This document shows positions 1 to 64,000 of a stretch of DNA of 64,000 nt, in pieces. Origin of the DNA: Phoronis australis. Taxonomy: Eukaryota > Animalia > Phoronida. The stretch is from NCBI GenBank assembly GCA_002633005.1, contig NMRA01000237.1, forward strand, positions 1 to 64,000, in the 5' to 3' direction. Every line of letters begins with the position of its first letter. Within the stretch, counting starts at the first letter, position 1. The position numbers and the translations under genes are program-made. The notes beneath the pieces were generated by a model. The model was not told where the DNA came from, did no database searches, and saw only the letters and a program-made list of their open reading frames with translations.

Positions 1-1
1 T

Positions 2-35
2 CAGGGCTCAACACTAACGGTTGCCCGATTGCCCG
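2..35 (+). mobile_element. Possible left end of a hAT-like DNA transposon
   Basis: Begins CAGGGCTCAACACTAAC, a hAT-style terminus. The CTCAACACTA motif recurs near 180 and 243. No partner end is seen before the gap at 495. Confidence 0.3.
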
Positions 36-494
36 TGTACATGCAGTGTTCTCCACGGCCTGTTTTAACTCGACGCTGTAACGAGTTTGGATTTCGCCGC
101 GTCGAGTTTGGAAAATGCGCGACGAGTTTAGAAAGTGCTGCGTCAGGTTTGAACTTTTGTCCTGGTTTGGTATTTCAGACCTCAACACTAAAGCAGTGCC
201 TGATTAGCCAACATCAAGCCCATTTCAGAACTCTAGAGGCAGTCAACACTATATGTATTACTTCGTAAGACACTAAAAAAGTTTAAATTATAATTAACAA
301 AATCTGCAAAAATCTTTAAATAACAAACATTTCATGGAGTCACCTAGCTTGCTTAATTTAATGACTAATCTACTTTGTCATTCTAACTTTAAAATTTTGC
401 AAGTCAATCTGTAAAAAAGCAATTTAATTTGCTTAATAAAGACAATTTTGATTTTGACTGACATCTAGTGGCAAGTTAGAACTTTATGAGCTTA

Positions 495-768
495 NNNNNN
501 NNNNNNNNNNNNNNNNNNNNNNNNNNNNNNNNNNNNNNNNNNNNNNNNNNNNNNNNNNNNNNNNNNNNNNNNNNNNNNNNNNNNNNNNNNNNNNNNNNNN
601 NNNNNNNNNNNNNNNNNNNNNNNNNNNNNNNNNNNNNNNNNNNNNNNNNNNNNNNNNNNNNNNNNNNNNNNNNNNNNNNNNNNNNNNNNNNNNNNNNNNN
701 NNNNNNNNNNNNNNNNNNNNNNNNNNNNNNNNNNNNNNNNNNNNNNNNNNNNNNNNNNNNNNNNNNNN
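495..768. other. Assembly gap (N run)
   Basis: Ns in the sequence. Confidence 1.
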
Positions 769-1487
769 TGATACCGCTAGCTGGCTGGGTACCACTGCAG
801 ACTCCCTCGACTCGATCACAACGATTACTATCAAATTGAGTACGTAATTTTCCCACAGGTAATGGTTTCATCTAATTCTAAGAGTAATAGTTAGACTGTT
901 CAGCTCATACAGGGAGCAATATCGTCATCAAAATGTTCAAGAAACGAATAAATTACCTGGTTAAGGCGAACTTCTCTTCTTCGGAGCAGTACCGGAAACA
1001 GCTGATTAGTTGCCGAAAGGTCAAACCGCACAGCATTATGGGCAACATTCGTTTGTTTTGATCACGCAGATTTTAAGAAAATAAAAAATAAAAGAAAAAA
1101 TATGTACAGGCAGCAGATCGACCCCATACTTACGAAAAGTTCTAATTAAGTGTCAGAGAGTATGTTTCAATGGTTTTTATGCAGATTCACGATGTTTTTA
1201 AAACGTCTACAAACGGATCATATGACTTTAATATGCAATGTATCTATTCGTCCCAGACACCTGTTAGGCCAAAGGAAAAACGCAGCAGACAAATAGAACA
1301 CGCTGGGTGCTTAAAGGAGAATACCACCCGATTTAATTAGTCTTTTTTGCCGTCTTAATCGGTCTATATCCACATCGCCTCGCATACGGTCGACCTTACC
1401 TTGCCAAGAGGTGTCGCGTTAACCTGTGAGGAAGGTGAGAAACGACGCTAGCGACGTCAGTGGTTCATATGCAGAGTGAATGCCGTT

Positions 1488-1676
1488 ATGTTGCGGTGCA
1501 TCGTTCCCGCTTGTCCGAACTAAGCAGCTGCGAGGAAAGCGGGTATATCGTTTTTTTTTTACTGCCTCGAGAGTCCGAAATGCTTAGGAAGTGGCTCATG
1601 GTAGTAAAGAATGAAATGTACGCTGTAAATAGCAAATATGAGGCCGTGAAACATCTCCGTGTTTGTGGCCTGCAGA
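1488..1676 (+). pseudogene. THAP zinc-finger N-terminus of a transposase (stop and frameshift)
   Basis: Reads MLRCIVPACPN*...GISFF, then shifts frame in a T run to LPRESEMLRKWL...HLRVCG. C-x4-C, P, W and VC motifs of THAP are present. Confidence 0.7.
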
Positions 1677-1679
1677 CGT

Positions 1680-1876
1680 CGCAGTGCCTGACGAATGCCG
1701 GCTTACCAAATAACTCCATACGTTCCGCTGTCCGAGCTTGTTCACGGCGCCTCTCTAGTACTTCTTCATCACTGTATTCCTGTTCGAATTGATAGCCTGT
1801 AGAACTTAACGATCCACCTGCGAAGTCGGGACTGATGAGCTCTAGCTCGTCCTAAGTCGGGATTGCGAGTTGCCAT
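1680..1876 (-). pseudogene. Probable N-terminal remnant of the Kolobok accessory ORF (KolX-like)
   Basis: Reads ...GYQFEQEYSDEEVLERRREQAR..., resembling the YxFEPEYxDEE start I recall for KolX/P2X7-ballast-like proteins. It lies convergent to THAP, as expected for Kolobok. Confidence 0.45.
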
Positions 1877-4054
1877 GTTGGCGTTTATTAGTGAGCGTTC
1901 TGTTTCAAAATGTATTATTCTCACCCTAACCAATACTTATATAAAACTGAAACGAAGTCTGTCTCATTAGATGCAATTTGTAATGCCTTTGGAGTGTTCG
2001 TGAGTGCAAAGGATTTGAAAAGCCAACAATGAATAAAACACTGCGTTACCTGTCTTTAGGTGCAATAAAACTAATTGACGGGACACCTAGGCCTTGTGAG
2101 CTCATGCTAATTTCGTGTTTGCTGGCAGAAACTGTTGTGAAACAATTCGATTTCCATCCCACTGCCAGGTGTTAGGGGAATCTTTATTTACATTTACATT
2201 ACTTAAATAATGATTGTCAATGTACAATTTCTGCCCTGACGGTGCTGCGGCCAAAGCGAAACCTCAGAATTCGCGGCCCCCGACGAGTAAGTAGTTTTGC
2301 AGTTTCGTGGCTAATTTACCAACATAATCAGGTGCACATTACTTTGACTCACTAGTATAGTATTTTCTTGGCTGGAAGTTTAGTTTCCACTGAACTTTGG
2401 CTGGTTTATGTTCGTGATGTCTGATCAGTTTCCGAGCCACTGGCGGGGACAACGAGTCAATCCCGGGCCGGCCGCGACGGGCCTGATCGGGCTCCGAGCC
2501 ACTGGCCAGGCTAACAAGCGTTTTGTGTTTAGAACTCAAAAAATCTCAAGTCTAAACAACACAGATCTAGGTTCTCCAGTCTGTATCTCATTGAAAATAC
2601 TTCGAAATTATCTCCGAACAGACCCCAAACTCCTGCTACGGACCCGAGTTATTGGCCTGCCGAACATTGTAGGCTACGTGTGTCCAAATACCAATAACTG
2701 CGTAAGAGCGAAATAAAACAACACGTTTTTATAAGAACTCGGTGTATTTTTAAGGGTTTTACATCGAAGTTTGATGATTTATTGGTGTTCAACGATGACT
2801 TCAAGCGATAAGCTGACACCAGTAACCCATGTTGTGAACTGCTGAACAGACTGCGTGTGAAACCGATGACGTCATTGGATAATTTCAACACCTCCGTCTG
2901 CCATCAGGTGTCAGGTAACGCAACCGTAAGTGTCGTTATGGAGTAGAACTACTCGATCTGAATTAATACAAAGTAGGTTGTTTTTTGGGTGGCATGCTCC
3001 TTTAACAGTTTCGGCCCACGCCTTGGTCATCAAAATATTGTCCACTTGTTTTTTATTGCAAAACAAAGTACTGAGCACAACATTGATGTTGAAATTTTTG
3101 GTTCAAGCATTTTGAATTTATTTGAAGAAAATTAAAACACTTGAATTGACAGAGAATGGTCATCAATAAAGTAAAACATTGACTTTATTTCACTATATTG
3201 CATTGTTACACATACAACACAGCCAAGATATAATCAAAAACAAAAGAAGAGATTGAGCAATAAAATGCAAATACAACTTGGGTATTTTTTAGTGTTAAAG
3301 GTGAGAAAAAAAATCGAACAATACGATATTGGGTAATTTATTAGAACAATTGTATCAAGGTTCAATGATCAACTTGCACCGACAAAGTCTCAAAGGGTTA
3401 CAGTTCTGTTTTGGCTGACAAGGTGTTAACAGAGAATGAAGAAAAACTGAAAAGAAAAAGAAAGACAGCAGAGAGAAGTGGTGTTAAGAACAACAAGAGC
3501 AAAAAAAAAAATAGAGAGGACACAAATAGAAAATAAGTAAGGTCTATCTGGAATAAAACAATTGTGACTTATTTTTCAGAACTGAGATTCTAAATCAATT
3601 TTAATCGATTTAAAAATCGATATCATACTAGCAAAACAGTTTGTGGTTGAAGTAGAATTGCTGTTAACCACTTTCCACTATTTTCTTGGCCTTTTTCTGT
3701 GTGGTTTTCTGTTCTTTCAAAAGGCGGCAGCATGTGACGACCATAGGTGTCATTATAAAATGGCTGCCGAAAAGCAATGCACAGTTCAAACAACTCGGCA
3801 TAAATAAAAGAAAACTTTTGAATCAACTAATACTATGGATTTGTGAGAGTCAAATCAAGTTCTATGCAGAACATAATTCTGAAGTGAAATAATTGGGTGA
3901 GTACGACAACAAGCCGGTTTTATGCTTAGGCGGACGACCATTGGGTTCCCGAGTATACAAAGGCGTAATATTTTCAGGGCTCCTTTCAGGAAGCGACATA
4001 AATGGTCAGTAAACGACACATTTCTCGGAAGTTTTGAAGGCAAAGTTTCTGAAA

Positions 4055-4210
4055 TAGTGCTGCAGTGGTAAAATTAGAGGTAAGTAAGCGCCCAAAGCCC
4101 ACCGTATCACCTTGAGCAATGAACGTAACTTAGGGTGCGTAGGCGCTACGTTCAAATGCCAAAAGGTGGTTGGCTGCGCCTACGTGTGCCTACGCCCCAC
4201 TACAGCACTG
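4055..4210. mobile_element. hAT-type MITE
   Basis: TIRs TAGTGCTGCAGTGG / CCACTACAGCACTG. Near-perfect 8-bp TSD TTCTGAAA / TTCTGAGA. Confidence 0.65.
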
Positions 4211-4255
4211 TTCTGAGAGCGACACGAATGGCCAGTAAACGACACATTTCAAAGT

Positions 4256-4703
4256 CCCCAGGAATGTGTCGATTACTAGCCATTTGTGTCTATTTCTAAA
4301 AGGATAGCCTTGAAACATAGCAAAGGACAGCAAATGGATACGGCGGTCAACGCCGTCAAGACGGCCTGCACGCTCTGCGCAGGCCGGAGTGAAACGCTTC
4401 AGACCCCCCTTCAGTGCAGATCTAGCTGCCCCAGCGTATCTGCGGAAATTTCAGAGTCCCCAGAAATGTGTCGTTTATTAGCCATTGGTGTCGCTTTCTC
4501 AAAGGAGACTCGAAAATATAACAAACTACGCAAGCAAACCCTACGGCGGTCCACGCGGTCAAGTCGGCCTGCGGGATCTGCGCTTCAGTGGAAGGGACCG
4601 AAGCACTGCAGTACCCCTGCAAATCTGTCCCAGAATATGTCGTTCGTTGGCAACTTGTGTCACTTTCTCAAAAATGCCTTAGTAATGTAACAAATTACGC
4701 AAG
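4256..4703. repeat. Diverged ~170-200 bp tandem repeat (3 units), with inverted partial copies at ~3985-4025 and 4211-4250
   Basis: Units begin CCCAG(A/G)AAT(G/A)TGTCG at ~4256, ~4457 and ~4627. The third unit is interrupted by the solo LTR. Confidence 0.7.
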
Positions 4704-5288
4704 TGTCAGGAGTGGACTGACACTGTTCGTAGTTTTATGATTTTGTTCTATTCTGTTTGTGTTATTGATTGGCATGACCCCTGACGTCAGCACAATGATG
4801 ATGTAGTTTGTTTACTACAGAATAGTGTGAAATATTCTAGAAGAATCTAGCATATAAGTAATTAATGTAATCTGAAACATTCTACAGCCTAGTATATGTT
4901 TGTAGAGTGCCGGATTTGGTCGAGTCCGGAAAGTTCTAGAATGTGCTTGAATTGGTGAAGAGTTCTAGAACAATGCATTAGTCTGTAAATACACAACCAC
5001 GGGTTTGCGAGAATTAGTTGAAAGTTGAAAACCAGTTAGTTACGAGAGAGTTACAGTTGAGTTTCTGGAAGTGTCTCAGAAGTTCATCACACGTCAAGGC
5101 TTCGCAGCGGGCACTGGCTGAGGCGTAGAACAGACATTACGTCGGAAGTTTTGTTTGAGTAGGCTTGTGAACGTACGGCAGAGATTAATAAAGCGATTAA
5201 CTCGAACCAGTCTTCAGTCTATAGTCGCCCCCAAAGCTATTAGTCTGTAACAACCTGCGCCCACCCTAACACGGGTAAAAACGTGACG
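4704..5288 (+). mobile_element. Solo LTR (585 bp) of an LTR retrotransposon
   Basis: Starts TGTCAGG and ends CGTGACG (CA mutated to CG). Perfect 5-bp TSD GCAAG at 4699-4703 and 5289-5293. AATAAA at 5187. The empty site is visible in the neighbouring tandem unit (ACTACGCAAGCAAACC, ~4525). Confidence 0.8.
4924..4951. promoter_or_regulatory. Heat-shock element (nGAAn inverted array) in the LTR
   Basis: GAAagTTCtaGAA is a perfect 3-unit HSE at 4929-4941 with in-phase extensions. Further TTCtaGAA copies at ~4835 and ~4963, and TTCtgGAA at ~5063. Confidence 0.6.
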
Positions 5289-6496
5289 GCAAGCGAACGT
5301 TACGGTACCCTCTGATACAGCGCCACCTATACTGAAAAGTGGCCCTGTGGAACATTTTCACGAAAGACGTCGCTCTAGTCGGTTGGCGACTAGTCTTTCA
5401 CATATGGCGCATCACATTTATAAAATACCGCAAAAAACGGGTGATGAGGTTAGATCACGCGAGATCATATGGGTTCGTATCCGCGCCAAATAAACCGCAG
5501 AAAAAAGATTCGTCATTACTGTAATTTGAATGATTTTTGTAGAAGTCTCAAATTTTCCTTCGGAGATGAAAGTTATCTCCAGTCCAGTAGATAAGATGGC
5601 CGTATGACTGAAGTATACACATCTACAGATAACGGTCATCTCCAAGGGGAAACTTGACGCTATAAAAAACTGAGGTGTCCCCAATGTTCTCGGAAGTGAA
5701 CGTATCCTGAACTAATCATTCTCCAGGTTGACTTGTAGTATTAATGAAGTTCACGCATGCGCAAATAAGGAGAAAATGGCTTAATGAACATCATACCGAA
5801 CAAAATCAGACAATCAGAAGTAACGACGTCACCGTAAAGCGTTCAGGATATGGATTAAGATTAGCTGCGTTCCGTAGACCATGTTTCTTGCAAGATAGAG
5901 CCATGCATGAGAAGCGAAGCACGCGATCATACTAGCTTCACTCTCGCAAGTGTATGACTCTTCGGAAAGCTCTCCTGTTGTTTTCTGAAAAATGCTCGTG
6001 ACACGTTACATCTTACAAACTGCAATGATAAGGACCACGTGCCTTCGTCATCCTATTTAGAAGTCTGTGCGTACATAGATTATAGACAACAGATTCGCAA
6101 CTCCGGCATATTCTTACGAGCTGAGTTGACCTCTCCTGACCTATCTGCTGCAGTTTCCGGTCAGTTTTAATTTGACGAGAAATACCTGCATCTACTTTAC
6201 TGTCCAAAACAGCGAAAAAAACATTAATTTATATTAATTTCGGTATTGAAACGCTCTTCAAAATCTTTCAATAGTAGAAGTGTTGGTATTGTGAGTACTT
6301 TTGGCAATGCTACTGGTAATTAATTTCAAAATTCAAACTTCGGTTCCGACCCTTTATGTCGTCTGCTTGCCCAATAGCAGCATAGTTATCGGACAGTTTT
6401 TGATTTACGGTTCACATAGGCCTACTGAGAAAACTACGAAAGCGTGTTGATAAATCAACATTCTCAAGTGAGCAGTTCTTCTGGGCAGTGTTGAGT

Positions 6497-6512
6497 GGCC
6501 CTTAAAAGGGCC
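6497..6512 (-). other. Histone mRNA 3' stem-loop (distal copy)
   Basis: Minus strand reads CCAAC-GGCCCT-TTTA-AGGGCC-ACTCA: 6-bp stem, 4-nt loop and consensus flanks. Purine-rich CAGAAGAA lies ~14 nt downstream (6483-6476). Confidence 0.85.
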
Positions 6513-6537
6513 GTTGGTTGTAGGTATAGCGTGAAAT

Positions 6538-6553
6538 GGTTCTTAAAAGAACC
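6538..6553 (-). other. Histone mRNA 3' stem-loop (proximal copy)
   Basis: Minus strand reads CAAC-GGTTCT-TTTA-AGAACC-A. It differs from the distal copy by two compensatory base-pair changes. Confidence 0.75.
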
Positions 6554-6563
6554 GTTGAATAAT

Positions 6564-6881
6564 TCAACATAAATCACACAGTATGCCATGCTCACTCAAG
6601 TACTGAAGGTCCTCTTCATTAAAGTTTTCATCTGGAAAGGTTGGATGAAAACAGAGGAGATGACAATATCGATGACAGTTGTAACACCTTAGATAGATAT
6701 CACCGTTCACCAACGTTGTCACGAACCCTGCATCGTTCAGTTCTTGTTCCTGTATCCACAAATAATCCTGAACTGTAGGAAAAAAATGACAAACAACACA
6801 ACGAATCAAATTTCGAAAATCATCGCCTTCGTACGATTCCGTGTTGCTGTCACCAGACTGATGTTCTTCTCCAACGTCCAT
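6564..6881 (-). CDS. Small intronless PHD-finger-like (C4HC3) protein with an acidic N-terminus
   Basis: CVVC...CYNC-x4-H-x2-C...CDLC* gives eight ligands in PHD order. An upstream ATG at 6988 would join the frame if one T were added to the T6 run near 6885. Confidence 0.65.
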   Translation of the reverse strand: MDVGEEHQSGDSNTESYEGDDFRNLIRCVVCHFFPTVQDYLWIQEQELNDAGFVTTLVNGDIYLRCYNCHRYCHLLCFHPTFPDENFNEEDLQYLSEHGILCDLC

Positions 6882-7039
6882 CGTAAAAAATCGACGTTGC
6901 AAGTGATGGAAACTTGTCTACGCTCTCGTCCTTTGTTTCTAACCTTTAACCCATTTTTTAATAAAGGGGTGTACTGTTTTTGGCTCATGTTGATAGTGCA
7001 TAATCTATGGTTTTACAATGTATTAATAGTGTTAAATGC

Positions 7040-7207
7040 ATATATATGAACTGGTCTCATTGAGGTGCACAGCAAATAAATTAACTATAACAAATTAAAG
7101 TTTTGAAAATATAAAGAGCAGTAACAGACTCCCTAAAAATTAGGCTTGTTTTCGAAAGGTTTGCGCCATTGGTGATCCGATTGGTTCAATCGCTTGCGGC
7201 GGGAAAA
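7040..7207 (-). promoter_or_regulatory. Putative cell-cycle-type promoter of the PHD ORF
   Basis: On the minus strand: TTTTCCCGCC (E2F-like, 7207-7198), CCAAT at 7184-7180 and 7172-7168, and TATATA at ~7046-7041, ~55 nt upstream of ATG 6988. Confidence 0.5.
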
Positions 7208-7378
7208 TTGATAGACCCAGTTATTGTGCGCGTGTACACTGTATCAATGCTTTGTATCTTATTCTTATTTGTCTAATCTGTTGATACAGTAAATTTCCTT
7301 ATTTATGCCCATCCTGATTTAACCCCGACTTGAGCTCCTTGGGTTTTACCATATTGGGGCTGTCCAGGGACTCACGTG

Positions 7379-7517
7379 CATGCGCGCACCCAGTCTTCAA
7401 AATGGGGGGCTCGAATTCCTGACGTTATGGACCTGTTGTTAACAAGAGAGCGGGCAGACTTTTTTGCCCACTTCGCCAAGGGGGGGGGCTCGAACCCCCC
7501 CTCTGAGTGCGCGCATG
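7379..7517. mobile_element. MITE family A (CATGCGCGCACCCAG termini), copy 1
   Basis: TIRs CATGCGCGCACCCAG / CTGAGTGCGCGCATG; perfect 5-bp TSD ACGTG. Confidence 0.85.
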
Positions 7518-7796
7518 ACGTGGTGCTTACTCGAATGAGTTTCATTTTAGCGGCTATTTCCAATTGTGTAGGTGAAGTAAATTAACAAAGTGGATGATTA
7601 TCATCACCGGTATTTCATCATTAGTATTTTTGTCGGCCTCTCAAGTTTTCCGTGGCTAGGGATTGTCACATCTGTAAGGTAGACGTGTTTCAGTGAACCT
7701 CCATGTTTGTGGCGTTATTTATACCTGACCAAACTTTGAAAAAGAAGCCCGCGTTTAAACCAGGAGCTGCATTGGGTGCAATTTGTGTAGACGTTT

Positions 7797-7953
7797 CATG
7801 CGCGCACCCAGCCTCTAATACGGGGGCTCGAATCTCTGGCAAAGTGGACCTTTTGCTAACAAAAAGCGTGAGAACTAAAATAAAAAACGGGGTGCTGCCG
7901 TATTGTGGACTTTCGTCTCTTTCTCTTGGACTTTTCCCCTGGGTGCGCGCATG
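7797..7953. mobile_element. MITE family A, copy 2
   Basis: Perfect 15-bp TIR; perfect 5-bp TSD CGTTT. Confidence 0.85.
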
Positions 7954-8729
7954 CGTTTGTCTACGTTGCTAGTTTTTATAAAGGTGGGCCTGTCTGTAGC
8001 CAACTACGGTAAATTCATAAAAGGTCACGTGCAGTGCAACTCAAGTTCATTACAAATTAAAAATCCGAACTTTCAAACCGTTTGATCTGAGTTGACATCT
8101 CAAATCAAAATTATGAAAATGCCACATAAAAGTATGAAATTGAAAATTAGCACACGTCAGCTTCACGTCCCTACCACCCCCTTTATCTTGCTTGCTACCT
8201 CTTAGGGTTCATTTCCCTTGCTTCCGAGGTTTTTCGTTATTCTGGTATTTTCATAGACTGCAGCGTACTTGGCTAAGATGGTTCAAGTTTTGTGCGGCAT
8301 ACAGTCGACATAAATAATTGAGTATGTAACCTGCTGTTGAATTGCGGGATAGATTTTGACAGGTCCAGGTATTTATTTCTGAAGTATTAATGTAATCTTT
8401 ATTTATGTTAAAGGTTTTACTAGCGTCCTATTTATTTGTACACGAATGTGAATTTGTTGAAATCGCTGATCCAAATCCTGGCCAAATCTGCGCATTATGC
8501 TGAGACCAACCGTCTGATCAGGGCCACCTAAGAGTAATTTGGTTAATTCGCTCACTAGACTATGGCTGAAGGTCCTCGTAAGGACAAGAGTTCACCAGTC
8601 ACTACCATTGGAAGAAATTTAGCGGACATTTTTCGTCAAAAAGTTTACCAGATAGTTTTCATCAAAACGGAGAAAAGAAAAATGGATTTGTGAAGACAGG
8701 ATTAAGTAGTAGGCCTACCAGAGCCTCTT

Positions 8730-8925
8730 AAAAAACACCCATCTTCGAAGTGTCGTGAACAAATGTATGGGTTTTTTTTTTGGAAGAAAAACTTCCATTC
8801 ACGTCGACGCAAGAACATAACTTTTTCTCCCAAAGCGGATTTTGTGGTCTTCGTACACTATGGAAGCTAACGCCTCTGCATTTCGCCTGCGTAGCCGAAC
8901 AACCGGCCACACAGCAACCGACCAT
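8730..8925 (-). pseudogene. THAP domain remnant (DNA transposon derived)
   Basis: MVGCCVAGCS...GVSFH...W..., then a frameshift in an A run to YICSRHFEDGCF. All C2CH ligands are present. Confidence 0.75.
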
Positions 8926-9969
8926 GATTAGCAGATTACGTACTTGCCGGAAATTACACCAGATAATTGAGCCAGGTATCGCCAGTGAATAATGACGTAA
9001 AGGCTTGTGCGTAAGACCACAGATTTCGTCCATTGAAAGTAAACGGAGTTGGCGGTCCATGTACTATAGTCTATGGTGCGTACAGGCATTTCTGGTTGCG
9101 CTTAAGTGGCTGTACGTTTGCTTTGCTCAAGTTGCTGTGAACTCATTTCCAGTTAAAAAATATAAACTTTTGATTTGGGTCACTCACTGTAGTAAAACTG
9201 ATCTTAAACTGTCATACATTCAGATGGAAGTCAATTTAGTACACACTTTCCTGGGATTTGAAGTGCGTTCTGGTTTGGAGGACTGGCCTGAGACCACTTT
9301 CGGTGCACCAACTAACCAGCCGAGTAAAGACAACTTCATATTGAGTCTAGCATCAAGCAATAATGAACTGTCAATTTTTCTCAGCCCAGGGATCCATTAT
9401 CATCAGACGAAAGGCAAATTTGAGGCCTATTTTGTAATCATGAGTTGTGTAAATCAAAAAGGGTTTTCTGCAGAAGGCGGGATTGTAGCGCTTACTGCAC
9501 AGAGGGAAAAATAACCGCGTTTTCAAATACATTTATTTTATTAGTTATGTACAAAGTGAATTCATACCTATTTAACACCACTTTAATAAATTGCATTGTC
9601 CAGCTACTTGCATGGTTCAGAAATACACTGAAATACCTAATGACATACGACAGATGTCATGTTTTCAATGTCGAGTGACTGGTCATGTGAAGTACAAACC
9701 GATTCGTACCGTCACGTGACATGCATGTTTGAAAACAATTCCCTGTATTGCGGCACTCTTAGTGGGTGTAAACGTCCCAATATACATATCAATGCCTTTG
9801 CTTAAAAAATTCAATTTGAATATGACTTCTTCACACTGAAACATGGACAAAGGGCCCCTCTAATATACTGGTAAAAACCTCCACGTGGTGACGTGTTACT
9901 TGGAAGTTAGAAAAGTGCCACATGACTCTTATTCTAGAAACGAGGTTGTTTCCAGTTCTGCCACTCCAG

Positions 9970-10119
9970 CGTCCCGTTCAGTAGCGCTAGGACCTCGCTA
10001 AAACGCAAGACTTTGTGAGATTTCGTGAGACATTGCCGTATATTTTAAATTAGAACACGTGACTTTGACTAGATTTTAGCTAGATCATAGCGTAGGTCCT
10101 AGCCTTACTGAACGCACGC
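9970..10119. mobile_element. MITE family C with CAG TSD (PIF/Harbinger group, NuwaI-like), copy 1
   Basis: TIRs CGTCCCGTTCAGTA / TACTGAACGCACGC with CAG on both sides. Reverse-complement homologue at 47731-47869. Confidence 0.7.
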
Positions 10120-10292
10120 CAGGTAACCAACACTTTAGCTTCAGCGAAGATTTTGACATAGATAATGCCTCAAAGCAGAGAATTGAATGTTTCTTTTTTC
10201 TTAATCGAAACTGTACTCATTTTGAAAGTAAAACAATAGAACGCAATTGTTGAAGAAATGCTACCTGCTCCGGGGCACATGCTCAGGCTTAA

Positions 10293-11601
10293 AGGCGAAG
10301 GCAACCTTTTTTCATGTCATTTTTAGCAAAAATAAGGTTCGTTGATTATCCCAGACATATTTTTAACTTATTTACTGCTTTTCGTAATTTAATTAATTAC
10401 TCGTCGTCTACTCCGGAAGTGACGTTTTGGGTGGCAAGAATTTCGCGCCAATTTCTTTTCATATAGTCTGACTTTGAGAGCAGTCGAGTCAGTCATTGTT
10501 CTACCTCGGTTGTGATAAGTTCGGTCGTCGTTTGATTTTGCATACGAGTAAGTCAATATGCCAAGCTGTTGCTGCGTACTGGGGTGTACACACTATCGTC
10601 TTACGTACAGAGGAAGAACTGTCCCACTTGCCCGAGTGTCCCGCGACACACTCCCACTGAAGGGTGATCTGAGCACCCAAACTGCTTACATCCCGCCGTG
10701 TGACTCCCTCGCCACACACCTGGCACCTTCCAAATAGCTCCAATACAAGTCCACAATAAACTTATCAAATTTAGGCTCACCGATCTGTTCATTGGATGAC
10801 GAACTGTCCTCTTCACTGGGTGTCGAACTGGGCCTGTATTCACTCCCACTACTCAACATCGCTGCAGGGCTGCTTACAGGATCTGGGGTAGAGACAACAG
10901 CACAGGGCGAATCACTGCTAGTTCCCGGAATTGCACGCAATGGGGTGCGTTTGGAGGCACGGGTGACAGTAGATGAAGTTCCTCCAGTCACTGTATATAG
11001 TGGCCACAGCTAGCTTCAAAAAAGCACTTCTCGGGGTTGGTGACAGGGCACTGCCGGGAATCAACAGCGACGGTATGGTACCCTTCTTCAGGCGTTGTTT
11101 CGCAAGGACCTTCATCAATTCAGCGTACATATCTGTCATAATCTGACGGCAGAAAATGCTTGCCACACACTCGGTAACCCTCCAGTGCTTTGTACGTTGC
11201 GTGGACGGGTAGCGCTGCGTTCTTCACATGAACGAGCTAGCCAAGTACGGCGAAGTGTGTCATCCTTCGGAAAGCGACGCAAGGTACCCAAAGCGCGTGT
11301 GAGACGATAATGAGTACATCCTGGCACGCAGCAACAGCGTGGCATGTTGACTGACTCGTAAACAAAAGCAAACGACGACCGAACTTATCACAACCGAGGT
11401 AGAACAATAACTGACTCGACAGCTCTCACAGTCAGGCTATAATGAAAAGAAACTGGCGCGAAACTCTTGCCTCCCAAAACGTCACTTCCGGAGTAGAGGA
11501 CGAGAAATTAACCAAATTACGAAAAGTTGTAATTAAGTGAAAAATATGTCTGGGATAATCAACGAACCTTATTTTTGACATGAAAAAGGTTGCTTTCGCC
11601 T
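10293..11601 (-). mobile_element. Kolobok-type element with ~310-bp inverted arms
   Basis: TTAA|AGGCGAAGGCAACC ... GGTTGCTTTCGCCT|TTGA. Same family as 42296-43193. Confidence 0.85.
10605..11345 (-). pseudogene. Frameshifted 5' part of a THAP-containing Kolobok transposase
   Basis: MPRCCCVPGCTHY...RFP...W...VCGKHF...LKKGTIPS, then a Ser-rich linker, then KFIV..ELFGRCQVCG...G...CVAGH..KWDSS. Spread across four ORF-track frames. Confidence 0.75.
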
Positions 11602-11924
11602 TTGAGAGTCGGTGGGCGGAGACTGAAAAAGACATTCGTCGTTTGTCTTCAGCACGAGTCAACTATCACGGCATTTTTCTTAACTTCTGTGCTTTGAAAA
11701 AGTAATTTTAGGATTCTTGGAATATGGAATCCTATGATCCCCAAGTTTTACTCGAGACTCGACTCAAAAACCAATTATTCAATCAAATTGCGTGGAAATT
11801 GAAAGTTTACTAAATAAATCAAATAGATGCTGGAATGCCGTGCAGTTACCGACGGATAAGAATATAACATAGTAAAAATAGTAATAATGAAACGACGAGC
11901 GTCGGTACTAAAATACATTGAAAT

Positions 11925-12200
11925 ATTCCCCACGTTTCGAGCGATGGGCTCTTTGTCAAGGGTACCCATATTTTTGACGGGACAACCACCCATTTCAATG
12001 GAGAACGGACACGAAATGTTGAGTCCAGTGATAGCGATTTTCCATAAAAAGTCTTTGGAAGGGCTTTGATCCAGAAACACACCTACATTATGTTTGTGTC
12101 CATTATGACCGAAACAGTGCAAGAAAAGAGCCCAAGTTGTCAAAAAGTACCTCTTCCAATACAAATTTCGAAATATAGATAATAGTAAAAACCTTTGTAA
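11925..12200 (-). mobile_element. Decayed 3' end of a Penelope-like retroelement
   Basis: FWIKAL..T and GLN motifs of the PLE endonuclease C-terminus, in two frames. They are followed by a hammerhead-like CTTGACAAAG-AGC-ccatc-GCT-CGAAAC. Confidence 0.45.
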
Positions 12201-13119
12201 TAGCAAACTGTTGGCTTCACTTGAGGACAACTTTTCTTAGAGAAACTGTTCATGAAATATCACCCTTCTTGATGGGGCATCGTGTATATCTCATTTGTAG
12301 GAGGCCCTCCACTGACTGTTTCGTGCAATGGTCTCGGACCAGCGCTGGTCTGATCTAATCTTTTTGTACACACAGTCACAGAAAAATAAATAATTTGAGA
12401 CCAGTTAATCTAATTAAGTTTCCAATTAATGTGCGAGGAAGGTTTTACAATTTAAAAAATAATCTTGCTTGAAAGTTTATTCAACCATAATAATTTTTGT
12501 GGAAAGCACCCAAGTAGCAATTAGGTTTTTGGACTTATACATTCATTTTAATTATCAAAAACGTAAGTTAGGAAAGCCTGAACGTTATAAATATCAACCT
12601 GGACCCAGTTGCATAAAGGCTATACACCGTATAGCAAAATGACGTCGCATTATCACGTGCCACGTTGTAATTGTTGAAGAATGCACCCGACGCCATACAA
12701 CAATCAAACTTATCCAGCGGATAATTTTGAAGTTTTAAGCAACCCATCCCTGGTATTTTAGTACATAGAAGCATATGATTGTGTACAACACAGCACTTTA
12801 GTTTTTAAGTGTAAACGCATGTTATGCCCCAGAATTCTTAATTGCTGTGTGCCTGCAATTCGCACAACACATTCTCGTAGACATGTTATGGTCACCTTTT
12901 TCTTTCGCAACTGTGTCACTTTAAATCGTAATAGGCTATGAACACTAGTACATCATTGCTTCCAAGAACTTTCTTATGCCACAAAGAATTATGTAAGTAA
13001 TATTCTTTCGTAAACTTTTATGCTTGTGGTTCGTTCAATGTTGAGCAAGAATACTGCTTTTTTAAGTGGAGTCGCGCGATTCACAAGAATGGCTAGAACG
13101 ATTACTGACAAGAAATACT

Positions 13120-13620
13120 TGTTGATGAGGACGAGTCAGAGACGTAATATAAATTGTCTACTTCGCGAGACTGAGCCAAAAAACGGATAAAAGAATACAG
13201 AGCAATGCGTAACAACAGTGTACATTGCTTGAGCGATTGTTCAGAGCCGGGTAGGTACGCAATACGTGACCAGGATGGCTTGGGAGGCGACGATATTACA
13301 AGGGGATGGCCAAGAGTGATGACATGTCACCCCCTGGCTGTTCTACTGATGCCAAAAAGTGAATAAAATAACGCAGTGATGATTTGTCACGTTCTGGATA
13401 TTCCGGTGACTTTAAAAAGGGACCAAAACAAAAAGAACTATACGTAAAAACCGTATGCATTTCTCGAGTGTTTGTCGAAAGCCACGCAAAGACGTCATTC
13501 CTGACGAAGATGGGTTGGGAGGCGACGATGACAAGCCACAGCCTGAATGTTCTACTGATGCCAAAAAACGGATTAAACAATATATGTGTAACAGCCATAG
13601 CTTCAGTGCTAGTCGAGAAC
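13120..13620 (+). repeat. Three diverged copies of a coding-like unit (…DGLGGDD…CSTDAKKRIKQY)
   Basis: GGATGGcTTGGGAGGCGACGAT at ~13273 with a near-copy at ~13508. TGTTCTACTGATGCCAAAAA at ~13339 and ~13548. GCCAAAAAACGGAT also at ~13175. Confidence 0.6.
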
Positions 13621-16425
13621 CACGTAGATATCTCATCATTCCTAATAACACCCTAATGTAGATGAAGTGGTTTCTGCTCTCTCTCTCTTTCTCATCGAGT
13701 CGGCGCTCATTGGTCTCGGTCGCATAACTGTCGTCCTTTTTCATGCAATAGACGTGAGCTGTTTCCTAGGTTTGCTGGTACTTGAGGTGCTTGGGTGAGC
13801 GCGTTGCTCTTCCTCTACTCCATACATTGCTATGGGCCTCTTTCACAAATTCTCGTTCAGGTGGCGATTGAAGGCGGTTCGGTAATCGCCCATGAACCGA
13901 ATCTAAGTGACTGCAAAAGCCCGAGAACACGGTCGCAAACGCATCCAGTAATGTTACCTTTGGCGGTAAAATCTCTGAAGGCCGCGGAGAATATACCGAG
14001 CCTCTGGTGCTGCAACGGAGGCTCCGAAATGTCAACAGTGTGCTCATCCAAAGCTAAAGTGTTTCACAGCGATCTATCACTGTATGAAATCCCCCAAATC
14101 CGTGTCTATAACTTGGACGCCCTTCATCCATTGCCGGTGCGTGACACCGCGACAGTTTGCCACACATGGCCGAGGAACGGGTTTTGTAACAGCAACCTAG
14201 TCTGTTATCCACTACAGTCCCTATTCACCTGAGAATCAATACCCGCTGGTGCACACCACAATATTTCTCATTCGCGGCGGTTCATGATCACCACAAGTTT
14301 TAAATAGATTTTCACTGATGTTCAAACGTGTGTGTGTGAAAAATCTAGATAAGCTGGAAGAATATTCATTTTTTACATTTATAGATATCGATATAGTGAA
14401 ACAATGGACCCAGTCACAACGTCTTAAGCCCTGAGGAAGCCGGTATACGTAAACCTATGTAAAACTCACTTTTCAGGGAGTGCTGTATTAATGACATGCT
14501 AGCGGACAAAATCCAGTCTATTCTCTGTACAAAGTATTAGAATTATGATAAAAACAGGTATAATTAATTTTTACAATCGCAGTTTGGGCACCCGCCCCGA
14601 CCTTTGAACGGAAAAAGATAATTTTGTGAAGACCTAAACCCAACTAAAATAGCTCATATTCACAAAGCAACGAAAATGGCAATTTTCCAAAATGCTTTTA
14701 TGGCCACTGAAGTTTTAATTTTCCGTAAAAACCGCTGATCACTCCCTCTCCCCTTTCCCTTCTCCCTATCACTTTGCTATTCATTGGTTGACACTCTCGC
14801 GAACGCGCACTTAGGTAACTGCAGCGCCCCAATGGGTGGACGGGATCTTATTAACCCCCTCTCCTGATTTGATACGCGCCCACTTGTAAACGCTCTTGCG
14901 GATGATAGACTTTGTCAACTGCCGCCTCTCCCTGGGTGACTGTACAGCGGCCAACACAATCCCAATGCTAGCGTGTTTGTCCCATTTGGTATAACCTGTC
15001 CTGCGCACTTCGACAGGCTCTTTGTCAAAGACGTCGTAGCTCTTCTTCGGAGACTGACACTGATGCCTCCGCAGACCGGTCCCCGGTCTTGTGACGGAAA
15101 GTGGTATGTCAACACGGCGAAGCAATGTCCTGGTTCGCACCGCCTTTTCCAGGCGTTTTTTGTGAATGAGATCTTCTACAGTCTGAAATTGTGTAAACAT
15201 AACCGTGAGCACCTATGATATCTTCAAACACCGTCAGTTGGGAGCGTTGTTTTGCGTTGCGTCTATTTAATTTGAGCTTATATTATGATGGTTTAAAGAT
15301 GAGAAGTCCCTGAGTGATTAAAAGATTGATATTTGTGTCTTTAACCCGAGACCCCCAGAGACTGCACAAACTCAGCATGGGTTACGATTTCATCGAAAAC
15401 CTTCCCGGAAGTTTAAACCAAGTGTCGATTTGGTAATTGTTGCAAGGCTAAACGCGTACCTGGCGCCTGAACCTTTTCCATTGGCATTCTTGGGCTAGCT
15501 TTACATAGAGTTCTTCGTTTGGCGGAATGTCTCTCCAGTAGCTCCCCGAACGGATCTTCATTTCCGTGTCGAAGTCCATCAGCGATAGTAGCGCTGATTT
15601 CGCCATCAGGTTCACTCTTGCGAAACGGCTGACTAGTGCCACTGACGGTTGCTTCGCTTGGTCTGGGAATATGTTATGTAAGCCCTGCAATCCAGTTGAG
15701 CGGCATGTTTCAAATAAAGATAACACCGACAGGAAAAAGCAGTAATTTGCAATCCTACGTTGGGTCTAAAATCAAATCCAATGGTTGACGGCAAAACTAT
15801 TAGCCTTTTCACGGATAGCATGAGACGTCACACAAACGCAGTCCATGCAAACGATTCTGGGTATCGCTCATACCGCTGGCATATGTTGAGCAGCGACCAG
15901 CAGAGACCATTTAGTAGTATTTCAAGCAGCCACTACCTTAGTAAACAGATGAAGCACCTATCTGATATCAACTGCTTCCTTACAGACGCTCACCAAAATG
16001 CACGTTTTTCGTTCTGGATACGATGATACTTGAGAATTCCAAATTTTAGGGTTTTGATAAATGTGGTTTCGTGCAAATTCTTTATCTGTGAAAAATGTGT
16101 CCTGCAATTTATCAAGGGGTTGCCATAGTCAGTTTTTGTTGTTGCTGTTGTTTTTACTCACAATGAAAGCTTTCCGTTCGGTGTTCTGCGTAAAAATGAA
16201 AGAATTACAACTGTTTGGAGAAGTAGGTCAACAAAAAATTTACAGGGGTAGACTTCGTAATACTCACGAGCCTTTCTTACGTTTAGGATCAGTTCAACTA
16301 ATTTCATGTTCGCTATAGTTTTCGTTGTGAAGGTGAAACCGCAGAGCTCTTTCAAAATATTTGTTTGTTTGGGTGCCTGTAAAATGGAAAGACATAGTTT
16401 GATACTGCGAATACTTTTGACTTAA

Positions 16426-16929
16426 GGCCCTTTCATACTGACTTAACTCCGGGCTGAGCGCAGCGTCGACGTAAACAGCGCATTTAACTGGACCGTTCTT
16501 ACTGGCTTAGGTAGTTAATGAACATCGAGGTAAACGGTGGGTGACGCCGTCTTCATCGAAGTTATCGCAAGGTAGCGCTGCACGCTACGATTTTTTCAAT
16601 GTGACAGTTTGAGAACATTTACATGTGCAAATTGAAATTAAACGTATTTTTAAATCGATTGGTTATTATTAGAGCAAAATATAAGCAGCTATTAGTGACG
16701 GCATTACCCTGTAATTGTTGACGATAACAGTGGCACCTGGCGATAACTTCGACTGGACCGAAATTAACCGTTCATACAGTACCGTAGCGTCGACGCTACG
16801 TTGTTGAATCCACCTGTTAACTGCTTATTTAACTGAAGTTGTTAACTTCGATCAAGCAGCGGAGCTAAGCGTTCATACTGACCGCAACTCTCCAAATCAT
16901 CGACGTGTTGACGTTAGTATGAAAAGCTC
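16426..16929. mobile_element. PIF/Harbinger-like MITE
   Basis: TAA|GGCCCTTTCATACTGAC ... GTTAGTATGAAAAGCTC|TCA. Internal repeats of CGTTCATAC and GCGTCGACG. Confidence 0.55.
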
Positions 16930-19353
16930 TCAAATGTAATAATAAAATGGTACAAAATGTTATCTCGAAATGTCATTTTTAGTTCGAATAAGCACTACTA
17001 GTCTTACTTGATTTGTTACTGTTGCCTTTTTTGAAGGAGTTTTGGGAAATTTGACATCTTTTACTTATCTGAAATGCATTTTGAATATTTTCATAAACTT
17101 TTATCAAGCGATATTACAAATACACTTAATTATGTCAAGCAGGACTTGAAAACTTCAAGCTCGAAGAAACCAAGTTAGCAGAGGTGAGTCTTTTCGTTAA
17201 TGAAAGTAATTAGTGAACTCCATTTAGTTCATGATGGTTTTATCACGCATCGCCTTAAAAACAAAATAAAACAAGGGGTTCCATAAAAATCATGAACCAG
17301 TAGTTTTCAAAAATAGTGCAGAATGGGCTTTAACGAGACACATTCGGTTTCAGGTTAGAAAGGGCATTTTTTAGATTAATGTTGGGTATTAAGATAGACC
17401 TTATAAAGTTACTAGCAATGACCAGAGCAAATTCCACAATGTCCTTGCGATTTTATTAGAAATCTCATACACCCGACGTTGGCTTCCAGATATTAGGTAG
17501 AGTTAACTGAAATAGAGGCTGGTGACCTTATTAGTTAAACTCGGCTACTGGCAAAGTCGTATATGGGTATTAGTGCTTACGCCTCAGCTTGGTCAGGGAA
17601 TGAACCGGATTAAAGCGAAGTGGGTCTTTTCGTTGTATTATTTGACGCCTTGGGTTCTTGAGTATGTCTCAAATCACGAACAATTGTACACATCGATTTA
17701 GCCTGTTGTTGCAGCAGCAGCAGCAAGGACAAAGGAATTTCTCACCATCAACCAATCGGAATGTCCGATTGCTTTTTTCAACCAATCAGAATCTCCGAAC
17801 GTACTTATTTCTGGTAGACTGTGGGAAGTCATGTTACATGGTCGCTTCCCCAGTGATAGACCTATCCGTCGTAGCACTGGAGGAGCGTGTTAATTCTACC
17901 ACTCATGTCTCAAATCTATAATCTGGGACGCGCGCTGGACGATTATCGCTATCCGTAAAAAGCTCAATTCTTCATCATGAGGCTGCAAAATGTGCCATTG
18001 TGTGGTATCGTATTCCCGTAACCATTGAGTGTTTTTTAAAAGGATACTAAACCCTGTTTTGTTGATTTAAACCAATCCTCGTTCAATCACCTGCTAATGC
18101 ATCATTGGCGTGAATCTTACAAGTTGAACGCAGGAATCAGTTAAATACTCATACTCCCTATGTCACAGGTTGGACATTACGGTTCTTGGTGGGTGATCTA
18201 TTCCCTCAGCTGACGTGTAATTCGTGAAAATCGTAGGTCACGCTTGCTCGTTTGAAAGGAGGTTTTTCAAACTTTGCTCCAAAGGCTTTTGAGGGTTGTC
18301 GAAGGTCACAGAGCGTTATTTTGTTTCAGAGAACTGGATGGGAAAGTCTGTTCTAGTATCTGTTCATAGGCCAGAACCGGGTTTGTTATCCTTCTAAGTT
18401 CGATACGAAGTTCATCCATTTCCGTGTGACGTCATCACGTCCATTACTACATAGCAACTTCAGCTTTCGCAACGTATTTGGCGGATTAACCATACTAAGT
18501 ATGCGTCGTAATTTAAGTTCACGTCGCCGCTTGTGAAACCTCTCTTGTGTATCGAGTGAGCGTGATTTGATGAGTGAACAAGAATTACGTATAGGCCACT
18601 TTTACGCAGCTTGAGCTAGGCTTACTTTTCACCATACAACTGCAAGTAAGTTTACTGTGTACATTGCTTTACGTTTTTTATACACATAGAGGTATTCATA
18701 GCCAACTCACGAAAACTTCTCCAGGTGACAACGCATCCACAATTACGTTTATGCAGACGCCTCGACGTGTACGCAGACCAGGTTTGAAAAATGGCCTGAA
18801 GTTTTGTTTTTCCGATACGACGCTCGAATCGGTTGAGCTTTCTGACTGAGTTTCCTCGCCTTCACGGAACGTCAGAATTCTGAAAGTGTTACTCCATAAG
18901 TTTAGTAGGTCGGTGGGAAAAATATTTCGCCTGTCTATTGCTGTATATGTGAGTATTTGGGCCAGTGGGTTTCTATCCTAAATAGCCTGTTTAGTTTCAA
19001 GCGTTTTCTTCGCGTATTGGCACATGCTCTTGTTCTTCACTCATAGGCGCGGGCGACTATCTCTTATATATGTGCATGTCATAACTTGGGTGTTTAAGTG
19101 TTTGTTTTGTCCACTATTTGTTTCCATTTAAATATTTAACGTTGCATTAAATGCGCGTCAATGTACATCGTTTTCAAACAGACATGCCAAGATTATTTCA
19201 CGTGCTATTTTAAAAACATGTTGCTTTTTGTTGATTGGTGCAACTCCACATGTAGGAGCATTGATCTAACCACGCAAATATGCGGTAATATTTAGATATT
19301 CTGAAAATTTTACCAACCCTCAGTTGATTTCGAATTTTACTGTCCGCACACTT

Positions 19354-22300
19354 AGTGTTTTTGCACTTTACTTTCTGAAAACACTTCGACAAAGGCAACA
19401 GGCGATGCCTTTGAGCAGAGAATTGTACGTTCATGATGTGAGAATTTGTAAAGGCGTCGAAGAAAAAATAAGTGTTCCAGGAAAAGTATTTTGGAGCGAG
19501 CGAAAATCCGGGTTCAAATCTCCTGACAAATGATATATTCATGTAAAGCTGGGTTATATGTACCTTAACGTCGAATCATCTGTACGATGTCATAGATTTC
19601 AGGATCTTTCGAACAAAATCAGTGAACTAAGATTCACTGACATTTTTATTCTGCCGTCTGCTAAATTCCGCCAAATGAAAAGTAGGTCACAACTGGTGGG
19701 ACTCCGCGAGTTAAGTAGGTCGAGTCGATAGCACTGTTTATGCTTTTCTAATCTTCGAACGAAATATTTTGATTAAAAAACTCAGGTTCATAGCTCAGGT
19801 TCACACTCATCTTGTCCTAGGTAAGCACTTAGCTCCGGTAGGTCTAAGGCTAGCTGTGTCCATGAAGTCCAATGAATGCATGTCATTAAGTTAGGCCTAA
19901 CTTCTGATGAACTTCGCACTTTTTGTAGTTCCATTGCATAAAGGTAGCTTTCAGTTAAATTTAAACGTGGCATGATCACTAAGCTCTGGTATGGTTACAA
20001 AAGATGACAAGTCTGGTGTAATGGCAAAAATGGCTATACAAAAATGACTCAAATTCTTTTTAAAGCTTCAAAAATCTAAATATCATATTTCAACAACTTC
20101 AAAATTACCTCTCCTTAACTCTACAGGCGAAGTGTATACTGGAGGCTCTCATCAAAACGTAATTCAACTGTTTATTACTTTTTCGTGACAACAGCTTGAA
20201 CAAGGCTTTGAGTTCAGTACAATGCCCCTCCCTGTGCCGATCGAATCAATTTTGGAGAGAAGTTCAGTTGAACGCCAGCTTACGGGTATATGAATAACAA
20301 AAATGTACCTCTACTAGGAAGGGAAACGATGTCCATTCGGTCGAAATAAATGGAAAATAATAAGAATGTCCTTAAAAACAACAAGTTCCGGGGACTACAG
20401 CTAGACCGTTATTTCCAACAGATGGCCAAATGATTGAAACTCCGGAGTCAAGATCAGATAGTCCTACATTATAGCCACCAAATTGAAAAGTGCGTATCCT
20501 GTAACAAATGTATTTGTTTTTAACCTTCGAGTAATCAAGAAGCATTGCTAAGTTCAGCTGCTCGAGTGGCCGTTCACACAGTTCCGAGTTAGATCCAAAG
20601 TTTACTCCTTTCGACATCACTTTTCGCCTTAGGAGATTTCAAAAAATGAGGGAATATTTTTGTCGAGCTGCATAACAGCTGTCGGAATTACACACGCCAT
20701 ATCAACACCGTTTCACCATTCTTATCGCACAATTTCTTGAGCTATAGACTAAAATAAATTTTATACGACAACATGTTGTTTGTAGGGTAAAATGGCGGCT
20801 TGGAAACGCAGACGATGGTGTGTCAAGAATGCTGCGTTGTGATTGGTCAGTTAAGCCGTCAGCCATAACCCTGGCAATTGACCTATCGCCAGGATTATGA
20901 CGGACGGCTTAATTGACCTATCAGAACGCAGCATTCTTGGCACACCTTCGTCTGCGTTTCCAAGCCGCCATTTTACCCGACAAACCACACGCAGTCGAGT
21001 AAAACTTACTTTAGTCTATAGCTCAAAAAAATGTTCGCTAAGAATGGAGAAACGGTGTTGATATGACGTGTGCAGCACCGACAGCCGTTATGGTGCTCCA
21101 GAATAATATCACGTCATTTTTGGCATGTCCTAAGCCGAAAAATGATGTTGAAAAGCGTCAGATCAAACTGTACGGCCACATGAGCAGCTGAACTTACCGA
21201 TGTTGCTTGATAACTCGAAGGCTATTATAAACACAAATATATTAGTTCCAAGATACGCACTTTTCAGCTTGGTGGCTATTGTGCAGGGCTATCTCAGATT
21301 GTAACTCCCGAGTTTGCTACGTCTGGCCGCCTTTGTCTCGGCACCTGCTGGATCTCAGCACTCTAGCGGTAGTCCCCAGAAATTGTTGTTTTCAAGGACA
21401 TTTTTATTTTATGTTTTTTATTTATTTCAACCTAATGGGCATTATTTTGTTTCGTATCAGAGGTACATTTTTGTTATTCATAAACCGTAAGCTGGCGTTC
21501 AACTGAACTTCTCTACCGGTCAAAATTCAGAGATTCAATCGGCATGCACAGGGAAGGGCACTGGATTACTGCCGGAACTCAAAGCCTTGGTCGAGCTGTT
21601 GTCACTAAAAATAAACTGTTGAATTACTTTTTGACGTGTACCTCTAGTATACACTATGTCTGTAGAGTTAGAGAGAGTTCATTTTGAAGTTGTTCAAACA
21701 TAATATTTAGATTTATGAAGCTTTAAAAAAGAATTTGAGTCATTTTTGTAAATACCCTATTTTTGCAACTACCACACCAGACTTGTAATCTTTTGTAACC
21801 ATACCACGACTTAGTGATCATGCTACCTTCAAAATTAAATGAAAGCTACCTTCATGGAATGAAACTACAAAAAAAATGCCAAGTTCATAATAAGGTAGGC
21901 CTAATTTAAATATCTCAATGATGCAAACGGACAATTCCATAGGCGGATTTGGGGGGGCAGCCCCCCCCCCTTGGCTGCCGCAAGCAAAATGAAACAGCAA
22001 GAGCGTGAGGAAATATTGAGTTCAGTAACTAGGACCGGTAGCGGAAGAGGGGGGGTTCAGACCCCAGATCGCAGTGGAATCGTGTTCCTGTTTTTTAGTC
22101 CACCGATAGATTTTCTGAACAGAAGGTCCAATGGTCTACATCCCTGGCCCCTGCAACTTTCGGGCCGCCTGTGCACATACAATCGCACTTTGCCTAATTC
22201 CACGAGGCAACATATGTTGGGCCCCCTGTGGTATCCTAGATCCGCCACTGAATTCCAGACATTAATTTTACTTCGACACAGCCCTAGACCTACCGGAGCT

Positions 22301-22830
22301 AACTGTTTGGCCAGGACGAGATGAGTGTGTACCTGAGCTAGGAATCTCATTTTTTTATCAAAATATTTCGTTACAAGATTAGAAAAGCGTAAACAGTGCT
22401 ATCGAGTCGACTTAGTCAGACACTATAGTGCATGTGTTGTCTGTAATCTATGACCTACTTTACTCCCGGAGTCCCACCAGTTGTGACCTACTTTTCATTT
22501 GGCGAAATTTAGCAGACGACAGAATAAAAATATCGGTGAATCTTCACTGATTGTATCCGAAAGATCATGAAATCTATGGAATCGTACAGATAATTCGACT
22601 TTAAGGTACATACCCAGCTTTACATGCACATATCGTATCAGTGGCCTTGTCATTTGTCAGGTGAAGGTGGCCCCGAGGCCGAGGGATCCTTCGGATTTTT
22701 GCTGGCTCCTCGAGCTCTTATTTTTTCATCGTCACCTTTACAAATTCCCATATCATGAACGTACGATTCACTGGTGAAAAGCATCGCCTCTTGTCTCTGT
22801 CGATGCGTTTTCAAATAGAGCAAAAACACT
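19354..22830. repeat. Large imperfect palindrome (foldback), centre ~20881
   Basis: The arms align in reverse complement throughout (e.g. 19675-19780 vs 22350-22505; 20780-20878 vs 20885-20985). The central spacer is ~6 nt. Confidence 0.9.
21938..22250. mobile_element. MITE family B (CA(T/G)(A/T)GGCGGAT termini) inserted in the right arm of the palindrome
   Basis: CATAGGCGGATTT ... TAGATCCGCCACTG; 5-bp TSD AATTC; absent from the left arm. Confidence 0.8.
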
Positions 22831-23571
22831 CATCGATTCCACCAGGAACGTCGTTTAGCGACAGTGTGTTTGCCTCTGACATCTTGTTCGAATGTCGGGT
22901 ATCACATGACTTTTCGCATAGGGGCGGAGCTTGCGATAGGTCAATTGCATACAACCCGGGAAGTTCTGCTCGTCACCTCGCCGTGAAACTTGTATCAACA
23001 TGTAGAGCTAAAGACCGGACGAGGTGCATGCTAAGTCTGGGAGTCAAACGGCATTCACCTTGCCCGTTATAGCCGTTTAAGTGAAAAATAATCTAATTCT
23101 CCGCCTTTTGTTACAAACAAGTCTGTCGTCGTTTTGAAAACAGTACGCTCGTGACACCCGCACGCGCCATTTCCAACAAATTTTGCGACATTTCTAGGGA
23201 GATGTTGACAGCTGCGCAGCAAAAAATTTTGTTCTGAAATTCGGTTTGCTGTTATTATTAAAATACTAGTAACGGAATGAAACCAGTTCCAATAATTTAT
23301 TGTGACATGTACGCAACCTCGTGGAAGAACATTTGAATGAGGAATTGGCGAAACAAGAAACTGGCCAATATGTGACGCAATATTTTATGGCGCCGAAGGC
23401 CAACGTAAAAGGTCGCTCCTCAACTTTAGCAGCAGAATAACGGTAGCACGCCAATTTTTCCAACACCGGTAAATAAATACACAAAACATACCGAGAGTGG
23501 CTGAAGTAATAGCCCACGAGACACTATTACGCGTATCGACCGAGTCCGAAGATCGAGGTCGCAGTGGCTGA

Positions 23572-23828
23572 TTTAGAGGGGCCAAGGGGGCCATGCCCCC
23601 CCCTCCTTAAAATTCTACCAGATACCATTTGGCAGTTTGGGTGCGAAATGCTGACTAGCACATGCGCGCAACCAGGGGGGCTCGAGGGTGAATAAACAAA
23701 CCCTGTTAACCGTCTTTTTTTAGTCAAAAGGTCCGCAAACCCAAAAATTTCGAGACCACTGCATCCCTACATTTTAGGCTGGACGCTCGCATCTACCAAA
23801 ATTCTGGTTAATCCTGTGCCCTGCCCCC
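23572..23828. mobile_element. MITE family B-related copy with a nested family A-like fragment, running into a gap
   Basis: 23572-23654 is the reverse complement of ~45878-45964. CATGCGCGCAACCAG begins at 23661. Confidence 0.6.
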
Positions 23829-23860
23829 NNNNNNNNNNNNNNNNNNNNNNNNNNNNNNNN
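23829..23860. other. Assembly gap (N run)
   Basis: Ns in the sequence. Confidence 1.
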
Positions 23861-23969
23861 ATTTAGTATACAGCTTTGCGCCAAGGCTATGTGTTGTTCC
23901 ATGAAACATTTAGATTGTGCGGTGCAAGATCATAGACATGAAGTAATAGGCAGGACCAATGCAATTTAC

Positions 23970-24010
23970 CTCAGTGACTGCAGGACTGACTTCTCTTGGT
24001 TACACTGTTC
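23970..24010 (-). CDS. CNBD-like gene, candidate small exon (EQCNQEKSVLQSL)
   Basis: tacag|...|gtaaat; phase 0 to 2; chains in frame with 24108-24157. Confidence 0.4.
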
Positions 24011-24107
24011 CTGTATATCAGTTGGCACGATTACTGTAAACGAATGGTAGTTAGAAAATCCTTGCTGTTCATCAGTTGTTTCGTCAAGCAAACATCGAAA
24101 ATTTTAC

Positions 24108-24157
24108 CTTTGTGGGGTCATTTTGAAGAAAGGTTGGCTTAAAGAAACATTTACGTC
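24108..24157 (-). CDS. CNBD-like gene, candidate small exon (GRKCFFKPTFLQNDPTK)
   Basis: ctttctacag|...AAG|gtaaaa; phase 1 to 0, matching the preceding exon. Confidence 0.45.
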
Positions 24158-24757
24158 CTGTAGAAAGTCTTCTCAAACTCGCACATTTCTGAAGTTGTTG
24201 GAAGACCTACACTAAAATTTATTGCGCTGAGTCTTTTTACGGAGATCAAGAGACGTCATTATCACAGCGGACTGGGACAGCGATCATTCCGAGCAGTGCC
24301 GTCAGCAGACGTAGATACACGGTCTGTATAGTTCACTTCATTTCAGCACGAGTGAACAGTTACTATCTATTCAATTTCAAGCGCTAGATTACCGAGAGAC
24401 TTTCGCCTACGTGTCACTTTCTCTATTAGATGACTCACATCCTATCTACCGGGGCCCCGTTTCGTCAAAGGTCGTAAACCAAGTAGAAGCTAAGACTGTC
24501 GTAGGCAACGGAGCCTTGTTGCAAGAGCAAAATATTGTTACTCACGTTAACGCGGTCGCAGTTCATGTTCAACTTAACGCCTGCCTTTGAAAGCCTCGTT
24601 TATTGTTTATAACAAAATCAAGGTAAGGCCGTCTTAGCTAATTGACAACGTGTACGTTCTTTAATAAAACGGGCCTCATTTGATAACCCAAATAATTAAG
24701 ATCGCGTTGAAAATTAAGTGGTAGGTATGAGAAACGTGTCTACGATTGAATGCTTAC

Positions 24758-24887
24758 CAGAGGTAACTGAGGCGACGTTGGAAGACTTAACCAGCACAGC
24801 GAACTTGCCGATGTCCTCTGAGGCGACGATCCTCGTGGGTGGTGGACTCTCTGTCAAGTTAAGCTCCCGTATGACATCCACGCAACC
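24758..24887 (-). CDS. CNBD-like gene exon (GCVDVIRELNL...), second CNB domain
   Basis: Continues FVMK|GCVDVIR; donor G|gtaagc; weak AAG acceptor. Confidence 0.7.
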
Positions 24888-25776
24888 CTTCATTAGACAG
24901 TGTTGTAAATGCAGTTAACATATAAGCAACTATTCAACTTAACCACACACGGTTTGTACGTCATTTATTCTAAAATATTCAAGTGCATTATGTACTGTCT
25001 GCTCTCTTCCGGACTGATGTGAACCCATGAAAGAAAATAGGCCAGTTTTGGACGATTTTTTTGTCGAACTTGAGATCAGTAAGAAGAAATGTATGGGTAT
25101 TTTGTGTGTCGTTTACTCTATGTGAGAACTATTCCATAGTATTTGTCCCCTCCGTTAACCATGAAAGTAGCACGGAGTTCAGTTCCACTAAAGAGGGGGG
25201 ACTCTGTCATATCTTCACCAAAAGAAGACGAGAAATTGTTGAGTCGACTTTAGTTCATTAGTCAGAAATGAGTATCTAGATATTCTTGGCAGACATTCTT
25301 GGTTGTTTCATGTCCAGGTGCCCCCCCCCCCCCAAACCCTTCGTAGCGTTTTATCTGGGTTGTGTTCTTGACATCTTTGAGTACTTTTAATTTTGTCAAT
25401 TCCAATTGAACAGATACTTGATACCTTTTCTTGTAACGAGTGACAAGTACAGTGGAATTGCACGTGTATTACCTCAACATGGGTGTAAATGAGTAGGCCT
25501 ATGGGATGGCAGTTCATACCATAACCGAAATACGCTCTTTTAGACTGAATTACGTACACAACAGCCGGACACCGGATAGCAAAAGGGGCACGATGCAAGA
25601 ATCTTCGCGAAAACGCAAGATCACGTCAGGCGTCGTCATATGCTACAAGATTATACTAGTTTTACTTGCGAGGGTCTTAGATCTATGCAACGCTGTCCAG
25701 ATAATTTTATGCATCACATATTTATTACCAAGTAACACTTTTGCTAGTCTCTCATGTGCAAATTTAGTCGAGTTAC

Positions 25777-25915
25777 CTTCATTACGAACGTAATCCAGCC
25801 GTCCTTTTGTGAATCCACGACTAAAGTGTTGTTGCGTCCAACATCGCAAGAATACACCTGCTTGACAAGCGTGTGTAGTTTCTCGTCTGACCAAGAACTG
25901 AACAGGTCCAATTTT
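25777..25915 (-). CDS. CNBD-like gene exon, start of the second CNB domain (KLDLFSSWSDEKL...WITFVMK)
   Basis: ttacag| ... AAG|gtaact; phase 2 to 0, consistent with neighbouring exons. Confidence 0.85.
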
Positions 25916-26628
25916 CTGTAAGTATTCAAGGTCTCTTCACTGCTACTTAACGTCGCATGCAGGGCCATCTTTGAAAACCTTTGTTTTGGTACAATTTAGC
26001 GTTCCTAAGTACACATGATAAGATATGGACCGAATGGGAGTGTTTTTATTCCATACGCGTTAAATCAGTCGAGTGCAATACGGCCATGTAATAATGTTTT
26101 CCGTATTCCCCTTCCGCACTACTTCAACAGTGCCCTCTGTCATGGAAAATTCAAAAGGTAGGTCAATGTCAACTCGACGTCGTAAGACGGTTCGATTATC
26201 AAACTTTCCCAAAATAGTTTAAAGTAATGCAATTCCAGAAGTGTAAATAACACTCAACATGCAATCATGTCTCAGTGGTAACATCTGGAACAGGACTGTG
26301 AATTACATGACAGTTCTGTCTTAGTTTTCAATTGCTAAACGTTATATCGCCTGCAACTCAGACGCCGATTCCTCGGTTACTACAATATCAAATATTGTTG
26401 TTATTTAACTATTTTCAGGAGATGTTACATATTCAATCCACACTTACCGTTGTTTTCATCTTTGTTATCTCTTTTCAAGTAATAAATCCCTACATTTAAA
26501 TCTGTTTCGTTTACTTTTGCAACCTAACGCGCACATATAGGATGTGATCCGCCAAGTTAACAGTCTGAGTGAAGTAAGCTCTACTTAAAAAATCGGCCGA
26601 AAAAAATAAAGAATTTGAAGCGCATGGT

Positions 26629-26757
26629 ATAAATACAAAACGTACCTCGATTGGCGTACATGAAGTAATATCTCACTCGACATTCCGCATTTCGCGGAAT
26701 AAAGTTTCATGGGATATTACTTCATCTACGCCACTCTCGATACATTTTGTGTATTTA
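26629..26757. repeat. Short palindromic repeat; same family at ~23474-23570, ~26051-26116 and ~43195-43350
   Basis: TGGCGTAcATGAAGTAATATC...TTCCGC / GCGGAA...GATATTACTTCATCTACGCCA. The core AATACACAAAACATA-CGAGAGTGG is shared between copies. Confidence 0.7.
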
Positions 26758-26923
26758 TTGCCGATTTCTTAAAATATCTTACAGCTTGTTCAGGGTAGTA
26801 ATAAATGAGGCACTGACGTATTGCTTCGTCTTGTGATCGCCTAAGGTATACACCATCAGGTCAATGGAAGCGGTACGGTTAATACGTATTTCCAGCGAGC
26901 ACGAAAGCTGCGGCCAGGTTAGC

Positions 26924-27150
26924 GTTCCGTAGACCCAAGTCCTTGAGAAAAAGCTAGACCACGCAAGATCACAAAAAAATCACGTGGTGAAAGGGGAGCG
27001 GTTCGTGAGTAAACACTAATGTTATTAACATAGCCTAGCAAAATGGCTGCCTCTGAAGTGATTGGAGTTGGAAATAAAATGTGAATAAAATTCGTTATCT
27101 CCATTACGTAAGCGAAAATTTTTCGTCACTAAGTCTTAGGTCTACGGAAC
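26924..27150. mobile_element. MITE with GTTCCGTAGACC termini (related ends at ~5865 and ~40275-40960)
   Basis: GTTCCGTAGACCCAAG / CTTAGGTCTACGGAAC. Confidence 0.6.
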
Positions 27151-27251
27151 TGAGGCAGCCCTGGGTTTAATTGACAGGCCCCCATCGATGGACATACTGA
27201 GTACAGAGATCAATGAGTACAGAATTAAAGGAGGCAATTAATGATGATATT

Positions 27252-28267
27252 CAGTGGCGGATCTAGGATATCACAAGGGGGGGGCAACGTTTTGTCAGGC
27301 TGTAAGCATTTGCGCAAACTGAACCACGATTGTAGATGCCCATAGCTCCGATTGGGGGGAGGTCGGGAGGGGGGTTTGCCACCCTGCCGCCCAGAAAATT
27401 TTTCTGTTTTTACCTCTAAATATCAAGCATTTTCCTTGATTCTTGAAGTATTATTCAAGAAAAAAGGCAAAAAAAACGGAGAACGTGTCAAACAGGAAAA
27501 ACTCCAAGTACCAAAGACTCGAATTCACGACCTGGCGGATAGAGCGCGGGTGCGTTTCCACTACACCACCACGATTTAACTACTAATGTCATACTAAGAG
27601 ACCTACTTGTTTATGGTCCACAGCGTTTGCGCGCGAAACCTAATTCTTGTTGTAATGCTTATTACACGTTTTATATTTTGTGCCATCAATTCTTAACAAA
27701 TTTGTCGTATTTAAAATAGTCTTCAAATGCCCAAAAGACCAAATCCGTTTTTCGTGTTGGCAATAATGACGGGATTGCTTTGGAAATCGTCTTAAGATAA
27801 GGTTTGACAAAGAGAGTATTGCGAGTTTTTGAGTGATTCACTAAGGCTTCGATTAAAATTCACATCTTACCATCAGCTTCTGTTTTTTCATCGTCACTCA
27901 GGTTCCATTTTCTTTAAAAATGAAGTAAATTTTCTTCATTGCACAGTGGAGCAGACGACGGAAACGGAGTCGTTGTGGGCAGCGCCACTGCCGGTCGCCT
28001 GGGATATCGCGGGAGAGCCTATACTTAGCCATAGTTACGTTACGAATGCGCCGTGTTCCGAATTTGACACTTGAAATTGGATTTGACCCCCCCCCCCAAA
28101 AAAACTAAAACTGCACACATTTAAATCTTTTTTCATCTGTATAATTTTAATTACCGGGGTTAATTAATAAACTCAACATTTCCCTACGCTTTTACTGTTT
28201 TATTTTTTTTGCGGCAGCCAAGGTGGGGGACCGGGCCCCCTGGGCCCCTCCCCTAAATCCGGCTATG
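27252..28267. mobile_element. MITE family B, long copy (intronic)
   Basis: CAGTGGCGGATCTAG ... CTAAATCCGGCTATG; perfect 5-bp TSD ATATT; ends match 21938-22250 in reverse. Confidence 0.8.
27510..27572 (-). repeat. tRNA-derived (SINE-head-like) remnant
   Basis: A-box-like TGGTGTAGTGG and B-box-like AATTCGAGTC; no full cloverleaf. Confidence 0.4.
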
Positions 28268-28376
28268 ATATTGTCACCTAATGTATTCGCTTCACTCGGA
28301 CTGATTACGAAATAAGCGTGGGTATACGTGCTTCATGCAATTTGTACAAGCAACTAGTGAATGGAAGACACAATAC

Positions 28377-28531
28377 CTGAAATAGCAGTATTTTCTGTTA
28401 TAGTCAGCCGACAGCAACTTTAAAAGTCGATCTGTCTCGAGTTCGTAAAGGTCAACAGAAAACAACTCCGTTTCTTCAGCACAAACGACGGTGGCAAATC
28501 GTCTGCAGTTTGAAGTCATTAGCGCCATTTC
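28377..28531 (-). CDS. CNBD-like gene exon with the phosphate-binding cassette (G|EMALMTSNCRRFATVVC...)
   Basis: GE-x-AL...R-x-ATV motif; tttcag| and AG|gtattg. Confidence 0.9.
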
Positions 28532-29846
28532 CTGAAATAATCAATTAATTATGTTCAGTTTTCACCGCACTGAATGATATGTGGGGCTCGGCATGATTCG
28601 ACCCCAAATTTGGAAATGCGAGCTGAGAATTTGGCCAATTCGCTTTAATCCCAGGTGTGCTACTTGAAGATTCAAACTCAAGTCGCATCACTCGAACGGG
28701 AAAATTAGGTGCTACGACACAGAACCGCCCTAACAGAGCTTTTGGTCGTCAAATTTTTGTGACCAGTGATCTATGTAAGTGAGCTGAGTTGGAATTGCGA
28801 GCGGCACTCTTACGTTGCAAACGACGACTTGGTAATTTTCACACTGCCGTGAGCTGATACGACCATGTGAACGCACGATCGTTTCAGAGGCAAAGAAGTC
28901 TCGGAATAGTAATCAGGCATACCTCCGTAACGCGTGACGCCGACAAGACACTTTTGGCAAGAAATCTTTCCTGAATTTTCTCCCGTAAATGGACATTCCA
29001 TTGTCGCCGAAAAATCGCTCCTGGCCGACGACCATTTTGCCGACCTAGGCTAATAAGGTCCCGAGCTTACTCGCAAAACCATCACCTTTCACTCTAGTGA
29101 TTATGCGTAGTCTTGCTAACCAATCCGCCAGTCTCGCAAAAAAGAACACCTCTGCCGAAAACTTTCCTCGCAAAGTCACTTCAGTGAATCTAAACTTAAC
29201 TTGCAGGAAACAGGATAAAGTATAATGGTGTTGGTCCGAGTGTAAATCGCTCCGAGTATTCAGCGGACTTGAAGAATTGTGTACAGTGCCACCCTGCGCT
29301 GCCAAGGTTAATTAGTCTAAGAAGAGCGTCCAATACTTCGTGTTGGACAGTATTGTGGAGTAGTAGACATTCGAAGCAACAGACACCCGGACGAATAAGC
29401 CTTTGGACCAGCGGACCTTCGGGCAATGTTGTGATTCCAGTAGTAAATAGATTTGAAAAAGGTCCTATGAACACCGAAGGATCCACACTGTGGGCCGGAT
29501 CAACCAGAGGATCGCTTATTTCCCAAGAATTTTTAGAGGAGCATGGTTTTTGCTTCCATCCGATTTATTCCCGATGTCAATCTGAACACAATGGTTTCTG
29601 TTGAGACAAACAATGTAGGGACTAATTTAGTTGGACAAAATTGTATATTGTTCTTAATTATCTCTAAGAAATCGTCCGTTGTAAAGATGACATATAAAGG
29701 CCTCATGGATGTTGATGCTAAAACAGTCTGTTAAGTTGTTCCCATACATGATTCTGATAGAAATGAAATGACCTCGTTCTAACTTCGCATGAGCTCCTAT
29801 TGCAAATTCGCAAACATTCAAAAAGTAGGAACTAAAAAAAACTTAC

Positions 29847-30015
29847 CCCAAAGCGGTCACCTTTCGTCAGTGAGGTCATCTCCAGCTGGTGGATCATGTT
29901 TAATGTAGCATGTGAAATCGTTCTGTGGGGGTAAATGGCTACCGTGCCAGAGTATACAAAGTACAGCCTGGTACCGCGCTGCCCTTTTCGAACTATAACG
30001 CGCCCTCTGTTGTAC
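29847..30015 (-). CDS. CNBD-like gene exon (YNRGRVIVRKGQRGTRLYFVYSG...KGDRFG)
   Basis: Classic CNB beta-roll motifs; ttgtag| and GGG|gtaagt; not present in the ORF track. Confidence 0.9.
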
Positions 30016-30233
30016 CTACAACCAGAGAAGCTTCAGGGGCTGTAGCGATGGCAGTGACAACTGTTACCTTCATATCTGGTACCATGTGTTGCTATCGAGT
30101 TCTTTATGATTTGGGCATCCTATTTAGTTGTTCGCTTGACCTAGACCGGGGTCTCGAAATTATTTTTGACATTTTCCGTTCTACTTTTGTGTATCGTATT
30201 CGATCACTGTCTAATCGTGGCTATATTTGATGA

Positions 30234-30355
30234 CCACAACCACCACCACCACTACCGCCACCACTACCGCTAATAATAACAATAATAATAGTAATAATAA
30301 TGATAATAGTAATAGTAATAATAGTAATAGTAATAACAATAATGATAATAATAAT
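30234..30355. repeat. Trinucleotide microsatellite (ACC)n/(AAT)n
   Basis: Directly visible. Confidence 0.9.
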
Positions 30356-30473
30356 CAGACCGGATTTACGGAGTGCTGTAAGTACTAAGCAATTATTACT
30401 GGGTTACGGACCTGGTAAATCTTCTGAACTCCCCGTGAGTATACAATGGGTGCAACCGTTGGACTAAACACTC

Positions 30474-30800
30474 CAGGTTAACAGCACTGTGTAAAGCATA
30501 ATATACTACAGCACAGGTTAACAGCAATGTGTAAACCATAATATACTATAACACAGGTTAACAGCACTGCGTAAGCCATAACATACTATTGCACAGGTTA
30601 TCAGCACTATGTAAATCATAAAAAACAGCACAGGTTAACAGGACTGTGTTAACCATGATATACTATAGTACAGGTTAACAGCGCTATGTATATCATAATA
30701 TACTATAGCAGAGGCTAACATTACTGTGTAGACCATAATATACTACAGTACAGGTTAACAGCACAGTGTAAATCATAATTTACTATAGCACGGGTTAACG
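30474..30800. repeat. 40-bp minisatellite, ~8 copies
   Basis: Unit CAGGTTAACAGCACTGTGTAAACCATAATATACTATAGCA. Confidence 0.9.
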
Positions 30801-31561
30801 GACCATCCATTGGAGTTCGCACAAATATACCGGAAAATGTCCTAAATAATTTCGCGTTTGATTTCAAGTACAGATTAGACTGGGGGCCAAGGTCTCTTTA
30901 TGTGACCCAAAGATCTAGAGACACCATAACTACTACAGACAGGACTAGGATTACCTATTCATTTTAGTGAACGATATTTGTAAGCACAAACTTTTCTCTA
31001 AAGACGCCCGTTTAGCTCATTTGTTCGTTTCACTTGAAGCAGAACAACGTCACCAAGTATCAAACCTATACTCATGTTGGGATTGGGGTTTGGTGAATAT
31101 CTCTCAAAACGAGGCTATTTGGCTACATTTTGTAATCTTTATAAAATCCGATCCGATACGTATATTTTAACATTTCAAACTGTCAGTTACTTTTCTAATT
31201 TTTGGAGAAGTCCTTAGACTTGTATTCGTTCAGTTGCAGGTCAAAGACTTTAATTGTATCTTTTTAGTAACCTTCAGGAGGTGCGAAAATAAATGCACAC
31301 TTGTAGTTAAACTAAAATTAAGTAGCACGTTATGGCACAAGTTTCGCTAGTTTAGGTTTAGAAAACATACACTTCATGTTCATCAGACGTAGACACACCA
31401 AGCTGATATGTATGCCCCTTTCGAATGACCTTGTCCATCATAGATCAAGCAATAACCAGATGTCATATGTATCCACGCAATTTCCCGTTTACTTGCTGCT
31501 ATGATAAACCGTTTTACACAGGCAACTACCATCAAAATACATAAAACATTACTTTCCTTAC

Positions 31562-31725
31562 TTTTCGAAACGGAAGTATCGACAGAGCTCATCTTTCAAC
31601 AAATCCTCACACACACTAAAGCCTTGGAAGTTTTGCATGGCCCGTTTCACCAAATCTATGTTTTCTCTTGTCCTCTCGCGAGGTGGCTTTTCTAGTACTT
31701 TGAGCAAGTTCTTTGGGCAAGCGCA
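31562..31725 (-). CDS. CNBD-like gene exon (CACPKNLLKVLEKPPRERTRENIDLV...LCRYFRFE)
   Basis: L-x-K-x-P-x-ERT helical lead-in typical of CNB domains; ttgcag| and AA|gtaagg. Confidence 0.85.
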
Positions 31726-32346
31726 CTGCAATATTGAAGACGACAATTTGGGACCCATTCCGTAACGCAAGTTACCTCGCGAGTGAACAGTAGTACAGCC
31801 ACGTGGTTCGCCTGTATTGCATTGTGGTGTCTCGTGAAGACTTGCGTGATCTCGCATACCTCGCAAGAAACTAATTCAGGATGACACTATTTGCATAATT
31901 CTTCAGAAAGTTTTAGATCTACGAACACCTACACAGTGCCACGAAATTTTGGCGGGAACCAGTCAGTCACCAGTCCCCAGTAAAAGGAGCCAACCCGCAC
32001 AGCAACGTTGAGAAAAGTATTACCATTGATAGAACTGGAGGAATGGAATACCCACTCCCGTGCGTGATCAATGCATTCTATTGTTTGAGACTGGCCGCAA
32101 GAATCCGCACTATGTCTGCTCGACTGAGTTTTGATCGAATGTTGTAGATATCAAATGAAGACTAATTTCATTGCTTTATTTTCGTTTTGTCATTTTTATT
32201 CCTAACAGAGTGATCACGTGAGACTACTGAGGCACTGCTCATTCTTTACACAATCCGACCCGTGGTCCTAGCTGGATGCCGGGAATTCTCTATAAGGAAT
32301 CTCTCAACAAGACATTTTTGTTTGTTACAGAAGTATAGGGAAAGGG

Positions 32347-32365
32347 GTGTGTGTTTTTGTGTGTG

Positions 32366-32405
<40 letters not shown>

Positions 32406-32427
32406 GTGTGCGTATGCGCGTACGTGC

Positions 32428-32462
<35 letters not shown>

Positions 32463-32470
32463 GATGCGTG
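32347..32470. repeat. (GT)n microsatellite
   Basis: Directly visible. Confidence 0.95.
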
Positions 32471-34833
32471 TATTATTATTGTTGTTATTATTCCTGGAAT
32501 AATTCATTTTCACCATGTTTACCTGTTGCCCAAATTTAATGTTAATTCAGTTTCAGTAATTTTATTTACAATGTTTACTTATTCTAGTGAAACAACATTG
32601 AAAAATGAAAAGTTTACCTTGTACAAGAATCAATTGCAATACTTTGTGTTACTGGAGGGGTACTTTACAAGCTGTCCCACTCATGGTGGACTGTCTCACT
32701 TCTTGAATTTTTTCCCGACACCCCGCTGTATCATCAAAGTTTTCTGCTTTTTAGCACACGTGAAATTGAAACATTATCAAATACTGCATGCGATATTACC
32801 CACGCGACATATTTCTGTTCTCACGATCGGCTAAAGAAACGGAATGTTTCATGGGTTTTTGAAGCACCCGCAATTTCCCGTTTGACAAAGAAAGTAACAA
32901 AAAGTCGAATGCATCTTTAGGTGTTCCTACACTCGTAATCTCCCTTCGACAAAAAAACGCTGTCGGGACGATTTTGTGTGTACCGATAGACATTTCACCT
33001 TTGCATTTTTGCATAGACCCAGATGTGCCACTTTTTACCCGGATGTCCCGCTTTTCAATCCGTTTTTTCAAACTCAAATGTTGACAGCTATGCAACAGGT
33101 ACTCCAAATAACATTGTCTCTTATGTCATGAATATTGTTGTTTTCCAGAATTCACTTTCTTTGGTAACATAACGATCGTAAAAGGCGTTCCAGTATCTCT
33201 TGTTTACGGTAACACACACTACAGGTATCAGTATTACTAATTTTTATTGTGTTAAGAAATGACTTTGTTGCCAAATGTCTACATAAAGTCCTAAACTACA
33301 ACTAATGTAATGAACTATCCGCGCTATATTTCAAAGTTAAACAATTGATTTTTCCCTATTTTCAATCTATCAGAAATCCTTTGTCTGCAAATTTCGCGTA
33401 AGCAATTGGAGTAATTAGTTGATCACATTTTTCTAAATGTCATCGCATCCCGAATTCTTACTAAAGAATGCATCCGTAGCAAACGGCACCAAAGGTCCAG
33501 TCAATATGTAAAGATGTGTAATTTTGGATGAGTGCCTGTCTAAATTCTTCACAACAACTGTGACGAATCCTTAGTCTAAACTTTTTATCTTTGTTATGTA
33601 GCAGTATTTTGAATCATTGAAACTAATTCCCTGTTGACTTAATTAGTCATTTATATAATATCTACCTCTCTGCTTCAGTTCCTTTTTATGTTACTTTTGT
33701 AACCTCAATTAATTGACCTTATAAGTTAATTAGATGAATGATTAGTTAATTAATCAGCAAATTAGTGCATAAAGGTTTTTATTATTGCACTTTTTGTTGT
33801 TTTTTACATTTTGGTAACTATCTTGGTATATTTAGAATTAAAAATGTTTTTAAACCTGTTAGATATGCAAAATAATAATTATTTCTTAATTAAATTATTG
33901 CTTCTTTTTCTTATGATGCAATCATACGCCAACAAGAGCTCGTTAAAGTCTTTCTAATAATATGACTCTTACATAATTGGGTTGACAAACCGCGAACTTG
34001 CGACAAGTTTTAGTGACAGTGTTCAGAGGTAAATTTTCTATGATAATACACGATTTTCACATCGTTTTTGGAACCCAGATGGTGCTTGATTATTTCGATA
34101 TATTTTTAGTAAATTGTAAACTTTCTAATGCGTTTAGATATCTTTACATTACACCTACCAGCTAGGCAACAGTAGTACCCACAGCCGGTTTCCAGAATAA
34201 AATAGTCGAATAGCAAACACATGATCCTCCGTTTGACAACGTTTCGGGACATTAGACCGCAAAATATTTCAAAAATATACATGAAATTTGTTCGGAAGAT
34301 GTTTTCCGTGATGACAGTTTTCAACTTATTTTGTTTGGACCAAACGAAAATTTCACCCTAAACCCTATATTCTACAGCAAGAAACATCACCGGAACAAAC
34401 GATTGCAAAAATACCCACGCATGGAAATTGACATTCCACTCCTAGAGATTTATGACTAAAGTAACCTAAGTTTTAAATACTGTATTTAATTTTTCACATC
34501 TTCAGAAAGGCTTTCAATTTCGGCAGTATAATAGCACTTCTACTAGTAGACTGTGCACTCAAGCGACCACATTGTGCATTCGGAACACTTCGGATATTTT
34601 CGTAGCCTCAAATTTTTCCTTGGAAGGTGAACGTTGTGCATGAGCGAATTTCATTCATAAAGCCCATCATTCTCCACTTTGAAAGTCACATGACTTGCCG
34701 CATGAATGAAGTTTACATCAGCTATCCTTAAACTCCGAGGAGAAATTTGAGGCGATGGATTTACTCTTGTTATTCAGAATAAAGTTAGTGCTTTGATGTG
34801 AGAATACACGAGAGTGTTGGAGTGCGTCGTTAC

Positions 34834-35076
34834 CTTTCTATTAAACTTGTAGTCTTCAACAGAGAAACTGATTTCCTCAAAATGAACAGACTTCATGCTT
34901 TGCGATGACTCCTTCGGTTTGTTTAAATGTGGTATGTATGCGTGGTATGGGAATCTCGCTATGTGCTTCGGCGGGAGAAACGCCTTCCACTCCTTGCCAG
35001 CTTCTCGGAGGTACATCCTCCACGTGCGCAAGACACGAACTATTTTCCTGAGTCTTTGTAACGCTTTCAGCGCTCT
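34834..35076 (-). CDS. CNBD-like gene exon (RALKALQRLRKIVRV...SFSVEDYKFNRK)
   Basis: ctttcag| and AAG|gtaacg; 81 codons; phase 0 to 0. Confidence 0.75.
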
Positions 35077-35869
35077 CTGAAAGTAAGAACACCAAAGTAT
35101 AACCTGCATGTATGTGTATGTGTGTTTGCGCGTGATGTAAAGCACCGACTTTCATTCGTTGTTTCGAAGAAATCTTGAGTCTGGTTTGTCTTCAGTTTCC
35201 TGTCATTCTCCGGATACACCCAACAATTGTCAGCTTTTCACTCCAAAACGATTTATGTATACCCACAACACTCGTTGCTATGAACTATCACCCTTGAAAG
35301 TGTCGAAAAATGCTCTTCGCACAACCTTTGACACTTTGGAATTATTTCGTTTCCATGTAATTCCCAAGTTCCTGATTCACTGGGAAAATCTGGTGGTTCA
35401 CATACCATCTTCCACGAAAATGGGAAAAGGTTTTCGTCATTAAATCGTTCTTAATGATTACGTTCTAACTTACACTATCATACTGACAAATCAAAGTACA
35501 GTTGAGAAATATTTCCGAAACTGGAAGTCAGCACAGTGTTGTGTTTTTTAGTGCTCGAGTATTTAAAAATAATCAAGATCCTGTCTCTTCAACAGTCAAA
35601 CGTTTGGATTTATGGAGGACCTTATTGAAAAGAATCCGTATTTAGCCAAATAACAGGCATAGTTCAGTAACCCTACAGCTATGGTGATAACCTATTTACT
35701 ATTTCCTGCCATTGTTGCTACACTCATTCTGCTTCATGGATGTCGACACTTGATGTCTTGTTGTTTATAACCTGATGATGTCTACGCCAAATTAATATGA
35801 ACTTTTTCATTAGTGCGGCGATTGTCCATTTTTTGATCCTATTATGGCCAAAAAATGATGTAATTAGCC

Positions 35870-36010
35870 AAATAACTATGAAACTATAGATTTTAAGTTA
35901 AAAAAGTATATATTTTCTGAAATTGAAGAGTTCTCAAAATTTGATTTTTGATTTGTTTTACCAATCTGCTGTCAATTGGGTCACGTGACGATGCTCTTTT
36001 AGTAAAGCAG
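35870..36010. repeat. Old dispersed repeat; other copies at ~41230-41420 and ~63235-63400
   Basis: Shared AATTGGGTCACGTGAC...TT-GTAAA core; CATTGATAGCAAAA...TAACATGACCA in the latter two copies. Confidence 0.55.
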
Positions 36011-36321
36011 TCTTACAAGTTATTGTTTCGTTTTCGTTTTAAGTGACTTAAAATTTTTACAGTTTTGGTATGTGCATTTTTTTCTTCACGAAGATTATAA
36101 AGTCCTATTTTAAAAGTCCCTTATGCAACATTGAAACCTTTTAAAACAATTCCCAACTGAACAGCGTCTTGGAGAACAGCACTTAAAGCATAACATCTAA
36201 ACGTTTCATGTGAGTCAAATCAACTATTTCTAAGATGTGATGTTCCAAATTGAAATCTGGATTTTTAGGATACCACAGGACTAGAATCAGTATACTTGCC
36301 GGATCGTTTTTCGTAGCTTAC

Positions 36322-37818
36322 CTTTATGTGTTTTTGCCTCAGTATTTCTGGATATCTGATTGCTTCGATTTCAGAGGACGTCTTTGGCAAAACAACACCT
36401 TGTAATTGGCGTATCCTTGCACCTTCTCGGAACTTTTCCCGCCACTTTGACGCTACTCTGGTTTTAAAAGTTTCTAGGTTATCTTTAGCTAAGTGATCGA
36501 CACGTCCCGCTTTACATTTAGTGACTTGCTTGTGTTTGACGGCTTGTTCACGAGATACTTGAAGCGGGATAAGAGAATCTACCTTTGCGGAAGGTTCTTC
36601 TATTATTTTAGCTGGAAAAAGAGCGTCGTGTCTTCCGTGACACCTTGTCCCTGGTTTCTGTTTTAGATGAATATCATCACATTGGCCTCTCCCAAGCATT
36701 TTATGCATGTACTGCGACAGGGTCGTCGTTGACTGCATTGGCTCCTCAATCCTTTCTAGTTCAATGATCTTATTCCCGTTTTCAGCTTCCTCTAAATTTA
36801 TAACAGGCTTGAGCACACCAAAATGCAGATGTTCCCTGATCTGACGAATTTCAGAAAATTTGGAAGCTTCTAATTTGTCTTTTAAAGCTTGTGAAATCCT
36901 TATGGTTTTGTCCTTCGTATGTGTCGAAGAATGCTGTTTTGGTAAAACAATTCGCGGTAAACTGACTGCTTTTTGTAGCAGAGCTTCTTTGGTTACACGT
37001 TGCTCAATATCCAGGTCGCTTGCAGAACCGTCTTTGAGTGGTATATCCTCTCCCATCTGTTCTTGCAATGACTTAGTCAGGAAGACACCCGCTCTCGTCC
37101 CAGTTGCCTCTAATCCTACTAAAGCCCTAGAAGACGTTTCTACTTCCAGATTCACCGCCGATATTGATAATCCTTCAGTCATTGCCGTCTGGCTGTAGAG
37201 TGATTTGCACTTTGAGGTTGCCGCCGACCGCGATATTCGAAGAGCCTTCTTTTTTGCTTTTGTATCTATAGTTAACTTGTCTTTGATAGATTGGAATGTA
37301 ATATGAGAAGCCAAACACGTTGGTCTTTTCGGTTTAGTTGACATTTTCTGTTCTATATGGTAGTATCGAGAGCCTTCATTGCCGAGCTCTGGCCAATTCC
37401 GAACGGAGTCAAACTCTTCAACGAAAGCCTTCATGCGCATGCGGCCGGCCCTTTTTCTAAAAGCAACCTCTTCTTCACCCAGCTGGGGTTTCAGTCCAAG
37501 TCTTTCCTTGAGGTAGCCGTCCAGATCTTGCTTAATCTTCTGATATAAAGCTTCATCCACGATCACTGGCTCGCTGACGACCGGCGACAGAGTCTCTGCC
37601 TTGACCTTAAGCTCTGAAACCGTCTCGCATCCCCAGATACCAAACTCGATACTATCTCCACTGTAAGACGTGCTACAAGAGGTGCTGGGAACCACGCTTT
37701 GTGCGGACACGCAAGGTGATACGTACCCCAGGACTCTGCGAAGAGACATTGTCAAGAACGGTGAGAATACAAACATTACTGGCCACAATGACTTCTCTCC
37801 GATTCTACCGAATTCCAT
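36322..37818 (-). CDS. Large (~1.4-1.5 kb) coding exon: low-complexity basic N-terminal region of the CNBD-like gene
   Basis: 517-aa ORF with an in-frame phase-0 donor AAG|GTAAGC at 36322 that joins the 35076 exon. It starts either at its own ATG or at acceptor tcttcgcag| 37735. Confidence 0.75.
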
Positions 37819-38876
37819 GCCATGATGCGCACTGCAAGCCTAGCCGTAGCGCATTAATTGATCAACAGTTGTACAATGTTGCCCTGCTAATCACTGTTTT
37901 GTTGCAACGTTATTCTAATGCTAATGAAGCATTATTGCAGCATGGTGAAATGCACTGCACAAAACCAATAATTGACAAGCTAAGTAAAGCATAGTATATT
38001 GTTTTTTACTTCTCCGTCTCAAGAGCTGGTACCTTTAGAGACTTTTCAGTTTAAAAGCTTTCGAAAACCACCCATTCATGCAATACGCTTTCCAACCTCC
38101 ACAAAGAGAAATGGATTTTTGGTTGCGAAGAAGCATTTGACGCAGTAGGTGATGTTTTCCTCATACTCTAACTACCGCAAAACATGCTCTTTACATCAAA
38201 TCGTCACTTTCTCTCATACCCAAATTTGAAAAATTCAAGTTGGGGTTAGTTTCAAAAGCCAGAGTGAACACCAATCTTACGGAAACGTTGGATTTTCCTG
38301 ACTTGTATGCCCGAGCACCTAACAAAGCGTACTGTGGCCACAATACTACTGGGGTACTTATTCCGGAAACTCAGGAGAGCTACTTCAGGGAAAGCGTCAT
38401 TCGGAGTGTGTTCCATTGACCCTAATCTTATAGCTATCCGCTTTGATCCACAGAAAACATACGGATAGGTGCTGCCAGTAAATAGATATTACTGGGTCCT
38501 GTTTCTTACAAATTGACTTAAAACGTATTCATCAATTTGGTTTTACACTCCCCACAGAAATTTCTGAAAATAATCAAATCTCACTTGACCAAAGGGGCAA
38601 TATCTCCGAGAATATGCTCATAATTGATAATTTCTGAGAAATATTTATAAATCATTTCTGGACTGTGATGTACTCATAATTTCTAACCTAAACTACCTAA
38701 ACTTTTATCCAACAATTACTACGTGGGAGCGTAAGACCAAATTACTGTTCTCATTCTTATACCACTTTTCATGTGACCTGGACCCTGGGGTTCGTTTCAC
38801 GAAAGTGACTTAGGACCGAACAAAGAAATTTGGCCTTACTCTCCCATTCCACAATTGTTGAATGACGGTTTAGTTA

Positions 38877-39367
38877 CTACTTTAAATCTCTGATGTCTCC
38901 TCCTTTTCTCCGCATTTCGTATCCTCCCTNNNNNNNNNNNNNNNNNNNNNNNNNNNNNNNNNNNNNNNNNNNNNNNNNNNNNNNNNNNNNNNNNNNNNNN
39001 NNNNNNNNNNNNNNNNNNNNNNNNNNNNNNNNNNNNNNNNNNNNNNNNNNNNNNNNNNNNNNNNNNNNNNNNNNNNNNNNNNNNNNNNNNNNNNNNNNNN
39101 NNNNNNNNNNNNNNNNNNNNNNNNNNNNNNNNNNNNNNNNNNNNNNNNNNNNNNNNNNNNNNNNNNNNNNNNNNNNNNNNNNNNNNNNNNNNNNNNNNNN
39201 NNNNNNNNNNNNNNNNNNNNNNNNNNNNNNNNNNNNNNNNNNNNNNNNNNNNNNNNNNNNNNNNNNNNNNNNNNNNNNNNNNNNNNNNNNNNNNNNNNNN
39301 NNNNNNNNNNNNNNNNNNNNNNNNNNNNNNNNNNTTTCACGTCGTTGTAGTTGCTGGTGCTGTGGAT
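38877..39367 (-). CDS. Exon spanning the gap (DPQHQQLQRRE...)
   Basis: Acceptor ttttag| at 39367 is phase-compatible with the donor at 41591. Most of the exon is hidden by Ns and the 3' end is uncertain. Confidence 0.45.
38930..39334. other. Assembly gap (N run)
   Basis: Ns in the sequence. Confidence 1.
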
Positions 39368-39470
39368 CTAAAAGTGCTAAAACTAATATCTCGAAAATGT
39401 TAGCATATTGCAGATGTTGTAGTTGACGCGCTATTTTCCAGTCACCGCGTAATATACGAACCACTGATTA

Positions 39471-39702
39471 CATGCGCGCACCCAACCTTCAACATGGGGG
39501 GCTCAAATTCTTGACGTCCTGGATCTTTTGCTAACAAAACAGCGGGTGGACTAAAAAAAAACGGGAGCAACACTGTGAAGTGCGCGTTTGCGCTTATTTA
39601 GTGGAATTTTGTCCCATGTTCTCGGACTTTTTGTCGCTCAGGGGCGGACCTTTTTTGACACTTCGCCAAATGTCGAGCCCCCCCCCCCTGGGTGCGTGCA
39701 TG
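39471..39702. mobile_element. MITE family A, copy 3
   Basis: CATGCGCGCACCCA / CTGGGTGCGTGCATG; TSD GATTA/GAGTA. Confidence 0.8.
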
Positions 39703-41590
39703 GAGTACGGAGTGGGGTCATGGTCCCGTCATACGTTGTCGTAGTTACATTGATAATCACTTAGATATCGCAGAAACTAAATGAATTGTCGAAGTTTTCT
39801 AAAAACGAAAGTTGTTTACAAGTTAGCATTGGTTGAACTCAGTTCACTTCGTCAAAACCGCCCGGGGTCTCAATCTTTGTACTCGAATTTATGTGAATTA
39901 TCTATTCTGCTTTTGTACGAACTCAAGACACCTATATATTATTCTGTGCTAGAGCAGATTATGATTTTCGTGAATGACAGCATAATCCTAGATTGCGGGT
40001 GATGACCCCAGTTCCAAACCTATAGGTTCGAGACTGAACTGGAGTTCTCGAATTCTGTTTAAAAGTTTTTACTTGAGTTTGTACCTTGAATCTAAGGGCT
40101 GACAAGTGCTAACTTTTTAAGCTCTCATCTGTATTGTGTATATATTCGAGAACGGAATAATACACACTTGTCTTGTGTTCGTATTAGTACGTGGAAAATT
40201 TAAAAAGTCCGATTTCAGCTCCCGGTCCTGATTGGTTTTCGATGACTATTTCCGGCTTACAGTTCAAGGTTGTGTTCCGTAGACCAACTTTTTTGGGAGA
40301 AATGCAAGATCTCGCAAAATCACATGAATGAAAAGCGAATGTCTCGAGAGTATGCTCGGCAGCTTATTAGCCTATCCTAAAATAATGGCGGCGACTAGAA
40401 TGGTTTGTGAGTTTGAAATGTTGAAAGCGGTAATAAATCGGCCGCGTTTCCGTAGAAGAAACAAAATTTTGGTTTAGACCACTTGCTCAGCTTGGTCCTT
40501 ACTCAAATGAAAAGTGATTTTGGCCTCGCATTGATCTGCCATTTCGTTAATTTTTGAGACCATGTTCGGCAAATAAAATGGCAACCTGACAAGTCAATCT
40601 GTACAGCCTAACGAAGCACAGCTATTTTGACCAAGAAACAATTTGAGACAAATTTCTTAATTATAAGTGGTCAAAATGTTTTTTTCTTTGTGACGCACAC
40701 GAGTTAATAGCCCATTTGTGGATTGAAAAATCTACATCACGAGGTTTATCGCACACAAGACGCCGGCGTGAGAGTCGAGAGTACAATCCGTTCAACCAAG
40801 AGGCAATTGCCATTTGGTAAGCAATTTAGAGAGGCACTGTACGACGGTACGTCACAACCGGAACCGGAAGCAGATTTAAGTGTGGGCTAGAATTCAGTTC
40901 CTATTCCTTAAGTGAAGAGTTTTCGCCCCAAGTTCAAGCTAATGTCTTGGGTCTACGGTACTCGGCAGACAGACACGGCGAAACCGTCGAGGAGAACCAA
41001 GCACAGTCACCGTATAACGTTGCGCTATAATTTTCATGACTATGGTCGCGTTTTCAAACGTTTTCCGTGTAAGCGCGCACTCGTTTCTGAAAAAAAAAAC
41101 GTTTTCGGCAAGTACAAACGAAAACGTGAGACCGTCCAGTTTAACTTTACCTACTTTCTATACAAAGCTGTGGTTTTTTGAATTAAGATTGTGTAGTACC
41201 TTATTGACAAGTCTATATGTTGCCAAATACCTATAAAACTAGAGATTTTAAATTAGTAAAAGTAAAAACCTGTTCATTTTTTACCAAATTCCCGTTAATT
41301 GGGTCACGTGACATGTCTTCTCATTAAAACTTAGCAAAAAAGGAAGGTGCATTGATAGCAAAACAACGATATCAATAACATGACCAAATTTCGTTTGATC
41401 ACTCAACATGAAATCTCAAAAATGCAAAAGCAAAACATTAAAAATTGAAGAGCAGTGCACAAAGCGTAGTAACCCAATTTGAACATATTTCAACTTTAAC
41501 TGAACGTAGTCGGTAACCAATCAACACAGAGCTGAGTATCGGCTAAATTTTAAGGATGAAAGTGACATAACAATTACAAAAATGTCTCAC

Positions 41591-42092
41591 CCATTTCAAT
41601 AGTCAAAGATGTTGACCTTTCCGGTTTACTTTCCGAAGTTTTAATAACTTTACGGGGTTCGTTGGTGTTTTCTACAAGCTCTAAATCAACCCGAGAAGAC
41701 GATTTCGCTGAAATATTACCGCCAGACGACACACTAGCAATTGGTGTAAGCGATTTAACGTCAACCCCGGTTTCATTGCCCGTCAAATCTTCTACAACTT
41801 CTTCTTCGTCGTCGTCGTTTTCATCGTCGTTATCATCTTCATCCAAGATGTTGTCTTCACTACTTGCATCATCTTCGTCGCCTTCATGGATTCTCAGTGC
41901 ATCAGGAAAGTTATTACAGACAGAGGCCGCGGAAACCAGTATCTCTTTAAATAGACTCACAGCAGACGGTATCGTCTCGAAATTTAGCTCTTCTGTAAGG
42001 TCTAACATCGACTTTTGTGGTATCCTCGCGGATTTTGGTTCTTCTGAAACATCCGATCTAGATATTTCTGGTATATTCTCCATGTTCAGCAT
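41591..42092 (-). CDS. Acidic first coding exon of an unknown protein (possibly the 5' end of the CNBD-like gene)
   Basis: Open frame with a D/E tract; donor ATGG|GTGAGA at 41591. Confidence 0.6.
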
Positions 42093-42295
42093 ACAAATTT
42101 TTTTAAGCAAAATATCGTGGATCACTGTGATTCACATCCTTATTATGTCGCGTGCACTAGTCTCAACATAAAGTTTCTCGTGAAGCAAAAATGCACAATC
42201 TTTCAGCGTCTTCAAATGAGCGACAGACGTCATATACTAAAAGAATTATGGTATAGCGGTCATCCGAAACAGCACTGGTACTAGACGTACATTAA

Positions 42296-43193
42296 AGGCG
42301 AAGGCAACCTTTTTCCATGTCATTTTGAGCTAAAATAAGGTTGGTTGGTTATCCTAGACATATTTCCCACTTAATTACAGATTTTCGTAATTTTATTAAT
42401 TACTCGTCCGCTCTTCCGGAAGTGACGTTTTAGGAGGCAAGCATTTCGCGCCAATTTCTTTTCATATAGTCTGACTGTTAGACCTGCCGAGTCAGTCATT
42501 GTTCTACCTCGGTTGTGTTAAGTTCCGTCGTCGTTTGCTTTCATTTACTAGTCAGTCAATATGCCACACTGTTGCTGCGTACCAAGATATACTAATTATC
42601 GGCTCACGCGCGCTTTGGGAGTACCTTTGCATCGCTTTCCGATGGGTGACACTCTTCGCCGTACTTGGCTCGTTCGTGTGAAGAACGCAGCGTTACCCGT
42701 CCACGCAACGTACAAAGCAGTGGACAATTACCGTGTGTGTGGCAAGCACTTTCTACCGTCCGATTACGAAAGGGATTTGTATGCTGAACTGATGAAGGTC
42801 CCTGCGAAACAACGTCTGAAGAAGGTTGTCATTCCGTCGGTGTTGATTCCCGGCAGTGCCCCGTCGCCACCCTCGAGAAGTGCGTATTTGAAGCGAGAAG
42901 CCTGTGGCCAGTACAGTGACTGGAGCCAGTGGAGGCACTTCATCTACTGTCACCCGCGCCTCCGAACGTACCCCAGAGCGTGCAATTCCTGAAACCAGTA
43001 GTGATTCGTTCCTTCCTCATTTTATTTTCTTATTTTTATCCGCTGTACAGCTGATCTCAGTAAAATTCCACTTTTCCGTATGGAATTCAATTGTTTTAGT
43101 CCTAGAAAAATTGTACTTACTCCTTGGCTACCATTTTTGCGTACACAACCTTATTTTAGCTCAAAATGGCATGGAAAAAGGTTGCCTTCGCCT
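42296..43193 (+). mobile_element. Non-autonomous Kolobok-type element
   Basis: Perfect TTAA TSDs (42292-42295, 43194-43197); ~47-bp near-perfect TIR AGGCGAAGGCAACCTTTTTCCATG... Confidence 0.9.
42561..42992 (+). pseudogene. Truncated THAP-domain transposase ORF (143 aa)
   Basis: MPHCCCVPRYTNY...LHRFP...W...VCGKHF...LKKVVIPS. The second Cys ligand is replaced by Tyr and there is no catalytic domain. Confidence 0.8.
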
Positions 43194-43366
43194 TTAATAC
43201 ACAAAACATAACGAGAGTGGCGTAGATGAAGTAATATCCCACTTGACACTATTCCGCGTATCGACCACCGAGACCGAATTACGAAAGGTGAATACGGAAG
43301 ACATTATTACATAGCCGTATTGCACTCGACTGATTCAACGCGTATGGGATGACCTGTATAGATATT

Positions 43367-44545
43367 AGATAAAGTTTGAGTCTAATGATAAAAACTTACA
43401 AAAATTAGCGACGTTGCGTCCGTATGTCACGGACTTCAGCGTGACTTGTGACGTTATCATTATTCTGGCCAATTTGACCAGACGGCGCGGCATTGACGTA
43501 ACAAATCGAATCTTAAACCGCCTTTTTATTTATTTATGGAGGGACTCTCAATGCGCTCATGGAGAGCTTCCTTTACACCCCTTTTGAACCAGTCTTCCGC
43601 ACAGTCTAAGATAGTGACATCATCAGTATTGAAATCATGTTCAGTGGTGCACGATAGGCGAATCATAAGTGTCCCCGTAACCAGGACGACGATGTTGTGA
43701 CGTACGCATTTCTATACGGACTGTTTCGTTCCACCTATGTAACTGTCTTTGCACTTAGATCCTTACACTCAACACCATAGACAACACATGGTTTATTACT
43801 CTTGGGGTCTTGTCTTTGACATTAACCAGTTGGCTGCGGAGAGAATTCAATGGTTTGTGGATCAGTGATAGAAATGCCAACCTGTTTAAATGTCGTCTCG
43901 GGTCGGTCAGAAAGACTCTGACCGTAGGGAATCACCACACTCAGACAACCACTACTGTGAGTTTCTCCTATATTCTCGTGTGGTGATTCCCTACGTCCAG
44001 GGTCTTTCTAACCGCCTCAAGAGGACATTTAAACAGTTTGACATTTCTCCGCAGCCAACAGGTTAATGCCAAACACGAGATCCCCAAGAGTAATAAATCA
44101 TGTGTTGTAAGGATCCTCAGTGCTCAGACAGTTAGATAGGTGGAACGAAACAGTCCATAAAAATGCGTACGTCACAACATCGTCGTCCTAGTTACGGGGA
44201 CACTTATGATTCGGCTATTTTTAGCCACCTGTGCACCACTGGACACGATTTCAATACTGATGATGTCACTATACTAGACTGTGAGGAAGACGGGTTCACA
44301 AGGGGTGTAAAGGAAGTTCTCCATGAGCGCATTGAGAGTCCCTCTTTAAATAAAAGAGACGGTTTAAGATTCGAATTGTCACACGTATGGGATGGTGTTC
44401 TGACATCAATGCCGTCTGGTCAAACCGCCACCTATTGGCCAGAATAACGATAACGTCACAAGCCACGCTGAAGTCCGTGACATACGGACGCAACGTCGCT
44501 AATTTTTGTAAGTTTTTATTCCAATATTAGACTCAATCTTTATCT
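43367..44545. mobile_element. Penelope-like retroelement: two 3' fragments head-to-head (GIY-YIG endonuclease remnant)
   Basis: The arms are reverse complements about a ~37-bp spacer near 43960. The + arm reads VVIPYVQGLS...GTKQ..MRTSQHRR...SAIFSHL...GHDF...TILD.E...RGVKE...PSLN..DG. Confidence 0.9.
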
Positions 44546-44934
44546 GTTTTCTCAACTGAATGTCTCAAAATTTTCATGCTTTTATATAGATATTACTTCA
44601 TTTTAGTAATATTTTAAGCAGTCAGAAAAAATGTGTTCGTTAATTGTTGCGTGTAAACAACTACCATCTGTTTGAAATCAGGTGCCAGCTAAACCTAGCA
44701 GACAGTTGTCTCAGTGGCTGTTTCCGCGGATCTCAGTCGATGACTCGTATCCCACAAATGTACCCACTGGGATGTGCACGCATCGATTTTAGCTTTCCAT
44801 AAGAAGGTCAATGAAGTATCTTTGTGACCATCTCACAAATGAAGTTTGTATAGCGAACAGTATCACATATCATGAGGTCTGAGGAAGAAAAAGAAGACAT
44901 TCGACCAAAACGGGAATCTCTCACCTTCAAGACG

Positions 44935-45081
44935 TCGTTCCTTCCTCATTTTATTTTCTTATTTTTATCCGCTGTACATCTGATCTCAATAAAATTCCAC
45001 TTTTCCGTATGGAATTCAATTGTTTTAGTCCTAGAAAAATTGTACTTACTCCTTGGTTCAGGCTACCATTTTTGCGTACAC
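44935..45081 (+). repeat. Near-identical duplicate of 43006-43146
   Basis: TCGTTCCTTCCTCATTTTATT...CCATTTTTGCGTACAC; two substitutions and a 6-nt indel. Confidence 0.9.
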
Positions 45082-45808
45082 CGCGGTTTCAAACACGAGT
45101 CAACATCTGCAAAACGTAAGTCGCGCACCCATATGTAGAATAGGCGTTACTGGCTTAAAAGGCATATTTCTGTCCCACGGTTCTCCAACATTTGAAAATA
45201 TAACTATCTTTCTATCCATCTATCTATCTTTCTATCTATCTGAAGCAACATGGTCTATGGTTTATTTTTAATGTAACAGGTGGAGTTCAACGCAAGGCGT
45301 TGAAATGCGCCCACGACTGCACCTCAAACAGTATGCTTCTAAGAGTGCTTATTCGTGCGATGTAATATGATTGTGGGCGACTGTGATGTTAAAATGGAAA
45401 GTCAAGCGGTGCTGACTCATTCCAGTCATGCATCTCTGCACATTCTGTCAAGCCACAGTAAAGCAAAATGTTGTCTAAAATGAAACTGGCCAACAGGAGG
45501 CACTATGGTAGCCTTAAATTTCGTCAAAATTTGTAAAAGCGTGTCCCTAACAATGGATGAACCATGAATTTTGATAGGGAAGATATTGATAGATTCGAGA
45601 TAGAAACTCGATTAAAATTTCCCTTCACTCTACTTTTTGCAACCTTAATTGTTTCGCACGCTCGTGATTGTGTTTTGAAAGTATTTTGACAAAACGCCTA
45701 TGAGCTGGAAGCAATCATGTCGAGAATACTGAGACCGAAAATACAACCAACAAAAAAGAACGAAACGAAAACTCGAGTCTCACTCGCTAGATGAATAATA
45801 TTCTATAT

Positions 45809-45964
45809 CACAGGCGGATCCAGGATTTTGAGTTGGGGGAAGGCCAGGGCAGAGTATTTTTCCAGTATTATGCCCATCAGACTTTCGCACCCCGGAACTG
45901 CCAAATGGAATCTGTGGGAATTTTAGGGGGGCCATGGCCCCTTTCCCCCTTAAATCCGCCACTG
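45809..45964. mobile_element. MITE family B-related copy
   Basis: CACAGGCGGATCCAG / TAAATCCGCCACTG; TSD TATAT/TGTAT. Confidence 0.7.
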
Positions 45965-46938
45965 TGTATATATGTTTATTTCCGTTGTATAAAGGCCAGA
46001 GGTCCACAATACAATAATATAGCGTTCAAGCGCATAAAACTCAACCCTCCAACATTTCTCTGCATAATCTCTCTATTCTTTTCAAAGTGTAAAAAAGTGA
46101 ATTTAACAATGTAATTTTCACAACCTACTATCGGATGAAGGAAATAATCAAGGGTGGAAATTAAATGCGTCACAAACAAGAACAAAATGTCTTCAACACA
46201 GTTTCTTGTAAAGAAAGGACATATTCTATCATTCTGAATATCTGGTTGCAAACCCTATAAATAAGTCATTCCTTCGTCGTGGAAACAGTATCAAAAAGGT
46301 TCCTTAGCAAACCACCCTGGTTTAGCCATACTTCTTGGAAACTATATTTCGATGAAATGTTTTCAACTGACGATGCCCAATTATCTTTAAGCCTGTCACA
46401 GTGCCATAAACCGCCTTCGCGTATATGTCAGACATCATAAAGATATTAAACCAGAATTTAACTAGTGTTACATAATACCCACTCAATAGAGGGAACCTCC
46501 TACATTCACTTAATTTGCAGCGGTTTCTTCTCCAAGAAAAATTTCAAAAAAATGCAAATGCACCCTTTCGTACTCCTTAAATCCCCAGATTTCACAACCA
46601 TAACAAAGTGACGGGTATATCAGTTTAATAATTCAAAAGACACTGAGTTGCATTGAAATTTTTCAGCATCACCTATGTCTGACCCTTATCAAAGAACCAT
46701 TTTTTTCTAATTTGGCAATGAACTTCCATTTTCAATACATTTTTGTTTTTGAATGTCTAACGCCCTTTAATAGCTATTTTCACAATTAAACATTCTCTGC
46801 AGATTCACTGGAGTACTCGCACATAACATCAAATCTTCTGCATACAGTAAAGTAGAGGAAAATTTTGCGCCTAAGAAAGAATTCGAACCTGGTGAGGGAG
46901 AGGCACATACTTTGAACGGTCGAGATGAAGAGAGAGAA

Positions 46939-47701
46939 ATGACGTTCCTTTCTGCGAAGGACGATCAAGACGTAGACGATTTCATCGACTCTCTCTTGGG
47001 GAAAACAGTTGCTGAGGAGGCGCATGGAGCTCCATACAAAACCAATGACATTTATGACGAGAAGAAATGTGGTGTGGATTACGGAGATGTCGTCTTCTCT
47101 TTGTTGAGAGCAATGATAGCCGAGGACGTGCAGGAAGCTCAATACAATACCTACGATTTTCGCATAGAGAAAAAATGTGACGTGGATGACGGCGATATCA
47201 ACAAATTTGTCGACTATCTGTTGCGAGCAATAGTAGGACGATTTTCGCATCGAGAAAAATGTGATGTGGATGACGGCGATATCAACAAATTTGTCGACTA
47301 TCTGTTGAGAGCAATAGTAGGACGTGCAGGAATCTCCTAACAAAACCAATGACTCGTATCGAGAACAAACGGGATGTGGATGACGGCGATGTCGACGAAT
47401 TCGTCAACAGTTTGTTGGGAGCAATAGTGGCTGAGGAGGCGCAGGATGATCAAACCAACGCTATTCATATTGAGATGAAAGTGAACTTGATGACCCAGCA
47501 AACCCATCAAAGAAGGGCGAACGTGATGTCGCAGACACACTGACGATGTCTAACGGGACGTATCAAGTGCAGTGGGAAAGCAAGGAAGGTGGAGCTTGTG
47601 AAAAGAACTTAGGGACAACGAAGGATATCGTAAGAGAAAAGTTGAACGAGAAAATCACGGAGGCCCTGAGCAAAAGAGAGGCGCTAGACAACGTACCGTG
47701 A
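46939..47701 (+). pseudogene. Frameshifted acidic tandem-repeat protein (5 units of DVDDGD..FV..LL.A.VAE)
   Basis: Repeated GATGTGGATGACGGCGAT...TTGAGAGCAATAGT. The protein-like frame continues across indels near 47320, 47352 and 47472. Confidence 0.5.
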
Positions 47702-47730
47702 TGTCATCAGTCAGAGAACACAAAGACCAG

Positions 47731-47869
47731 GCGTGCGTTCAGTAGACGCTAGGACCTAGCTAAAACGTAGTTAAAGTCACGTGTTCTTATTTAAAATGCA
47801 CGGCAATATCTCACGTAATCTCGCGAAGTCTTGCTTTTTAGCGAGGTCCTAGTGTTACTGAACGGGAGG
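47731..47869. mobile_element. MITE family C, copy 2
   Basis: CAG|GCGTGCGTTCAGTA ... TACTGAACGGGAGG|CAG. Confidence 0.7.
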
Positions 47870-50800
47870 CAGGGTGGCGGGCAAAACTTAACTCAATTTG
47901 AGAAGCCCTTTAATGTAATCGTTTTGACAGAGTGTGACATCTTCGGGCCAGATGAAGTGAAGTCGAAAGTCATTGGTTTATCTGTGCTTATTTCAACACC
48001 ATCGTTTAAATCAATGGAGGTTATTATGGACTGCTACAAGCACGCCCAATAATAAACTCGGGTAACGAGTATTGAGAAAACAAAGTTTCCGGCTGCCGTG
48101 TCGGGCGATGATTCACCGAGTAACAACTGTCCTCCACGACGACGCATCGCTTTGCTGTTGGTCGTGTCAAAACAATGATTGACAGAACATGGATAGATTC
48201 CATGCACTGGAAGATATTTTTTCTTTATTTTTTGTAAAGCACGCCGCATTTGCTCGTGAGTAATGCCAACAGTGCCGATTTGTTATACACATAGATTTAC
48301 TACTAAAGTGTGTGCTTGTAATTCACAATAATTGTCACCCACTCAGAGGAATTGGTCATGCGCAGCGGAAGCTCTTCTGGTTATACTCTTAAAAGCGGCT
48401 TGTTCTGGTTACTGCAATTCGAATTGTTCATTACTGAAATAATTAGATAGGGACAACAGACAAAACAACCCCAAAGAATTCATCAATAAAAAATAAAGCA
48501 TAAATTTAATTTAGTTTGTTTCGCCTAATAATGTTATAGACCGCATTATGGTGTCGTCTCAAAATCTTCATGACATTATTATGAAATATGAATATCAGAA
48601 CAAAGTGTTTTCGTATTTCCGTCGGGACACGTTGCCATAAAACAGTTTTCTGGCGTTTGCTTATCATAGCACCGTACCAAGTGTCTGATAAGAGTGCCTG
48701 TCGTGTGGTTAGACGTAAAAAACAGTCTATTTACAGTTTTACTGTAAATCTACGAATGACCTAAGAATATTTTTAACTATCGCAACCTGTTATTTTGTAA
48801 TGTCTAATGTCCCGAGTCTTCTGATTTTAAATCGTCTCTTCGAGAGCCAAGATCTGTGGTCTTTCGTACTCTGACAATAGCCCTTCAGACATAGCCATTC
48901 GCCCTACGTAAATGAACTGGAATGTGACGCCATCTTTTGACTGAACAGGTGTTTATCAGAAATAAGGGGTCACGACACAGCAGACATACGCTGCAGATTT
49001 TATTGCGAGTATCAAGGTAAGTGTGCTACAAATTTGTCGCACGGGACTCGTTTCGTCTTCGTTTGTAAAACAGCAGTACTCTGTAAGATATGATAAATCG
49101 TTGTTACAGTATATGCTTTGAAGTTATTGTCAGCTGAATTTACTGACTGCTCAGACGTGAGCGTGTCGGTGTGACCCGCTTGCTTTGACATGATATCGCA
49201 TTGTTGTGTAGTAAGACGTTCACATCGAATTCTTTCATTCATTGAATGGTTTGAGGCAGCTTGTGCAAATAAGCGCTGTGGTTTATCAGTGCTTGAGTGT
49301 CATCAATAGCTCTCGTACGGTGTTCTCTTGTGTTCTTCCCTAGGACTAGTGAAGTCCACTATGAAATTGAATTTACCCCCATTTTTCCCCGTTTTTGCAA
49401 CACGGGACCATTTTTTGTGAATTCTCACGATTGGCACAACTTGTAAACAGGTGTCTTCACATGCACGAAGCATTAAAGACATGATACGCATGTGTTTGTG
49501 TAGCATGTGTAAATGAATAACAGGGCTTGCCAAAAATTCTAGACTGACGTTTGGCATGGCTCTGTTTGGATATAGGCCTAAGTGTTCCTTGATTTTGACT
49601 AGAACCAGGCAACCAGGCTTGTTATTCGGCAATAATCACTTACAGGGAACCTTAATTTTCAGATCCAATTTGATGCCAGTTATTCAGTGGAAAAAAACTG
49701 GTTCTCAAAATGTGGGACCCCAGGCCCTGCAAGTCAGTGACTATTACTGTTACCTGTTATTTGGTAAATGAGACTGGTTCTGCATAACGCTAAATCGTCA
49801 TGAGAGACCCTCCGGAGCTGGTATATGGTGCAACTCCGGACGGTCTCAGCTCAACAGAAAATCACAGTCCTACTGTGAGTCTACACCAATGTGATAAACG
49901 AGACTAGTTCTACTTGCTGCAATAGCTATCTCTTTCATGACACAAAATGTGTAACTGGGCAAAGCCTTTTCAAAGTAGTGCATATAAATCAGTGGAGCAT
50001 GATACCACTGAGGTCCCTGTGATCAAGTCCTCACGACAATTCTACGTTATGTGTACAAGCCAGAGACCACTATGATAGCCGATCAGTGCTGCTTAGCATT
50101 TGGTTAACATTGATCGTGAAAAGAGGATTTCTATATTACCATAGCTTCTGAGAGGGGCCCTCGTTCACCTAAAGACTAAAAGTGCCCGTGTCTTGTGAGA
50201 AAGGAATTTTGTTGTTATGGGCATTGTGGTGACCAGGGGCGGGGGGGGGGGGNATGACTATAATGTCTGTTTTGCAGAAGTGATTCTAACCTTGATTTAA
50301 AAATTCTTGCACCGTTTCTTGTTTCAGACTCAGGGTCAATGTTCCTGGGGGCCTTGGTGCAGTCAAACATACAGTTTTTATGGTGGGTGTGCTTCTGGGC
50401 TTCTAAATCTGGGTCAACATTAATACCTGTCCAAAACAGTAAAATGTGTTTATACCAACATCTGCACCTATTTAAAGAGGGCTTACACAACCCATATTTG
50501 TAACACATCTGGAAGAAGTATACCTAAATTATACTGTACTATATATGCTACATACTGATGTCCTGGGTATATATAGTGATCAGGGCTTTCTATGTTCACC
50601 TAAAACGAGGGTTTGCTGACTTTTGAAAATTACTATTTCTTGAGGAGTGTAATCGGACTAAAAATTATGCCAAGCTAAAATTTTGATCTCAGGTCACAGC
50701 TCTCTGTGTTCTGTTTTACATTGTTATGCATGTTCTAATGAAGTAACCATGATCACCTGTCTTACATCTTAGTCATATGCTTTTCTAACCGTGTGGTTTC

Positions 50801-53800
50801 AGTAGTCTTTGTGTTTAATTCTTTGTAAAATACATTTAATTTACATTTTTAAATAAACTTGCATTGTATATTTTATTTCAATGTAGATGTATTTTTTTCT
50901 GTTGTTATCTATATTATTCTTCTTAGTTGTAAATATCTATTTAATTTATTGTTCCTCTGTGGTCAGCTACTATTGTTTTTATGCGACTTAAAAAATAAAA
51001 GTTTCTCTCTCTCTTTCATAATTCCTTAATCTGAGCTGACATCATAGTTCTATATGAGTGAGATCACAACCCAAAACTATGCTAGAAAAAAGAAAAGGGT
51101 TCCTAGTCTCAGCAACAGTTTGTCACTGTGAATACTATGTATTATAACTCAAAACACTTAAACATTGCTTCAAGAACTGTGCAGGTTTGTGTGAGAAAAG
51201 GCATGAAAATAAAGTAAGCAGATGTTTAAAGAAGTCATACAATGGTCCTGTCTCCTGAGAACAGGCCATATACCAATACGTACCCAAGGTATCGAGTGAA
51301 CGTTATTCGGTGAAAAGTGACCCCTGTATTTCTATAGGGATCTGTAAAACTGGCTAGCAACACAGCTTGAGGCATCTCTTTATGAAGTTTCCCCGACTCC
51401 TTTGGCTGCCGTGAGATATTTTTAGAGGAACTGAATCGACTTTTGAACCAGTTCCTAAATGGATGACTATTTTGGTAAAATCTCACCAGTTAAGGACACA
51501 ATATGGCTGACTTAAGTGAAACATATCTTTTACATGAAAGTACTAAATAAACACTTTTCCTTGTTCAAGGTCTGTACCATAGCCACCACTTGAGGATATC
51601 TTAAAAAAAATTTTGGGCATTCACAACAATATTAGAAGCCTTTGAAGAACGAAATATTTTCGCAGTTATTTGTCTCCAAAACTTGTGAGATTTTACTGCA
51701 AATGTGGATTCCCTTTTGTGCCTGGGTACATAAACAACCTTGACTGGCTGTAGTGACTAGCCTCTAAACCTTTGTGGTCATGAATTGAGCTGTTGTGGGC
51801 ATTATCTGATCAATACCTTGATACTGTTATCAATGTGATCAAATTCCATTTCAGGTGCATTATTGAGCCCCCCACAATCACAACACATGTACAATTGGGC
51901 AGGTAGCAAGGCCTTTGACACAATTACCTATTTTCCCCCTGAAGCTATTCCCATAGAAGTAGTATTGGGTAGGGACCATAGTTCTTAACCTACAGAATTC
52001 AGCACACTATGGCTGACACATGAAAAACAATTTTGTCACATTTCTCAACAAAAATGAGCATCATGAAAATTATTTTGTGAACAGCATTGTCTGTGCCACA
52101 CTTCTCAGGGCCTTCAATTCCTGGATTTTGGGACCGAATATCCACCCCATTCCACTCTGAAAAATATTTAAAATCACACGAAATTAACCTCGCGAGGCCC
52201 AAAAATTTCCCTCAAGTGATTAAAAAATTGCCCTCAAGGTTCAACCCACTTGGAACTCACACAGTCGACGATTCGAAACAGCACAAAATACTTTGTTTTG
52301 GCTACTTTAGGCAGAGCTGATGAGGGCTAGTCAAAGGGTTTGTGGTACTGCTCAGGCAACGAGGGTGGGGGGGGGGGTNCAACTTTCGTCACACAAAATA
52401 TTTCCCAGTCAGAAGGCACAGGCACTTTTGCCTTCTGTTGAACGGGGCCCTGCTTCTTGGAAAATTTCTCATTTGATTTCTCTCATTCTGTAACTGTCGG
52501 CCATTGAAAAATGGAAGCAGCGCCATTTTGTGATTTTGGGTGAAGAATAACCGTACGTGGCCCTCTGAACGATGGCTTTTTTGTAAACAGTGTCCTATGA
52601 AAGTGTGCTTTTTGTGACTGAAGTTCTCTACCAAAGTGCCCACTTCGGGAATTCGAAACTTAAAACTGGTTCTTTTTTCAGCTGCACTAATCTGAAGAAA
52701 GGTTTTCAACTCTTCCGTTGCGAATCCGTCTTTGACAACGTGGCCTCTCTTATTCTGTTTCTGACTAATTGGTAAAAATTTTAACTGGACATCCTATAGA
52801 ATACCCACGAAAAGGATAGGTTCTGTAATTTTGCAGCTGTACTCAACAAACATACCGGTAAATGTTTATTTCAAAACTCACAGGGCCATTGACCCACAGT
52901 TCATCATATTAATATACTAACAGTATACTCTTGCCAATTCATCAAATACTCATAATTTCACTCCTAATTTCCATTGCTTGTTGAGTGAAGGATGCTGTAT
53001 TTCTTAAATATCTATTTGCATGTTCCTAACTATGCAAATGTATAGCAGCAACTAAATGACCATGCTATTTGAACATCATCTGTGCTAAACAAAGTGCAAT
53101 AGTTTTCCTGCAAGTGTGAAAACAAAAGTTGAAAATTGGTGACCTTTGCACTTGGGGGGCTCGTATAACCTGCATCATGCAGTGTTATTCCCAATACCAC
53201 GTCATGATACTGGACACAGTCTCGTGATTTACGGCGAATCATTTTTGACACAAAACTCGTTCTTATAAACATTTGGCAATTTTCAAGGCACTTCATATTC
53301 ACATGGTCGCTATATGTTGTTTCTAACTAATTTTACCAAGCAATCACAGACATAAGGAATTAGCCTGCAAGTTCCATATATTACATAAAATCTAAACCTA
53401 AGCAGCAGTACTCCTTGTCAGCAATGTAGTTAAGTACATGTAGTCTCTGGACTTATTTTAGTTAAGAAATCGATATAGGGCATACAGGTGCAAGAAGAAT
53501 TTTCTTATGTGTCTGGGTAAGTTTCGTCAACGTACAACGAAATATTATGGGGGACCTGTGAAGTTTTATTTTGTCAAAATGTTTAAACTTAAGTCTACAG
53601 CAGGATAACGTTACTTTGTTAATTACATAATTGTTGCTTATGCCACTGTCATCAGCAAGCACACCATGAAGTCTGATCATTTTGGCATACTGGTATGGCG
53701 GATTTTGAGGAAAGTTTTGGTACATGTAACACCTGTCACATCCTACTTAAATCAGTGCAACTTGCCCCACTTGTGACAATTTACTCTGCCTTATCGAGGT

Positions 53801-56520
53801 GGGGTAACTTGTTCTAAAATAAGTTGCGCCACTTCTAATCGCTGCGTGACTGCAAACCTGGGGAATGGCGGAAGTAATTATCAGCTGCTGTTATGTACAG
53901 AATACAGGTGGGTCTTCTGATGCGCCCGTATTCGCATTAGTTGTTCATTGTCATGCACAAAGTGTCAACTCCCACTCTGTCCTAGTTATTGGATATGTGT
54001 GTGTGTGTGGAAGCTCCACTTAAAAGGGGGTTAAGTTGCACTAGCACACTCTAAGGTAGGCTGTTTGTGGACGGGACTTACCGGTAAGATGTCTAAATTT
54101 GAATGCGGGTGTCCTTTTGGACGCTTTGGACACCCTCTAGGTGTAGGCCTTGTTATGACATAGATGACTAGTATGATTTTCATCACTTCGTACTGCCTCA
54201 GATATCCCAGTTAACTCTGAGGTGTTATTTTCCATTATTTGAAGAACCTTCCCCTGCCCTGGGGCTATGATCTTTACAAGCAGAATGTAACAGGTGCATC
54301 AGATTTTATACCCTTCCACTTTTACAACTGCAGTGCAATGCATGTAAATTAGCCAAATACCTGAGGTCTTTATTGCAACCAGGCCACAAAGCATTCTGTT
54401 ATTTTTGTACATAACTTGGGTCATAAAGGCCTATTTATTCTGTCTTGCACTGTAATGGTATTGTGATAGGGCGCCAATCAGTGGGGCTAATATGTTTTTA
54501 TATAGTCCAGTTGATTGAATACCCCAGATGATTTCCTTGAAGAGCACTGGGTAGATATGTATGCCAATTATCTGTAGATGTTGGTTTCGAATGAAAAATG
54601 TAAAAAATATTCAATATAATGTCTTGAATCATCCATCATGGATGTGTTACTTCTGTTCTGTATATTGTTTGCTTTATAAAGTCTTGTGCTGCCTTTGTGG
54701 CCAAACCATGTGTCTGTTGTTGAATTCTCTGATAAGTCATTAAAGTTAGCTTGAATAAAAGCGATTTCTTGTCAATGAAATATGAATGACGTATGAAAAT
54801 TAATTTTCAGATTTTCAAAAAAGCAATTGGTTCCTGTGTACTATTCCTGGCTAGGTTGATGGGTTGTGGTTCCATTTTTGCTCGATTTTATACAATTACA
54901 GATATTGAGTTCACCCCAGGGTCACCTTGGATGCAGTTTTGATAAGATGTAGGAAATAAAAATCATGGCTATCTTTTTCTTGTATTTTACAATAAATTTG
55001 TGGTAGTGTGAATATTTCGAGACGATTTCCACGTGCCCTTGACAGCAGTGCTTGGGTGTGAAGGGGAATACTGTAAAGGTAAAATCTTGCAAATTTCGGA
55101 TGGAAACAATTGCCAAAATTGCACTTTTCATTTTCAAGGGCATCTAACCTTATTGTGGACGTCCATAGTTTTTCAAAATGTTTTCTGTTGGTAGTTATGG
55201 TATAGAGCTTAGATATGACAAACCATCATTCTGCTTCTGTACATCAAATGAAAAAGTGAGCAAATAAAATTTCACTTGTCCATGAGATTGTGCCCTAAAC
55301 TGACAAGGTTTTTACCCTCACATCGAGCTAACCGGCCACCTCAATTTTTAGACACACACATATTTATATGTAGGTACATATTGCTGTCATCTTTGTCTCG
55401 GCGTGTGGGCTTCCGCGTTGTTCTTGTTCAAAAACTTCGCATCTAACCCCCATTAAGTATCTCAATTTAACCCTCCCCCCCCCCCCCGCTAGTAACCATA
55501 CAACCATACATTAACTAATGTGATATGTGATTATATTTTGGTAATGTGTATGAGTTATTATTAAACATTATCCTAAAGATGATTAGTTGTGAAGGTCTGA
55601 CCTGCCAACTTCCTAGCATCACAGAACTACACTTCTCTTTTCAGGTTCTCAACAAATTCCTCTAGCACAATAGAGTGTAAGGGAGTGGTTACATAACTTG
55701 TAAATAGCTAAAATTGTTGTACTGTATACAAGGTTAATTGCATATATTTGTGCATAGTAGTTGGGTAGTTGGTAGTTGAGTGAGTGATTGCTATGGTCAC
55801 ATGTTTCTCTCCCAAGAATAGGACCATAAGGAATGTCCTTGTACTTGTATAACTTACATCTCTGTGACATTGTTGAGGCGTTCCTGAGTGGTCACTGAGA
55901 TACAGGTAGGCTAGGGTAATATCTCCCTGATTTCGGACAAAAAGTAATTTATTCTTTTTTCAAAGGATTATAACATTGTTGGGTATGACCTCAGTTTCTC
56001 AAAATAATTTTTGTTGGAAAATTTTATTTGGTGATAATTTTCTTTGATGCGCCCTAAATTGAAGATTTTATCATAATCAGAAATTGGATTATTGTGAAAA
56101 ATTTAATTCTCTGGTTGCTGGAGGCTGACTATATTGATGGAAATATAATAATTTGTTTCTGAATTTTGTCGGTTTTTTATGAAAACAGATTTTTTAAAGT
56201 AACATATAAAATCTGCAAGCCATGCTAACCATGATGTCAGTTTTGTTCAGTTTATCAAATACTGCTCGTGTACCATTTTGCTTCCTTCCCTGATTTTGCA
56301 AAAAAAAATCTCAATGGTAACGCCCATTCTCACCATAACAACCACACTGTGATTTCTGAATTTCCCAATTTAAGCAGAATATAATTGAAGATCACCTCGT
56401 GTGTTGTGTTGTGTATTAAAGTGAGGAAGTTTGAAAATCCATTGGTTATATGAACGGTAAAGTGTGACCAAATTAGGACGCTGTACGGTTGACTAGAGCA
56501 ATTTTATTTTGTCATGTTTC

Positions 56521-56728
56521 TTTCACAACAGGTCTATAGCATCAAATTAACACTTTTCACATCAGGTCTGAAGCTTCAAACTAACACTTTTCACAACAGG
56601 TCCGTAGCATCAAATGAACACTTTTCACAACAGGTCCGTAGCATCAAGTGAACACTTTTCACAACAGGTCCGTAGCATCAAATTAACACTTTTCACAACA
56701 GGTCCGTAGCTTCAAGTGAACACTTTTC
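56521..56728. repeat. 34-bp minisatellite, 6 copies
   Basis: Unit TTTCACAACAGGTCCGTAGCATCAAATTAACACT. Confidence 0.9.
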
Positions 56729-59700
56729 CATGTTCAAAGTCTGTACCATAGCTACCATCAGAGAATATTTCGCTAAAATTGTATCCATCAATGGCAATGT
56801 GAGAAGCCCTTGAAAGATAAAAATGGACAATTTTGGTGTTTACTTTTATGCATACCTAGGCTTTTCTAGCGTGCGATAGACTGCAACTGAATTCAAATAG
56901 TAAACTAGCTCCAGGCTATCACTCAACCCTGTCTGTTCTCTTAAGTTATTTTTGTTACCTATTAGTTTCATCCACCACTATTTTTTGAGGGTATTGCATT
57001 CATCTCCTTTACCATGGGGAAATGCTGTAGTAACGTTCTTGTAAGTTGTCATTCATTGCCTCCACAGTCTCTTGCCTTTGGCTGTATGACAGCATCGGGT
57101 TATTGGAATATAAAAAGCTTTCTTTTCAGCTTCATTATTTAACTATTTTAAAAGTGCATTGACTTCATCAATTGCACTATTTTTTTGACTCCTGCATTCA
57201 TTGTCGCTCTGACCCGAAATATTCACATATCTCCTTGAAAGCCAATGGGCAGCCAAGCCTGTAGTTTATGGCATTGTTTTGCCTCAATCGCCAATATTAT
57301 TCCTCTTATGACGAGTCATCATATGTAACTCACGGTAGTGTACATTAAAAACATGGCAAGGTTTGCCTTTTCCCAGGCCCATGGCTTCACCGTCTGCGGA
57401 CGTTCTGCGGAAAAAAATCGCCTTTCTGTGTGGTGAGTATATAGCAACAGTGCTCTGTTTAACATCACAACACAGTCAATCACAGGTCTGACCCAAATAA
57501 CAATACCCAGTGCTGTGTGAGAACACATGTGTTACCTTCTGTCAGTTGGCCTGTTACCTGTGATTGTGGTTGAGTATTCACTACAGGTATTTGCACTCCT
57601 TTGTATACCTGAGAGTAGGGACTGGGTTGTAGTTTATCTGTACCTGGTTCCAGACTCCTGATTGCATACTTATTAACTTATGATAAGGTGGGTTAAAGTT
57701 GGTTGACCTTGTGTTAAGCAATGTACACTTATCTAGAGTGGTGTCTCTAGGTGTATATATTTTCCCTTTTGTGTTACCTGTCTGTCGTTATTACCTGCAG
57801 GTTAGTAGTGTTTGAGTATAGGGTATGTCAAATTTATCGTGTGTCCTGTAGTTTTTTGTCTGTCAGTTTTTGTGTGTAGTATAGATACTTCGATATGTTA
57901 TGTGTTCTTCAGGTAGATATTTGAACAGTCTATATTTTTGTACGCCTTCAGTGTCTTATGCTGTGTAAACAGTTCTGAGTCTCAACATCATGTTAAATTA
58001 TCTTTAATTTTACTATATTTGTTAAGATTAGGGAATGGGAATTGTCATTTTAGTTTTTTCATTATCCAGGTAACAATTTACCACTTTGCCCCATTATCAA
58101 TGTTCAGGTTGCGTGTGGTTTTGTCAACAATTTGCTTGTAGGCTGACTATGAAGCATAAAAATGACTAAAACTGTTTTGTTTTAAGATTGTTCTGAACTT
58201 GTAAATTTAAGCAACTTCTTGGTTTTGGATCAGATTTCTGAAGTTTCAAGCAGAAATATTGTTGTGAGATTAAAATTTAAGTTCCGAACATTTTATTGAT
58301 TGTTTTAGAAATCTGTAATTGAATTTTTTCATGCCTTTGTGACAAAATGTGATTAGTAAAAAACTTGAAGCCTAATCCTTTAGAGTCACTGCAAGTGGTG
58401 ACAGTAGTAAAACAAAAATGCAGATTACAAATTACTATTTCCTCTGAGTTTTCTTGAATGAGTTCAACCGCGAAAAAATGCAATAAAATTATTATTTTGT
58501 CATTCAATAGCTCTGCGGTTAAGGGGTCGAATTTTCTATTCAGTAAGTAATGTGATCTGGCCCCTGAAGTTGAATTGTGATCCACTTAAAGGCTTTGTTT
58601 GCATTTTATCTTAAGCGCTGTTGATACAAAGTAATTCCCATAACTTTCCACTCTGGCTGTTATCTTTTGGGCTCAACTGCTGATGAAAATTGACTTACGA
58701 TTTGTCAGGCGAAAAATTCACTTCTCCAAAACATCTCCAATTAAAGATTTAATTGCTCATTAACAACTGTCCCCGAAGTCAATTGAAAAAGGAATTCAGA
58801 GCAAGTGACCAATAAATAATTCATGGAATTCTGTCATCGATGTTTCTTGTGTGTTGTATTTTCTATTAAAAGTCATTTTTGGATCTTTCGTTGTTCAAAC
58901 AAAATTCCTGTATGGTGTTATATAATTGAGGTTGGGTAATCATTCACTTAATTAGTATTCATTGACTTCTTGCAACTGTGAATTTTTTATCAGAAAGAAA
59001 CATTGCTTTTTACCGTTGCTTATATTTACCCGAACAAGATGCCCGAGCGCAAGTGGATATGCAAAAAAGTAAAACCCGCACAATTTGACCCCTCTCCCCT
59101 GTAACAAGGTACCGTACTCCTTTGAGAAATTGGATCTTGTGCTAATTACGTTCTTGCAAAAACGATGTTATCGGGAACGGTGTCGACTCGAGGATGAAAT
59201 AGGGATCAGCTACGCGCTTGCTCTTCCTACGGTAAAATCTCATGAATCTAGAACACACGGTGGTCAAGTAAAATTTTATTATCTCACTTTTTTGCGTACA
59301 AGACCTAGTACTAAATTAATGCTTTGCAGTGCTCAAGTTCTGCACTGTAACTGCCCTCAGACAAAATTGTGGGACATTTGCGACAATGTAAACGTCCCGT
59401 GAAAAATGAAAGAATGGCAATTTTGACAACTATTTTGTCCGAAATTGCTAAGATTTTACTGTATTTTATGTAGACACTACTTCCCTTTGAGATGCACTGA
59501 ATGACTTTGTTTTTATAGTTCATTCATACAACAAAAGTTGAAACGGAGCGAGTTGACACTGCCATTTTGTCACCATCTCATTCCATGTCAGCTATACGTC
59601 TCTACCTCTGAATATGTAAAAGCTTGCCATTTTTTCTTTTTCATCATAAACTCCAACCCACCCTGATTTTTAACCTTGAGGATGTGTACTCCACCATCCA

Positions 59701-59927
59701 GCCTAGAACTTGCACCTTCATGGCACCAAAACATTTGCAGTACAATCAGTTGCCAGTTCTGAGTTGTGTGTGTAAACGGCCACCTTGACGTCGATCAGTT
59801 TGCGCCATTTCACAGTTTAATGTCTAAACATGATGTTTAACGCCTGCCGTGATTGGACTGTCATCTCGGGGAGGGGGAGGGGGAGGTTGGACAACTTCCC
59901 ATGTTTTACTTAGTTTATCTATTGTAG

Positions 59928-60030
59928 GAGGACACGACAGGAGTGGGGGTTCTATAATTATCATTCCCAAGCCTGAAGTAGACGGTCACTTGTTGAACGA
60001 GACTCTTGATTACCTTAGAGTAATACCAAC
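59928..60030 (+). CDS. SEC14/CRAL-TRIO domain exon of a SESTD1/Trio-Kalirin-type protein
   Basis: GGHDRSGGSIIIIP...LDYLRVIP matches the GGxDxxGGxIxxxP...YLxxIP motif; ttgtag| and AC|gtaagt. Confidence 0.85.
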
Positions 60031-62826
60031 GTAAGTTAACTATATTTGTCAAGACTACAAAATGTCACCAACTTAGCACATAGTATGACAGACAAGTGAA
60101 GTTTTAGTTTTTTTTCACGAAAATATGCATCTCCAACTTATTGTTTTGCCATTGTCATGGTCTGCCATCAAGCAATATTTGAAATAGTGTGGTCAGTCAC
60201 ATCTACGTTATATCTCGGAAACCTTTGAAAATGAAAAAGGACCTGTATTTGCCATTATTTTTGTTTCAAACTGGTGATTTTATCCTTAGATGAGAGAGCT
60301 TAAATTTGGTTCATGGGCCCAAAAAACTTGACAATAACGGAATACGATCAGGCAAGAATTTAATAGACTTGATGGGCACATGAGTGCATTAGGTCAGTCC
60401 TGAAATAGCACAGCACCACTCATTCTTTGGTATTTACCCACAATGCAACAGTAGTGATGAGCTCTTGTCCTGCTTCTTCGTGTGTAAATGTACTGGTCAC
60501 CATCTCATTCTAGTCGTCATGCAATTCGCTACTGCGATACTGGCAATATTGCACTTCTGTATTTTGAGTTGCGTTGCTGAGGGCAAAAAATTAGCAAAAA
60601 GGGAAAATATCAGTGGTGGATTTGCTTCCCTTGTTATCAAGCTCTGGTTGACGTTTTGAATAGTAGTTCAGTCATGCAATGTTTTTTTCTACCTCCGCAC
60701 AAGAAGAGAGTCCGTTTGAGGATGGTCCTATTTGCATTTGCATTTGTCAGGAATAAAATTCCGTCTCTGTCACCGAAAACTTGATATTATAACTTCGATT
60801 GGATTTGTGTCATGCAAATGGGGCATTCAGTGGCTCTCCATATTTGAAAAAAAGCACGGCCACTTGTTGTCAATAGCCTTTGCATCCTCAAAATCCCCAC
60901 CATGCAAATTCTTATTAGATTTGTTTGGCATTCTAAGTGTTTGGTTACTATCCCCTTGGTACACTTTTTAATTTTGCTTACTATAAACAGAGGATCAGCT
61001 TAGTGATAAGACTGGCGTCTGTGTCTAACAATAAGCTTTTGTCTATAAAATGCGAAGGTAACTATATCTTAGCTCTTTAAAAACTCTTGAAAGTATCTTC
61101 ATTAACCACATTTCAGTTTGTCTGGAGAACAGCTGAAGGTATGTTATCACTCGGATTTCGTAATGTGCCATTTATTTTTCACGTGTATGGAAAGTCGTGC
61201 CATTTGAAATAAACGAATTCTCTGTTTCAGATCCAAATATTTAATTAAATTCTGATTGGACACACCTGGCTTTTACTGTTTCATTAACTGAATTTGACAC
61301 TGATAACCTTTTCAAAATCATTCTTCAAAAACTATGCGTTACATCTCAAGCCAAGTTTGAAGTTACATAGAAAGTCATTTTTAAAACTTCAGATTTTGTG
61401 TAAAATGCTTTTCCACATTTGTAGTTTCTCACTGATGTGAGTTTCTAACTTCATACGCTTAGACAGCAAACGGAGTAGAGTTCATTGATTGGTTTTGTTG
61501 TGAGATTTGCCGCTGTGAATGTGGTAAATTCTGATTGGAAGTTGTGGATTCTGACTTTATCCATGGTGAAAATTGCTCAATTTTTTCAATAAAAAATTAA
61601 TTAGTTTTGTTGAGGCTGGGAGATGTCCTGATTTTTTAAAGTCCTGCAATTTAGGTCGTCCTAAATGGAAGAATCACTAAAAATTACAAAAATTGCTCAA
61701 ACACTGAAACACCATTTTTTCAATTATAATTTTATATCCACGTCTGTCTTATTATCTTTCATTCACATTTATTCAGTTTTTGTCGTCACTGGAAATTTTT
61801 AACATTAATCATTAAATTTTGAAGTAAATGTTGTGTTATCCAGTACAAATATTTCAGTTTTACATTAGTAGTTTATTGTAAACTGCACGGTGTCCAGCAT
61901 TAGAGACAAAATCCAATACCAACCTCACGTTTCGTGTTTGAAATTCAAGAGACTGTCGCAAGAATCTTCTGTAATTTGGTATGCCAACAACAACCTGCAG
62001 TTGAAATCACAAGCTCAGTCAACTGGGTAAACCACACACTTTTTGTTTAATGTGATCTGATTACATGGTCCCTTGGATCTACTGATTATCTCACCTGATA
62101 AGGACACCATGAATGAGATTGTATGTAAACAGGGGTGAACATTCATAAAACATTCATAAAACCTGTTTTGTTCTGATTGCCTTCAGGCTATTGTGGCCTA
62201 TATACAACAGGGCTGGCCAGGTAGAAGTGTGTTGTCTATTATATCTAGAGCAGGGGTTATTAAACATATGTTGTGGATTGGCAATAGGGAATGTGAACTT
62301 TTAACTGAGATAAGATGTGGTGAGGATGCCTGGATGTTTGCATGCAAATCCATTCATTACTGTTGGGGTACTTTACTGCAAATCGTGGAAAGTTTACCAC
62401 AAGTTTTTTCATAACTTATATGCAATGCAAACCATCTTACTAATGGACTAAAATTGTCTTAATCTTTAGTTTTGTTGAGAAATTTGACGAAATAGAATTG
62501 CACTTGCAGGCCACATTGTCCACTAATTATGTGAAGAATTAGTGAACTTAAGTTAATTTTCAATTTAATTGCAGTACAGCACTGAGCTTAACCTTTCACA
62601 CAGACATACACTCTCCGACAACATCAACCTTGGTGTGAAAGGCCTTTAGGAGACGCATGACATGACCCGTGGCTCTCCACATTTCAAATACTGTCGAGAT
62701 ATCCTCACTCCCTTTGATTCCTAACTGTCACAGATTTACTGCTTGTCCAATTATCCGACTATTATTGGACAATAAACCAAATCTAGTGCTCATCAAACAC
62801 CCTTGACATAGTTTGTCCGCTTTCAG

Positions 62827-62917
62827 AGAGGACATACTGCAGCATGGATTCACAGTGATCGTGGATGGCAGAAGGACAACTGTGACTCAGCTACATGATG
62901 TTATACAGTTGTTAGAG
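62827..62917 (+). CDS. Next SEC14 domain exon (EDILQHGFTVIVDGRR...LLE); gene continues beyond the window
   Basis: GFTVIVDGR motif as in SESTD1; tttcag| and GAG|gtgagt; phase matches the previous exon. Confidence 0.85.
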
Positions 62918-64000
62918 GTGAGTGAGTCTGTTGTCATGGATACCATCAATTTTATGAATTCCATAGTGGAATTCCGTAGTACCATTCCCATGTATTTGAG
63001 AATTCCAGAAATTTTGCAGCAGTTGTTGTATAGAAATTGTTTCCACTAATCTGTTGCGTGTCTATGTGATTGAGAATCCCAGCAAGTTCTGTATCCTCTG
63101 TTGTTGGAAGCCCTTGAAAATGCCGTTGTCAGCCATCTGTTAGAAGATATAGGAGCTTATTAACAAGAATTTGCCAAATATCTAAAAAAACTAGAAAGTT
63201 TAACTCTGTAAAAGTATGTTTTCTGAAAGTGGAGAGCCTATAGAATTTTATTTTTGACTTTTTATCAGTTTGCCATTAGTTGTGTCACCTGACCAAGTCT
63301 TTTTAGTAAAATTAAGCAAATATGAAAGATACATTGATAGCAAAAATAGGGCACCGGTAACATGACCATGTTTTGTTCAATACGAATGTTCAAGGTTATA
63401 GCTCAAAAATGTTGTTACAGTTTTCTAAATTCTGTATGTTGATAGCCCTCATGCAAGCTTCCCAGTCTTATTGTTCTGTGCCATGTCAACTTCTTTTCTA
63501 AGTGCAAAGTAATGCCACATTTAGTGGTCCCAGTTTTCCGTTTTCAAAAACAGAGAAATTGTTTTACAAACATAAAAGCCTGTTTTTTCAGATTTGTAAA
63601 TTATGAAATTCCGTTTTACTATTTTAATATCCGCCACAGCTTCTTTTGGTCGATAGCTTGATGCTGGCCATGTTTGTTGTTTCTTAAAATTGAAAAAATA
63701 TCAGTGCCACCTTCAGAGAGAATCGACAACCGCTTGCACCCGTCTGCTTAAAAATGATTGTCCATCGATCTGTGGCTAGTATATGTCGAAATTTGACGGA
63801 GTGTGTTATCGATTTTTGTCAATTAAAAAAACAAAGATACTATATTTGTGTTATCTGCGACTGAATTGTGGCAATTTTGTTCAAAATCTCATTATTCAGT
63901 CAAATAATACAGAATTCGTGAATTCCGTCCGTTTTCAGTTATTGCTGAAAACTAGGATCTCTGCTCAAGGTTTGTGGTTGATTCCATTACACTTGTGTAA

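Follow-up and report, generated by a model that had tools for sequence, protein, structure and literature searches.

Can a gene that does not encode a histone have its message ended in the way that histone messages are? Histone mRNAs have been described as the sole clients of the SLBP/U7 pathway (PMC5054213), and a study with CLIP of human SLBP likewise treats them as the only ones (PMC4604434). The question arises from positions 1 to 64,000 (forward strand) of contig NMRA01000237.1 in the Phoronis australis assembly GCA_002633005.1, a stretch of 64,000 nt that we refer to as the window. A previous reading of its letters alone (the sequence-only reading) had proposed that a small PHD-finger gene in the window ends in histone stem-loops and is host-derived or carried by a mobile or viral element. 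Our analysis supports the presence, on a mobile element, of a PHD gene that encodes no histone but has a 3' end of the histone type, and the PHD gene of this 3-kb element likely borrows the histone mRNA pathway (Table 1).

Table 1. Features of the PHD gene and of the element that carries it, in window coordinates.
Feature	Position	Strand	Evidence or remarks
Non-autonomous P-like DNA transposon, 3,002 bp	6074..9075	-	Inverted ends, 7-bp duplication, THAP remnant, divergent copies
Target-site duplication GTGCGTA (7 bp), left	6067..6073	+	Exact copy of right
Target-site duplication GTGCGTA (7 bp), right	9076..9082	+	Exact copy of left
Terminal inverted repeat, element 3' end	6074..6105	+	Starts CATAGA; CAACTCCG at 25-32
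Terminal inverted repeat, element 5' end	9044..9075	-	11/12 terminal bases match, plus CAACTCCG block
ATTAAA, possible fallback polyadenylation signal (inferred)	6166..6171	-	Motif
HDE-like purine run CAGAAGAA	6476..6483	-	GAAGA core, +16 to +20 from SL2
Histone stem-loop 2 (SL2), CCAAC and ACTCA flanks	6492..6517	-	RF00032, 34.8 bits
Histone stem-loop 1 (SL1), CAAC flank, no HDE behind	6533..6558	-	RF00032, 22.8 bits, E 0.0037
ORF, 105 aa, acidic S-N-T-E-S motif and C4HC3 PHD finger	6564..6881	-	Sequence, model, alignment
E2F-like (7206), CCAAT (7184, 7172) and TATA-like (7113, 7046) motifs	7040..7206	-	Motifs; putative promoter of ORF
MITE-like short inverted-repeat insertion in transposon	7379..7517	.	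High read depth, loose ends
Second, related MITE-like insertion	7797..7953	.	Sequence comparison
Frameshifted THAP-domain remnant	8723..8925	-	Pfam THAP halves in two frames

The gene and its 3' end

The intronless minus-strand ORF described in the sequence-only reading was confirmed as one continuous frame with all eight C4HC3 ligands (C28, C31, C66, C69, H74, C77, C102, and C105), and no splice joints were found between 5900 and 7700 in four runs. The tandem stem-loops claimed behind it were also borne out. SL1 (GGTTCT-TTTA-AGAACC, 6553-6538) begins 10 nt past the stop and SL2 (GGCCCT-TTTA-AGGGCC, 6512-6497; fold energy, -11.5 kcal/mol) begins 51 nt past it; both are perfectly paired and their sequences are unlike. 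In an Rfam scan, a check that the same reading had proposed, the Histone3 match covering SL2 (6471-6517) exceeded the gathering score of 34 and was the sole gathering-level hit across the 64-kb window, with SL1 scoring under that threshold. Using a relaxed hairpin pattern, we recovered SL1 and SL2 and nothing else in the window (n = 2). Simulation of 300 windows of 64 kb under an order-2 Markov model yielded four strict hairpins, an expectation of 0.013 per window. At this rate, we do not attribute to chance two hairpins that lie in the sense orientation directly behind a stop.

The purine-rich stretch that had been reported past the hairpins could be narrowed to a GAAGA core that follows SL2 and that pairs at 5/5 positions, with one G-U, with the UCUUU box of U7. 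The box used here is the one described as universal in U7 (PMC5054213). A match of this kind lies behind SL2 only. The mature 3' end is predicted near 6492, just after SL2, and we infer that the end is set by SL2, with SL1 acting only as an additional binding site for SLBP. A switch in which an arm of SL1 masks the HDE was found in a 101-nt fold and was absent from folds of 161 and 301 nt; we rejected it as not robust. The 161-nt fold, but not the 301-nt fold, placed both hairpins inside a 12-bp stem formed by the end of the ORF (6600-6589) and the sequence behind the HDE (6473-6462).

Despite these features, it is possible that one or two histone 3' fragments were captured passively and ride along unused, with the PHD message, if there is one, being polyadenylated or read through. 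The absence of AATAAA noted in the sequence-only reading held as far as 6074, although the same interval contains TATAAA at 6233 and ATTAAA at 6171, the latter of which fits a captured and unused end. On the other hand, capture has to account for two hairpins of unlike sequence that are paired throughout, keep their flanks intact, and lie in the sense orientation 10 and 51 nt past the stop. Also against it, we found no histone remnant by Pfam in 13 segments of the element, and a histone motif scan returned only chance-level matches, none of which was inside the element; on these results we rejected a decayed histone gene lying next to the ORF by chance. We consider passive capture unlikely.

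RNA reads are in line with passive capture as far as they go. In three 2026 runs carrying the same species label (X9 to X11; library type unspecified), 961, 873, and 574 reads fell on 5900-7700, the majority of them repeat-derived. The ORF and the sequence downstream of the hairpins were covered at about the same depth, reads crossed both hairpins, and there was no pile of read ends at 6492 or 6533 in any of the three runs. In X9, read starts cluster at 6523; we considered this cluster as a 3' end and rejected it, as it sits between the hairpins and beside two copy variants. Reads on a multi-copy element may derive from other copies, from introns, or from DNA, and in differentiated tissue even genuine histone messages run on to a poly(A) end (PMC5100578). 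For these reasons, together with the unspecified library type, the read-through is not decisive, and SLBP/U7 processing of the PHD message remains quite probable.

Upstream of the ORF, the TATA, E2F-like, and two CCAAT motifs that had been listed were all present. However, five ATGs (7060, 7041, 7001, 6988, and 6954) lie between the TATA at 7113 and the ORF, an arrangement unlike that of a histone gene. Because these ATGs intervene, the motifs are no more than candidate promoter elements of ORF 6564-6881, and the promoter appears cell-cycle-like but not clearly histone-like. The start codon leaves room for another explanation, in which functional hairpins terminate a longer transcript, either a THAP/transposase leader with the PHD frame or an N-terminally longer PHD frame, and the ORF starting at ATG-6881 is derived and confined to one subfamily. 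A second subfamily, seen in rows with indels and in loose ends, has one base fewer near 6882, which opens a different upstream frame, and shows no ATG there. Set against this, an identical contig of high depth has the ATG of the window subfamily in a good context, and the missing splice joints within 5900-7700 also speak against a longer transcript. We regard the longer transcript as improbable.

The PHD-finger protein and its relatives

The product of the ORF is not a histone; it has a C4HC3 finger, and its model matches PHD structures. Pfam PHD scored the window protein at 10.1 bits, under its cut-off of 24 (E 0.88), while relatives of the protein reached E 3e-7 with PHD_NSD. The predicted structure (pLDDT 82) had MLL3 PHD6 as its best Foldseek match (probability 0.97, E 0.048). 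With VIA-align, where Z reached at most 4.6, PHD was named in 24 of the 27 top titles, and the highest-placed RING came at rank 47. The structure check proposed by the sequence-only reading thus gave a PHD fold as the best match by two aligners, at low but consistent scores, and on this model the protein is a PHD finger and not a histone.

A full-library search returned eight matches at E <= 0.001 (seven of them family members), and a profile search matched 30 of 470 candidates (about 30 homologous clusters), one of them named from Dreissena polymorpha. One sequence (P0008) was left out as a repeat protein that does not belong to the family. In an alignment of 33 rows, each of the eight ligands was kept in 31 to 33 rows; T14, E15, G60, C69, and H74 were invariant; and an aromatic residue occupied position 63 in 32/33 rows and position 72 in 33/33. 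An SDTE motif was present in 29 of 36 family sequences, and the window protein has SNTES, with N for D. Family members begin at this acidic motif, and fused forms were found in none of 7,915 longer candidates, a weak test; both observations count against a longer transcript. In a tree from which P0004, P0005, P0007, and P0034 (partial) were excluded, the window protein, together with P0001 and P0002, formed a separate long-branch clade (support, 100/97). A C-terminal tail is missing from P0001, P0002, P0006, P0036, and P0037.

What the protein does can be approached through its conserved residues. The aromatics at 63 and 72 may serve in binding a histone tail, to which we give an even chance. 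The acidic motif, S-D/N-T-E-S, is of the CK2 type and could by analogy recruit repair proteins with an FHA domain, a role that we think fairly unlikely. In MDC1, SDT motifs are phosphorylated by CK2 and bind the FHA domain of NBS1 (PMC2315671); the resemblance is a lead only.

Relatives in their genomic setting came from a metagenome scan with 14 closer query sequences. Its 55 pattern hits gave six loci, five of which were real (L001 to L005); the sixth (L006), as well as two loci from prokaryote genomes (L008 and L009), was rejected as a short chance match. A two-gene layout, with a PHD ORF of 108 to 110 aa, was observed in L001:826-3169, L002:1836-4006, L003:1-2462, L004, L005, and the Dreissena record P0030. 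The distance from the PHD stop to the start of a long ORF is 2 nt in L002 and L003 and 31 nt in L001, and L004 and L005 are decayed versions of the same layout. The long-ORF product of L003 passes Pfam DUF7869 and matches DUF7869 clusters at 0.97, and a 40-aa segment of this ORF recurs in P0030 (60% identity, E 5e-15). The D...D...D motifs of the L003 product presumably resemble those of a Sola-type transposase. In the literature, we found no description of a PHD ORF placed 2 to 31 nt before a DUF7869 transposase-like start, nor of any PHD ORF carried by a Sola or P element, with the original description of Sola outside the scope of the search.

None of the five homolog loci had a histone hairpin (0/5). 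That homologous ORFs lack the hairpins had been named as grounds against a histone-type end, and in part this is what we see: the homologs work without hairpins, as passive capture would have it. But they are only about 40% identical to the window protein and stand before a different, transposase-like ORF. Both sets have in common the PHD family membership, the C4HC3 finger, and the S-D-T-E-S motif, and differ in that the homologs' PHD ORF adjoins the transposase-like ORF without a hairpin and the window protein falls in its own clade. The adjoining ORFs also lend some support to a longer transcript. No DUF7869 remnant was detected in the window element (best tblastn E, 0.27, outside the element). 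Because of this, and because the window protein sits on a separate long branch, one PHD family occurs in two unrelated kinds of element. Since the homologs precede a DUF7869 ORF without a hairpin, the sequences point to a family of transposon accessory genes of which one lineage gained a histone-type 3' end. Among the homolog loci read, the histone-type end is specific to the window lineage.

The carrier transposon and its copies

Of the proposed mobile or viral carriers, the mobile one stood, in the form of a P-like DNA transposon, and no viral relative was found. Direct 7-mer pairs that enclose an 11/12 inverted repeat at a spacing of 200 to 10,000 bp were rare in the window (2 of 54,054 pairs); one is the 6074-9075 element and the other sits in a large palindrome. 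RNA and contig depth was 0 to 2 left of 6074, and the loose ends there varied. P elements make target duplications of 7 to 8 bp (PMC5199201), a range that includes the 7 bp seen here. The THAP remnant lies 150 bp inside the 5' end (9075). The THAP profile matched it as consecutive halves in two frames (positions 1-34, E 0.052; 37-60, E 0.0029), both under the cut-off. An N-terminal THAP domain is a hallmark of the P element. The remnant is on the strand of the PHD gene, as a transcript with a THAP leader would require. A P-type catalytic transposase core was not found in the 13 minus-strand element segments scanned, and because of this we term the element P-like and non-autonomous and not P proper.

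Searches of viral contigs with three queries gave no relatives among 64, 72, and 3 pattern hits, and BFVD contained no match for the PHD protein at E <= 0.001. In one viral contig, the sequence where a short ORF ends matches the histone hairpin pattern exactly (L007:1660-1680). We rejected it as a viral link, as there was no histone-like context and the match is put down to chance.

Several other repeats were observed in the window. The terminal 42 bp of the element (6074-6115) also occur in a repeat family of much higher abundance, whose sequence departs from the element past 6115, as seen in loose ends; this family probably represents a MITE that the same transposase mobilises. A large palindrome (19371-22818) is imperfect, with arms that are 80 to 94% alike, and a short piece of it ending at 22452 matches the terminal repeat of the element at 19/21 bases. 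Two related elements at 10289-11606 and 42292-43197 have long inverted ends starting TTAAAGGCGAAGG, and the second holds a THAP ORF (42552-42992; Pfam E 1.3e-9); we take both to be Kolobok-like. Tandem repeats were found at 46774-47468, 30426-30818, and 56521-56758, the first within an open frame made up of repeating acidic units. A minus-strand open frame of 524 aa (36265-37839) has no Pfam match and is probably a host exon.

Copies of the element were assessed over a 501-bp region (6400-6900). Run X1 contained 54 contigs for this region, 24 of them at <90% identity, and three other runs contained 9, 2, and 1. Variant statistics are based on the 40 variants listed of 78, of which 38 are in the ORF. 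These 38 comprise 19 synonymous changes, 16 missense changes, and 3 stops, with 24 at third positions (for the variants listed, pN/pS = 0.24-0.39 depending on transition weight, P = 2e-5 to 3e-3). The pattern is, to all appearances, that of a selected master lineage accompanied by dead copies. A synonymous skew and cell-cycle-type promoter motifs could also be expected of a domesticated host gene whose repeat-like ends are incidental. Yet such a gene would not be flanked by an exact target duplication and inverted ends, nor have many copies, some with stops, and relatives linked to transposons; we consider it very improbable.

Among the variants listed, the hairpins themselves were spared. Among the 40 variants listed of 78, none fell within 6487-6584, though the majority of the divergent copies did not align over SL2, and variants were depleted in 6531-6584 relative to the ORF (P = 0.0016 for the variants listed). 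Two contigs at 84 to 87% identity cover both hairpins without gaps. There was also no stem variant among the 40 listed of 200 in one comparison or the 40 listed of 78 in the other, which counts against hairpins that ride unused. One divergent contig departs at 6482, inside the HDE, and this loss is what passive capture would allow. The variant-free region hints at selection on the hairpins.

A transposon gene with a histone-type end and its counterparts

On balance, it is probable that the PHD gene is cargo of a transposon and that its message is ended histone-style by SLBP and U7. Under this reading, SLBP would bind the hairpins and U7 the purine run, the transcript would be cut near 6492, and the product would be a non-polyadenylated PHD mRNA. 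Histone-type processing would confine a transposon helper to dividing cells. The helper might then read a histone tail and assist the element, for example in choosing targets, in repair, or in evading silencing. Cut-and-paste elements gain copies by moving during or after replication, so that S-phase timing of a helper would be useful. Expression of the PHD gene in S phase or early embryos is conceivable, at a shade less than even chances. A more general form of the idea is that DNA transposons of marine invertebrates made a shared accessory protein, a PHD reader of histones with a CK2/FHA-type motif that recruits repair factors, a client of SLBP/U7, so that an adaptor between chromatin and repair is timed to S phase and early embryos, and that histone-type ends are a general tool of mobile elements; this we think doubtful.

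A 2026 survey of the machinery makes no mention, in its main text, of non-histone or transposon clients (bioRxiv 10.64898/2026.10.14.759114), and no non-histone or transposon case with a histone-type end is described in the parts of PMC13525598, PMC5751038, and PMC10294476 covered by our search. Nor did the wider literature search, which had Repbase and key transposon papers outside its scope, return such a gene. If the PHD message is processed as proposed, a selected, protein-coding transposon gene would be a natural non-histone client of SLBP/U7, and a cut-and-paste element could couple its helper protein to replication. The hairpins aside, the small PHD proteins defined here form an undescribed family, whose presence in two unrelated types of DNA transposon suggests action on host chromatin and not on one transposase.

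Like non-autonomous derivatives of the P superfamily, the element has short inverted ends starting with CA, a 7-bp duplication, and THAP near one end; it differs from the superfamily in that no catalytic core was found in this copy and in that a further gene, with an end of the histone type, is on board. The protein shares its ligand order, fold, and aromatics at 63 and 72 with the PHD fingers of chromatin readers (MLL3/MLL4 PHD6, MLL1 PHD3, Pygo, and BAZ2A), but it is a stand-alone protein of 105 aa with a long insert between ligand pairs 1 and 2. Its family has an acidic S-D-T motif like the repeats of MDC1, whereas there is a single motif, followed by E-S, and the window copy reads S-N-T-E-S.

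The nearest counterparts of the 3' end are replication-dependent histone genes (RF00032, SLBP, U7/HDE). The 6-bp stem, the 4-nt loop, the canonical flanks, and the purine run at +16 are the same, as are the lack of a visible intron or a nearby AATAAA and the presence of CCAAT and TATA motifs upstream. In contrast to histone genes, the window gene encodes a PHD finger, has tandem hairpins and upstream ATGs, and resides on a transposon and not in a histone cluster. Its 3' end thus probably functions as that of a histone gene does, yet the gene itself is not one.
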